Source: Lepidodermella squamata (lineage: Eukaryota > Animalia > Gastrotricha). Taken from it: 64,000 bases of DNA. Made by a program: the position numbers and the translations under genes. Shown in pieces: positions 1 through 64,000 of the stretch (positions within the stretch are counted from its first letter, which is position 1; each line of letters begins with the position of its first letter). Under the pieces are notes generated by a model. That model was not told where the DNA came from, searched no databases, and saw nothing but the letters and a program-made list of their open reading frames with translations. The DNA is taken from assembly GCA_047495785.1 (NCBI GenBank), contig JBLDXI010000017.1, positions 310,001 through 374,000 on the forward strand. Reading direction: 5' to 3'.

Positions 1-3000
1 GGTTGAGGTTAGTCAGTACGTGTTGCGGAACGAGCAGCCCGGCTCGGTTAACTCACCCAGCGGGCCGTTGAAAGCTGTGGTTATGCTAACATCGCCCGAA
101 TTGATGACAACCCCGAGTCGGAGTTTGACTGTTCTAGTCGAATACAGCGCGTCTAGTGTCGGTCTAGCGGCGGCCTACAGCCAACAACAGCATATTTTGA
201 GCGAGGCGGGGTCTAGCGTGTTAGGCTCAACCACCCCACCGCCGCCTAATGTTGGCCCACCGGCGATTTCAGCGACATTATCCGTCACTCCGATGTATCT
301 ACCGAAGTACAAGCAAATTCAATCGAGCCCTATGAAGCGCCATTTAATGGCGAGCTTGGTCGATTTGCCGGACTTTTTATTCCAGGAAGACGCTCAGAAC
401 AACTTTTTCAACTATTTACTCTCGCTATCCGGGCAAAATTTGTCGAATTTTAACATGGAATCACAGGCTAATGTTGTTGATGCGCTGAGCCTTCTTTCAT
501 GGCTGCTGAATGTCAGTCAAACTGAGATAAGCGGGTCGACTTTCTCGCGAATTTCGCAGAAGGTCGTCGAAAATTTCGATTCCCTCCTGCAAATCGCGTA
601 CATTTTCCCGGCGACAAGTTCGCGAGAAGCCGCGACAATTTTGTCCGAGATAATTCTGCTGATTTCCGAACGAAAAGGCGGTAAATCGATTTCGTCCATT
701 GTCGAGCGGTTTTTCGACGGAATTTTTCTCGATCAAATGACGACGCAAATTCAGTCGCCGACAATTTTGCATCTGTTCCTGAAACTCGCGTCACGCCTCG
801 CTGAAATTCAACTGGTTTCGCCCGGTAATGCGTTACCTGTAGCTGGTTTCGCGAAACTCGCCGCCCTCGGTGAAATTTTGTCGTTGCAAACGAATTCCGA
901 ACGGGTTCAAATGGTTTCAGGCGATTCGTTGACTGCGAGTTCGAAGCTTTTCGACCTACCCCTGCCGACTCATCTGCTCGATACGTTTGTAAGACCGTCG
1001 TACGCTGCTGTGGTAGCGGGTCTTTTCGGCAACCCGGGTTCGGGTAATAACGGGTTCTCCAGCGGCCCGCCTGGTTTAGCCGATTCGTCGAAACTGAACG
1101 ACGGCCCTTGGTCGAATTTCTCGCCCTATTCGTTTCAAATGCCAGGCTTCGGCCAGAAAGTAATACCGACCCAGCCGCAGAAAATCACGGCGGCAGATTT
1201 CCCAGAGTTACCCGCTCCGGGTGATGTCGCGTACTCGCCCGGGCCTCGTCACATTTTCGGCCTGATTGAGTACGAATGTCTTCATTTTCGATTTCATAAA
1301 TTCTGCCAGGGTGCTAGGGCCGGGTCGCCTAGGGCTGGGTTTAAGGTGGCTCCACCGCCCTCGATCCGCCTGCCGAGTTCGGTCGCGTCTCAGCTGGTAC
1401 CAGCTAACCCGGAACCAGCCTGGAACCTACCCCAGGGCGCGAATCAAGCGACCCAGCCGATTTTACCCCTGGTTCATTCGTACTTCCCGACACTATCCGA
1501 GGCAAATGCGGCGTTTAGCCACGCCCTCGACCCGATAGTCGCTAATGCCAACAAAAAATCGAGTGGGATGATGTTTACGGTCGATGAGGTTCCAACAGCC
1601 GATGAAGTCCCAGTCACGAGTTCCGTGCCAATTTCGGTGATTTACGTCGCGAATAACGTTCAATCATCCGTACCACCGACCCCGAAACCAACCCCATATA
1701 TCACGCCATCAGTCACGCCGCCAAATGAGCCGTCGAATCTGCCGGCGATTCTACCCGGCCCGGTTTCGGTACCGCCAAACCAGTTGTCAAGCAACGCGGC
1801 TAATTCGCAGGATGCGCAAAGTCTCGGCCATAATTTCGACTACCTAACAAATATGTTGGTGCTAGATTATTGCAATAACTGGGTCGCGTTCGATAGATCA
1901 AGCGCGAGCTCGCGGCGATTTGTCGATCTCGACTTTGGCCGGCCTGTTGTCCTAACCGGGTTCATAATCCCCGTCAACGCTGACGTGCTATCCGTCGCTG
2001 TTGATGTCTGGCTAAAACCTGATGACGATAAAAATCATCGAGCTAAGAGAATTTGTAGCCATATGCGGCTGAGGCAAGAGCCGCTGGCTATGCTGAACCT
2101 ACAACCAGCCCCTGTTTGCCGGTTCGTGAGACTATGGACGTTTTTCGCGGTTGGAGCGACTCAGGGCCGGCTGTCGATGTGTGTTGGCCAGTATTACGGT
2201 TATTCGTTGCTATCAGCATGTCGTCTCAGTTCGTTGAGCACGATTTCAAATTTGATCGGGCCGAGTTTGAACATATCAGCCGGGTCGATTGGCCCGGCTA
2301 GCCAGACCCTGGTCGGTTTACACAGCCAGGTTTTACAGACGTGTATCGAAGACCAGTTGTACCGATTCCGCGAGGCTATGTCAGATCTGGCGACGATAAG
2401 CCAGGTCTACTCGAACCCGAGCCATTTAGCCACCCTGTGGACATCAGGGCAACGGGCGATTGAGACGCGGCTAAGGGTCTGTGTAGGCGGGGCGTTTGTC
2501 TGGCGGTGCCAATTGAACCATTGCAACAACATGGTTCAAGAACTTCGCGGTTTGATTTCGTCCCAAAATAACGAAAATCCACCTCAAAACGAGCCGTTAG
2601 ACAAGCTGCAAGTGATTTTCTACTACCTGCTGCGAATGTTTTACGTGCAGGCGAGGCAGGGTCTGCAGGTGAAAATCACCCTGGAAGATGCTTCTCGGCT
2701 CTTCCAGGCCGTTTGCCTATTCGCGAATGAAGAGCTGCGATCAGCTGTTGGCAATTTGATCGTTCATTTCGCGACTGATGTCGACTGGTGGCCGGAGTTT
2801 TTCGCGCAGAGCTTGGCGAAACTCTTCAACAGCGCCGCGTTTTCGCCTGATATCACATCGCTGAGTTCGAGCCCGAATTCGCTGTCCTTGGGTGACTATT
2901 GCAACCTATTCATTTTACTCATCGATTCAAACCCGGACCAAGCGAGCTGTGTTGTTATTTCAATGCTTGAAAAGCTGAAATCCTCCTTAATCACAAGAAA

Positions 3001-6000
3001 CGGGCTGTTTGACTCGACAAATATCGGCCTAGTCCTGTTTCTATCGATTTGTTTAGACGCGCTGTTGAGCCAGGGCCATTGGATGGGTGATCTTTGGAGT
3101 TTCGCGCCTGGGTCTCTCAGCTCGGTAAAAGTGCAATGGAGCCCGAATTCCAACTCAAATTCATCTCAATCGAGCCAAAACAACCAAAACTCAGCGAATA
3201 ATCAACAACAAACGCGTCTAGGCGGCGGCTCAATCACCCGCCGAGGTGCGGTTTACAAGAAGAAAGTCACGCCAAAATTGAGTTCGAAGCTATTCTCGCT
3301 ATCTTCCCTAGCAAAACAAAGCGATCACGTGAGATTTAACGTGTCGGGTGATGAGCGGACTATGTGGCCGTCTCTGTACCCTGAGGATGAGTTATACGGC
3401 GATAAAACGCCGAATTCATCCCAGCAATGCAACTTAATCACCCGGCTACCTGTTGATTTATGCAAGGCGGTGACCGAGTCCCTACTCGGGTTCGTTCTCG
3501 AGAGCCACCGTAAGAAAATGGAGTCGAATAACTCGCATCGCAGTTCAATGTCGATGGTTTTCGCTGATGTTCACGCGTTGAAATTAGCGGCGTATTTGAG
3601 CTGTTTTTCGAGCCCTGAACTCGATTTGTCGCAAATTTTCGGCGCGGGTAGAGTCGATTCAATGGCGAGTTTGCTTGAGCTGGTCATCCACCTTAAAGAC
3701 CAGGCGTTCTTCTCGTCCGAGTCCAGCATTGACGCGACTCGTTGCGCTATTCGAGCCCATGCGGCTGAGTGCTTTTTGAAAACTGTTCTACTCGCTGAGA
3801 AGATTACGAGAAAAACTAGCAACAGCTCGATTGGTCAAAGCGAAGACTCGCAGCAAGGTCCGTTCGCTAGTTTATTCGCCGCGATTAAGGAACAGGAGGA
3901 TGCGGCGTCTCGTTCTGGCTCAGAGGAGCTTTTCAACCGGTTTTTCGCGTTGTTGCATGCGACTCGGTGTCATCAAATCAGTCAAAAGAGCCAGTTGTTG
4001 GGCAAGTCTCATAAATGCAAGGCGGCCGAGTGTCAACCGGCGAAGAAACTGCTGGAACATTGGCGACAATGCTCGGATGCTTCGACTTGCACATGTAAGT
4101 GTTATAATTTGGAAATCCAAAAATACAAACAGAAAAAACGGAAAAATCATGAAAAATAGGTTATATTTTTAATAATTGATTTTATATCATTTTTTAAATA
4201 CGGAAAATTTAAAATTTGAAATGGAATTTTCGCAGCCATTGAAAATCGGATTGCTCTGAAAATTTCTGAAAATTTAAATATATTTTCTGATCTTTTCAAA
4301 ATTTCTTTTAATTGAGCATTCAACGTCCCTTTTCTAAGTAAATTGATTTATTTGAATTTAAATTTTTCGGTTTTTTTCCTTTCCAGATAAATACTGCATT
4401 CCTCTGCGGTTACTTGTCAATCATTGGCGAACGTGCAAGCGATTCGACGTCTGCGCACCCTGTAAAGAACTCGCGAAGTTCCCGCTAGTTTTCGAGCCAA
4501 CCGTCATGAACAGCATTGAAAGCGTAGCCGAGTGCAGTTCTCTGCCCGAAGACTCAAACGGAATCGTACCACCGCCAGAAATCGACCCAGCCGCGATTTC
4601 TATGAGCCTCAACGACTTCTTGATATCGGAAGATATCGAGCTAGGCGGATTGGCCGAGTTTGGCATTGACGAATTCATCGACATTGAACCACCGCCGAAT
4701 TTCGGGTCGAATTCCGCCGTAACCGCCCTGAGCCCGCCTCTACCACCCTTCGCATTCGACTGCCGGTACGACTTTTCGTTGCTACACCACTCGAAATACC
4801 TGCTAGGGTGTCTGCAATCGAGAAATTACGCCGAAATTTCAGTTCTCCCCGCGTTAAAATCGCCGCAACAGAAACGCCAGTCACCAAATGCGGGCGACTC
4901 GAGTCCGAAATTGAGCGAATCATCTGAAACATCCGCCTTAATTTTCCAATCACTGACTCGTGTGCTGAATTCAGCCGTTTCAAAGGGCCCTTCATCCCTC
5001 GCTCGTTGTTGCGAAATTATTGACGATTTGTTGCCGTATACGAAAATCAGTTCTGGCTCGAAGTCTGAGCTGGCAAGGCAGCATGAGGCGTGTTTAGTCG
5101 GCTGGTTCCGCCTGATAATCGGCGAAATTGTGAAACCACGTGATAGCTCGAGCCATCGCCATCACAATTTTGAGGAAACAATCGCGTTCAACTCGGTTTT
5201 TCTCGAAACTTGCAACATTTTGATGTCGAAATCGAACGGAAGTGTCATGGCTTCGAGCGTTGTTGAGCTCTTCTCTGACTCGGCGAAATTCCGCGATTTC
5301 CTCCTCGCCGTTCTTGCCGTGAATGACCTTCAAAATTCCGGCGTGGAATACGGCCCAACATTCTGCCAGACCTTCATTTCATTCCTGAGAAGTGTCCTCG
5401 AAATCAGCATTGAACAAATGAGTAAAGTCGGGCTGAATGTCGCGAACAGCCTTTGCACAATCGTTTCTCAATTCATCGACCAGCAATTGATCGCGGGGGG
5501 CGGGAATTCATGGCTACCGATCGATATAGTCGCGGCTATGCTGCCGTTTTTAGTCGAAATGTGTAAAAGCCTGCAAATCTTCGCGAGTGATAAAAACGCG
5601 GAGAAATGTTGGGTGAAATTGGGCGCGAATATGGTGCAAACCATCGCGCTAACTTGTTGCATGCTGCCGAGAACTGAGGCAAATTTACGCCTGAAATCTA
5701 CGTCAAACACAGCTGGGCAGTCGAATTCGAGCCTGTTAGGCGCTGCCCTGGGGTCGAAGGGTCGAGGCCGCGGGCGGGGTGGCATGTATGCGCATCGCTG
5801 GGACGAAGGCGCCCGGCCTAGCCAGGCCTCGAATGACGTAGTTGTCATGCGAATGCCGCCGTCAAATGCCGATCTCGTGAAATGCGCCTACCCCGAAACC
5901 GCGACTGCTTTCGGCTCAGTCCTAAGCGATGAATTAGCGTTGCTGGAGCAGATTTTGTCGAACGAAACGCTGTTCAGTGAAATTGTTGATCAGGGCTCGA

Positions 6001-9000
6001 CGTTTTCGTCGATTCTCTCGATTTTGTACTGGAACGGCATTTGCTGCCAATCTGCGAGTTCAATCGCCGCGGCTGATCCTAGCTCGTCGGTTTGCGCTAT
6101 CGACGCCCAGCAGATTTCGATGAGCGCGTTCGGCTCGGCTGCGTACAAAACGTGCCAGAATATGTTCAATTTGCTGGTTGAGAATTTTTCGCAACGAGTT
6201 GGTCCGTTGCTGCTGGCTAGTGTCTGCCCGTCTACTAATTTGAACAGTGTTGGCTGGGATACGCGGTCTGCGGCGCTGGTCATTGTTCAGGCTGTGCTGG
6301 ATCGATCGCCGGATGTTGCGACGTCGCATCGTGATATCATTTGCGAGATTTTGTTTGCGTGCTTTGAAGAAATTATCACCAACGACAAACTGTGAGTTCA
6401 TATTATCAAACTTCAAAAATATTCTTTATTGGAAAATTTTTGAAAAATTACGAATTTTCAGAGAAAAATAATTCCTGTTTGAAATGTTATGGTAGTATAC
6501 TAGGTGAGGTCTCGTAACCAAAATACACCGAATACGCTCAATTTCGTCCGCTGATGATACTCGATTCAACAAATTTTAGAGAGACATAGCCTGTGATACG
6601 ATAGGGTAGCAGCATTAAGAGGAGATGAAAGTCTAACATACCAGAGCCATGTTACGTTGATAATTTGGCGCAAGTTCTTTGCGTCAGTCCTTTTGAATAC
6701 ATTTCTCGGAGTTCTACCCTGATGATACAAAAGATTAATTAGTCGACTAAACAGTGCTGATCGGTGTGATATTCCTAAAGCTTGAAGTCACAAAAGTTAA
6801 AATCGAATGGAGTCGAAACATACTTCTACCGTGTTTGGGGCGGTATAATTGATTGGGTTCACTTTTTCGTTTAGATTTCATATTTTCATTTAAACAGCTA
6901 ATTTATAGTTCAATTCTGTTTGCAATGTAACTGTTTACAGTAGATATAAGTGATTGTTGGATTGTAATGCCGAGTCAGTCTCGGCTCAATCAGACACTTG
7001 CCGCCAGGGCTTCGCTGTATAGCGGTAATGAGGTTTGAACCGTTTGCCTTGGCTGGAATAGATAAGCCTCGTTTGTGCGATCGGTTTTCGACCCACCGAA
7101 TTGGAGTTGAACTGCGGTGAACTGAATAGTATCGAGGGCGCCCAAGTCTTACGGATTGGTGTTTTCAAAACATCGATAGTCTGAAATATATTAGAAACGA
7201 AACAAAAAGAAAGAACAGTTTATATCAGTATGAATGTAAATGATTGTAATGCTGAATCAATCTCCGCTCTTGTCGCCAGAGCTTCGCTGTAAAGCGGAAA
7301 AGAGGTTTGTACCGGTTGCCTTGGCGGGGACAGGTACGCCTCGTTGGAACAATCGGTTTGCACCGAAGCAAGATTATGATGGAAACAAAACAAAAAGAAA
7401 TAAGTATAAATCAGTACTTCAGGGCAATTGCTGGTGGTGATGCGATCAGTCCACCAGGGACGACAAGTTATCAGATCATAGTCTTTCGAATTTTCAAGGC
7501 TGGTAATTTTTTTTGATGAAAATGTCAACATTGTATGCATTCAATGCAACGAAATTCTCGCGTTAATGTGGTTCAAACTTGAAAGCCAAGGTCTGATCTT
7601 CGCTGTACCGAATAAATTTGTAACCGGTGGACTGACCAAATTGTGTCTTTCCAACTGAATTTACTTTCGATGAAGTTGCGCCACTAAAGTGCAGAGCCTG
7701 AACTGATCTGAAGTGCCCGAGTAGCCCTAAATATGAGGCTAAATTTGAGGTTCTAGTTCTACAGTGAAATCAATTTTTGTACTATCAGTGTACTATCAGT
7801 GAAATCAGAAACATTTAGTGTCCGGCGAGGAAGCCGTGGTCGCAACGACCATAGCCACATTCGGCCCACGGGCGTCCATCGAAGCAGTGGTAGCGGAAGG
7901 CTTTGCAATAATTGTGAAGTAAACTATAGCCTAAACCTTGCCAACAAATTGACAGAATTTAGAACAGCATCTTCCTTAACTGGAAACAAAATCTTTGCAA
8001 TGGCTGGGGTACAAATATTTCAAAAAGATTGAATAAAATCAAATTGTCTCTGAACATTTTCATTAATGCGATTTGGGTTAATTTTTTATTTCTGATTTAT
8101 AAGCCTCGTATTTGTAAAACCGTTATATATAAATTGTTTATTTCTCATTTTTAGAGCTCAAAAGTCGAAAAGCTCGACTTCGAATAGCAAGGTGTTCGAT
8201 CTGAGCCCACTCGCCCGGGTCATACCAGGCAGTGTCAACCTACCCCTGGCTAATCTGATCACCCAGCAAAACCAACCAAGCTCCACCTCAACCGCCTTCG
8301 CATCATCCCGATCTCAACGCCTGCTATACGAACTCGTAAATGCGAGCTCAAAACAAACAAGCGGCGCAGGCGGTGCCTCATCCAGCCAAGTCCCTTGCCC
8401 GATTTACGACTTGACTTCCGCATCAAGCGGTGACCCAAGGCCGGTTCCAATCCCGACCGCTCAACGGGGTCAATCGAACCGGGCCCCAGCGATTTGCGGC
8501 TACACCTTCGCACCGGCTGAAGATCACTTCTCATTCGCCGTTCACTTCTCAGTACCCGTCGTACTGGCTGAAATTGTTGTCGGGTGCGATTTGACTCATT
8601 CACGGGGTCACCTGCCCCAGGCTATCGAGGTTGAGGTTAAATCTGATAAGCAAGCGCCAGCTAGTGGCCAGGTTACAGCACCGGGCGCCTCGTCACTGCC
8701 CCTTCGATTCTGCTCGATTTCGTCGTTCAAAACACCGCGCGACTGCCTGGCCATCGCGATAAACCCGCCGCGCGTTGCCTCGTCGATCCTGATCTCAATC
8801 TACCGGCCGAAAACGGCGAATGTCGTGTATTTGAATTCGATTTCAATCCGCGGATTTCCGTTGACCAGCGCGCCGAACGCCCAGCCGCAGTTGCTGGCTG
8901 AAGTTGATCGGTTGTCCTCGCCTAGCGGGTCGTTTTCATCCGGGGCCCTGCCCGCCTTTGTCGGGCTGCCGTTGTCGTCGAATGAGGTTACGTTTTTGTC

Positions 9001-12000
9001 GCTACTTCACTCGGTGACCACTTTGGGGAAACTGAGGCTGTTATCGACTGCTGAGCGGAATGTGGCTGGGTTGCTGAGACTTGCGTCGTGCAGTGCCTTG
9101 GCGCTATTGGCTCCGGCTAACATCATCACGCCGACTATTTTGCAAAATTTGCTCGAAATGATTAATGTAAGTTGGATTTTGGGATCTTAGAGGCAAATTG
9201 GTTCCAATAAGATGAAGCAAATCGATCAATGTTTTCTCTAATTTTTTGAAAAATTCGAAATTCAAAATTTTGGCAATCAAAAATCGATTTATCGAGGAAA
9301 CGCAAAAAAATTAAGGAGGACTTTTTGAATTTATTACTATTTAATATTTTATTAATTGGTTGCGCACAAAATGTTGGGAATTTTTGTTGCTTTTTAAATT
9401 TGGTCAATTCTGCCTTCAGCCTATTATTTTCAAGATATTTCGAGTTGCGAGATTTATGAAATTTTTTTGAATTTATTTATAATTTTTCCTTTATTTATTT
9501 ATTGCAGATTTGCGTCGATTCTCTGCACGACGAATCGCTTGCCTCTCAATTCGTGTGCTCAATCGTTGATGTTTACATCCAAACCCTAGCGGACCGGTCG
9601 AAACCAGCCAGTGATTTGGCATCAGTCGCCTCAAATTCATCCACAATAACTTGCACCGCAGTCGATGTCACGCCATTCTGCCTATTCGTGTACTCACTGT
9701 CGCATTGGCGGTCACCAGTTATCAGCCAAGCGTTGATGGACCGGCTAATCAGCCACATCCAGGCTCAAATGCAGCGATGCGAATCGTGGTATTCATTCGA
9801 TCTGAGCCTGTTGCCGATAATCCAATGTCTGGCTTATCTGATCTGGAAACACGCGAAAAGCCAACTGGAACCCGATCGATTGGTCAAATTGTTTGAAATT
9901 GCGCTGCATTTAGCGAAAACTAAGGTGCAAAATGAGGTCCCGTACCTACCAACCCCTGTTCAAGCGCTAATCAGTGCGATTTTTAATCACAAATCGGTCG
10001 AATTCGAGAAATTAGGTCGTGATTTTATCGCGATTTTCGAGCGATTTCTCGAAAAATTTGAGATCAAACTCCACGACTGGACTGCGGCGTCTTACTTACT
10101 CCAGCCATTGGTTAACGTGTTCCTATCGCCGCGTTGTATGGACTGGTTTTCGACGCAAAATTCGGCGTTGGTCGAGAGAATTGTGAGAATGATTGGAACC
10201 CCGACAGCCGGGCCAATTTCAGCCTGTGCGTTAGGATTCGCGTCCGCCCTATGCCGGTCTCAAGTCGGGTGCAACTACATTGCGAACCAGTTAACCGACC
10301 AAGACTGGCAGCAATTGCTAAGCAATGCCGTTCAATCGACGTGCGACTTCCGATATCAAGACCTAGTGCTGCAATTTTTCACTCAAGCCACCTTAATCAA
10401 CCGAAAATCACAGATGAAACTAGGCACGGCGTTTGCGGCGCTGCTGCGGTCGAATCAGTCTAATTTGACCGGGTCTATGCCGTGTTTTATGCGCGCGTTC
10501 TGCAACCGGTTGTTGCTGGCTGATTGCGATATTTCATTCTACTGCACGCCGGATTTCGACGACCCGAGCACGATTATCTATGACACTGATATCGTGCCTT
10601 TCGCCGGCTTCCCAGCGAGTTGCATGGCCGAATTCGTCCCGCCCCCGTTTTCCGCCTCAGTCCGGCTATCCGGGCCAGGGCGGTGTATCCTACTCGATTT
10701 GATGACACGGTCGAAACGGCACCATCAAATGGCGAGTGGCATTGCGGACCAATCAACAGGCGGTGACGATTCAGTCGCGACAAAGGCCGCGAAAATGTTG
10801 AAAATCGCGTCGATCGCGAAACGCCGCGCCTCGAAAGACCTGTCCGACGGCGACCAGGCGGAAGATTTGAAGGCGATGGCTTGTCTACGCGATTTGTGCC
10901 TGAAATTCGCGCAGGAAGGCGGGTTGGAGCGTGATGCCGTCTCCGCTTCAATAGCCTGGCGTCCGCCGGCGAGATGGTTGATCAAAAAATGCTATTTCGC
11001 CCCACGGAGACCCGGCGATGTCAACGTAGCGCCGACTCGAAGTGTCCGGTCGTTGTTGAACGCGAATTTCCACCAAGATTCCGATTCGTTATCATCGTTC
11101 TATTCGAACCCGTTGCTCGAGCTGTCGGGTTTCGCGGCTTTACCGACCCCGGAAATGGCGCAAAATGCCATGGCAAATGCGTCGATCGCCCCGGATTCGC
11201 AGCTTGTGCCTCATATTTTGAGCGCATTTGCTCAGGTCGGCGGGTTAGACGCGTTGGCCCTGTTTTTCCCGCTGCCAAATTCAACCCCGAGTTCGAGTTC
11301 AAACCTACCGAATTCCGAATTACCAAGCGCGGTCTCATCGGTAATGGCTGCGTTTCTCGACCCGGGTGCTGGTGGGGTCGGGCTGGGGTCAGACCTGCCC
11401 GATGACTGGGTTGATATTCAGGACGTTGACTCAGATTCGACGATTGAATTCGCATCGCCGAAGAATGTGATCGTGTTAGGCGGGGGTAGCGCTGGTTTTT
11501 CGGCCTCCTCCCTCCTCGCCTCGACCGCATCTACCCTAGGCCTGTCATCGGCCGGTAGTCTATTGTTGGCTCAGCAGTTTTTCCTACCAGTTTCAGCCCT
11601 GGCTTTACGGGTTTTCTCGCGGCTACCGGATTTGGCTAACCTTTTGACCTCGGTCTCGTGCCTACCCCTCACCCAAGCCGCCTTGAGACTAGCGCTAGGC
11701 CTCGGGGTTGATATGGTCCATTTTCAGCAGCAATCATCGCTATCAGGCCAGTCGAGTTCGTCGTCGAGCCATCAATCGTCGGGGATGATAAGGGCGATGG
11801 GGCTGTTACCTGCCCTGCCGTTCCTAGCCCTTGATGAGTTCGTATCATCGACCCCGGAGTCGCTGCCGAGTTGCTTAGACGCAGGCTGTGTAGACCTGTT
11901 ACTAGCGGCTATTCACGTGTTGTCTCGACAGCAAGACACGACCTGCTCGAATTCGAATAATTTCATCAATTTACTACTCGGAAATTCGGCGCCGGTGGGT

Positions 12001-15000
12001 AATGTCCAGAAACGAGGTGGTCAAAACTTCGCGGATTGGGATGAGTCATTAGGGTCGAGCTCGAACGCGGCTCAACACTGGGCGAAGGGTACTGGGTTCG
12101 GCAGTGGCCCAACTAGTGTCAACCAATCGATTGATACCCGATTCTCGCTGGCTAGACAACGGCAGGAGGAGCAGCTATTGACGCTGTGTTTCCGGCTAAT
12201 CAGCCAATTTGTCGCATCTTCGAATCGTTGCGCTGATCTACCAGCTGTTCAACGCATGTTCTCCCTCATTTCCCACTCGTGTTTCGTCACTATTCTATCG
12301 AGTTATCTACAAAATGATTCGATTATGGACGTTTCGCGGCATTTGCTGCTCTACGAATCCGCCTTAAATTTGTGGTCGGTTTTGGCGGAGGAAGAGTTGA
12401 CGCATGGCCGGCAGTTGGGACTGTTCGATTCCTGCGGGAAAATGGCGACGTCGCTAGCGTCGTTTGAAGACCGGCTATCGGCCTATGTCGGGACACTGCG
12501 GGTGATTACGGCCGCGTCGCAGAGTGGGCCCAGCTCGGAGAGTGCGCAGTTGAGTGAGGCGGGGGCGTCTTCGAATTCCCCACCCGGCACGCCCGAGTCG
12601 GATTTGGACCCATTATTGTCGGCGGTTCGGCGAGCTCAACGGAGTAATGAGAAACTGCTGGCGGCGGCTGCTCAGTCGCGGAAGGACGATCGGGAAAATA
12701 CGGGTGGCATTGAAAAGCTCGAATCTGGGGCGGATCAACTGGGCGCAGAAGGTAAATTATTTCATGAGCAATTTTGAACATCTTATTTTCGATTTTTTTT
12801 TAATTTTATTTTGCTGTAAAACTTTGCAAATTTATATTTTAAATTCATTTGAGCTTATTTTGAATGTTATACGAATTTTTTATTTTTAAGGAGGATTTTT
12901 CTCGAATCAAAAAATATTTTATTTTTCTAATTTTTCATTAATACTTGGGCGAGATGTTATTGTTGGGGCCCGAGCCCGATTTCAGCCCGTACGCGTTCGG
13001 GCCGGCCCGTATGCGACCGGGTAACAGCACTTTACCACTCCGCGCTCGGGCCATTCTATAACGTGCCCGTATGCGACGTTTACTGTAAATTTAACAAATT
13101 CGAAAGAATCACGCTCCACCGCACACGGGCCGGCCAAGGTGTTGGCCCGAGCACGGCGGAGAACAATAGCAAACAGCGCTATTGTTCAGCGCCGCACTCG
13201 GGCCGCCGGGCTCGGGCATCTGGAATCGAGCCGTCGGGCTTGGGTAGCCGGGCTTGGGTCATCCTACAACCACTGCCCGACCCGATCACTGTATCAAGTC
13301 CCGGCCCGAACCCGGCGGCCCGGGTACGGCGCGCGCAAGTGCCTAACAATAGCACTGGTTCCCATTGTTCTCCGCCATGCTCGGGCCAACACCTTGGCCG
13401 GCCCGTGTGCGGTGGAGCGTGATTCTTTCGAATTTGTTCAATTTACAGTAAACGTCGCATACGGGCACGTTATACGGGCCCCAACATTATGATTAAAATC
13501 TATTGATTAGTTTGGAGAGTAATTTAGCGATTCAGAATCAAAGCAATTGCTAGAAATAGTCCTATCACGAGTCCTTGGTTATGGTTGACATTTCCATGAC
13601 TCGCCAAAATCGAATTGTAGGAGCTGCCACTCGACGAACTTCCAGTCGATGATGTAGATTTCGATGAAGAAGATGAAGATGAAGATGAAGACGAAGACGC
13701 GGAATTCAAGGTCGAATTGACTGTTTTTGATGCACCTGCAATAAGCCCACTGACAATTCCAATCCCTTGGCCAATGAGATTTGACGCGACATTCGACGCG
13801 ACGTTAGTGCCAGTAGCAACGCCATTGCTAGTGCCACTTGCGATCAAATCGCTGGTTCGCGAAATTAAATTGCTGCTCGATGCGCTGCTGCTAGACGACC
13901 CGCTTAGTCCGCTTGCGAATAGGCTGTTTAGATTGAATCCTACTCCAGAGCCAGGGATGCTGATTGAAGGCAGGGTGAAGCCGAGAAAACTCGGCGCCGG
14001 TGTTTGCGCGTTGATTCCGGCCGCAAAAATTGCGAATATTACGGGCAATACTAGAATTCTCATTGTTTGTCCAAACAGTAAACTTTCGAGTTTCAATTAG
14101 TAAAAGAGCTGTAAAATTTCTTGGTAGATCTTTAACTCAATCGAGGTTTTATATAGGAATCTTAGTTTCGCGGGGGTTACACGTTACGCAGGGATTAAGT
14201 ACGGCGGTCTTTTGAATTTTCAAGGGTCCCGGCTAATGGAATGGCGATGACGAAACGCGTAAGATGCCCACGCCCGTTAATCTGCCGTTGTTTCGGAAAA
14301 GGAAAAGGCGCTTTTTTGTTGATCTTCTAATGAAACGTTTAATGTAGGCGAAACGCGCGGATTAATGCGGACGGTGTTTGTTAACAGCGTTCCGAGTCAT
14401 AACTGTATGAAAGTGATATTTTGAATTTTAAAACGGAAGACAATATTGAAGACGAAAATCGTTGCCAAAAATTAATTAAGCCGTTATTGTTTAGCATTAA
14501 CACCAAACTTCATTCAAGAAATTCAAGCTTTGCTTAATCGCTTTGGATTAATTAAAATATTTCGCAAAAACAACACGATGAAATTCGCATCTAATTGAAT
14601 TTATTTCATTTTCATTCTGAAATATTCGTATGTCAAAGCCAGCGTATCAACATAATTTGTACTAAAAATATCAGATTTTTCCGAAATTTCGGACCTTCGC
14701 TCGAACTGCTGGAAATTATCAGCTGCTGATTAGGCAGATCTCTCAGAAAATTGCCAATTAAATTGCCGTAATTATCAACTTGTTGCAAATCTGAGTTGAG
14801 CCTGGCCTTCGCATCCGTTGGCATTACAGTTGCTTGAAACGTGTTGTTGATTGAATTTCCGACTTGATTTCCTGCGGTAGCTATCGTTTTTATGGCTTTC
14901 GTCCCACCGGTAACAACTTGACTGGTAAAGCCTAAAATCTGGCTGACGAGACCTCCGGTTAAGCTGTCAGCTGAAGCAATAATTCCACCAAAATTGATTG

Positions 15001-16880
15001 TAGCGATAGGCGCTTTAGTTTGGCCGAATATTCCGCCTGGAAAATTGGAAAAATGAAGAAAATTCAGATTTTTCGAAATTTAGCAAACCAATGAGTAATC
15101 CGTAAATCAAACATGCCAGTGCGAACTTCATTTTTCCAGCAAAAATCGATGATATTTTACATTTTTGGTCTCAATTTTTTCAAAATTTAAAGACCCCATT
15201 TTGCGTGGATTTGTTTACAACCCTGTTTTTTTAAAAGTCGTGTAAGTGGGATAATCCGATTATCAACTCTGACCGTGTCCATCCCACTCTAGTTTTTTTG
15301 CCTTCATCGTTGGTGGGCATTTGGCTTCAGCCCAAAAGTTAACAAGTTCTGTTTCCTCTTTTGTGAATCATTAAGATGGATTAAGATTAAAAAATCAGAA
15401 ATTATTTATGAATATTTTTTGTGAGGAAACATATTTTTTATTTTTGTAATTTTTTCAGAATCTTTGTTGTCGATTGAAAGTCGCTACTCTTCCGCGCTCA
15501 AGTCGATGCAGTTCCGATCGTGGCAAATCGTGTCGACCAGCGGCGGTTCTAACCCGACCTTCGTCGCCAAAGTGCCGTACCACTTCATCGGAAACATGGC
15601 AAATTCCGGGTTCTCAAGCTCCGCCTCACGGGCACGGCGAATCGCTCAAGAAGCCGTTTCGCTGCGAAGTTCGCTACCCCTCTCGCTGTCAAGCTCAGTT
15701 TTTGTTGTAGTCGACGAAGCGCGGCTGGATGTGATCAAAGTCATGATAACGGGCCCGTCTGATACGCCGTATGCGAACGGGTGTTTCGAATTTGATGTAT
15801 CGCTGCCTGGCGACTACCCGGCCTCGCCTCCCCTCGTTCACCTGTGCACGACCGGCAACGGCCAGGTGCGCTTCAATCCGAACCTGTACAACGACGGCAA
15901 AGTGTGTCTGAGTGTTCTCAACACATGGCACGGCAGGCCGGAGGAAAAGTGGAACCCGCAAACTTCTAGTCTCCTTCAGGTGAGGGAAATTTAAATTTGA
16001 AAATTGAAAATTTCGAAAAATTCAATTTTTCAAAAGTTTGAACCTTGGATTTTCTCGAGCTTTTAAAAAAATATAATTGGTATTCTAGCTTGAATAATTT
16101 GTAATCGATTTATATTTCAGGTTTTGGTCTCAATTCAGTCGCTAATTTTGGTCTCGGAGCCGTACTTCAACGAACCAGGCTACGAAAGATCTCGCGGCTC
16201 AGCAGCGGCTCGCATCGCCTCGGCTGAATATTCGGCTGAAATCATGGCCCAGACCCTGAAATGGGCCGTCGTCGAACAACTGCGCCGGCCATCGCCTTGC
16301 TTCGCTGACGTCATCAAACGTCATTACGCCATAAAGGTAAAAATAAACTGAAAATTTTTAAATTTTGAGAACATTCGTGAAATTTCACCGATTTTTCTAA
16401 ATTTCGAATAATCGATTCTCATACCTATTTCTGGTGAATTTTTTTTATAAAATATTAAAAAATTATTAAACATATTTATTTCAATTTTTATTTTTCGGAA
16501 AATTCAATGTTAAACTTTATGAATAATTTTGAAATATTTTCTAGAAAAATGAAATGCTGGCTCAATGTGACCAATGGATCGATTTAGTCAAATCAATGGG
16601 CTCTGAAGCGTCGGGAAATTCGCCAAGCTCCACAATAACCACCTCTGGCACTGGCTCGGAGACTGTTGCCGTGAGCAGTATATTCCCGGCGCCGAGCAGC
16701 GGCCCGTCGACCGGGACAACGGACAATGTCGTGCTGATCGGGTCGTCTGGCCGCCGGTTCCAGCAAATGCTAGTCGCGCTGCGGCGGTCTGTCGATCAAG
16801 TTCGCGAAGAGCTGAAAAATCTCGACTCGCTCGTTAAATCGGGCGACGTCTTCGGCGGTGATAGCAATAAGCAGTCGTGA
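1..16880 (+). CDS. BIRC6: BIRC6/BRUCE/Apollon giant ubiquitin E2/E3, 5' end outside the window. Exons <1-4094, 4387-6391, 8155-9166, 9508-12751, 15459-15979, 16121-16336, 16545-16880.
   Basis: C-terminal UBC domain [37 protein letters not shown]|[30 protein letters not shown]6-type motifs [15 protein letters not shown] and [11 protein letters not shown]. All GT-AG junctions join in frame. Confidence 0.93.
3950..4463 (+). other. TAZ zinc finger (CBP/p300 TAZ1-like) within the BIRC6 reading frame, split by intron 4095-4386
   Basis: Spliced peptide [74 protein letters not shown] contains three HCCC zinc sites. Confidence 0.85.
6990..7946 (-). pseudogene. Possible decayed antisense gene in a BIRC6 intron: kringle-like fragment, hydrophobic stretches and a duplicated PLYSEA tail
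   Basis: The minus frame at 7946-7817 reads [36 protein letters not shown]. Two ~100-bp copies (about 7000-7090 and 7270-7365) encode [24 protein letters not shown] with many third-position differences. Stops and frame changes lie between the pieces. Confidence 0.3.
12961..13486. mobile_element. TG...CA-ended element with a 4-bp TSD (Ginger-like or solo-LTR-like) containing a long-TIR MITE
   Basis: Ends TGTTGGGGCCCG ... CGGGCCCCAACA, flanked by TTAT at 12957-60 and 13487-90. Confidence 0.6.
13057..13474. mobile_element. Foldback MITE with ~111-bp terminal inverted repeats
   Basis: 13057-13167 is the reverse complement of 13364-13474 with two mismatches. Both ends are TATA, compatible with a TA target duplication. 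Confidence 0.85.
13524..14063 (-). CDS. Nested intronless gene: secreted Ser/Gly-rich protein, probably GPI-anchored (~179 aa)
   Basis: ATG at 14063. Signal peptide [19 protein letters not shown]. Poly-Ser tracts. Hydrophobic C-terminus [20 protein letters not shown] box upstream. Confidence 0.8.
   Translation of the reverse strand: MRILVLPVIFAIFAAGINAQTPAPSFLGFTLPSISIPGSGVGFNLNSLFASGLSGSSSSSASSSNLISRTSDLIASGTSNGVATGTNVASNVASNLIGQGIGIVSGLIAGASKTVNSTLNSASSSSSSSSSSSSKSTSSTGSSSSGSSYNSILASHGNVNHNQGLVIGLFLAIALILNR
14147..14156 (-). promoter_or_regulatory. TATA box for the nested gene 13524-14063
   Basis: CTATATAAAA on the minus strand about 85 bp upstream of the ATG. Confidence 0.5.
14633..15131 (-). 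CDS. Second nested gene: small secreted protein with a GPI-like tail. Exons 15131-15089 and 15036-14633.
   Basis: [14 protein letters not shown]|[42 protein letters not shown]...[27 protein letters not shown] 52-nt GT..TTCCAG intron joins in frame to ORF 14633-14824. Confidence 0.75.
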
Positions 16881-17310
16881 GAAAATGAAGAGGAAAAATC
16901 TGTCAATCAATTTTTTGCCGGAAAATTCGGAAATAAAAAACTTTATTATTAGTATGAAGACTGCAGTCGGTAACTACCTTTTAGTACTGTCTACTATCTG
17001 TATTATGGGAATGAAGAAACAGAAGCGTGCATCACGAGACGAAAATGTAATAATTCTATCTCTCGGATCTTTCTTTTTTGTCACAATGCGTTACTCAATA
17101 TCATAAAATGATCGGAATGAAAGAGGAACGAATAAAAAAAATTTCAATAAAATTGCTAAAATTTTAACTGGTTTTCTGCGTTTTTTTATGACGGGTTTGA
17201 CTTGCATAAAACCAGTTTTATTAGCAGGATGCACAGCTTCATGAGATTAACCATAACTATTACGGCTGCATTTTTTCGAATCACAGCCATTAATCGCCGC
17301 GATGAACTAT

Positions 17311-18092
17311 TTAGGTTGTAAAACAGTTCAGCAAAGTCACTTCAGCGGGGACATTTGAGCACGCGACACTTCAGCAGTCAATAGTTCGGTAGACGGCACT
17401 TCAGCAGGCGACAGGTCAGCAGTTGTTAGTTCAGCAGTCGCTATAGATTAGCAAACAGCATTTAAGCTTCAAGCAATCGACACTTCAGCAACTCTCACTT
17501 TAGCAGCTGTGTTGTTCAGCAAACGACTCTTCAGCATCTCAACAATATGACAGACGACAATTCAGCAGAAGACTTGATAGGCTTTTCAGCTTACAACATT
17601 TGCTCCAGTGTGAATTTGAGCCGCGCCGAGCTCAGAAGTGTTTTCAAGCAATCAGTTGGAAACTTAATGTTTTTATGGTGTTGACATGCATGGGAAAAAA
17701 CTCGTTCACCCGCCTTGTTTGGTGTGGTCATTGACCCGCTTTGATGTTGACATTGTCAACCGTGTCAACCCCTTGAAAAACCGTGATATAATCTGCGTTT
17801 TAGTATAACTTTTCAGCAAAAGACATTTTGTCAGAACAACACTTCAGCAGGTACAAAGACTCAAAGCTTTTTATTATATGGTTCACGATTTAAAATGTGG
17901 TTCTGCTGAACTGTCGTCGGCTCCACATGGTCTCTGCTGAACTCTACAATTTTCGAGAGCTATGTTTATACCAGGCGCTGCTCATTATTTATTTGCTCAT
18001 TTGACGCGTATGCAGAAATGACTTCTGCTCAAATAAATCCTTGCTCACAAGACTAAAATATCACCGCTGAACTGAACAGTCTTACAACCTAA
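17311..18092. mobile_element. Non-autonomous DNA transposon with ~15-bp subterminal repeats (foldback/MULE-like)
   Basis: TTAGGTTGTAA ... TTACAACCTAA termini. Arrays of TTCAGCA-containing units on the left are mirrored by (T)GCTGAA units on the right. Confidence 0.65.
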
Positions 18093-18453
18093 TTGACGAC
18101 CATTGTCCTTTGACTTGGAGTTTTGGCTCCTTCTCTTGGGTGTGAAATTAGGCCTTGCACATCCATCATATTTTTTATAGAATTTTTGTGACTTTTTTGG
18201 CAGCGATTGTTACAGATCATTGTTACAAGCAAATTCATAATTCATATAAACAACCATGCCGGGAAGGATTTTTTGTATTTTCAGTCCTGAGTTGACACGT
18301 GCTTCATTCAGTTGTTTTTACTGGAGCAGCGAACATTTTCGCGGTTTTATCATTATTTTTTTCATAATTTTTAAGGTGACATTTTAAGTGGTTGTAATCC
18401 CGGTCATTCAATTTTTACGCGATTTTTAGGTAAATAAATATTTGAAAATAATA

Positions 18454-20209
18454 ATGGCCCCTAACGATAAGCCAAACCCAGCTCAAGTGAAGCCGACGAT
18501 TGCGGTAGTCGGCGCTGGGCCAGCTGGTCTCGCTGCTCTGTACACCCTGCAGAAGCACGGCGGTTTCACCGTCACCGCCTTCGAACGAGCCGCTGATCTC
18601 GGTGGCGAATGGTGCTCATCAGACGAAGCGGACCGCATCGAAAACGGCCATCCACTTCGCGGCAGCACCTACGCCGGTCTTCACATCAACGTAACGAAAT
18701 CAGTGTTCGCTATCCACGAAGATTTGCCATTCCCAGCCGACTGCCAGTCCTACCCAACGCGGGAAGAGGTCAATGCCTATTTCCTGAATATCGCGAAAAA
18801 TTACGATCTGCGCAAATACATCAGCTTTTCAACGGATGTTATCGACATCAAGCACGACCCGGCTGTTGACCAGCTGGTTTTTCGCGTGAAAAATCTGCGA
18901 AGCGGCGAGGTGACGATGCGAAATTTCGACTACGTCTACATGTGCGTTGGCCAGAATCGGTTGCCGAAAATTCCGACTGATGTTGATTTGACGAAATTCA
19001 CCGGAACCTATTTGCACTATCACGACTTGAAAGATCCGTCGCGGTTTTACGGCAAGCGCATTTTGGTTGTTGGCAATTCTTACGGCGCCATGGATATGGT
19101 GATTTACTACACGGATAAATGTCAGGGAAAATTGGTTCTTAGTTACCGCCACCAGATGCCGTTTTTTGCCAAAAGTTGCAAAGGTATTGAATTAAAAAAA
19201 AAATAAAAATGAATGTTAAATGTTAAAATTAAATTAACTGAAATTTACACAATTTTGGTCCATATTTTAGAACATATTTTTAGAACAAAATTCAACAACA
19301 ATAAAAAATGAATCAGTTGAAATAAAAAAAATTCAACCCATATTTTGGGACATTTTATTTTGAAATTACAACATTTCGAATTTAAAAACAAATTTTCAAT
19401 TTTCAATAAAAATTAAACCTTAAAATTTCAGGGATTAAATTAGCATTTAAAAACCCAATGACCCACTTTTTTTGGGATTTGGGACATTATATTTCGAAAT
19501 TTGAAAATGTTTCAAAATTTCAAGTACTTAAATTTTCCAAGCTTTATTTTAGCTTTTATTTGTTTCGTAATTTTATTTTATTTCAAATTCTCCAGACAAG
19601 GTTGACATTCGCCCGAAAATGGCCGAGGTGTCCGGAAACCAGGTCAAATTCGTCGATGGGTCGACGGCTGATGTTGACGTTATCGTTTTCGCGACCGGTT
19701 TCGATCATTTCCACCCATTGAGCGGCGATTTGGCCGTTGATTGCAACAAATCGAACCATTTATTCCCGCTTTACAAACACGTCGTGCACCCGGCTTGCCC
19801 TCGCATTTTTTTCATCGGCAAAGCTGACTTGCTTATCGAATCGCAAATGCGAATTGATGTCGAGTTTGGCATTGCGGTGATTGAAGGTAGGATCAAGCTG
19901 CCGAGTCGTGAGAAAATGTTGCGAGACATTGAGCGATTTTACGCGAGATGGGAGCCGCTTGTCCTGCGACAGGGCGAGTTCGATATGGGGCTGAATTTCC
20001 CGCCGATGGAGCTCGAAATGGAGCAAGCTACTGAAAAGGCAGCTATGGCTAATTGTCCACCGGTTCCGAAACGAGTCTATTACCTGTTGTATGAGACCTT
20101 GAGCAAAATGCGCGATGATGTGTATCGATTCAGAGACTACAAGGAGAAGCCGATCAGCAACAACGGCGAGGAGCCGGAAGATTTCAAATATCTGATTGCG
20201 CCGTGTTGA
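18454..20209 (+). CDS. Flavin-containing monooxygenase (FMO). Exons 18454-19183 and 19596-20209.
   Basis: FAD motif VVGAGPAG, FMO fingerprint FTGTYLHYHDLK, NADPH motif VVGNSYGA and FATGF. The phase-1 intron joins KSCK|DKVDIRPKMAEV. Confidence 0.92.
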
Positions 20210-20717
20210 AATTTTTTGAAATATGGCCATGGGATGGTAATTGGTTGATTTCAAATATGTGACGCGTTGTTCCAATGATTAGCGAAAATAAATATATTGT
20301 GAGGCAATTTTTCCAATTTTTGCGATTTCGGCCTTTTCTTTCCGAAGAATGTTTCCAGCAACTATTTTGGACCTACCTTTCTGCGCCATAGTTTGACCTA
20401 CTTTTGGAAACAGCATGGATGTCATCGTATAACTGTCTCTTACTTACAACGTGACAATGTTCTTCCCGCGTACCTATTCTTTCCTAGGCAGTGGGGGAGA
20501 GCATGGGCAAATATAATTTCAAAAGTTCCTTTGTTTCAGTTTTACATTTATTGTAAAAACATACAAAAGTTCCTTAGTTTCGATGATCAAGTGACGCTCT
20601 CACGCTTTCATGGGTTCATTAATATTTTTATTTTATTTATGCATTCGAAATAAATTCGACTCACAAGATCCAATTTAACCTGTTACGTAGACTGTCAAGT
20701 TAGAAGTAGAGTTAAAC

Positions 20718-21487
20718 TGGGTTCACGGACTCGCGATTTGTCGCGCGCGACAACTGAGTGGCGCGACAAATCAGGAGTCGCGCACTTTTTCACGGACTCG
20801 GCGGTGTCGCGCGTGTCGCGGGTGTCGCATCAGTGTTGCGCGCGATAAAACGCTAGGGTGTTCACGGACTCAACGACGCCACAGGCGCGCGAACAATAGG
20901 GCTGGACGGCCGGACAGCGGGCAACAGAAAGAACAATGAATTTTGTCCCATTCCTCCAAGATTTTGTCGCGTGTCGCGTCGCGAGGGGGAAAATCGCCTG
21001 TTTTGGGCGCGACATCGCGACAACGCGACAAGTTGGAGGGAAGTAGGCAATAATAATAATAATAATAAAACGCCCGCCCGCACAAGATCAAATGCCGATG
21101 ACACAAAACACAGGTTTATTCGAACTCCTTACTAGGTGTATAAACTTCAGTTTTATTAATTCGCGCGAGAACCCTATATTCATTCGATAAAGAATTATGC
21201 AGATTTTATTTCGGAACTAAAACCGCCGCGAAATTGTAAAATAGCCCTTTGACATCAGCGCACGCGGCCGAAAATGTTTAGAAAATTATTTGTAATTTTT
21301 CATGATTTCATTCCGCTTTTACCCGCAATTGCGCGACCGACGCTTGGGGGTCAGATGGAGCCCGGAGTTGAGCCACAACAACAGTTTGTCGCGCGCGACA
21401 GCATTTTCAAGCGTGACTATCTGTGTGTGTCGCGTCGCTGTTTTCGTGTGACACACCCGCGACAATCGCAGAGTTCGTGAACCTAGC
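20718..21487. mobile_element. MITE-like element rich in TGTCGCG/CGCGACA repeats (possibly hAT-derived)
   Basis: Imperfect TIRs CTGGGTTCACGGACTC and GAGTTCGTGAACCTAG. Internal TTCACGGACTC copies. No clear TSD. Confidence 0.55.
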
Positions 21488-21636
21488 TTCGAAAAGTAGA
21501 TAGAGATGGCAAGGGTGCTGAGGGGTAGTCAACAAGAGTCCAAAAAGTCCTGTAAAATGAATATATGGAGTTATTACGGAGTTTACCATATGACCCCACT
21601 CGCGAGTAGTCAGCATGTATTCCTGCCAACTTATTT

Positions 21637-21682
21637 GCAGACCGCATAGAGAATAGAGTTACCTATTCTCTATGGCAGACCG
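21637..21682. mobile_element. 30-bp P-element-type end remnant (probable excision footprint) with an 8-bp TSD
   Basis: GCAGACCG-CATAGAGAATAG-AGTTAC-CTATTCTCTATG-GCAGACCG. Confidence 0.7.
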
Positions 21683-21692
21683 TTATCTACGC

Positions 21693-24600
21693 TCAACCCC
21701 AAGTGATTAATGCCATGGTTAATCTGCAAAGTTCTGCTAAGATCTCCCAAGATTCAAGACACTCGAAAATCTGGAACTGGAAAAGTCTATAAGGTACCAG
21801 TCCTGGTACCTTATAGACTTTTCCAGTTTCGGATTGCTTTTCTGCCAGGAATATAGCAACATCGACGTGGCCGTGTCCGAAGGGAATCCATAGCGGAGTT
21901 TCTCCTGTGTTTCCAGCCGTTGAAACTGTTTCGGGTGCCTTTTCTGCCAGGAATATAGCAACATCGGTGTGGCCGTTTCCGGTGGCAATTAAGAGCGGAG
22001 TTGTTCCTCTGTTATTAGCCAACGAAACTGTTTCGGGTGCCTTTTTTGCCAGGAATATAACAACATCGATATGGCCGCTTCCGGCGGCAATAAAGAGCGG
22101 AGTTTCTCCTGTGTTTCTTGCCGTTGAAACTGTTTCGGGTGCCTTTTCTGCCAGGAAACTAACAACATCGATGTGGCCGTTTTGAGCGGCAATAAAGAGC
22201 GGAGTTTCTCCTGTGTTTCTAGCCGTTGAAACTGTTTCGGGTGCCTTTTCTGCCAGGAAACGAACAACATCGATATGGCCGTTTTGGGCGGCAACCCATA
22301 GCGGAGTTGCTCCATTGTCTTCAGCCAACGAAACTGTTTCGGGTGCCTTGTCTGCCAGGAAACGAACAACATCGACGTGGCCGTTTAGTGCGGCAATCAA
22401 GAGCGGAGTTGCTCCATTGTATTCAGCCAACGAAACTGTTTCGGGTGCCTTGTCTGCCAGGAAACAAACAACATCGACGTGGCCGTTTTGAGCGGCAATC
22501 CATAGCGGAGTTGCTCCTCTGTCATTAGCCAACGAAACTGTTTCGGGTGCCTTTTTTGCCAGGAATATAACAACATCGATATGGCCGCTTCCGGTGGCAA
22601 TTAAGAGCGGAGTTTCTCCTCTGTTATTAGCCAACGAAACTGTTTCGGGTGCCTTTTTTGCCAGGAATATAACAACATCGATATGGCCGCCTCCGGCGGC
22701 AATAAAGAGCGGAGTTTCTCCTGTGTTTCTAGCCGTTGAAACTGTTTCGGGTGCCTTTTCTGCTAGGAAACTAACAACATCGATGTGGCCGTTTTGAGCG
22801 GCAATCCATAGCGGAGTGCTGTCGTCAATATTTACCGTCGAAGCTATCAGTGGCGATCTCTCGTATAAGAAAGCTACCATTGAAGTATCGTTCTGCAGCG
22901 CAGCTATTTCTGCAGCTTTTGTTGCCTCAGCCGGGTTGAATGTGGTATTGGAATTTGGCACGTCTCTCATTAAAACTGATTGGATGAAATGTGATGTTTC
23001 ATTGCTGCTCATCAGTAAATTTAATTGTTTTCTTGCCTTATATTTGTAGTAGTGCCCGTAAAAGAATTTGGTTACTTTCCGTCTTTCGTGCTGTAGCATA
23101 TATATTGGATCTTCGTCCCAAACTTGCATCAGAAACGCCAGATCGCTGTGTTCTGCCAAGCGATTGATGTATTCCCGATTTGCATGCTTCAACTTCAATA
23201 AAATCCATGCAGTCATTCGATATGAATGATGCGTCCCATAATTCTTATACCAATCGTTTTCTCTTCGACGGAAATTGTCTTCCCACTCCAAGCCGTAAAG
23301 GAAATGGATAAAAGACTTGCCCTCGCGTTCACTCGTAGATGTGCAAATTTCCAACAGCGCTTCGTTGCTCAAACTGTCTAGAATATCACGTAGCAATTGG
23401 CGATGAACTGCTTTATGTTTTTGACCAGCTTCGCCCTTGAAAAACTCAAAAAGCATCATCTCGGCCTTCGAAGCATTCCGCCTCTGAAGAACAAACAGCC
23501 GCACTTCATCATAAAGATCCGCGCCATGCGAACCTGTTATCTCAAATTCCCTCGCTGCTCGTCGGAAACCAGCCTCCCAAAGCAACTGATGCACGAAAGA
23601 GAGTTCGCGCTCTTGATCAGCAGTTCTGACAAGTGCCTGCTGATTAAAGACCTCGAGAACGTCTCTGACTTTTGTCAGTTTAGGTGCCAGTTGACGCCAC
23701 AGCATCGTTAAATATTCGACGGAAATCGGAAAGTTTGGCCTGAATAGCAAGTAAGCATAGAAGCAATGTCTATAATCGTCTCCTAGTCGGTCGAGAGAAA
23801 ACTGCAACAGGCTGTCAACGGTCTTCTCTTTAAACCGGCGATCACCGCCGTTGATGGACATATCGAAGTCGTTGGTCTTTTGCTTGATCAGATCTTCGTA
23901 TTTCTCGTCCCAATCATAATTCCCGAAACGGAAGCGACTAGCAACAAGAGACATGATGAGAGGCAAACCCTGGCATATTTTTGCGAGGTTAGCCAACTTT
24001 TTCTCGGCATCTACCTTGAATTTCTTCTTCAATTCAATTTCTTGGTCCAGATATCGTTCTATGTCTTTATTTTCAAGGCTATTAATCTCCACCAATTTAT
24101 AGATTTGCCCCTGTTGATTATTCAAAATCGGAGATGGGTCCCGTGTTATAATACAGCAAGACATCTCAGATTGCTCGTGCACGAAGTATCGGAGCAATTC
24201 AACGTTGAACATGTCATCGAGGACGACTAAAACGCGACGGCTGTATTTATCTCGGAAATACTCGCTTATATGAGATAATTCCGATCCCGAAAACTCTGCA
24301 GAGGCCTTCTTTGCAAGGGCTAAAAGACTTTCGCGGAAATCCTTCTTGTCAGATTCATCGAATGTTGTTCCTTGCCATTTGAAACACTCAAGCCATAATA
24401 CGACAGTTGAATTTTGTAGCCCTGTTATCATTGTCTCGCTACTCAGCAGTTTGGCCATTAACACTGATTTACCAACACCTGCCTCGCCAGATACAACCAG
24501 TACACCTAAAATAATATTTCGAACGGTTTTGAGAGACGAGCACTCCAAAAATGATAATGGAACAGCCAAGGACGCAATATTAAATGAGGACATGAATGAG

Positions 24601-27600
24601 TAATGAATAATTTTGATTTAGTCAGAAGGTTTCGAATAGTTAATGGGAATCCATGCTGGATTGCGTCGCCAGTTAACTTTCTTAACTAAGATCTCTGATG
24701 AGTCTCCCGGCCGAGACGAAACGTATACATCAGACTAGCCATATTGATTTTTTGAGACTACAAAAACAGAGTTGTTGGCTTTTTTCAAACTCCTTCTTTC
24801 CAAATTTATTTATTTATTTTCCTATATGCAGTGTCAATAAAGTCCAAATACTCATTGCTGGGCCGATCGTGGTGGGGTTAGTGGCTGGGAAACTGTGCTA
24901 ATCAAGTAAAAGAAGCGCGGGCTGCGAAGCGTCATACAATCAAATCGACAATCCCAGCATAAATAGTTGGGTTTTGACTTCGCAAATCGGGACAAACATG
25001 ACCATGAAGTCCTCTGAGCTCCACATTCAAAGATGCATAGTTAGAACGCATGCGAGTAAGCTCACAAAACGTCACGCTAATCCCTCACCGTTACCGAGAG
25101 TCAACGTTGCTTCAAGTCAAAAAGTTGAAAAATAAAAAACCTCTCGACGGTGCCCGGTGCCCCAAATTAGCATAGAAATTTCAAACCCTAAACTGCGCAC
25201 TTAGTCAGCCTTTTCTACTACGTTTCGATTGATTTTTCTTTAAGCCACCTGATGTCATCCTGTGCCTTCGTTGACAACACAAGGCACGGATGAAGGGTGA
25301 ACGGATGAACACTGTCTAACTAAGATATGGTCGCCAACACTCGCTGTTATGAGCCATTTGCCCGGGTAGGCGGGTCGAATGGTAGATTTAAAATACAGCC
25401 AATACTAGCTACTAGCTAGAGCTTAAAGGCTTTAATCATAGATGAGAATAAAATTATCATCATTTCATTCCTTCACTCCTTTTTCTATGCCTTAATGTTT
25501 AATGGTTCGCTGTAGCTATGAAAATTCCGTCTCTTCAGTGTTCTTTAATAAATTTATTTGTGTGCGTTATATGGCATATTTTGAGTTTTTAGCCTCTTTA
25601 GCACTTTTTGAAGTATTGTAAGATTTAGAATCTTTCATGAAAACAACTCACCAATAGCTGGTTTATTGCAGATGTTGACCAAGTGTTTTATCATTTCCGC
25701 TTCGAGTTCTTCCCGCTCGAAATAGTTAGAGATGCTGGGACGTAGGCGCGAGGCGTAAAATCGATTCGAAACAACGGGTATTTTGAGAAGTAGACGGATT
25801 CGCGTGCATATTTCATTCGCATCGCTCTCAAAGTGCATTGGGTGAGTTCGCAGGACTGTCTGAGTGATATTTCTGGAATCAACGAGTTGGTCGGAATTGT
25901 CTCCTAGCTTCACAAGAAGGATTTTCCTTCCCTTGGAGATAACAAAGTCGACTTCTTTTGCGTAAAGTGAAGCTTCCAGATAAGGTTCACTTAGAAAGGC
26001 AACAATGATATCAGCCCAGTCAACTTCCTAATATTGTATACATTAAAACGAGTCGAATTTAGAAGAGACTGAAAACTTGCCTTGATCATCCGCTGATCTA
26101 TTAAACTAAGATTTTCATGTTTATTGAAGAACACATCGAAGTCTGACTGCTTGCTGAGATAACCATCAACGATGTTGCGAACATCGTCTTTTCTGGAGCT
26201 CCATGAGTGGCTGATCAAAACGCGAATCTTTTTGTCGGCAGGTGTTGTCAGGCCGGGTTCTAAACTCGGTTGCTGTGAAATAGGCACAAAAGTCAAGCAT
26301 ATTGCATATTCTGTAAAGGACAAAAGTGAGAAATGAGACACCCTATGGGATGCCTTGTGTTAAAGCAAAGCGAACAAAATATTATATGATACCCCAAGAA
26401 GAGAGATCCTCTGAATAGGGGTTTTCGGAGCGTTTGGAATAATATTTGCCATTGTGCGAATATTCTTCCCTTTTTGTTTCAAGTCTCAATTGTTTGTTAA
26501 TAGTATTATTAACAAGACCTGTGATGGAGCATTCTCCCCTCGGATGGTTGTAGCGCTTGAATTCACGTTCTTAATAAAAGAGAAAAGAAAATTAAAAAGG
26601 GACATAATCGCGAGCGCCGGTTTCTAAGCAAAACGTGGATCAGATGAATAAGACTTGAATCATCGATAATTCATTTTGAAGTTAAAGTTACAAAATTTTA
26701 ACATAGAGTTAGACCGAATTGCAGAACCTAAAAAAGGTCAGGTCTCGTTCATAAGGCAGGGATTGTGGGTTGATTGATAAAATTAAAAGGCAGATCCTTG
26801 TAAATCGGTAATTATGAATATTGAATTGAATAAACTTGCCTTCGGAGGCGCTTGAGAATTGCTGAAACCACTTTCACCGAATTGCATTTTAGAGAGAGAA
26901 ATTTGATTGTTGTGTTCAATATTCGGTAAAATGAGCGATTCGCCAGAGGCCTCCAAATTTGTCGTAAAAAAAGGGCTGGTTACTAAATCTTTCACCGCTG
27001 CCCTTAATTTACAGTCCGTTTTCAGCATCGACTGGATGAACCTGAGGAATACATCTGAATAATGACAGTCGTCGTCGAATTTTGGTGGATCGTCGTCGAC
27101 TATATCACGACTGTCCTTCAGATGTGAGATGGCGCTTTCATAGGATGTCGAATGTCCACGAGAAAGTACTTACTTTTTTACGACGATTGGCCAACTCGAG
27201 CAAAGTGACACCAAGGGACCACACGTCGCCGGCTTCTGAGTAATCGTCGTTGTCAACGCAATCCTGATTACTTTTCGCCCGAAGTTTTCGGTCGCGATTT
27301 TTCCGAACTTCAGGCGCCTCATACATTGGTGTCCCAACTGCTAGCGTCATGCTAGTCAGTTGACTGCAAACAAAGAGCGTAATCCTCAAGTAAAGTTTGA
27401 AAATAAAATAGATTACTCATCGTAGATTTTAACTGATCCGAAGTCCCCCAATATCACAGTTTTTATGTCACTGCACAGAAAAATATTTTTGGGCTTTATA
27501 TCGCGATGAAGGGCTTTGCGGGCGTGTATTGCTGCAACGGCTGTTACAAGCTGGCGAGCCCAGCTGCGGAGCAAGTTTTCCGAAATCGGCTCTTGAATTT

Positions 27601-28825
27601 TGTTAACGTAATATGCTTCCAAATCGCCACCGGGATAGAAATCCATCACAAGGTAGTACATCAAGTCTCCAAGTTCCCATTTCCTCTCACTTTCCTCTGT
27701 TTCATCCAGTTGTAGCAATTTTTCTGTAGTAGAAAGATAATCATATTATGCAATCAGCTGCTAAGAAGTTCAAGCGCGCGTAATATTATTACCTTCAAAT
27801 GAGCCATGCGCTCTAACGATGTTAGGATGGCTCAACGTGAGAAGCTTCTCATGCTAGCAAAGGCATATAGGTACAGTCATTTATGGGAAACAGTAAGGTG
27901 AAGCTACCTCTTCGCGGCTCCTTTTCACTAGTTGCTCGGCCCTTGATCGATCCGCGCCATATTTTCGGGAGACTGCGCTAAGATTGACTTTTTTAATGGC
28001 GTAATAAGCCATATCCCCTTTCACTTGGCACCGATAAACAGATGCGAATTTGAGAAGTAGACGGATTCGCGTGCATATTTCATTCGCATCGCTCTCAAAG
28101 TGCATTGGGTGAGTTCGCAGGACTGTCTGAGTGATATTTCTGGAATCAACGAGTTGGTCGGAATTGTCTCCTAGCTTCACAAGAAGGATTTTCCTTCCCT
28201 TGGAGATAACAAAGTCGACTTCTTTTGCGTAAAGTGAAGCTTCCAGATAAGGTTCACTTAGAAAGGCAACAATGATATCAGCCCAGTCAACTTCCTAATA
28301 TTGTATACATTAAAACGAGTCGAATTTAGAAGAGACTGAAAACTTGCCTTGATCATCCGCTGATCTATTAAACTAAGATTTTCATGTTTATTGAAGAACA
28401 CATCGAAGTCTGACTGCTTGCTGAGATAACCATCAACGATGTTGCGAACATCGTCTTTTCTGGAGCTCCATGAGTGGCTGATCAAAACGCGAATCTTTTT
28501 GTCGGCAGGTGTTGTCAGGCCGGGTTCTAAACTCGGTTGCTGTGAAATAGGCACAAAAGTCAAGCATATTGCATATTCTGTAAAGGACAAAAGTGAGAAA
28601 TGAGACACCCTATGGGATGCCTTGTGTTAAAGCAAAGCGAACAAGTTGCTCGGCCCTTGATCGATCCGCGCCATATTTTCGGGAGACTGCGCTAAGATTG
28701 ACTTTTTTAATGGCGTAATAAGCCATATCCCCTTTCACTTGGCACCGATAAACAGATGCGAATGCTCCCTCCCCCAAGTGTTTAAAGTCATCAAATTGTT
28801 CTATCGATGAAAACCTTGCGGCCAT
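21693..28825 (-). CDS. NLR-like STAND protein: (Ser/Thr kinase)-TIR-NB-ARC-ankyrin repeats. Kinase exons about 28825-26840, TIR exons 26272-26081 and 26027-25652, NB-ARC/ANK exon 24505-21693.
   Basis: Kinase motifs: LGEGAFASV, AIKK, HPNIV, HRDIKPKN, DFG, GTPMYEAPE, DVWSLG. TIR motifs: RVLISHSW, DIIVAFLSEPYLEASLYAKEVDF, KILLVKL. NB-ARC motifs: YFERE, GEAGVGKS, VLVVLDD, IITRD, CQGLPL, VHQ. The TIR-to-NB-ARC join is a clean phase-1 GT-AG intron. The kinase-to-TIR join is inferred from a phase-0 GC-AG intron at 26839-26273. Confidence 0.8.
21830..22817 (-). repeat. Ten tandem 102-bp (34-aa) ankyrin repeats with high internal DNA conservation
   Basis: Consensus TPLxIAxxxGHxDVVxFLAxKAPETVSxAxxxGx. 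GCGGAGT recurs every 102 bp (22811, 22709, 22607, ...). Confidence 0.97.
24686..24738 (+). ncRNA. Type I hammerhead ribozyme motif (minimal, Penelope/retrozyme style) with one stem III mismatch
   Basis: TCT-CTGATGA-GTCTC(CCGGCC)GAGAC-GAA-ACGTATACAT-C-AGA. This gives the core boxes, a 5-bp stem II, a near-palindromic stem III and a TCT/AGA stem I. Confidence 0.65.
28049..28644. repeat. 596-bp copy of 25782-26377 (TIR exons) inserted into kinase exon 1, flanked by a 120-bp direct duplication (27930-28049 = 28644-28763)
   Basis: The copies look identical by eye at constant offsets of 2267 bp and 714 bp. ORFs 25991-26341 and 28258-28608 are identical. Confidence 0.93.
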
Positions 28826-30352
28826 TCTCGACAAATTAACGATACACCTAAATCAAAAAGAAAATCGATATTGGTATAAACAAAAGCGATGGGAATTTCT
28901 TGTGATGAGGTGTCAACTAATGGCCATGTGATAAATCTAATATTGCATTCGCAGACTAATTTGTCTAACAGGCGTCCGGAATTGCGTAATCGCTCCCCTA
29001 AGTAAAAATATTTGTTGAAAAACGCGCGCACTTCGGACAGCGAGGCCGAATTCCAAAAATAAGCAGCGCTCGCGCACGCAACAAAGGACCCGCGCAAACT
29101 TCGGTTTGGCCCCAAGGCTGTTCTCCGGAGTGCCTTCGAACCGCTAAAGCTTGAGCGCTTCCGAAGTTATACCTATTGTATGTGGTTGTAGCAATAAAGC
29201 CTATTTCCACTTTTTCTCGCAATATCGTCGCGATTTCGATCGGCCTATTTTTCTTAATCGTTAAGAACTAATGTAACGTTCACTGATCTATTAGGGAACA
29301 GTTGATTTAATAAGAGCTGAGAAAGGTGAGAAAGTTCAGCCGCTGAATAGCATGAGTATAGACTGTTCGTATATGTCGCAATTTGAACCCAGCGCTGCTG
29401 TAGAGCATCTATTAACTTTGTGCGCTAACACTAGCTCTGCTGAATAGCATGTACACTTTTTGTATTTTGAAACCACCGTTGACGAAGTACCGTACGAATT
29501 CAACTTTTTATATATTAAAATGCGACTACCAGGCCCATCAAATTGCATTCAGACCTCGCCATACTGCAACTCGCCGTTAATACACTAACCAAGGTAGAAC
29601 TTTTTCTGACATTGCTGAAATTTTAAATTGTACTCCGTCAAGGTATGACTGTATTCTGACGAACCGTGCTATCGCGGTAATTTATTCTTCGAAAAAGGCT
29701 AAAATTGAAATTACACTTAATCTGAATCACCACTACGGTTTGAAGATGAATAAACCGATTGTTCTCAATTGTCTATGAGCCATGTGATCGCAAATTGCGC
29801 TGTGTAAATAAAGAAATCATTTGGAGAAATCATGGATTATCCCTAGCCATCTTGGAACCCTTATCAATTAATTCACGTCACAGGATAAAACTGGACTTTT
29901 TGGCACAATGCCAAACTTCTGTCAATTGAGATTCGGAGAAACTGTACCTGAGGCTGCGGTAGAAAAAAAGTTTTAATTGAACTCAGTAGCAATGAAAGCA
30001 AGCCATGCTACAAGTTTTGCTTGAAATGGAAATGTCACATTCAAAAGCATTAATTACACTGATGTAGACATCCGTTGAAGGCATTTATTTTTGGATGCTA
30101 TTGAGCACAAGACCTCTTTCAGTAGTCCACTTTCCATTTCGTTATTTTTTTAAGGATAAAAAATGGCGCGCTCAGAAGCAACAAAAAGTAGTACGACAAG
30201 CCAGGCTACAAGATGCGCCGAAAATAGAAATGTTGTCGCACCAACTTCATTGATATAGACACCCTTTGAAGACATTTTTTCGGATGCTTTTGAATACAAG
30301 AACCCCTTCAAAAGCGCACTTTTCCATCTCGCTATTTTTTCAAACCTAAAAA

Positions 30353-31000
30353 ATGCAATCAGCTTCTCTTCTTAGTGCCGTAGTCGTTGTTGTTTTGGGC
30401 AGCAGCTATGTGTCGCAAGCTTTCGACTTTAGGATGTGCTTGCAATGCATCTTGGCCATTGAAAAAGGCGGGTCAGTCTTCGTCTTCCCTCATCCAATCC
30501 CATATTCTTCCTCACCATCTTCCTTTCTAGGTCGGGCTGTAACTGCGATAGAGGAACCTATTCATGCGGGCCGTATCAAATTAAGCTCGCGTATTTCCTA
30601 GACGCAGCCGGCCTGTCTCCGTGCCGCTATTTCGCACCGCGTAGCTGCGGTCAGGTTGACGGGTCCACGAACAAAGCGCATCCTAACTGCAGCGATGCAA
30701 CAATCACGAGGTGGAAAAACTCTACCGCAACCACCTATCTAGCCGAGGCGTTAATTAAGGCTTACTGGGCGAGGTACGGGCCTTTGTATTGCTCGAAGTA
30801 CATGCCAGTCACCTGCGGGGTAAAAAATCTTGTAACAAATAAAATTCGTGAATCATGTTCACTTTGACTTTTAAAAGCTTGTTGGAAGCATCCATAACTC
30901 GCATAATACATGCGTCGGATTGACTTATGGAGTGATTGCTAATAATTGCTATAACAGCAATCCGATTGCAAGAATGTTTCAAAAATGCAAGAATAATTGA
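30353..31000 (+). CDS. Invertebrate-type (i-type, destabilase family) lysozyme. Exons 30353-30471, 30531-30819, 30878-31000.
   Basis: Signal peptide, then CLQCILAIEKGG-SGCNCDRGTYSCGPYQIKLAYFLDA...AYWARYG...TCG|LVGSIHNSHNTC. Matches the family signature SCGxxQIKxxYxxD and the IHN motif. Confidence 0.88.
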
Positions 31001-31017
31001 TCACAATCAGGAACAAG

Positions 31018-32356
31018 GGGTGCGTTTCTTTATCACAAGCCATTTTTTATTTTAAAATTAAAATTAAACACTGACATTTCTTTATCATTTTAAATTTTAA
31101 AATTAAAATAAATATCATTTCTTTATTCGATTTTTTCCATTTTATTTTATAAAATAAAACGTCATTTCTTTATCACATTTTTTTCATGATTTTGGAAAAG
31201 AAAATGTGAATGAAACGACACGTGCTGTTTATAAACTACGCACTGATAAAGAAATGAAAAAAAATGAATGTTTTGAGCGTAGTTTGAACGTATGAACGTG
31301 ATTGCCCTAAGCCCATAGGAGCATGAGAGCGTCCGGGGAAGCGCCGATCTTAAATTCGTCCCATCGAAACATTATAGAAAGTTCAGTAGAACGTAGTTCA
31401 ACGACTTCACCTCAGCATTGCCGATTGAGCAGGCGACACTTCAGCAACTGCCACTTCCGCAAAAGATTTGTAATAATATATTTGGGCAGTAGAAGTTTTC
31501 CACATTCGTCGAATTAAAGGCTCTAATATCGTTGCGCCAACTGCGCTGAGCCAAGCGACAACTTAGCCAGACATTCGAGCCAACGACAACTCAGTTAAAT
31601 TCATTTTTATTATTGTTATTATTATTGAAATATATTGGACCTTCAAAAAGCTATAGAGGTGGAGCTGGGCATGCTAGTTCCGCTCGCCATAGCCAAGGTT
31701 CACCACTAATTAATATTTAATTTATAATTAGCTCAGTTGTCGCCAGCGCGAATGTAGTTTCACACTATTTTTGTTTCAGTTGCCTTGGGCGCAAATGTCG
31801 ATGGGGCAAATGTCGCAGAGCGAAATTAAGTTTGATGCTAATTTCCACTTCAATGCATAATTATATTATAATTATCTGCTAAATTGGCATCTGCTGATAT
31901 TTCGCTAGTTTCATGTTTCATTTCGCACAGTTATGACCTCAACTGAAATGACGTGGGCTCTATAGTTGTATTGCTGAATAACACAACTGCTATAGTGGCA
32001 GTTGCTGAAGTGTCACTGCTCAAACATTGCCAGAAAGAACCAAGTTCTGCTGAACTCTTTTACTAGCGCAATGTTATATAGGACGATATAAAATTGAGCT
32101 TTTTTCCGCAGAAAAGCCTCAGAAGTCAAGCGTGAAATAAGACCAAATCAGCTCACCCCCCTGTTTTTCCTTGAGCTGAAAAACATGATTTTTCCGATGA
32201 AACGCGTGCTTTATTTACGCTCTTTTATAAAATAAAATGATGAATAGAAACGTGAAAACACAAAAAATTTATAAACAATGAATATCGATGAAACGACCAT
32301 TTTATTTTCATTTTATTTAAAAAAATGAAATAAAATTGAGATAAAGAAACGCACCC
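31018..32356. mobile_element. Non-autonomous TIR element (PIF/Harbinger-like) with a nested repeat-rich insertion at about 31357-32085
   Basis: 17-bp TIRs GGGTGCGTTTCTTTATC / GATAAAGAAACGCACCC with a 3-bp flanking duplication AAG. The inner part shares TTCAGCA repeats with 17311-18092. Related sequence occurs inverted at about 44120-44220. Confidence 0.65.
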
Positions 32357-33100
32357 AAGGTTCGGGCATGCTAAAATTCTTTTCCCCCATCTAGTTTTTT
32401 TATGACTAAATTTAGAAAATTTATTAAAATCGGCATGTGAATAAACACATTTCAATCCGACCATAATTTTCCTAGCCAGCTGAACTTTATTCTTTGATGA
32501 ATCTGATGAATATATCGCATCCAGGAATATAAATGTTCTTTCTCGATTCATGGCGAACGATCCTGCTAGCCGGTGGAAAGTCCGTTTCGAAAGGCGACTT
32601 TGAAATGACATTATTCCTGTCATAGACTCCGTTATCGGCTATATCCCAAAAACTCCATCAATCTTTTCCCGCAAATGAACGAAATTTTACTTGATATCCC
32701 GCCGAATGTGAACAAATATTTATTGAAATGTTTTGATTGTCCAGTCCCTTAATATTTGTCTATGCCGTGGTTTATAGCGGCGTAGTTTCACAATTACAGA
32801 CAGATTTTATCACGTGATTTTACGTTTGTTATCACGTGCGACGCTCGAAAAAATTGGAAAACAAAATATTCGGCGCGTGCTACTCCTGTCCATGAACCCA
32901 CATGAATGTTTGCCAGTCATTCGATTCGAATTTTGGTGATCAATTTTTCATATTTGTTGTTTAATGCTTTTATTAGACAGATTGATAACCGTACATGAAT
33001 GTTTGCCCGTCATTCGATTCGAATTTTTGGAAGTTGTTAATTGTTGTGATCAATTTTCACATTTTTCATTTAGTGCTTTCATTTTTCATTAGATAGATTG

Positions 33101-36100
33101 ATGACCCCGACAAACCTGATTTCGCTTGTGCTAGCCTGCTCGGTCTTCTTCCATTTGTCGATAGCAGTCGATGAGCAGGCGACCACCGTCACATTCCACA
33201 ACGCTGACCCAACAATTAGCGATATAACAATGACTTTGTATAAAGCGTTTTATGATGGCTTCACGCCCGGCCAACCGCCGGCGAAACCCTGGCCGCTGCC
33301 CATACCTTACGCATTCAACAACAAAACCTGGAATACCGGCTCAGCCGGCGATGCAGATATTTGTGAGTTTATCTGACTGCTTTCTGCTTTTCATCTCGAA
33401 TAATTTGAATCATTTTATGATAAATTGATAGCTGAGCATGATAAAGACGTTGCAAAGCAAGCCATAGCTCTACTCGAATCAGTAACCTGCTTGCGGTTCG
33501 AGGAAAGACCGTCTATCGAATTGAACACGCCAAACTCGATTCTTTTCTTTGGATACGGGTGAGTTATTTCATTTCAATTTTTCTTAATTCGGAATCATTC
33601 GTGATCTAATTCTAGAGACGGCGAAGGATTTCATGGCGTTGATTATCCGCAAAAATTCATCGGATTCAAGCATTCCGACAGCTCTTTCGATTCCAGCATG
33701 GGGGTTAATTTTAGTTGAAACACTTCATTGAAAAAAAAATTAAAGAATTTTGGCTCAGGTACAATTTGTGATTAGAAAAATTGGCTACGTCTTAGGACTA
33801 ACGTATGAACTCAGGCGGCCGGACCGCGATCAATATCTCACTGCCCTCCCTGACTCCGGAAACAGGTTTGCTTTTATTTCGCAGAAGAGAAGATTTCTTC
33901 GACTATTTCTCGTAAGCTACCCAATTAATTCTGGGCAAACGTATTACAACGCGACTCCGTTTGATTACGAGTCACTTTTCAACCCCGTTATGGATAAGGA
34001 TGATATCCAAGGATTAACTGAGAGATATCCGCATGACCTGCGATACATACAAAGCTTGGGGCAGTCTTCTTACATATCACTGTTCGACATGGTGAAGTTG
34101 AACACGCTTTATAATTGTTTTAGTGAGTTAAAACTATTTTCCTTTAAAAATCAAAGAATGGCGTTAAACTTTCATTTCAGGTTCAGATCCTTGCAAGAAC
34201 TCAAAAATCACATGCCAAAACGGTGGTTACCTGAATCCGAGCGTGAACTGTACGAAATGCTTCTGTCCGGTTGGCCTGGGTGGCGATTTCTGCGAAGCCC
34301 CGTACCCAACAGATACAGCGAACGGCTGCGGCGGCGAAATCTTTGTGAAACCCTGCACTGTCGTCAACATATCAACTCCTGGGGATGGCATAGCGAATTC
34401 TAAGAGCTGTTCGTGGCGTGTCACAACGGTTCGAAAGTTATTCATTCTTGCTATTCCGATGTATTATTTCTCTTTCAGGGTGACAAGAGTGGATTGGTGT
34501 TCGCTTTTCCAAGTTCCATGGTTTCCCTAGAAGCTTTTAGTTGGAAATTTGATTCATGTGAATATTCGCTAAATTAATTCTTTTCAGAATGGTTCAATTG
34601 TATGAACTTTATAATGATGAGAGGATTGGGACCCGAGAGCAGAGTTCCAGGATTTATGTAAACCTCGTTTGGAAATAAGGGCTCTTATCCGCTAATTTCT
34701 TCCTCTATCGCATTTATAGGTTCTGCCAATACGCTCCTAGGCAAGGTCGTATCTTCGTGACAAACCAAAATCAAGCTTTGGTCTACTCAAGCATACCGTA
34801 CCAAGAGGACGACGGTGTCACTCTTACGGTCTACGCAACATGCCCTGGTGTGAAAGCAACCGAGTTGACCCGAGAATGCCGAATCACACCGAACGCGAAT
34901 GATTATGAAGGATTTCTCTTGACCAAGACCTCAACGGGCATAACATGCTCCTACTGGTCCAAAACTACCTGGAGATATTATGGTTTTCCTAGGGGCGATG
35001 TCAATGCCTCGGGAAATGCGTGCCGTGGTTCCTCATTACCTCCTTATTTGGTATGCTGGCATTTTGAATATGGCTATAGCGCATGCGAGAATGACGACAG
35101 AATAAAAAGCTGCAGTAAGTTATTATAAATTATTACCACTGTCGCCCTTGAACATGAATCTAAGACCTAAGTCAAATGTTTTCGTGCACATCCTTGACTT
35201 GCTGCCCAGATTTGCGCATAACCATGTAACGCATAAACCACGCGCGACGCCGGCGTAATACGCTATTACCGTTAGTCACAAGTCGAATGTCGCCCATGCC
35301 AAAATAGTACTAATTGCATGTGTACGACAGCGTATTCATCTTGGAGTAATAGTACATGGAGTGAGGACTCCCTTTATCTGCGCGCACTATCAGTCAGCAA
35401 AGGCTGAGTGGCCCAGCGTGGTGCCCGCTCTAACACGTAACTCAAGTGCGCACGTGACCAACTACGGCGCCCAATCCGCTTCAAGCGTCCCTGGTGATCG
35501 CTAAGCAGCTCTTACTCTTGGGAAAGACTTAGCAAAATAAAGCCATTTTATTGTTAGTCGGCTAGGATTGTTAATATTATCATCATTATTATCATTATAA
35601 GTGTGAGTGAATGTTGTTAGCGCTATTTACGTTTTTAGTAAGGCAGCGAGGAAGAAATGAATTCGTTTGCAGTATTATTTTTTTTCGAATTGCGCGTATA
35701 GTCATTATTAAGACCAGCTCTCAATTGAATAGTAGTAGGAGAAGCATTATCTCTGTCTAACAAAGTGATTCGTTTAGCGAAAATGTTCTGAATAATTTTA
35801 GCCATAGGCTTAATACTAGCGAGAGAGGGCGAAGACTGAGGATTTTTCTGGTATAAAGAATAAAATAATTTCTCGGCGAATTCGAACTCGAACCAGCAGT
35901 CGCGGTACGGGGCGGAAACTGCTTCACGAACAACAGCCAGAGCTTCAGCGTTGGGTTTCACTAGGCCGCCGCGGCTCAGAAAGCCATCGGGTTGACTGTC
36001 GTCGGGTTTCAGCTTCAACTGCCGGGTGATGTAGCCGGCGACGTGGGCATTCGACCTCTCATCGATGTTCAAATTGGCTGGCAAAGCGACGCGAAACAAC

Positions 36101-39100
36101 GGGTTGGAATGAGTCGCGAGTTTTGTTGTTTTCTTCAATCGCCGCGCAGTTGACAATTTCAATGACTTGATCCGATGGCGCTTCACGTTAGCACCCTTCG
36201 AAAAACCGAAATTCGACCCAACATATCGAAGAACAGATAGTTTTTGAAGGAGTCGAGTCATTGTCGGGTGACGAGCACCGCCGAGACCGCACCTGATCTG
36301 ACTGAACAACTGTTCCAAGGGGTCGCTGTTAAAACGCGCAGTAAGGACGTATTCGACACCCTCGCCAAGCAGCTTCTCGACCAGTCGAATGATGGCTTCG
36401 GTCGAAGTTAAAATGCCGTCGAAGGTCTGCTCAGAAATTTTGTTGTTGCTATTAGCTTGAGAAGACTGCCGTTCTCGAAACCAGGCGCAAAACTCGCGAA
36501 GCCAGACCAGCCGTTCGTCGTCGACGCTGGTGAAGGGAGCCAGGTTGTCATTTCGCTGGCCAAGATAGTTGTAGCAGCTGCTGACGTTCAAACAGTCGAA
36601 CCAGCGGTTGAACTTGCTGATTACCGGCGCCATGGCCTGAGCGTGCTTGTAAAGAGGATGACCAGGCTTGAACTCAGCCAGCAACGCCCGCGCCATGGTT
36701 TCGCTGAAAATTTCGGCGGCGAAGGCAACCCGCATTTTCAGCGAGTTGTTGCTCAGAATCTTGACGAGGTTCGTCGGGTTGAATTTCTTGTACATTCGAA
36801 GTACACGTTGTTTATCGATGTTCAAAACTTCGATCAGCACTTCCCAGAGAAACCGAGCGCCGTCTTCATCGAGTTCCCATGGCCTCTTGCTCAAGTTGTT
36901 GCGCAAAGTCTAAATGAAAAATAATTTAAAAATTAATTTCAGTTTTCAGAAATTTTCTAAATTTTTCACGATTTTTTTTTAATTTTTAATTTTACAATTT
37001 ATTTATTTTATTTTAAATTAAATGCAACAAACCTTCAAGAGATGAGGGACGTCGAAAATAACTTCAATCGCTTCACCTCGAGCATTCATGATTGGATTCG
37101 TCTCCAAGTAGTTGCGAAGCTCACGATTTTTGCCATCGCCGTCAAACGTCAGCCACATTCCATGACAGTCATGCTCGGCGAGTTGCGAGATGATTTCGTC
37201 GATACACGACGCGATCTCGGACGATTCAACCGCCTTGTAGACAGGGAAGGATCCGACGCAAAGGGCGAGAGGCGATTCGACGAAGCGAAGCATGACACAG
37301 AGTGCTTTGACCGCCGGTTCATCTGGGTCATCAACAGCTCGGCCGTTCACCATGCCGCCAGCCAGAACCTCTGTCTTACCATTGACGGCAACTTCGTCGA
37401 TTTCGACGCCGAAGAAACGAAATGGGCGCGGATTTTCTTTAATTTCCTCAATAAGGGCAGTCATGGTTGATTGATGCAACCCAGCCGTATATTCGTACGG
37501 AACCGCCTGTTGAAGCGTGGTTCGATGAGGCAACGGCAAAAGGCCAGCTTCCCGAACGAACGAGTAGCCACAAGGGCTCTTGAGGTACAGCGATAGAGAC
37601 ATCGTCATGTAGAGGGGCGAATATCTAAAAAAAATTAAGTAAGCATGTAAAAATTCCATGATAAATTCTAAAAAAATATTTTGAAAATTTTAGAAAATCC
37701 AAGAAAGAGCTAAGAATTTTGGGAATTTTTAAGAAGTTTTAAAATTTACCTCCGGCCTTGGTCCTTCTTCTTGCGGTGGTCGGCCGCCTCAGCGAGAAGC
37801 TGGTTGAACTGCTCTTTCGTGAAGTGCAGAAATTTGAAGTTTTCTTCATCAGCTGCCGTCGATTCAGAGGCACCCAGCTGCATAGCCGATTCGATGACCG
37901 GAATTCGACGTTGAAGTTCAGCCTTTTCTTCGCGGCACTTTCGAAGTTGAGCTTCAGTTAGAGCCAGAGCTTCGGCTTGACGTTTGCTTTCAGCCTCGGC
38001 CTTTTCTAAGGCTTTGTTGAACTTTCGCCGTAAATAAGAGTTATTTTCAATGAGTTGTTGATTTGTTGCTTTTGAAGATTCGGGCGTATCAAATTTGGTG
38101 ATTTTTATTTGAGTAGTCGGCGTTGCGGGCTTGTTAGGTACTTGCTGGCAGACCGGATCTGTCCCTACACCAAGGTGAACTACTGGCGGGCGAGCGTCGA
38201 CGGCTACATGATGAAGTGACGGCTGAACTTGAACAGCAACCGATGCCGTGGGCAACAAATCGGTTTGAGTAGACGAGTCGATCATGACCGGCGGCGGCCC
38301 TCGGCCACATTCGCAAGGCGGCGGTTCTTCGACGTCCAACTTGCGTTTTTTGCTGAGGCTGGCAGCTTTAACTTTATTAGCATTGCCTGCCTTACCAGAG
38401 CCCTTATTTCGACCCATATTGCATAGCAATAACGTATTTTAGAATAGTTAGTGTTAAGCGAGAGTAGAGAAGTGTTTAATCCCACTCAAAATAACGCTCA
38501 AACCAGATGCGCGCGCACCTGGTCAAGTCGCACATCAGGTCGATTTATTTCACACAAACACGCCGCCTTCTTGAATATAAGTGTTATGTATTATATATGT
38601 ACTCATAGATCACGTCAAGAGCTATCGACTGGTGTAAGCCACTTTGAATTCCAAGATAGCCTCTCGAAATAAATGGTACCACAAAATCATGGAAAAAAAC
38701 CATGTTTTGATTAATAAGTCAGGAACGGGATATCATATTGAAATAATTTTTTGATGTACCGATGCGCCATATCGTCAGTTACTTACCTGTAAAATTTCAT
38801 CTAATTATCATTTACCGTCTTCAAAAAAACGGTACCAACGTTTTTGGCTTAGCGAGACACAGTCGCGCGAGGCGAGGTTTTGCACACGTGCGCGAGGCGA
38901 GCGGCGCGCCCCCCGTTGTGCGCGCGATACGATCTCTATAATAGGCGAGTCCTCACTCCATGTCTATTCCTCCAAGGTATTCATAGGAGGATTGAAAACA
39001 GGTGAATGACGCCATGTCATGAGAGTCAGCATGTCATCGATGTTGTGTGTCAATGTCGTGCGCACAACTGCACGCGACATCGACTGGCACACCCTAATCC

Positions 39101-40091
39101 TCCTGTAAATGGGATTCATTTTTTGATACCCCCTACTGATGCTTTTTGCCGACGGACCGACAGAACGGAACACGAACCACGACATTGCGAGTTCCCCGTC
39201 ACACGACTTCTCATTTTTTACTGATACACACACATCCTCCTGAAAAAGGGACTCATTTTTGACAACAATAACACATACTACTTTGACGACGGACAGACCG
39301 ACGGAACGGAACACGCCCCGCGACAACGGAGTTCCCCGTCATTGTTTCATTTTTCAACTCAAAACTATCCGGCAATCTACCTTAATAGTGATAACTGATA
39401 ACCAAACAAGAATTACAATGTCCATGTTTTCCTTATAGCTCAATTGGCTTCGCGTTGCATCAACTCGGTAACTGGCCAGTTCGAAGCGTGCAGGCCGTAC
39501 TGCTTAGAGGGCGAGACTCCCTTCAAAGAATGGACAATTCGTTTCACGGATACTTGCAACAAAGGCGTGAGTCGCGTACTGGAATTTTTTCAACAGTTTA
39601 ACTTTTTGCTCCGCAGAACGTCAAAAAATGCGTCAGTGGTTCGACGTTCCGCTGCATTTCCGGAGACCAAGGCTGCCTTGCCGATGAGAGCAAAATCGTA
39701 AGGAGATGAGAAATCAGCAAATGCTTGCATATTTATTGCATCAATTTTACTCGATTCAGATGTTCAACACATTCGCCTATTTCGGCCGAAATTTGCTGGC
39801 GTGTAATCATCGGGCTGACCTCAATTGGGTACTCCTGGCTATAGACTATAAAATTGCTCTAATGATATTCTTATGAACAGAAATACGTCCGCTGCAATCG
39901 CAACGTACCAGGAAAGCCATTTGCCGAATGCCGACGCGCAGATTTCGGATGCAAACCGACTGAAGTGGGTGACCTAAAATTTGAGTCGTTTTTGTATGCG
40001 CCAAATGCCAAATTGTCTACCTGATTCTCATTAGGTTTTGGATCCAACGCCGCCGTACACGGATCCTTTCAAGTGCTACGGGGGTGTCTGA
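33101..40091 (+). CDS. Secreted astacin-like pseudoprotease copy A: inactive astacin, EGF, CUB, kringle-like and Cys-rich tail. Multi-exon, with a P element in intron 35115-39438.
   Basis: WPLPIPYAF and AIALLESVTCLRFEER. The zinc-motif position reads IRKIGYVLGLTYELRRPDRD and the Met-turn position reads FDYESLFNP. EGF: CQNGGYLNPSVNCTKCFCPVGLGGDFC. CUB: CGGEI..CSWRV. Kringle-like: ECRITP..YEG..TSTGITCSYWS..NACR. Ends TDPFKCYGGV*. Confidence 0.82.
35340..38976 (-). mobile_element. P-element superfamily DNA transposon, 3,637 bp, apparently full length
   Basis: Imperfect ~30-bp TIRs CTTGGAGTAATAGTACATGGAGTGAGGACTC / GAGTCCTCACTCCATGTCTATTCCTCCAAG. 8-bp TSD GTATTCAT at 35332-39 and 38977-84. Internal spliced transposase gene. 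Confidence 0.93.
35635..38417 (-). CDS. P-element (THAP9-like) transposase. Exons 38417-37750, 37624-37033, 36909-35635.
   Basis: RRYSP..LSLYLKSPCGYSFVR..LPLPHRTTL. DDE-core motifs IDEVAV, FDGDGKN, FDVPHLLK|TLRNNL, KMRVAFAAEIFS, FDCLN and ARFNSDPLEQLFSQIR. Introns join in frame. Confidence 0.9.
39080..39345. repeat. Two degenerate ~130-bp tandem units in the intron flanking the P element
   Basis: Repeated ATCCTCCTG.AAA.GGGA.TCATTTTT ... GACGGA...GAACGGAACACG...GAGTTCCCCGTCA. Confidence 0.6.
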
Positions 40092-41657
40092 AACTGTCAA
40101 ACTAGCTGTGCTACTTCAATAAAGCTGGAACTTGCATCATGCTTGAATTTCAAACATCAATAATTATTTGTGACCTGAAATGATTCCCAATGAAATATCA
40201 ATTTAGCATATTAGGCTCGATTCCATTTCGGTGATATATTGACTGTTGATGTTTGTGAAAATAAATTCAAGGCTTATGTGTTCAAATGCCATTGTCATCA
40301 AATTAGTTTTAGCCATCCCGACTCAAAAAATATTTGAAAATTGAAAAAAATAATTAAACATTTTCTCCTCTCGCGACGATGCTGTGCCGCGCGTGTTAGA
40401 GCTGCGCTGATTAATCGCGTGCGGCCTTTATTTCGATTGGTTTTTTTAAATAACACAATTTTGCGGCGATTATTCGCGTGCGGCCTTTATTCGGAATGCG
40501 GCCTTTATTCAAGTAAATACGGTATTTTTTCGTTCTAAATTAATTCCAGAGTGTCGATTCAGCTTTTCTGTCGAGGAAAAATGCAGCGCCTAGCCTATAT
40601 TGTTCTGCATCGACTTATAAAGAGAAATTTGAATTTTTAGAAAATATCGATGTCGATTTTTCCAATAATCCAAAAATTACCCTAGCACAGGGTAAATTCG
40701 GACAGGGTAAATTTGGGCACTTTGGCTTCGCAGGTGAATAGCTTTATAACGCCGGGATAAATAATATTATACGTAGGCAACTCAAAGATGTCGTTTTGTG
40801 AAACCCCCTCATCTCCCAAAAAAATGAAATAACCATTTTGGGACGAAAATTGGCAAGGATATCCTAGGAGCGCTGTTTTCTCAGTTATTGAAAGAAAAAT
40901 GAAGATTGAACGATTGGTTTTTGCAGGGCATTCACCTTAAGTTCAGGGGAAAATTGGGTAATTTTGGACTTTAGAAAGATGTTATTGTTGATTAATGAAG
41001 GAAAAGATAAAATAAAGAAAATGCTAATGCTAGAAAGATGCGGCAGAGCAAAAAATTATTTTCTCAATTTTTTTAAAACCAGATGTAAATTAGCGTGTCC
41101 TGAATTGCCCGCTAATTGTCCAACATTAGCGAAACTGCTCTAGATTGCCAAAAATTAGGTAAAACGCTTAAAATTGCAAAATGTTACCGATAAATCGGGG
41201 CTCAACTTACACACATTTGTGCCATAAATAATCGATTTCTGGATTAGGACTGAGTATTCATCCTCGAAAAACACAAGGTGCTGTCCAAAATTGCCCTCCT
41301 CGACGGAATTGCAAAAAAACGGTGGACTGTATATATTGGGTTTTCATGCTATAAATTATGAATACGTAGAAATTCATACTGAATCCAATGGCTGAATCCC
41401 AAAGTAAAAACGATGGTAATTACAAATGATTGTGTAGGTAAAAGTGAGTGATTAACACAGGAAAATAAAGAATTTACAGCAGCTTTTAACGGATTCGTTT
41501 TTAGCTAGTCGGAGGTTGCGAGTTATATAGCCCGAACTTATAATCTTGGAAAATTTGCCCCAATATGCCAAGGGAAAAGAAACTAAAAATATTACAGGAA
41601 AATTCATTTTCTTAGCTTACTTTACGCGCAATAACAACAACCGTATAACGCCATAAT

Positions 41658-42376
41658 CAGGGTTGTGATCGAAGGAAAAGTATACATTTGCAATTTCCCT
41701 TACGCAACAATAAATGAGCCGATTAAAGCCAAATTTTACCTGGCGTTAGCTATTAGCTATACCTAAGAGCTTTTTCTTTTATATTTACGTAACAATTTCG
41801 GCTGTGTTTATCACGATGATGAGGGCATTCACACTATTTTTGAAGCGTTCGATGTCAACACGTTGCGGGAAGCAAGTTTTTGGAAGCTCATTCCAGGTGT
41901 CCACCAATTTCACTAGCCGTGGTAGGGCTCGATAGACTTTCGCCTGTTATCCAACGCAAATTTTGACACCAATGCCACTTGATACTGCAAGTATCAGCTA
42001 CCTATGGCAAAACAATTGGCCCGTAAGGATTATCCATTCGAACGTTTTCGCACGACAATTTTCTTTCGACAACGGGGAAAACCTTTTCCATCCGACCAAT
42101 GTCTTATTTCATCCGACAATCAAAAATGTGGCTAAAACCTGCCGACTAGCTTTTTCATATTTTGAAAAAATTACAGTAAAAAAGTGACAACTCGGATCGC
42201 CATACTCTTTCACCATAAAATTCTGCCGGTCCAGGGGCCAAAATAGGGTGCATTAAAAGCCCCTACAGCAAAATCGAACTCGGGATAATCGAGAAGATCG
42301 ATATCTTCATGTCGGATGATTTTAGTCACATTTAGGTTGTCGGATGAAAAAAGTCACACCCTCGATCACAACCCTG
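41658..42376. mobile_element. MITE with 15-bp TIRs
   Basis: CAGGGTTGTGATCGA ... TCGATCACAACCCTG, with AAT on both flanks. Confidence 0.7.
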
Positions 42377-44931
42377 AATGTGTGTCATAAAATTATTTCT
42401 ACATGTAATTAATTAATTGCAACGTAGCCGACTGCGAATGGCCTCAATTTTTCGATCAAGGATTATGGTTCTGTTAAGGGTCGAACCACAAATAATCGCC
42501 GCATTTTTATAGCTCTTCGTCGAAGAAATGGCATGAGACGCCGCGGCTCGTTTTAAGGGTGTTTTCTTTTATTCTCCCCGGAATTTCGGGAAGGTCGGGT
42601 GTAGGCAACGGATGGCAGATTTTTCAATATAAACACCAGAGGTTTTCGGGCAATGAAGACTTCTACACAGCTCCAAATATTCAATACAAGTTGAACTTCA
42701 GAAGTGAATAAAAAACACACCCTGTAAGAACGCCTGGTTTTTGTGTTATTTTTTAATGAGGTCTAAAGGTCATCGTGGCGGTAAATAATCTCATTAGTAG
42801 CTAGTAGCGATCGCTTTTTTCCGTGAGCGACCAGCAAAAAAAATCTCATTCATAAAAGGCACGTGTTTACGCAAAGATCAGCTTTTTTGCAGCTATCTCG
42901 ATCTCGATCTTGAGAAAACGACGAGTTTCGCGCGCGGTATCTTGTAATTTGAATGAAAAAAATGCACGTGTAAAAATATTTTTAAATGGCAAATAATTAT
43001 AATAAATAATTATTACGGAATGGCTGCTCGTACATTTTTGCTACTCGTAGTACATATATTTCACAAATATTTCTGCTGAACTTTGAAATTATATGGATTA
43101 ATCAATTTTGATCGCAAATGTTCCACATTTTAACCATATGTGCATCGAGGCGTGGCCAGGCTCCCCTCAAAGTTTGGCTTGTATAGGGTGAATACCCATT
43201 ACAGTACGAGCAGAGTCACTCTAATTATTAATTTGCCACAAAATTCATTTATTTAGACCGGCTTCACGTCGTGTTCCGGCACGTGACGCAGAGATTTTTG
43301 TTTTAAGGAGGATTCAAGCCCCGGCGTCCTATAGTACGTCTCATGAGAAATGGAAACATAAATCCCGCGGCCCTTGAACACAAAATTCGGCATTTACTGA
43401 TTATACTGATTATATAAATGCCTATCCGCTTTGTTTGTTATAATTTTACGAGAAATCTTTAGAAATATGAAGATAATTCAGGTAGAAAATTCAGCGATAA
43501 TTTTTCTTGCGGTTTCAGAAACAGAACAGAACAGAACAGAAAATCGCGGCGATTTTCGAATCCTCGTTCTCGATGGGGCCTCGCACCTCGGTGTTGCTCA
43601 CGCGTACCAATTTTTGCCTCCGATAATTCGACGTCGTGAATATTTCTTGATGCGCTAAGAGAATCGGTATACCTCGCGCGATTTTTAAGCGATCAATTAA
43701 TAAATTTTACGGCAATTTTTTGTTGAAAAGCAGTCGAGAAATACCTTGACAAATAATTAACATTCAATGTTTGGCATGCTCACTTTGTTGGCATCGGCTT
43801 ATTATATCGTGATCATTGGAATTATAAGGGACTAAGAAAGAAAATGTGTGTGTGTAAATACTGATGAAAAGCTCATTTGGACAAGTTAATTCGGCGCCCT
43901 CTTGTCTAGATTTAGCGACCGAATAATTTTGCGCTCTTCTGTCTTGCGCCCATTTGTCTTTCACCCGTAAGTCGGCGCCCTTATACGTCCTACCACGCCC
44001 AGTCATCCTATCCGATTTGACAGACAATTTTATCACGTTGCGAATGATTTGAGAAAATAGAGCACCCCGCCCCAACTTCGGCTACTTCCTACATTCGGCC
44101 GCTACGACCTTCTGATGAAAAAAATGTGATAAAAAATGAAAAATAATCGAATAAAGAAATAATGTTTATTTTTATTCAAAAAATGTCCGGGTTTTATTTA
44201 AATTTAAAATAAAAAATGGCCCGGACAAGCGCTATTCGCCATAATACTGCTCGACCCTTTCTTTCGACGACCATTTTAATATTAATTTTTTCTATTTAAT
44301 TGCTGTCAGCTTAATGCTTTGGATGAAGGGAAGGACATAATAAAAATGTTTTTCGTTCATCGAGACAGGCCCGGAATCACTTTCCACGTCTCATATCGTT
44401 AGCGTCGTTGAATAACTCGGATTTAGGCTTTATACATCCCTTTCAAGGTGATAGATGACAAGTAAAAAATCGGGCCTTGATTTTAGTTTATTCCTGTTTT
44501 GTTTAAATTCGATCAATTTGTCCGGCCTCATTTTTCTAATTTTTAAAAGCATTAATTTTGTCTCAAGTCTCAATGCTCCTCCAAATCAAGCCGACGGATT
44601 GTTTTTCGGCTCTGCGCCTCGAGGAGGAATTGAATCATTTCGGTATAATTGAAATGGCTTGAGTGTCCAGTCTCTTGTTATTATTTTTCTATGCCCGTAG
44701 TTTATAGCGGCGTAGTTTCACAATTACAGACACATTTTATCACGTGATTTTACGTTTTTTATCGCGTGCGATGCTCGAAATTTGAAAAACAAAACATTCG
44801 GCGCGTGCGACTCCGTGCTGCTCCTGTCCGTGAAACCGCACATGAATGTTTGCCAGTCATTCGACATTCATTCGAATTTCGGCGATCAATTTTTTCAAAT
44901 TTTTCATTTAGTCCTTTCATTAGATAGATTG

Positions 44932-47900
44932 ATGACCCCGACTAACTTGATTTCGCTTGTGCTAGCCTGCGCGCTCCTCAACAGTTTGTCGTTAGCACGC
45001 GAGGAGGCGCAAAACGTCACATTCCACAATGCTGACCCAACAATTGGCGATATAAAAATGACTTTGTACGTCGACTTTTACGATGGCTTCACTCCTGGTC
45101 AACTGCCGGCGAAACCGTGGCCGCTGCCCATACCTTACGCATTCAACAACAAAACCTGGAATACCGGCTCAGGCGGCGATGCTGATATCTGTGAGTTTAT
45201 CTGATCGGCAATTTTCTCGAATAATTTGAATCATTTATGCTTGATAGCTGAGCATGATAAAGGCGTTGTGAAGCGAGCCATAGCTCAAATCGAATCAGTA
45301 ACTTGCCTGCGGTTCGAGGAAAGACCGTCTATCGACCTGAATACGTCCAACTCGATTCTTTTTTTTGGATACGGTTGAGTTATTTCATTTCAATTTTATG
45401 ATTTTTATTTCATTCATGGTCCATTTTTAGGAGATTTTAGCACGGGATATCATGGCGTTGATTATCCCCAAAAGTTCATTGGATTCCGGCATTCTGACAA
45501 AATAGATATTAACTATGAGGTTGGTGTCAGATAAAACTTAGGAATACGAAAAAAACGTTTTTGGATCAGGTGCAATCCGTAATGAGACAAATCGGCTACG
45601 TCCTTGGACTAACGTATGAACTCAGGCGGCCGGATCGCGATCAATATCTTACTCCATATCCTGGCAACGAGAACAGGTTTGCTTTTATTTCGGCAGGAGA
45701 GAAGACTTCTTCAACTTTCTCACATAAGCTACCCAATTAATCCTGGGCAAACTTATTACAACGCCACTCCATTTGATTACGAGTCACTGTTCAACCCCAG
45801 TATGATTCGGCAAGGTGGCAGAACTGAGTGGAATCCGCGCGACCTGCGATACATACCAAGCCTGGGACAGACTTCTTACTTATCACTGTTCGACACTGTC
45901 AAGTTGAACACGCTTTACAACTGCTTCAGTGAGAACAAACAGTTTTCTTTGACAGTTTTCAAACTTTCACTTCAATCGTATAGGTTTAGATCCATGTAAG
46001 GACCCGAAAATCGCATGCCAAAACGGTGGTTACCCGAATCCGAGCGTGAATTGTACGAAATGCTTCTGCCCAGTCGGCCTTGGTGGTGATTTCTGCGAAG
46101 ACCCGTACCCAACAGATACAGCGAACGGCTGCGGCGGCGAAATCTATGTGAAACCATGCACTGCCGTCAACATTGCAACTCCCGGAAATGGCATTGCCAA
46201 TTCTACGAGCTGTTCGTGGCGTGTTTCGACGGTTCACAATTTATTCGTTCTTGCGATTCCGAATATATCTTCTCTCTTTCAGGGGGACAAAAGTGGATTG
46301 GTGTTTGCTTTCCCTGATTGGGTCACTCTAGCAAACTTCAGTTGGAATTTCGATAATTTATGGGAATATTTGCTCAATAATTTTCTTTTCAGGACAGCTC
46401 AATTGTGTGAACCTTATATTAATAAGAGAATTGGGACCCGACAGTAGAATTCCCGGATTTATGTGAGTGTTATTAGGGAATAATTCTTGATATCCGCTAA
46501 TTTCTTCTTCCTCGCAGATACTGCGGTCTCACTGCTATGTTTGGTCGTGTTTACGTGACAAATAAAAATCAGGCCTTGGTCTACTCAAGCAGACCGTGGC
46601 AGCTTGTTACAGACTATGCCACTCTCACGGTCTTCGCAACATGCCCTGGTGTGAAAGCAACTGAGTTGACCCGAGAATGCCGTATCACGCCGAACGCTCT
46701 TGACTATGAAGGATCGCTCTTGACCAAGACCTCAACAGGGGCAACCTGCTCGCCGTGGTCGCCGACATTTGCTTTGTACTACGCTATTCCTAGAGGCAAT
46801 TACACTGCCGCTGGGAATGGGTGCCGCTATATCTTTCTTAATACTTTGGGATGCTTCAGTAACGGTGGCTGGGCCGAATGCGAAAATTCTGACAGAATAA
46901 AAAGCTGCAGTAAGTTATTGCATTCTTATTTCATTTTTCAAAGTTGTCGCTCAAAACTAACCTTTTCTGATAAAAGGTACTTAACCTAACAGGAATTGAC
47001 TGTTTTATTCGTAGCTCAATTGTCTTCGCGTTGCATCAACTCGGTAACTGGCCAATTCGAAGCATGCAGGCCGTACTGCTTGGAGGGCGAGACTCCCTTC
47101 AAAGAATGGACAACTCGCTTCACAGACACTTGCAACAAAGGCGTGAGTTATACGAAGTGAAATCCTTTTCATCAGTGTAGCCTTTTGCTCCACAGAACGT
47201 CAAAAAATGCGTCAGTGGTTCGACGTTCCGCTGCATTGCCGGCGACCAGGGCTGCCTTCCCGGCGAGAGCAAAATCGTAAGGGCATGAGAAATTAGGAAA
47301 TGCTTACAGATGCATTGCATCAATTTCAATTGCTTCAGATGTTCAACTCGTATGCCTATTTCGGCCGGAATTTGCTGGCGTGCAATCATCGAGCTGACCT
47401 CAATTGGGTATGCCTGGCTATTGCTTGTAAAATTGCTTTCATAATATTCCTATTAGAGATGTTCCGGTTCCATTTTTAATCTGTCCGGTTCGGTTCGGTT
47501 CGGTTCCATACTTTTTGAGGCGTAACCCGGTTTTTTCGGTTTAACCGGCGGTTAACCGCGGGTTCCACTATTTCAGATGGAATCGATTATTCATAATTAA
47601 TAACCGATAATCGATAATCGATACTCGATAATCCGTTGCTCAGACAAAGAAACAAACGGTCCCAGCGTCTTCAGCGTGAAATTCTACCCCGGACTACAAA
47701 TTTTTAGAATTGTTGGACAATTGGAACCCGAGATATCGTAAAATCAGTGTTACTTCCGATCCCAATTAAGTTAGCGAAAATTTTTCTTTGTGCCGCAATT
47801 TTCAAAGAAGAACGGCAAAACCGCTTCCTTTCATGTCGAAATCCCCCTTAGAAACCCCGGGGTAAAATTGGGGCGAGGACTCTGAATCTTTTTTCAGAAT

Positions 47901-48630
47901 TTTTATAGCTATCATGGTTATCGAGATAATTAGGGGTCATAAATTATTTTATTGCTTTATTGCCGGGATGCTCTGAATTTTATTTTTTCTCAAATACCTT
48001 TTGTGATACATCGTCTAGACTAAAATTTCACGAGGAATCGAATGGCAGCGTTAGTTTTGTTGTGGCGAACATTGGTGAAAAGGAATTAACGGTTGAATTG
48101 ATGCAAAAATCCAATTTTCCAAAAAAATATGTTATCCTTTTTCTGCCCGCATGGTCACCTCCATTAATTGAATCAAAGCTGAAAGTGTTAGCACTGAATA
48201 ATGCAGGTGTAACACATACAGTGAAAACTGGGAATATCTACGGTGGAAAACACAAATTTTAGCTGGTTCAGCTATGTATAGCCATAACGCGAACCGGCGG
48301 TTAACCGGCGGTTTTTGAAGCTGGAAAAAAATGGAACCGGGCGGTTTCGGTTCCGAAAAACCGGGTTCAACCCGGTTAGAACCGGCGGTTATTTGGAACC
48401 GGAACATCTCTAATTCCTATGAACAGAAATACGTCCGCTGTTACCGCAACATACCTGGAAAACCGTTTGCCGAATGCAGACGCGCAGATTTCGGGTGCAG
48501 ACCTACTGAAGTGGGTGACCTTACATTATAGTCGTTTTTGTATGCTCTTAATTATCTACCTGACTCTTCATAGGTTTCGGATGCAACACCGCCTTACTCG
48601 GATCCTTTCAAATGCTATGAAGGTGTCTAA
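44932..48630 (+). CDS. Secreted astacin-like pseudoprotease copy B, paralog of 33101-40091
   Basis: Same exon structure. The zinc-motif position reads VMRQIGYVLGLTYELRRPDRD. Synonymous differences from copy A are visible in exons such as MFN..AYFGRNLLACNHRADLNW. Ends SDPFKCYEGV*. Confidence 0.82.
47454..48412. mobile_element. hAT-type non-autonomous element (959 bp) in an intron of astacin-like copy B
   Basis: TIRs TAGAGATGTTCCGGTTCC / GGAACCGGAACATCTCTA. 8-bp TSD ATTCCTAT. CGGTT/AACCG subterminal repeats. The paralog shows the empty site (single ATTCTTAT near 39867). Confidence 0.93.
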
Positions 48631-51600
48631 AACTGTCAAACTGACTATCAATAAAGCTGGACCTTTGTCATGCTTGAACTTCAAACATCCATAATTATTT
48701 TTGACCTGCTAGAATTCCTAATGAAATATCAACAAATTACTAGGTTCGATTTCCATTTCGGTGATTTTCGCTGTTAATGTTTACAAATTGTGAAAATAAA
48801 TTTAAGGCTTATCAGTTCATATGTGTGTTATAATATTATGTTCAAAAGTCATGATCATCAGATAAGTTGCGGTCTATCGCTATGCGTCTATCGGCATTTG
48901 GACCGGCATTTGGACCGAACTTCCTCCAGTGCCGTTGTTGCCACTATTAATGTCGTACTAAATCACTTGTCAAAACCACGATAAAAAACTAAATAAAAAT
49001 CTACGCAAGTGACTTCAAGTGGCTACGTTCAGCTCATTTAATCTCAAAACACAAGCCCTTCGATTTCGTTTGAACTATTTTTAACAATCTCGAGCTCGGT
49101 ATCTGCATTTTTCGGAATTTGCGGCCGGCATTCCGTTAATTTTCTAGAATTTTTCAAATCTTCCGCAAAATATTAACGGAGAAAGGGATTGAAATCAGCT
49201 TTATTTTGATATAATTCAAAGAGCCGGCAAATTAACCAGCTTGGAGGGAAAATTCGCAGTATTTTGACAAATAAAACCCAGGCAAAATGATTTATTCTTG
49301 TTTCTAAAATATGTTGAATAATCGCATCAAAGAATTGTCAATCACTTCTGGAATTTTCATGGAAATTTAAGTGGGCGAAAATCTAGCCAAATCGGTTATG
49401 GCGCTATTTCAATTTCAATTTCAACGAAATTTCAAAATAGGCAGCCTTTTTCGGTTGATCGCTGCTCACTATTTGCAGTACATGGTGACGACGCAATTCG
49501 ACGCAATTGAGCGATATTTTTTCTTGCGGTTTTAGAGACAGAACAGAAAGAACAGAAAATCGCAGCGACTTTCAGACAAAATATGCGATTGGTTTTCAGA
49601 CAAAATATACTTAGAGCGAACTTCGAGGATTTTTCACTGATTTTCCAGGAATTTTAGAAAAATCTCAACCTCCAGCTATTCAAAAACTGGAGGTTTCGAG
49701 TTGGAATCTTTGTTGACGTTCTGTCAACATAGATTAAGCCCACGTGGCGTAGCTGGAAAAAGATTGTAGTTGAGCTTTTCTTTCAATATAATGTCAATTC
49801 CGCTTGTTGATATTTTGAAAATCAGAAAAAATTCATCGGAGTTCGCTCCAAAAGTATCGACAGGTGATATATATCAGTGAATAATAATATGAAAATATGA
49901 ATAATATCAGGACCGCAATCTTTTCGAACGATTGCAATGAATAAAAAACGAATGGAAAATTGTCAATTGAAGTTGGCGTTATTTCAAAATAAGCACCACG
50001 CATCAGGCTGAAGCCGATCTTTTCGCAGGTGTTCAAGCTGTCGGCGTAAAATACCACATACGCCAAATATTCTTGTATTTTGCTTGTTTGACTACAGTAA
50101 AATGAACGTAAAAACGTAAATTTGCAATTCGCCTATTTAGTACTAACCGGTTATACGACAAGTTAGCCCAAGACCTATACTGTAGTCCAGACAAAATAAA
50201 CCGCGGAAAATATCCCTAAATGAAATTAATTTTCATCACTACTACTTAGTAGCGTCTGTCTAGCCAAAAGTTTTAATTTTATTTGCGAATTTTTAGGAGG
50301 CGATTTCTGCACGCGAATCATTTCAGTACAATAAGGGTGTTTTGTGTTTTCTTGGCGCCAACCACTGCTAATTAACCATTGAAAACACTGACGCCAATCT
50401 CAGGTTTATAAACCTGTACTAGCCATCAGGAAACCATTAATTTTTCGCGAATTTCGACGTGTTCGACGGAGTCGATGGTGAGGAAGTTGACGAATGAACA
50501 ATCGCGATTGCCTCTCTTTCTTATTCTTTTTTCCCTCTTTTTCCCTCTTTCACTTCAATCATGCGACAACCAATTTGACTGGAACACGGCCCATCCTTTC
50601 AGCTACAGGCGTTTACTTGTGGTTTTAAAGTCGTTATCAAAATGACTAATAATTTAATTTCAATCCGGGCTCGATTGTAGATGGCGTTTTTGTCCGGGCT
50701 TATTTGACGTTGAATTTGGGTTATTATGGCAAGTGAGTGGTATTTCTTGCCACTAGATCAAGGTTTTCTGCCACATAATATGAGAATATAAATAAGGTTT
50801 TCTTGCCACCAAATTGGTCTCATCGTCGCTCAAAGTTCGTATTGAGTTCCTCGCTGGTGATGATAGAAATTCCTATCCTGGTCAACGCTGGTACAAGCGT
50901 CAAACGTTTTCCTATGAATTCGAGAATTCAAGTTAACTGATGGAATATTGTTTTACAACGAATTCTCAATACCAAAATATAAGCGGAATTAAGCGCGAAG
51001 TACGCTAATATCATCTATGCCTATAATATGCACATTTTCTGGCTGTCAAAATTAATGTCAATCCTTTATCATGCTTTGCTTTTTTGCCCTATCGCAAATA
51101 TGCGAGGCGTTGGTGCTGCGAACGCGAGCCGATCCCTTATTCGGACTGTTTTTTACGTCTGCAAATGCCCAAATTCGAGGTCAACAAAAAAATAAACGTC
51201 TTCTTCTCTGTTCTTTTGGCCATTTTTTAGGAATCCATAAAAGTTTTTCTTGTACCACAGCCTCGCTTCTGCTACATCCGTACCTACATCCGTGACCGAA
51301 ATCGCGTGGCATCGGGATGTTTCTCTAAACGTCGATAACGGGAGTATGTATGGGAATGCGATAGCTTTCATATAACCTTATGTACTAGATCCAAATCTAA
51401 TAAAAGATTCAATTACTCTTGCGGTGATCGTCCAATTTAGCCATTTTTTCGCCTTATAGGAAGTAACAAGCAGCTAATCCCTTGCGAAGTTTGGCTAGAC
51501 GCATATTATACAAGCGTCCACAAGCTTTGATCTTTAGCTCCTTTTTACAGACATCCTTTTACGATTCTCATTCGAGGCTATCAGTTTTATACCTACGTCC

Positions 51601-51660
51601 CTCCTTCACTAGAATATTTATAAATTTCAAGACTTGCTTAGATCTTACAAGAACTAACGA

Positions 51661-52821
51661 ATGGGGAACCATTTCACGCGAACAGACTTTGAATGGGTAT
51701 ACTCGGACCAACCGCATGTCGAGAGACGTACGTTGATTCTGAAGAAGCACCCAGAAGTGAGACGGCTCATGGGCCACGATCACTTGACAACAATCATCGT
51801 ATCAATCGAAGTCATCATACAATTCATCGCCGCTTACATTCTCCGCAACGCCCCGTGGTCTTCGGTGTTTACGGCAGCGTTATGCTTCGGAGGGACCATC
51901 AACCATTCGCTGACCATTTCGTACCACGAGATTGCGCATAACTTAGCCGCTGGACAGGCCAAGCCGTGGCTGAATCGCATCATCGGCATATGGGCAAACC
52001 TGGCAATCGGTGTACCAGCCTCGGTTTCGTTTAAAAAGTACCACGCCGACCACCACCGATTCCTCGGCGACTACCACATGGATCCTGACCTGCCGCACCC
52101 AATCGAAGCTTGGCTGTTCCAGACAACCATTGGCAAAACTGTTTGGTTGGTCTCGCAAAGCATTGTATATTCGTTGCGACCATTTCTCCGCGTCTGGAAG
52201 CAGGTCCTTTTCTGGGAATACATCAACATCTTTGTGCAGCTTGCGTTCGATGCTCTGTGGATCTACTACTTCGGTTTCCGCTCGTTTGCCTACTTCGTTC
52301 TGAGCACAGTTCTCGGCATGGGCATCAATCCTATCACAGGTTAGTGACTTTCAACAACGATCGACCTTCGATGAACTTAGATTGACAGGCCACTTCATCT
52401 CGGAGCATTACATGTATTCGAAGGGCCAGGAGACCTATTGCTACCTAGGCCCTTTGAACGCTCTGACGTTCAACGTTGGCTACCACATTGAACACCACGA
52501 TTTTCCGAACATTCCATGGACGAAACTGCCAGAGTTGCGCCGTATTGCACCGGAGTTTTACGAGCCTTTAGTTGAACACCGATCTTGTAAGTTGACTGCC
52601 AATGCCGCTTGGTTTAATTTGAATATGGTTTTTCCACAGGGGTTAAAGTTGTGTTCGACTTCATCGTTCAGCAACATTTAGGTCCATTCAGCCGAATCAA
52701 ACGGGAGCAGACCAAGCCGGAATGGCGAGGCCTTAAATCGGACCATTCAAAATGTTGCCGAGATGCATTGATTGCCAACTGCTGCGATTGTGGTTCGGAA
52801 CTAACAGACACCACTCGATGA
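51661..52821 (+). CDS. DEGS1: Sphingolipid delta-4 desaturase (DES1). Exons 51661-52339, 52389-52586, 52640-52821.
   Basis: N-terminus [28 protein letters not shown]. His boxes HEIAH, HADHH and [16 protein letters not shown]. Confidence 0.95.
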
Positions 52822-53310
52822 CCCAAATTTTGCATAAAATGTTCCCTTTTGTTGTAGTTCTTTATTACCATATACCGAAAATAGGATTTATATGGGTAGT
52901 GGCCTGAGATTGCGGCTTTTCTTCATAAGAATCGATGTTACCGAGCCAATATCAAAATGGATAACTTAAAGCTCGAACTTTGTCGAATAAAATAAGGTCC
53001 AAAAGTGAGCATTTTGGATGATTCATTTCCCCCAATGACATACCCAAAAAACTTTGGATTCGCGCAATAATTAAAAATTAAACAATTCTTCCTTAAAAAT
53101 AATTATTATTAAGGTAAATTTCGACGTAACTTTCCAAATATTTGAAATTACAGAGAGTTCAAAAATTTCAAAAATTCTTTAATGAGCTGCAAAATGTGCT
53201 GTGGCATCCAAGTTTCACGTGTAGGTCACCTGAGGAAAAAACGGTCGGGGTTAATTTATCTGCACTCTATGACACACGCACCTTAATTGTTATTGCGTTC
53301 TGCATTGAAC

Positions 53311-53935
53311 ATGTCGTTACCACTTGATGCCTCAAAATCGAAAATATTTCTATGCATAGCCTCGATTCTAGCCTTTCTACCTAGCTACAGCAATTCTAAA
53401 AGTATCGTTTTTCGCTGTGATAATTCCGGGTTGATTGTTGACTTCATCAACAGGTTACGATTATCCAAATTATGACTACGGCCGGTTGCAGAAACCTAAA
53501 ACCGACCCGCCTTTCATTAAAATACGAAAACCGACTACAGCAGCTCCTACAACAATGAGAATGACGACGACTCGTCGTATTCGTAATACCACATACCTAT
53601 CAAATCAAACTCGGATTAATAATTACAATTTCACCACGACGCCAAGTAATTTTCTTAGCCAAATCCTCATATGGGGTTACATTTTTGTTTCAGGTTCGAT
53701 TACGAACGGTTCAAGGTATTCGGGTACAACTCTGGTGGCGAGGACAACTATAGCTCCAGTTCGAAACTACACAGGTTCTTCCAACTTGATAAAACCAGAA
53801 GTTACCGAACTTTATCATATCAATTTTACATCAGGAGGAAGGATGCGAGGCTCAACGACAGTCAGAATCGTTGTGACGACTGGACCATCAAGACAGGACA
53901 TGGATGGCACGGACGAAGACTTCGAAGACGATTAG
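53311..53935 (+). CDS. Small secreted Thr-rich (mucin-like) protein, 2-3 exons
   Basis: Hydrophobic N-terminus MSLPLDASKSKIFLCIASILAFLPSYS. Intron 53402-53453 joins in frame to a Thr-rich ORF with several NxT/S sequons and an acidic tail. Confidence 0.6.
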
Positions 53936-54667
53936 TTATCATCTTTCAGCTGAATTTTCGTTTAAAAAAGCCGGCGCGAATTTTTACGAATTTATCAACA
54001 ACATTTATTTTCTCTGTTTCATTCTTGGCTGTTAACTTTGTCACGTGCGCGAAAAATAGTTTTTTCTCTCATTTGTTATAATAATTATATATAATGAAAT
54101 CGCAATTAATATTATCAGTTATTTTTCGAAGACCAAAATGATAATTGAAAACTAAAAAAGTCCAAAAATTGAAATAATTTACATGGTCGGTTGTTTCAAA
54201 AAAGTTAACTCGAATTGATCGATCACGGTATGGCACGCCAGAAATTTACAATAAAACCATCGGGTCGCACGAACGTATGCCGAGAAAAGCAACGGGACAC
54301 GTACAATAACGTGCTCAAAAAAAGATATTTACAAAAGTGCGAAATAAAAAATGACAATATTTATCATGCCGGGGATTTTAGGAGATCAGAAAAGAATAAT
54401 ATAAGCGATAGGAATAGCGGTCAATGTGGAATCGCCTGTATTATAGTAGGATTTTAGCGCGAAAAAAGACAAGAGAGATAGGTTACACCGGTAAATCATT
54501 CAATAATATGTAACGGTTAACTTTTTTTAAAAGCAACCGCGGTCTTGCGTGCAATCTACGACGTCTTATTTTTATCCAGAAAATTCAGAAAATTAAAGAC
54601 TTATAGTGATGGAAAAATGCGGAAAGCCACCGATTTAGATCTTAATTCGTAAATTTTGGCATGGTTC

Positions 54668-57600
54668 TTATGCCGCCGATTTCCACGCTTGATGGGCGCG
54701 TTTTACAACGTCGAGCTTAGAATTTTCGCGAATTGTCTCCTGGTCGGCGTAGGTCGCAGTTTGGGTGCCGTGCAGTTCCAGCGCCCAGAAGGTGAGCTCG
54801 CCTGATTGGAATACGGGCTCGTCTGGGTGGATTTGAACGCGGAGTCGCCATAGGCCGCGAGGCTTTTCTGCCCACGTGTGCGTGGTCATGAAGGGCCAGT
54901 GGCGGAAACCGACACGGTTGTCCATATCCTTGGGGCGTTCGCTCAGAATCATGGATCTAAAGCGAGGAAAAAAAACAAAAAAAAATTAGTGAAAAATTCA
55001 AGAAAATCGGATCATTATTCAAATAAAAAAATCATAATTCAATTTCATTTTCAATTTTTAAATATCAAAATTTAAATTTGAAAATTTAAAATTTTTGAAA
55101 TTTTTGAAAATGTGGAAATTAAATTTTCAAATTTTTAAAATTTTAATTGCTAATTATATTAATTGTGTCAAATGGTTGATGCTTACGTGGTGTTCATTGG
55201 CGAGATGATGTGCATGACAACGGAGCCACGGCGGGTAGCTGTCAACGAGATGACCATTTGAACGTGTTCCAAGAAGTTGACCTCCTCCTGGGGCTTGCCG
55301 ACGCATGCATCAGTATTTATGCTCAATTCCAACGGATGTTTCGAGTCGAATTTGCTGAAAAATACCAAACATTAGATAAAATTCGTCATGATACCGTAAA
55401 AAATGAAAAATAAATTAAATATTCTGTCTCAAATTTCAAAATTTGAAATATTTGAAAAATTTAAATTTCAAAACTTGGAATTTGAAAAATATTAAAAAAA
55501 TAGTAAAAATTTGTTTGAATTTTAAGGATAATTTGTGAGCTTACTATTTGCCCTCGATGATGCCGCCTTCACAATGGAACCGTTCTGGGACACCCTTCCA
55601 GCGCTTAGCCAGTTCGACCATAGATCCAGCATCAAGAACGCCAAAACCAAACAAGTGGTTGAATTCCAACCCAGCGCCATTCATTTTCCACTCATGAATG
55701 CCATGGGCATCATAGAGCTGGTTTCGCTTCGAGGTCAACACGGTCAAATGCTGGATATCGCGCCAGGTCAGTTTCGGATTAGCCTCCAAGGCCAGGGCAA
55801 AGACTCCCGCAGCTTCCGGAGCAGCTGCGGATGTTCCGGAGTGGCGAAGGGTGCAATTTCCGTACAAATCCGTAGTCGCAACGCCGGCGTCGAAGAAGCC
55901 TTTCCCGTTCGAGAATGTCGAAGCTAGGGTGGACGAGCAGCTCTCGTCGTAGGTCGCAATCTGCCCGTCGTTCGTCGCCGAATTGATCGAAATGGTCCAC
56001 ATCGACGCGGCGTAACCGTCACAGTTGCAATCATCATCCGGACCGCCGTCACCCGACGCCCAGACGTAGATCGACCCTAGGCCGTTCCTACCCTCGTTGA
56101 CGCCCTTAACAATCGCTCGCATTGTCAGATTCCTCGGGCCGTCGACGGTTCGCCCGTCATCGGTCGGGCCCCACGATGCGGAGTAGATCGAAACTAGATC
56201 AGGCCGGTAGCTCATCGAGTTCGCCTCGATCAGATCTGTCATGAAAGGCTGGTCAAGCATGCGAAGCCCGGCGACCTTAGAGTTGAAAGCAACGCCAACG
56301 CCGCACAGGCCGTTGTCCTTCATGGCGGCGATTTCACCCGCGCAACGCGTGCCGTGCGAGTTGAACCAGTCGTCGGTGTAGCGCGGGAATGGGTACGGGT
56401 CGTTGCTGGAAAAGTCCCAGCTAGCCTCGGCGTTGTAGTTATCGGCCAAATCGGCGTGCAGGTAGTCGATACCGTCGTCCATAATTGCGGTCGTCACGCC
56501 CTTGCCGGTGATGCCCTGCGCCCACGCCGCCTCAACGTTCAGGTCGAGGTTCGGCGTGCCGCCGGCTTGGCCGGTGTTCTTCAGGTACCACTCTTTGTTG
56601 TACAGAGGGTCGTTCGGTTGGTCCTAATGTCAGAAAAAAATTATAGAAAAAATTGAAAAAACCTTCAAACCTCCATTTTCACTTGACTATTTTTTGCTGA
56701 TAATTTTTTGTGAATATGTTAATTATGTTATTGCCGCGCAAGGGGCTATTTCGTAAAGGAGGATTCAGAAAATTGATATAATTTATACTCAAACTCAAAG
56801 TTCAAGGTTCAAGTCTATGACATGAACATAAGACATTATTCAGTTGGGGTTGTTTAGCCCAACTGAAATTTTTAGGCAACTCGAGCCATCTTCATCCTTG
56901 ACATGGCCTGGCGCCTGATAGGCGAGCTCGAGGCCGAAAATTATAGAAAAAATCATCTCATGGGTAGCCTATTTAAGTAAAAAATAAAAAATTACATGCG
57001 AAGAGAAGCCCATTTTTTATGCTATCAAATTTAGGGAATATGCAAATAACTCGCTCTGTTAGCAATACAGCGATTCTTAAAAGTGGAATCTTGAGAAATG
57101 CCGATTTTTCATCATCTAAATCATATCTAATCAATCAATTGAAATTGAATGATTACCATCGTTTGGGTTTTACTTTTTCCCAAGCGAACTTTTTGCGCAT
57201 CTCGAGCCTCCCTAAACCCCCCTGTTCAAGGCCTGGCGCCAGATAGGCGAGCTCGAGGCCGATTTACTAAGAAAAATAACGCATCTTCGATCCTATTTCA
57301 TTCATCTGAAAATCAACTGGAAAAAATTGAACCTTGAACAAATTTTAAAATTCTGTTGAAAATGTGAGAAAAATTCTGGGGACTTCATAATTCTATTGGA
57401 ATCTATTGGAAATAAATAAAATCGATTCCCTATATAGGATTTTTGACCACAACCGCTTTTACTATGTCAGATTTAAAAGAAAATTAATTGAATTTTTTAC
57501 CTTGATTTTGTACAATTCTCGAGCTGTTAGAGCTCCAGCGGCCATCGGAACGCCACGGGCGTTGTAGCCGCGCTTAACACGGCTGTAGCCGCTCTGTTGG

Positions 57601-57977
57601 TGCGCCTGCGCAATGAGCGGCTCGCGCATCAGCTTCTGCGTGTGGTGCGAGCTGGCGACGGTGTCGGCGTGGGGCACGCCGCGGTGCATGATGTGATGCT
57701 CGTCGGGCGAGCCCATAACGCGGCCGACGTAGCTGAAGCCGTTGCGCTCGGCGATGCGGCGCATCTCGGCGGCGCTCACGTCGCGCCTCGCTCGCACGTA
57801 CCAGTGGTTAGTGGCGACTTCGACGCCGAGCGCTGACGCCAGGGCGGCGCCGAGGGCGATGGTGCAGACTAGCGATTGAAAGACACGGGCGGCATGGATG
57901 GAAGTGCCGGTTAAACAACGACTACTTTTTCTCATTCCATTACTTATAGACATAATAATTCCGCCTCTAGAAACCAT
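54668..57977 (-). CDS. PCSK2: Prohormone convertase 2 (egl-3/PCSK2). Exons about 57977-57501, 56623-55545, 55354-55187, 54956-54668. Exact start ATG uncertain.
   Basis: Prodomain ending RVKR. Catalytic motifs IMDDGID, HGTRCAGE and HSGTSAAAP. PC2-specific oxyanion Asp in WASGDGG. P domain LEHVQ..WPFMTTHTWAE. Confidence 0.96.
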
Positions 57978-58842
57978 AGAAATTTCAGGTTAATAAAAAA
58001 ATTTGTAGAAATTAGGTCAGACAGTGAGGAAAATTAGGAAAATTCTTCCTGTTATTGAAAAGTTCGGATAAAAATCCACTGAACATGGGCAAAAATCAAT
58101 TTAGAAGTATTTCAAAACATCTAAAAATAAAAGTTCTGATTTTGAACATTTTAAATTGAACAAAATTTTGAAATTCAATAAATGTTTTGAAAAATTTCAA
58201 AATTTAAATTCGCAGATCTCTAAAATAAAATAAAAAAATAAAAAAATGGTTTTCCAAAAAATTGAGCTATATTCCAGCAATAGTTTTCGTGCTTGGATAA
58301 CCCGCGGTATTCCACCAATTTCAGTCCATTAATCGAGCGAAAATGAGTAGGTTGTAAGTTCCTTCGAAATCAACGCTTAATCCACTTCATCGGTTGTTCA
58401 CCGGTCGGTTCATCGAAAATAAATTGATACTTGGTCGCCGAAAAATTCGATCGGGAATCTGCTGGTTTCCGGATATCAACGGGTCACTCTTGCGAAGAAA
58501 TGATACGGATGTTGCCAAAAAGGATATAAATTTGAGGAAATACATATTTTACTGGAACTAGATACTTTTATGCTAATATGTATCTCAGCAGCTATAGATA
58601 ATAATGTTCGATAGTTAGAAACGCATCAGTTGACTGACTAAACGAAAAAATTCCAAGCGATTTTCTGAATGCGTATATTATAAGGTTTATTCGCGCACAT
58701 CAGCATATACGCTGGGCAATATTTTGTCATAATATTATATAATATTCGCCGTAATGCTCATGCGTATTGATTTTCGCTCCGCGCCACGCGCATTTTGTAG
58801 CTGGCATCGATTTTTTCGCAAGCTCGCTCTCGAAGCCCCCTT

Positions 58843-58864
58843 CCTCTCTCTCTCTCTCTCTCTC
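58843..58864. repeat. (CT)n microsatellite, with (AAT)n tracts nearby at about 58987 and 59090
   Basis: Directly visible in the sequence. Confidence 0.9.
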
Positions 58865-60359
58865 GCTGTGCCGTCGTCTGATATCTACTCTCTCTCTCTA
58901 CGCTATATACGTCATTTATTCGGCATCTGCTTTCGGGCATTTTGTCCACACATATATCGCCGCGACTTTTAGCGATGTGATCGCGATAATAATAATAATA
59001 ATATTAGTGCATACAAAAAATAACAGGGGATTTTTCGTACGCACGCCCACGTTCGCGTCACATTTGTTCGCGGTATAAACACAACTTGGTAATAATAATA
59101 ATAATAATATTAGTATTTCACTGAGAGCGAAAAACGCGAGTGCGTGGGGTAGTGAGCGCGCGGCGGATGCGCGTGTTTTATATAATAATTTTACTATCGA
59201 TTTTTTTTATTTCACTTATCACATTTTTTCTGGGCAAAACGATGGGCGGGGATTGCGAGCGAGAGAAAAAAATCGAGACTGGCACTGTGTAATATTATTT
59301 TTATACCGTCAGAAGTAAAATATAATAATCTACGAGGGGCTTCGATTTTTTCGTCGCCGTTTCCGCTTTCTCTCGATGACATCTTCCTCATTCCCAGCAG
59401 TCAAGTGGGTAGGTTTCAAAATTTTCCGCACGCGTGCGCACTGTGGCCTTATTGTTGCAATTTTTTTTCTGGAAATCTTATCGCCAGAAGCGGGTGATTC
59501 ATGCGTGATAAAACCACCAAGTATTTTTTCCTGTGATTTTTAATTGTCGCTTTTTCATCAATATATCATACTGCTGCCCAGCGCCATATGACGGCGTGGG
59601 TTGAGGTGGGGATTTAACTAATAAAATGAACAAAAATAATAATTTTGAAGTGAAAAAAAACGATTTGAAGTTGCCCTCGGGTGACCTTTTCCCCTAGAAA
59701 CTATTATCATGAATTAAAAATGAAAAATAATTGATTGATGCGGTTGATTGAATCGAAGAATGCGACCTAATCAGTGACTACAGGGGATTAGAATTGAAAT
59801 GGGTAATACATATTATAATCCAATGCTTTCCAACATTGGCTTTGTGTCAATCATCTATCCTATATCCGATGATTGGATTTCAGAAAAATGGGAAGCTCGA
59901 GTGAAAGCGTGTACCTATATCGATGTCGGATTAATTGAAAAGTGCGAAGTGTTTTTTGTTGTAGGATCTGCGCGCACATTGCGCGCCTTTCATGCCTATT
60001 AATTTTCGGGAATGATCCAATCAAAGGAATTGATGACTCAGCCATGATTCGTGTGAAAAGTTCGTTCCTCGTCATGAATTTTGTTGCATCACATGGCGAA
60101 TTTCAAGTTTCACGCTTCGGGCTCCTTAATTAAGCCGGCTTTCCGGCGTGGGACTCGCCGTCCCGATATGTTACCCTGGAAAAAATCGAACTAAATAAAT
60201 TGGCGATGATGAAAAATTAATCGTGATTTCCTCCAGTGTCGAAAGTCAGGTCACACAAAATTCTGCAGCCAGGCTAAAGACATTTCGATTTTATTACTTC
60301 GTAAGAAATTTACTCGGATCAGTAAAAACGAAACCGCTGGAGCAGCTTTCAGGGTATCA

Positions 60360-61496
60360 TCAAGATGATGCCAACTTCGAACAGTAATTCCTTCGCAATC
60401 TTAGCATTATTTCGAAAACTGAAATTTCACCGACAGCGTTAGTTGCCAACTGTGCCCGGTAGATTTTAAATTTAGTTAAATCTCTGAATCGGTCATCTCC
60501 CTTGTAAAAAAAAAAAAGCTGCTGGAACTTCAGGGCGAGATATAACGGCAAAATGTTGATAAAATCCTACAGCATCCAAGGTGCAAACGATGATTTTTTA
60601 TTACATCCGGATATCCCGACTTGGCAAGCTCAAACATCGAAAATTCAGGTCATGTCCCAAACTTCAGGATTGTCCCAAAAAGCAGTGGAAAAAACGAAAG
60701 CAACAGACAAAAAAACTTTTATTGTGAAAACAAAAATGTATCCAATTTTAGGCATCAAATACGTCCAAATAGTCGTCGGGTCCAAAAATCAAGCAGAAAT
60801 TGTAGAGAGAAGCAAGAAAATCGAGCGAATTTCGCAGTAGAAATTAATTAAATTTGATGGAAACATGAATACTCTTGCAGTCTTTGATCAAGGAAGTTGG
60901 AATTCGCAGCTCGAAAGATCCTGACGATGAACTTCCCACTCCCACCAGAGCACCAGCGTCGATCATCAGTTTAACGTCAGTTTGTCCGGGAGTGGAACAG
61001 TGGAAAATCGGACTTGGAATCGGAGCACTGAGAGCACTGAGACGACTAGCTTTACACATGCCTGATGGAAGCAAAAAACAGCGTTAAAAATAAAAGAAAA
61101 CATGAATAAAAACATGCCTTTCATCGCCTCCTTTGAGCCGTAAAACTCGTCATTTTTCAGGCAAATTGCCCCGCCGCTTCGGCTCTTGTAGTTTCGATTG
61201 AGCGCTTGAAAATAGCAACTCAGCGTGCGCGCTTCGTAAAGATCGCCGTTTTCTTTCTTGAGTGACAGCAGAAAATCGGTGACCAAATTGTCGATGTCGG
61301 AAGTGCTCAAATACGCGAGATCTTCAACGTCGATTCCGAATTGGTCCATCGAATGTTTCTTGTAGCGATTCCAGACCATTTCGTCCTGTTTCATGGTATT
61401 CTTCGACTTGTTGTTGTCATTACAGAACTGCTCCGGCGCTGCGGCAACGTCACTGAGTGACCTCTTAATGCTTGTCGGCGTGGTTTCGTTGGCCAT
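60360..61496 (-). pseudogene. CryptonA / DUF3504-associated (KCTD1/ZMYM/QRICH1-like) tyrosine-recombinase remnant
   Basis: KSKNTMKQDEMVWNRY...LSTSDIDNLVTDFLLSLKKENGDLYEARTLSCYFQALNRNY...DEFYGSKEAM matches the N-terminal pattern of CryptonA proteins as I recall it. The downstream region is broken by stops and frameshifts. Confidence 0.65.
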
Positions 61497-62887
61497 AATC
61501 GCGATACGAGAAGATCGGTTTAAAAATTAAAAAGAAAATTCGCAGAATGATGAAAGCAAACAAAATGCGTCGAAAACGCAGAAATATTCGAATTTTTAAG
61601 TTGGATCTTTCAATTTTTTATTAACGCAATTATCGCGATTAGATAACGTAGCAAATTCATGACCCGGAACATTTTACGATCTTTCAAATCACTATTCTCA
61701 CTGTCTGAACAACTGTGCTTTGAACCTGAGTTTTGAAAGAAAATTGATAATTTTGGCGAAATTGCCGTTGTTAACTGCTCGGATTCAGATCGGATGTTCA
61801 GATGAATGTTCAGATCGGATTCAGATAACGGCAAATTCTATTACATCGCTCTAAAAAATATTTATTTAGACGTTGCTTTTGAACTTCGAGTTGCTCCAAT
61901 CTTGAATCGCGTTTTGAGGCACATTCATGGATAGGCCTTTTCGAAAACCTCAAAGATTAATTTTACATTTTAGTATTAATTTGGCATCACAGTGACTCTG
62001 TACCAACATTTGCGTACTCTTGATTAAGTGTTAAATCAGGGAAATAACGAGAAATATTGATTGATCACTCGCGATAAAATCGCAAGTAGTAGATTAATTG
62101 CTCAACGGGCAATTATTATCTTGCATTAGATTGCTCCCAGAACCCACGCATAAAGCATCAATAGCTCATTACGATATTATCATCTCAACCGGGAAGAATT
62201 GTCCTTTACGAAAAAAATATATATTCTACAGCGAAATTTGAAAATAGCGCATGGTAAACACTTCGCTGAGAGATTAAACTAAAAATATCTCTCATGCGCT
62301 TGAGCTATTTTGATGATATCCAGGCTTGGGTTCAAATTAAACGATAAATAGAAAATCACAGAAACGGAAAGACGGGGGAATTTAAAAATAAGGTCATGCT
62401 TGACGTGCAATTCTAGTCAGAAGCTCTTGGGACGAGCTAATGCGTGCCCCCTTTCAAACAATCATTATGAATATTGCATTTGACTAACAAAACCAAACTT
62501 CTCGTTCGATTTTAAACCAATTTTTCGAGTGGATGGCGTAGGAAACTCAGAAATTCACCTGAATAACAGCGTTTCGTGTATATCAGTTCCGAGCTGAAAA
62601 ATCTGACCACGCATCTTCACAAAGGATGTTAATCCCGCGAATTTCACACTCCCGAAGATTTTCCATTACTGCAATAGGTGAATTTCTCTTACCAAAACAT
62701 CATTTTAAGCGAGGTCTTTCATTTATTCACGTTCTCTCCGTCACAAATAGCATTAATTTCAATCAAATTGAAGTAAATTTTTAAATACTAATGTAGAATT
62801 TGCGAAAGCCAGTCGGAACAATAATAATAACATAACAATAGTACACTAGTTGCAATTTTCTAGAAACTAAAATAAACCGGGATTCAT

Positions 62888-64000
62888 TCACGCCTTGATT
62901 TGGCGCAACAACGCGTGCGGATGATCGGGTTTTAGCAACCGGACTCGATGTAGGAACGAACTGAAGGCAAACGTATATTCGACAAGTTTAAGATGGAACA
63001 GTCGAACTAGCAGCGAAGCGGTAACTTTCACTCGGCACCACAACTTATTCCCGCATTGATTCGCTTCGGCTTTCGCCAAGGCCCAGAAACACGCTCGAGA
63101 TTGAGCTAAAAATGCTGATAATTCACTTGGACAGCCGAGTTTCGACTGAATGCCGCGAATTAAGTCGTTCGATTTTAAAATAAGTAACAATTCACGAGGT
63201 ACGCAGTCGAGAAGGCCAGTCAGCTGCGGTACGAGTTGTACCGCCCAACTTTGAATTTCTGCATCTTCATTTCGGTCTTTTTTCTTCACAGCTAATTGGC
63301 CTCTAGAAACTGAATCCCAAGATCGGCCTGAAATCAGAAGCGATTATTAAAATCTAGTGACTAGGCATTCAGGTTTAACATACCTGCTACAACACATGCA
63401 AATAACTCAGCCGATTCGGGCGCTCCCATCGCTTCAGCGGCTCGTTTAATTGCAGGGACATCGCCGCTGATTAGTCCGAGCCATAACCGGCAATAGTCCA
63501 ATCGAAATTTATCGCTCAATTGTTGATACAACCCATGGTCGAGGAGTACCAACTTCACCTTGCCAGTTTTCGGATTTTTTTGCACGAGTAAATTTCCTGG
63601 ATGTGGATCACAGTGCATAAGGCCGCGGGTAAAAATCATGTCCGAGTAGAGTTTTCCTAGCATAGAAACAACTTCTCGCTCATTGATTCCATTCTGTTGC
63701 ATATAATCGATGTCGTCAACTTGACAGCCCTCGCAGAACTCCATTGTGAGAACGCGACTTGTCGATACATTTCGATAAATCTTGGGTAGCTTCAGAAAAC
63801 TGCTCAGATGTTTGTACGTTCGTTTTGCTTCTTCGCAATTATCAGCTTCGTGCAAGAAATCTAGCTCTAATGGAAGATTTTTCTTTGTGATTTCAACGAG
63901 CCAGCGAAACCGGAACTCTGGGAAGAACCTTTCAGCAACGCCGACGAGAAATTCCATTGTTTTCATGTCGAGGTAAGCGAATTTCTTCACATTTTTGTGT
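62888..64000 (-). CDS. ADCK1: aarF-domain-containing kinase 1 (ABC1/UbiB family), 3' part. Exons >64000-63384 and about 63328-62888.
   Basis: LPLELDFLHEADN, STSRVLTMEFCEG, GLMHCDPHPGNLLV, LLDHGLY and VPRELLLILKSNDLIRGI. Confidence 0.92.

Follow-up and report, generated by a model that had tools for sequence, protein, structure and literature searches.

A TIR-NB-ARC-ankyrin receptor family in an animal genome, and a kinase gene, probably separate and interrupted, beside one of its members

Positions 21693-28825 of the window (the whole stretch of DNA that was analysed, 64,000 nt) include the gene of a STAND protein with the order TIR-NB-ARC-ankyrin; it belongs to an animal family that is lineage-specific. 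This receptor gene is real, conserved among its paralogues and under purifying selection. Modules of four kinds, kinase, TIR, NB-ARC and ankyrin, are collinear on the minus strand, in agreement with the preliminary description of this DNA. The locus probably comprises two genes, the intact receptor gene and a separate, interrupted kinase gene upstream of it. The receptor is most likely translated from a short first exon of its own, for which a candidate is inferred at 26452-26393, and the kinase most likely belongs to an adjacent gene that is now disrupted, instead of serving the receptor as a functional N-terminal domain. The features are as follows.

28763-28825, minus strand: kinase exon 1, its first 21 codons; the ATG is at 28825-28823 and the Gly-rich loop ..LGEGA closes the segment (model positions 3-42 of Pfam Pkinase)
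28641-28762, minus strand: segment B of kinase exon 1, first copy; recurs at 28048-27927 (122/123 identical)
28610-28612, minus strand: TAG ending the kinase frame after 71 codons, as assembled (frame analysis)
28049-28644, minus strand: inserted copy of the TIR region, 596 bp, 100% identical to 26377-25782
27908-28048, minus strand: remainder of kinase exon 1, with the second copy of segment B, then ..KRSREE; donor GT at 27907 (splice sites, X2 contig)
27793-27853, minus strand: kinase exon 2, ..HPNIV.. (splice sites, frame)
27417-27723, minus strand: kinase exon 3, HRDIKPKN and GDFG (Pfam Pkinase, E 1.5e-16)
27174-27363, minus strand: kinase exon 4, activation loop ..GTPMYEAPE.., DVWSLG (Pfam, frame)
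26840-27115, minus strand: kinase exon 5, ending ..QAPPK at the phase-0 donor AAG|GCAAGT (frame, donor homology)
26273-26839, minus strand: 567-nt interval, GC-AG intron or intergenic spacer (splice-site and frame analysis)
26393-26452, minus strand: candidate private first exon of the receptor, ATG and 19 codons, donor GGG|GTATCA, phase 0 (inferred)
26081-26272, minus strand: TIR exon 1, 64 codons, ..KIRVLISHSW.. (paralogue alignment, profile match)
26028-26080, minus strand: 53-nt GC-AG intron within the TIR domain (conserved donor; splicing in X2)
25652-26027, minus strand: TIR exon 2, 125 codons and one base, ..AKE.. glutamate, then a linker to ..NKPAIG (paralogue alignment, profile)
24506-25651, minus strand: phase-1 intron of 1146 nt between TIR exon 2 and the NB-ARC exon (splice sites, paralogues)
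23880-24509, minus strand: NB-ARC nucleotide-binding domain and ARC1, Walker A GEAGVGKS, Walker B VLVVLDD, GLPL (Pfam NB-ARC, E 8.4e-14)
22839-23879, minus strand: ARC2/winged-helix region with VHQ at the MHD position, then a helical linker conserved among paralogues (profile match to NRC1)
21819-22838, minus strand: ten 34-residue ankyrin repeats with a 102-nt period (repeat finder, Pfam)
21693-21818, minus strand: C-terminal tail and stop codon of the receptor (open reading frame)

The receptor gene and its paralogues

The coding exons of the receptor are 26272-26081, 26027-25652 and 24505-21693, with a putative further exon at the 5' end. The NB-ARC domain and the ten-unit ankyrin array share one open frame of 966 codons (24593-21693). 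The match to the Pfam NB-ARC model (PF00931) scores 51.9 bits against a cut-off of 23.5 and covers model positions 18-224 of 248; GEAGVGKS, VLVVLDD and GLPLIM are invariant across seven paralogues. Among sequences of solved structures, the only match of the NB-ARC profile was the NB-ARC domain of tomato NRC1 (E 1.1e-5), with GLPL and VHQ of the receptor aligned to GLPL and VHD of NRC1. The AlphaFold2 model of this region, calculated from a seven-sequence alignment, has a mean pLDDT of 40, too low to inform on the fold. The ankyrin array (Pfam Ank_2, E 2.1e-65) consists of ten units at 34-residue spacing that share an invariant scaffold and vary at positions 3, 4, 5, 7, 11, 15, 16, 19, 23 and 27. 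LRR families are absent from the Pfam matches and the repeats are ankyrins, so the protein falls outside the canonical definition by NOD and LRR.

The TIR domain is split by an intron, and single TIR exons of the window have no Pfam match even at E up to 10. The profile of TIR exon 2 produced chance matches only among solved-structure sequences. The domain was assigned because the profile of the spliced exons aligns with bona fide TIR_2 domains of the same genome (hhalign 97.2%, E 3.6e-11, 130 columns across both exons), the homologous exon of the paralogue L013 (C42:4556825-4557046) matches Pfam TIR_2 (PF13676) with 30.3 bits at a cut-off of 28, the protein-language-model neighbours of exon 2 are TIR_2 clusters, and the exon alignment ties exon 2 of the window to the Pfam-recognised paralogues. 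The TIR domain of the preliminary description thus stands as a homologue of TIR_2 domains, but not by a direct Pfam match on the exons of the window. The ..AKE.. glutamate, nearly invariant among nine paralogues, corresponds in the alignment to the glutamate of the TIR_2 C-x-x-E motif (the catalytic position after strand C). As judged from this alignment, the receptor TIR keeps a glutamate at the catalytic position; this concerns the position, and activity is putative.

Two public sequencing runs, X1 and X2, were considered in contig form; neither is on record as RNA, and X2 is probably RNA. The spliced GC-AG junction between TIR exons 1 and 2 is present in X2, with a loose end at 26029, and the GCAAGT donor of this intron is conserved in L014, L015, L017 and L018. 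The predicted in-frame join of TIR and NB-ARC (..PAIG|VLVVSGEAGVGKS) was confirmed: the donor is G|GTGAGT at 25652/25651, the acceptor ttttag| at 24506/24505, the phase is 1, and the intron position is common to nine paralogues.

At least 80 loci of the genome have NB-ARC matches. The receptor has about ten close paralogues (62-70% identical), in which the three coding exons and both introns recur with conserved intron positions and phases. TIR exons lie directly upstream of the NB-ARC domain in nine of ten close paralogues, and exon 2 of the receptor type occurs at only 12 places in the genome. A comparison of coordinates places a Pfam TIR_2 match immediately upstream, in the same orientation, at 19 of the NB-ARC loci. 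The dN/dS ratio of the receptor against its paralogues is 0.15-0.21.

The paralogous TIR exons are preceded by a short private 5' exon (L013, L017, L018) or by a SAM-like exon, or start at an internal ATG. The order in L021 and L022 is kinase, the kinase's own ankyrin exon, then the SAM-like exon of the receptor. Kinase-receptor adjacency as a functional module was rejected as an explanation, as L021 and L022 seem to have arisen by duplication of a single block. Some adjacency is expected by chance, because the genome has hundreds of kinases and at least 80 receptors.

Outside this genome, relatives of the NB-ARC domain amount to 23 matches among 1.84 billion public protein cluster representatives. 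The nine best, which were checked, all come from metagenome contigs, and Pkinase was found in none of the 20 scanned out of the 23. One of the outside relatives (P0003) has a weak match to the Dark winged helix, and Apaf-1-like proteins are among the distant matches. Word-indexed protein searches gave no match for either the NB-ARC part or TIR exon 2.

The kinase gene and the insertion in its first exon

The kinase belongs to a separate, hugely expanded family of NEK-like Ser/Thr kinases with 413 first-look candidates in the genome. The usual form is a kinase with an ankyrin exon; the kinase of the window has lost this exon. Pfam Pkinase (PF00069) pieces span model positions 3-195, and the Gly loop, AIK, HRD, DFG and APE motifs are present. 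Compared with solved structures, exon 3 has NEK1 as its top match (E 2.1e-11), with MRCK, MELK and others close behind. Two kinase introns are seen as removed in divergent X2 contig sequence, one of 54 nt at the place that matches the boundary of exons 1 and 2 (joint 27853/27908) and the 53-nt one upstream of exon 4.

This kinase had been taken as complete, which is not the case in the sequence as assembled, where exon 1 is interrupted and the frame stops after 71 codons; a 346-codon open frame is obtained only when an insertion is left out. The insertion, absent from the preliminary description, is 714 bp long and starts at 28762. It is a very recent, template-switch-like duplication that includes part of the TIR region, and is made up of the 596-bp TIR copy with the segment B repeat (122/123 identical) on its flanks. 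The repeat finder gives the repeated segment B a length of 123 bp. The inserted TIR copy covers TIR exon 1 together with the acceptor and intron tail before it, then the 53-nt GC-AG intron and 82 codons from the start of TIR exon 2; its end is fused in frame to ..FASVYRC.. of the kinase.

Reads give ambiguous evidence on the insertion, which may therefore represent an allele or a fault of the assembly. One X1 contig stops at 26348; this point is exactly 30 nt within the duplicated block, counted from its left boundary, where a contig should stop if there is a second context. Another (25698-26084) crosses the right end at 25782 unbroken, and no X1 contig was placed at 28024-28174. The X1 joints 27248/27517 and 27906/28644 derive from L024, a paralogous copy, and not from alleles. 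In-frame splicing of the insertion from a cryptic donor, CTT|GTTCGC at 28643/28642, was considered and rejected, as the site is poor and has no support.

The kinase-TIR interval and the extent of the receptor

The preliminary description proposed a receptor of four domains with two enzymatic outputs, kinase and TIR, in a probable nematode. Its effector-STAND-repeat reading holds for TIR-NB-ARC-ankyrin, which is a real, conserved and constrained gene, but not for the kinase as part of the receptor. The receptor with two enzymatic outputs is not supported as stated, because no kinase lies within 4-5 kb upstream of eight of ten close paralogues, the kinase at L021 and L022 is a separate kinase-ankyrin gene, the TIR exons of the paralogues have other starts and the window has a candidate start exon of its own, kinase exon 1 is broken in the assembly, and the listed joints of X1 and X2 include none between 26840 and 26272; the nematode label is unsupported as well. 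The nematode SL1 leader was searched for in the genome and is absent. A rotifer spliced-leader sequence is absent from the genome too; the query sequence may be wrong, so this says little. The best named matches of the sphingolipid desaturase encoded in the window are from insects, molluscs, a centipede and a priapulid, at no more than 51% identity. The Rfam search of the window gave no match.

TIR exon 1 has no in-frame ATG ahead of the domain. The candidate start exon is separated from the acceptor at 26272 by a 120-nt intron; L013, L017 and L018 offer an analogy in their short 5' exons. It is an equally good partner for this acceptor as the kinase donor. The GTATCA donor of the candidate is weak, and its sequence has no similarity to the 5' exons of the paralogues. 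No remnants of ankyrin or SAM exons were found in the 567-nt interval.

Less probably, the locus encodes a true four-domain receptor, in which kinase exon 5 would be spliced through a 567-nt GC-AG intron to TIR exon 1, yielding a kinase-TIR-NB-ARC-ankyrin protein of 1472 residues, the insertion being an error or an allele; we consider this unlikely. The proposed join links AAG|GCAAGT at 26840/26839 to cacag|CAA at 26273/26272, in phase 0 on both sides. In L021, L022, L025 and L027 the homologous donor works in splicing the kinase to its ankyrin exon; the acceptor is conserved among the receptor paralogues, and, because donor and acceptor share the phase, the junction and hence a fusion appear structurally possible. 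The claim of a phase-0 GC-AG junction therefore survives as to donor, acceptor and phase, but not as to transcripts, as the joint is missing from those listed. The kinase has no ankyrin exon of its own to splice onto, and the fusion frame is open for 1472 codons once the insertion is left out; however, as assembled the kinase frame stops early, the intron would be 567 nt long against 53-69 nt in the four other kinase introns, and most close paralogues do without a kinase. Without use of the donor, the kinase frame would continue as far as a stop at 26783. Kinase and TIR were duplicated as one block, as the adjacency is also seen in the older degenerate copy L024 (dS about 0.2-0.4), and thus the juxtaposition is not brand new. 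However, both sister copies in the kinase clade of the window, L023 and L024, are degenerate, and the kinase dN/dS is raised (0.43-0.55). Mosses and fungi are reported to have NLRs with a kinase as the N-terminal domain (PMC7145615, PMC4986451). In a four-domain protein the kinase would be a second output, or an integrated sensor or decoy domain, and the protein would have been born by loss of the kinase ankyrin exon and phase-compatible fusion of neighbouring immune-type genes.

It is quite improbable that the whole locus is decaying, the receptor start exon having been lost in the rearrangement that brought the kinase so that neither gene yields a functional protein: the missing ATG, the broken kinase exon, the plainly degenerate sister copies and the intron before the NB-ARC exon, swollen by two dispersed short repeats (~24609-24750 and ~24997-25155), would fit, but no motif is missing from the 966-codon frame or the two TIR exons, which are intact, as are all splice sites, the receptor dN/dS is low as given above, X2 holds pieces at least 99% identical to this stretch together with the spliced TIR junction, and L021 and L022 also have long introns at the same position. 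X1 depth inside this intron reaches 755-1086 in bins spanning 24551-24852.

Comparison with known systems and implications

Like plant TNLs, the receptor has an N-terminal TIR with a glutamate at the catalytic position, then an NB-ARC domain with Walker A, Walker B, GLPL and a histidine at the MHD position, then a C-terminal repeat array. The differences are ankyrins instead of LRR, an animal host, and a TIR of the TIR_2 type that is too divergent for Pfam. No evidence was found for common descent of the whole architecture with plant TNLs. Fungal NLR-like proteins (NB-ARC or NACHT with ANK, TPR or WD; PMC4986451) share the order of NOD and ankyrin repeats, the very high internal conservation of the ankyrins with variable loop and inner-helix positions, and swappable N-terminal domains, Pkinase among those listed. 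However, their N-termini are HET, HeLo, PNP_UDP and others, not canonical TIR, whereas the present family resides in an animal genome and has spliceosomal introns at conserved positions.

A combination of TIR and NB-ARC in an animal is not unprecedented, since it is reported for one amphioxus protein among Apaf-1 homologues (PMC2246300). The STAND NTPase expansions of amphioxus (PMC2246300), placozoans (PMC6321704) and cnidarians (TIR-NACHT; PMC8260672) are likewise lineage-specific, with N-terminal domains shuffled in invertebrates, but carry WD40, TPR or no repeats. The TIR-NB-ARC-ankyrin family was not found in the literature searched. Moss kinase-NLRs (PMC7145615) have a protein kinase N-terminal to an NB-ARC receptor, as had been proposed for this locus; here, in contrast, the kinase would precede a TIR, the link is putative, and kinase exon 1 is interrupted. 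Apaf-1, CED-4 and Dark belong to the same animal NB-ARC fold family, but the receptor has neither CARD nor WD40, and its profile is only distantly related to them (E 1.9e-7 or weaker).

Plant TNLs, fungal NLRs and bacterial TIR-STAND proteins suggest a mechanism by analogy: the ankyrin array, internally homogenised and with variable surface positions, may bind a ligand, the NB-ARC module would then exchange nucleotide and oligomerise, and the clustered TIR domains would cleave NAD+ or produce a cADPR-type signal.

The receptors usually ascribed to animals are of the NACHT-LRR type, along with one Apaf-1-type NB-ARC protein. The genome considered here has instead dozens of plant-like TIR-NB-ARC genes, with an ankyrin sensor built like fungal NLR arrays, and this family has almost no relatives in public protein data. 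The kinase and receptor families may cooperate more generally, as at L021 and L022 the SAM-TIR-NB-ARC-ANK genes have a kinase-ankyrin gene next to them. A possible route to new receptor architectures is also seen at this locus: two tandem genes have phase-compatible introns and are one deletion short of fusion, and the kinase contains a fresh template-switch-like duplication. If true, the four-domain reading would mean an animal STAND receptor with a kinase and a putatively catalytic TIR on one chain. Animal TIR domains have recently been reported to be enzymes, including those of rotifers, which are reported to make cADPR (bioRxiv 10.64898/2026.04.20.719644), a finding on a protein other than this receptor. 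Therefore the receptor family is a ready test case for TIR catalysis by induced proximity, the logic of plants and bacteria, in an animal.

The receptor gene and its family

The minus strand from 28825 to 21693 reads as kinase exons, two TIR-like exons and one open frame of 966 codons. In Pfam, Pkinase matches three of the short frames, and the long frame matches NB-ARC (E 8.4e-14) as well as many ankyrin models (Ank_2, E 2.1e-65), which bears out the NB-ARC domain and ankyrin array of the preliminary description. The paralogue search proposed there located at least 80 places for the NB-ARC query in the 121-Mb genome, about ten of them at 62-70% identity. The two TIR exons lie directly upstream in nine of these ten paralogues, and TIR-like exon 2 has only 12 places in the genome. 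By coordinate comparison, 19 NB-ARC loci have a Pfam TIR_2 match immediately upstream on the same strand.

The exon structure is conserved. The TIR-internal intron has the same phase-0 position in the window and in four paralogues (L014, L015, L017, L018), and all five share its unusual donor GCAAGT. Both flanks of the phase-1 intron leading from ..KPAxG to the P-loop exon were located in nine loci, and its position is identical in all of them, confirming the join of TIR to NB-ARC. Most loci have an intron of about 45-55 nt here; that of the paralogues L021 and L022 measures several hundred to about 1,500 nt, and that of the window, enlarged by two dispersed short repeats, 1146 nt.

These repeats, at 24609-24750 and 24997-25155 (about 140 and 155 nt), have dozens of copies at 72-94% identity and look like MITE- or SINE-type elements. 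Elsewhere in the window, a 423-residue open frame (35635-36906, minus strand) contains P-element/THAP9-type transposase domains, namely a TNP-like GTP-binding insertion domain and an RNase H C-terminal domain. GC-AG introns with the donor GCAAG(T/C) occur at two homologous positions in the receptor and kinase families (26080 and 26839 in the window; also in L014, L015, L017, L018, L021, L022), and GC donors may be unusually frequent in the Lepidodermella squamata genome.

The dN/dS ratio of TIR and NB-ARC against six paralogues is 0.15-0.21, and Walker A, Walker B and GLPL do not vary across the family. The only solved structure matched by the family NB-ARC profile is the plant NLR NRC1, aligned via GLPL, the winged helix and VHD/VHQ. 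The ankyrin array is built of ten units, each 34 residues long, in which the scaffold is invariant and ten positions vary (3, 4, 5, 7, 11, 15, 16, 19, 23 and 27), the same pattern as described for ankyrin arrays of fungal NLRs (PMC4986451). Thus the receptor gene is real and is a member of a family.

Neither TIR exon of the window, taken singly, has a Pfam match, and no TIR was found when the exon 2 profile was compared with solved structures. Four further observations favour the TIR assignment. Firstly, in a run of the TIR_2 model over the whole genome, the closest paralogue scored 30.3 bits (cut-off 28) in its homologous exon (C42:4556825-4557046). Secondly, that exon can be aligned with the TIR exon of the window. 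Thirdly, a protein language model places exon 2 next to TIR_2 clusters (scores 0.90 and 0.88). Finally, a profile of the spliced domain, built from six paralogues, was compared with the alignment of the bona fide TIR_2 domains of the genome: the match has a probability of 97.2% (E 3.6e-11), extends over 130 columns and takes in both exons, and it places the glutamate of ..AKE.. on that of the C-x-x-E motif in the bona fide domains. We accept the 189-residue spliced domain, as had been proposed, as TIR, of a divergent TIR_2 type in which the residue at the catalytic position is retained.

Two public sequencing runs, X1 and X2, were compared with the window in contig form; X2 is guessed to be RNA, no run being on record as such. 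In X2, 24 pieces match the stretch at 99% identity or more. The alignment of one X2 contig ends at 26029, and the nine letters that follow match exactly the end of TIR exon 1; therefore this contig carries the spliced exon 1-exon 2 junction of the GC-AG intron.

The upstream kinase and its interrupted first exon

Reading of the strand and translation of the spliced model gave five kinase exons.

Exons of the kinase gene (spliced model)
28825-27908, minus strand, kinase exon 1
27853-27793, minus strand, kinase exon 2
27723-27417, minus strand, kinase exon 3
27363-27174, minus strand, kinase exon 4
27115-26840, minus strand, kinase exon 5

They are separated by four GT-AG introns of 54, 69, 53 and 58 nt. 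All catalytic motifs (Gly loop, AIK, HRDIKPKN, GDFG, YEAPE) were found. Among solved structures, exon 3 matches NEK1 best, but since other Ser/Thr kinases match nearly as well, the label NEK-like is a weakly supported one. One 101-residue exon of this family finds 57 places at E below 1e-20 in the whole genome, and there are tandem arrays, e.g. on contigs C43, C61, C36 and C2. Two kinase introns are removed in read contigs with 7-12 mismatches, so these contigs derive from paralogues.

The kinase had been described as complete. Its motifs are all there, but exon 1 is interrupted in the assembly by 714 bp. The 116-residue TIR open frame is present twice in the locus: the region 28644-28049 is a 596-bp copy of 26377-25782 with zero differences. 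On either side of this copy lies a repeat of exon 1 sequence, detected by a repeat finder (28763-28641 and 28049-27927; 123 bp, 99%, 122/123 identical); the repeat edge shares one base with the flanking sequence, and therefore the coding coordinates begin at 28762 and 28048. The exon thus reads as its first 21 codons, the repeated segment B, a part of the TIR region (an intron tail including the acceptor, then TIR exon 1 with the intron that follows it, and 82 codons of TIR exon 2), segment B again and the remainder. The assembled frame hits a TAG at 28612-28610 after 71 codons; with the 714 bp omitted it is open for 346 codons. Microhomology at both junctions, read by eye, is at most 1-2 bases. 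The insertion resembles the product of template switching or end joining, or is possibly an assembly error.

Two sister copies of the kinase were found. L024 (G000:C17:219501-229500), on the same contig about 110 kb from the locus, is 82-90% identical, degenerate and older. It contains a kinase with exon 1 uninterrupted and 268 bp deleted, part of the TIR region, and an NB-ARC exon cut to its first 75 bases; its existence accounts for odd X1 junctions on window coordinates. L023 (G000:C10:716501-726500), at about 80% nucleotide identity, is the closest intact-looking paralogue and keeps the terminal donor GCAAGT. Downstream of it are 5.6 kb without recognisable coding sequence and then a 161-residue receptor-type ankyrin fragment, 62% identical to the array of the window. 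The block in L024 and the ankyrin remnant in L023 imply that the juxtaposition of kinase and receptor predates dS of about 0.2-0.4.

Joining of the kinase to the receptor

The preliminary description had joined the kinase to TIR by a phase-0 GC-AG intron (26840/26272), making a functional four-domain protein, which we consider rather improbable. Several features favour the junction. The ..QAPPK donor is homologous in position and identical in phase to the kinase-to-ankyrin donor of L021, L022 and the kinase relatives L025 and L027, and in two of these four it is likewise a GC donor; at 26272 lies the phase-0 acceptor that the receptor family conserves. The window kinase has no ankyrin exon left, the joined kinase-TIR-NB-ARC-ankyrin frame is open for 1472 codons with the insertion omitted, and the kinase-TIR block has its older degenerate copy in L024. 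However, both sister copies are decayed, and within the clade the kinase has a dN/dS of 0.43-0.55. For eight of the ten close paralogues, the 4-5 kb upstream contain no kinase. The order at L021 and L022 is kinase, its own large ankyrin exon, a SAM-like exon and TIR, and thus these are two genes. The kinase belongs to a huge family (413 first-look candidates genome-wide), whose usual form is a kinase plus an ankyrin exon. Paralogues enter the TIR in three ways: L013, L017 and L018 through a short coding exon of their own, L019, L021 and L022 through a SAM-like exon, and L014 and L015 at an ATG inside TIR exon 1. The window has a candidate short private exon at 26452-26393 with phase matching the TIR acceptor. 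Finally, exon 1 is broken as assembled, and the link from 26840 to 26272 is absent among the listed X1 and X2 junctions. The fusion is thus a possibility, weakened by the interrupted exon.

The SAM-like exon (..FTANELDE..LLTKDEIK..) that precedes TIR in L019, L021 and L022 was identified by eye and had no Pfam match. L014 and L015 begin inside TIR exon 1, and their first residues, M-G-K-P-L-S, resemble an N-myristoylation signal.

Relatives outside the genome

The organism had been taken for a probable nematode. A genome search found no nematode SL1 leader, and for a housekeeping enzyme encoded in the window, identity to named matches does not exceed 51%; these come from several protostome phyla, with no nematode among the matches listed.

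Searched exhaustively with the profile, 1.84 billion cluster representatives yielded only 23 matches at E 0.001 or better. The best is P0024, an NB-ARC-ankyrin protein of about 1535-1536 residues on the ENA metagenome scaffold L042 (E 6.8e-31). All nine best matches, when looked up, were from metagenome contigs; one outside match has TIR_2 and NB-ARC. A kinase domain was found in none of the 20 relatives, out of the 23, scanned with Pfam. The scaffold L042 is eukaryotic, and a 103-residue open frame just upstream of P0024 might be its TIR exon.

Related architectures and domains have been reported: TIR-NB-ARC in amphioxus (PMC2246300), NB-ARC expansions in placozoans (PMC6321704), TIR-NACHT in cnidarians (PMC8260672), ankyrin-type NLRs, including ones with an N-terminal Pkinase, in fungi (PMC4986451), kinase-NLRs in mosses (PMC7145615), and catalytic TIR domains in rotifers and other animals (bioRxiv 10.64898/2026.04.20.719644). 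No description of an animal TIR-NB-ARC-ankyrin family was found in the literature searched. The initial observation is partly confirmed and its interpretation partly supported: the TIR-NB-ARC-ankyrin gene stands, whereas the fusion of the kinase to it is weakened. The firm result is that the locus contains an intact gene of an animal TIR-NB-ARC-ankyrin family that is as yet undescribed.
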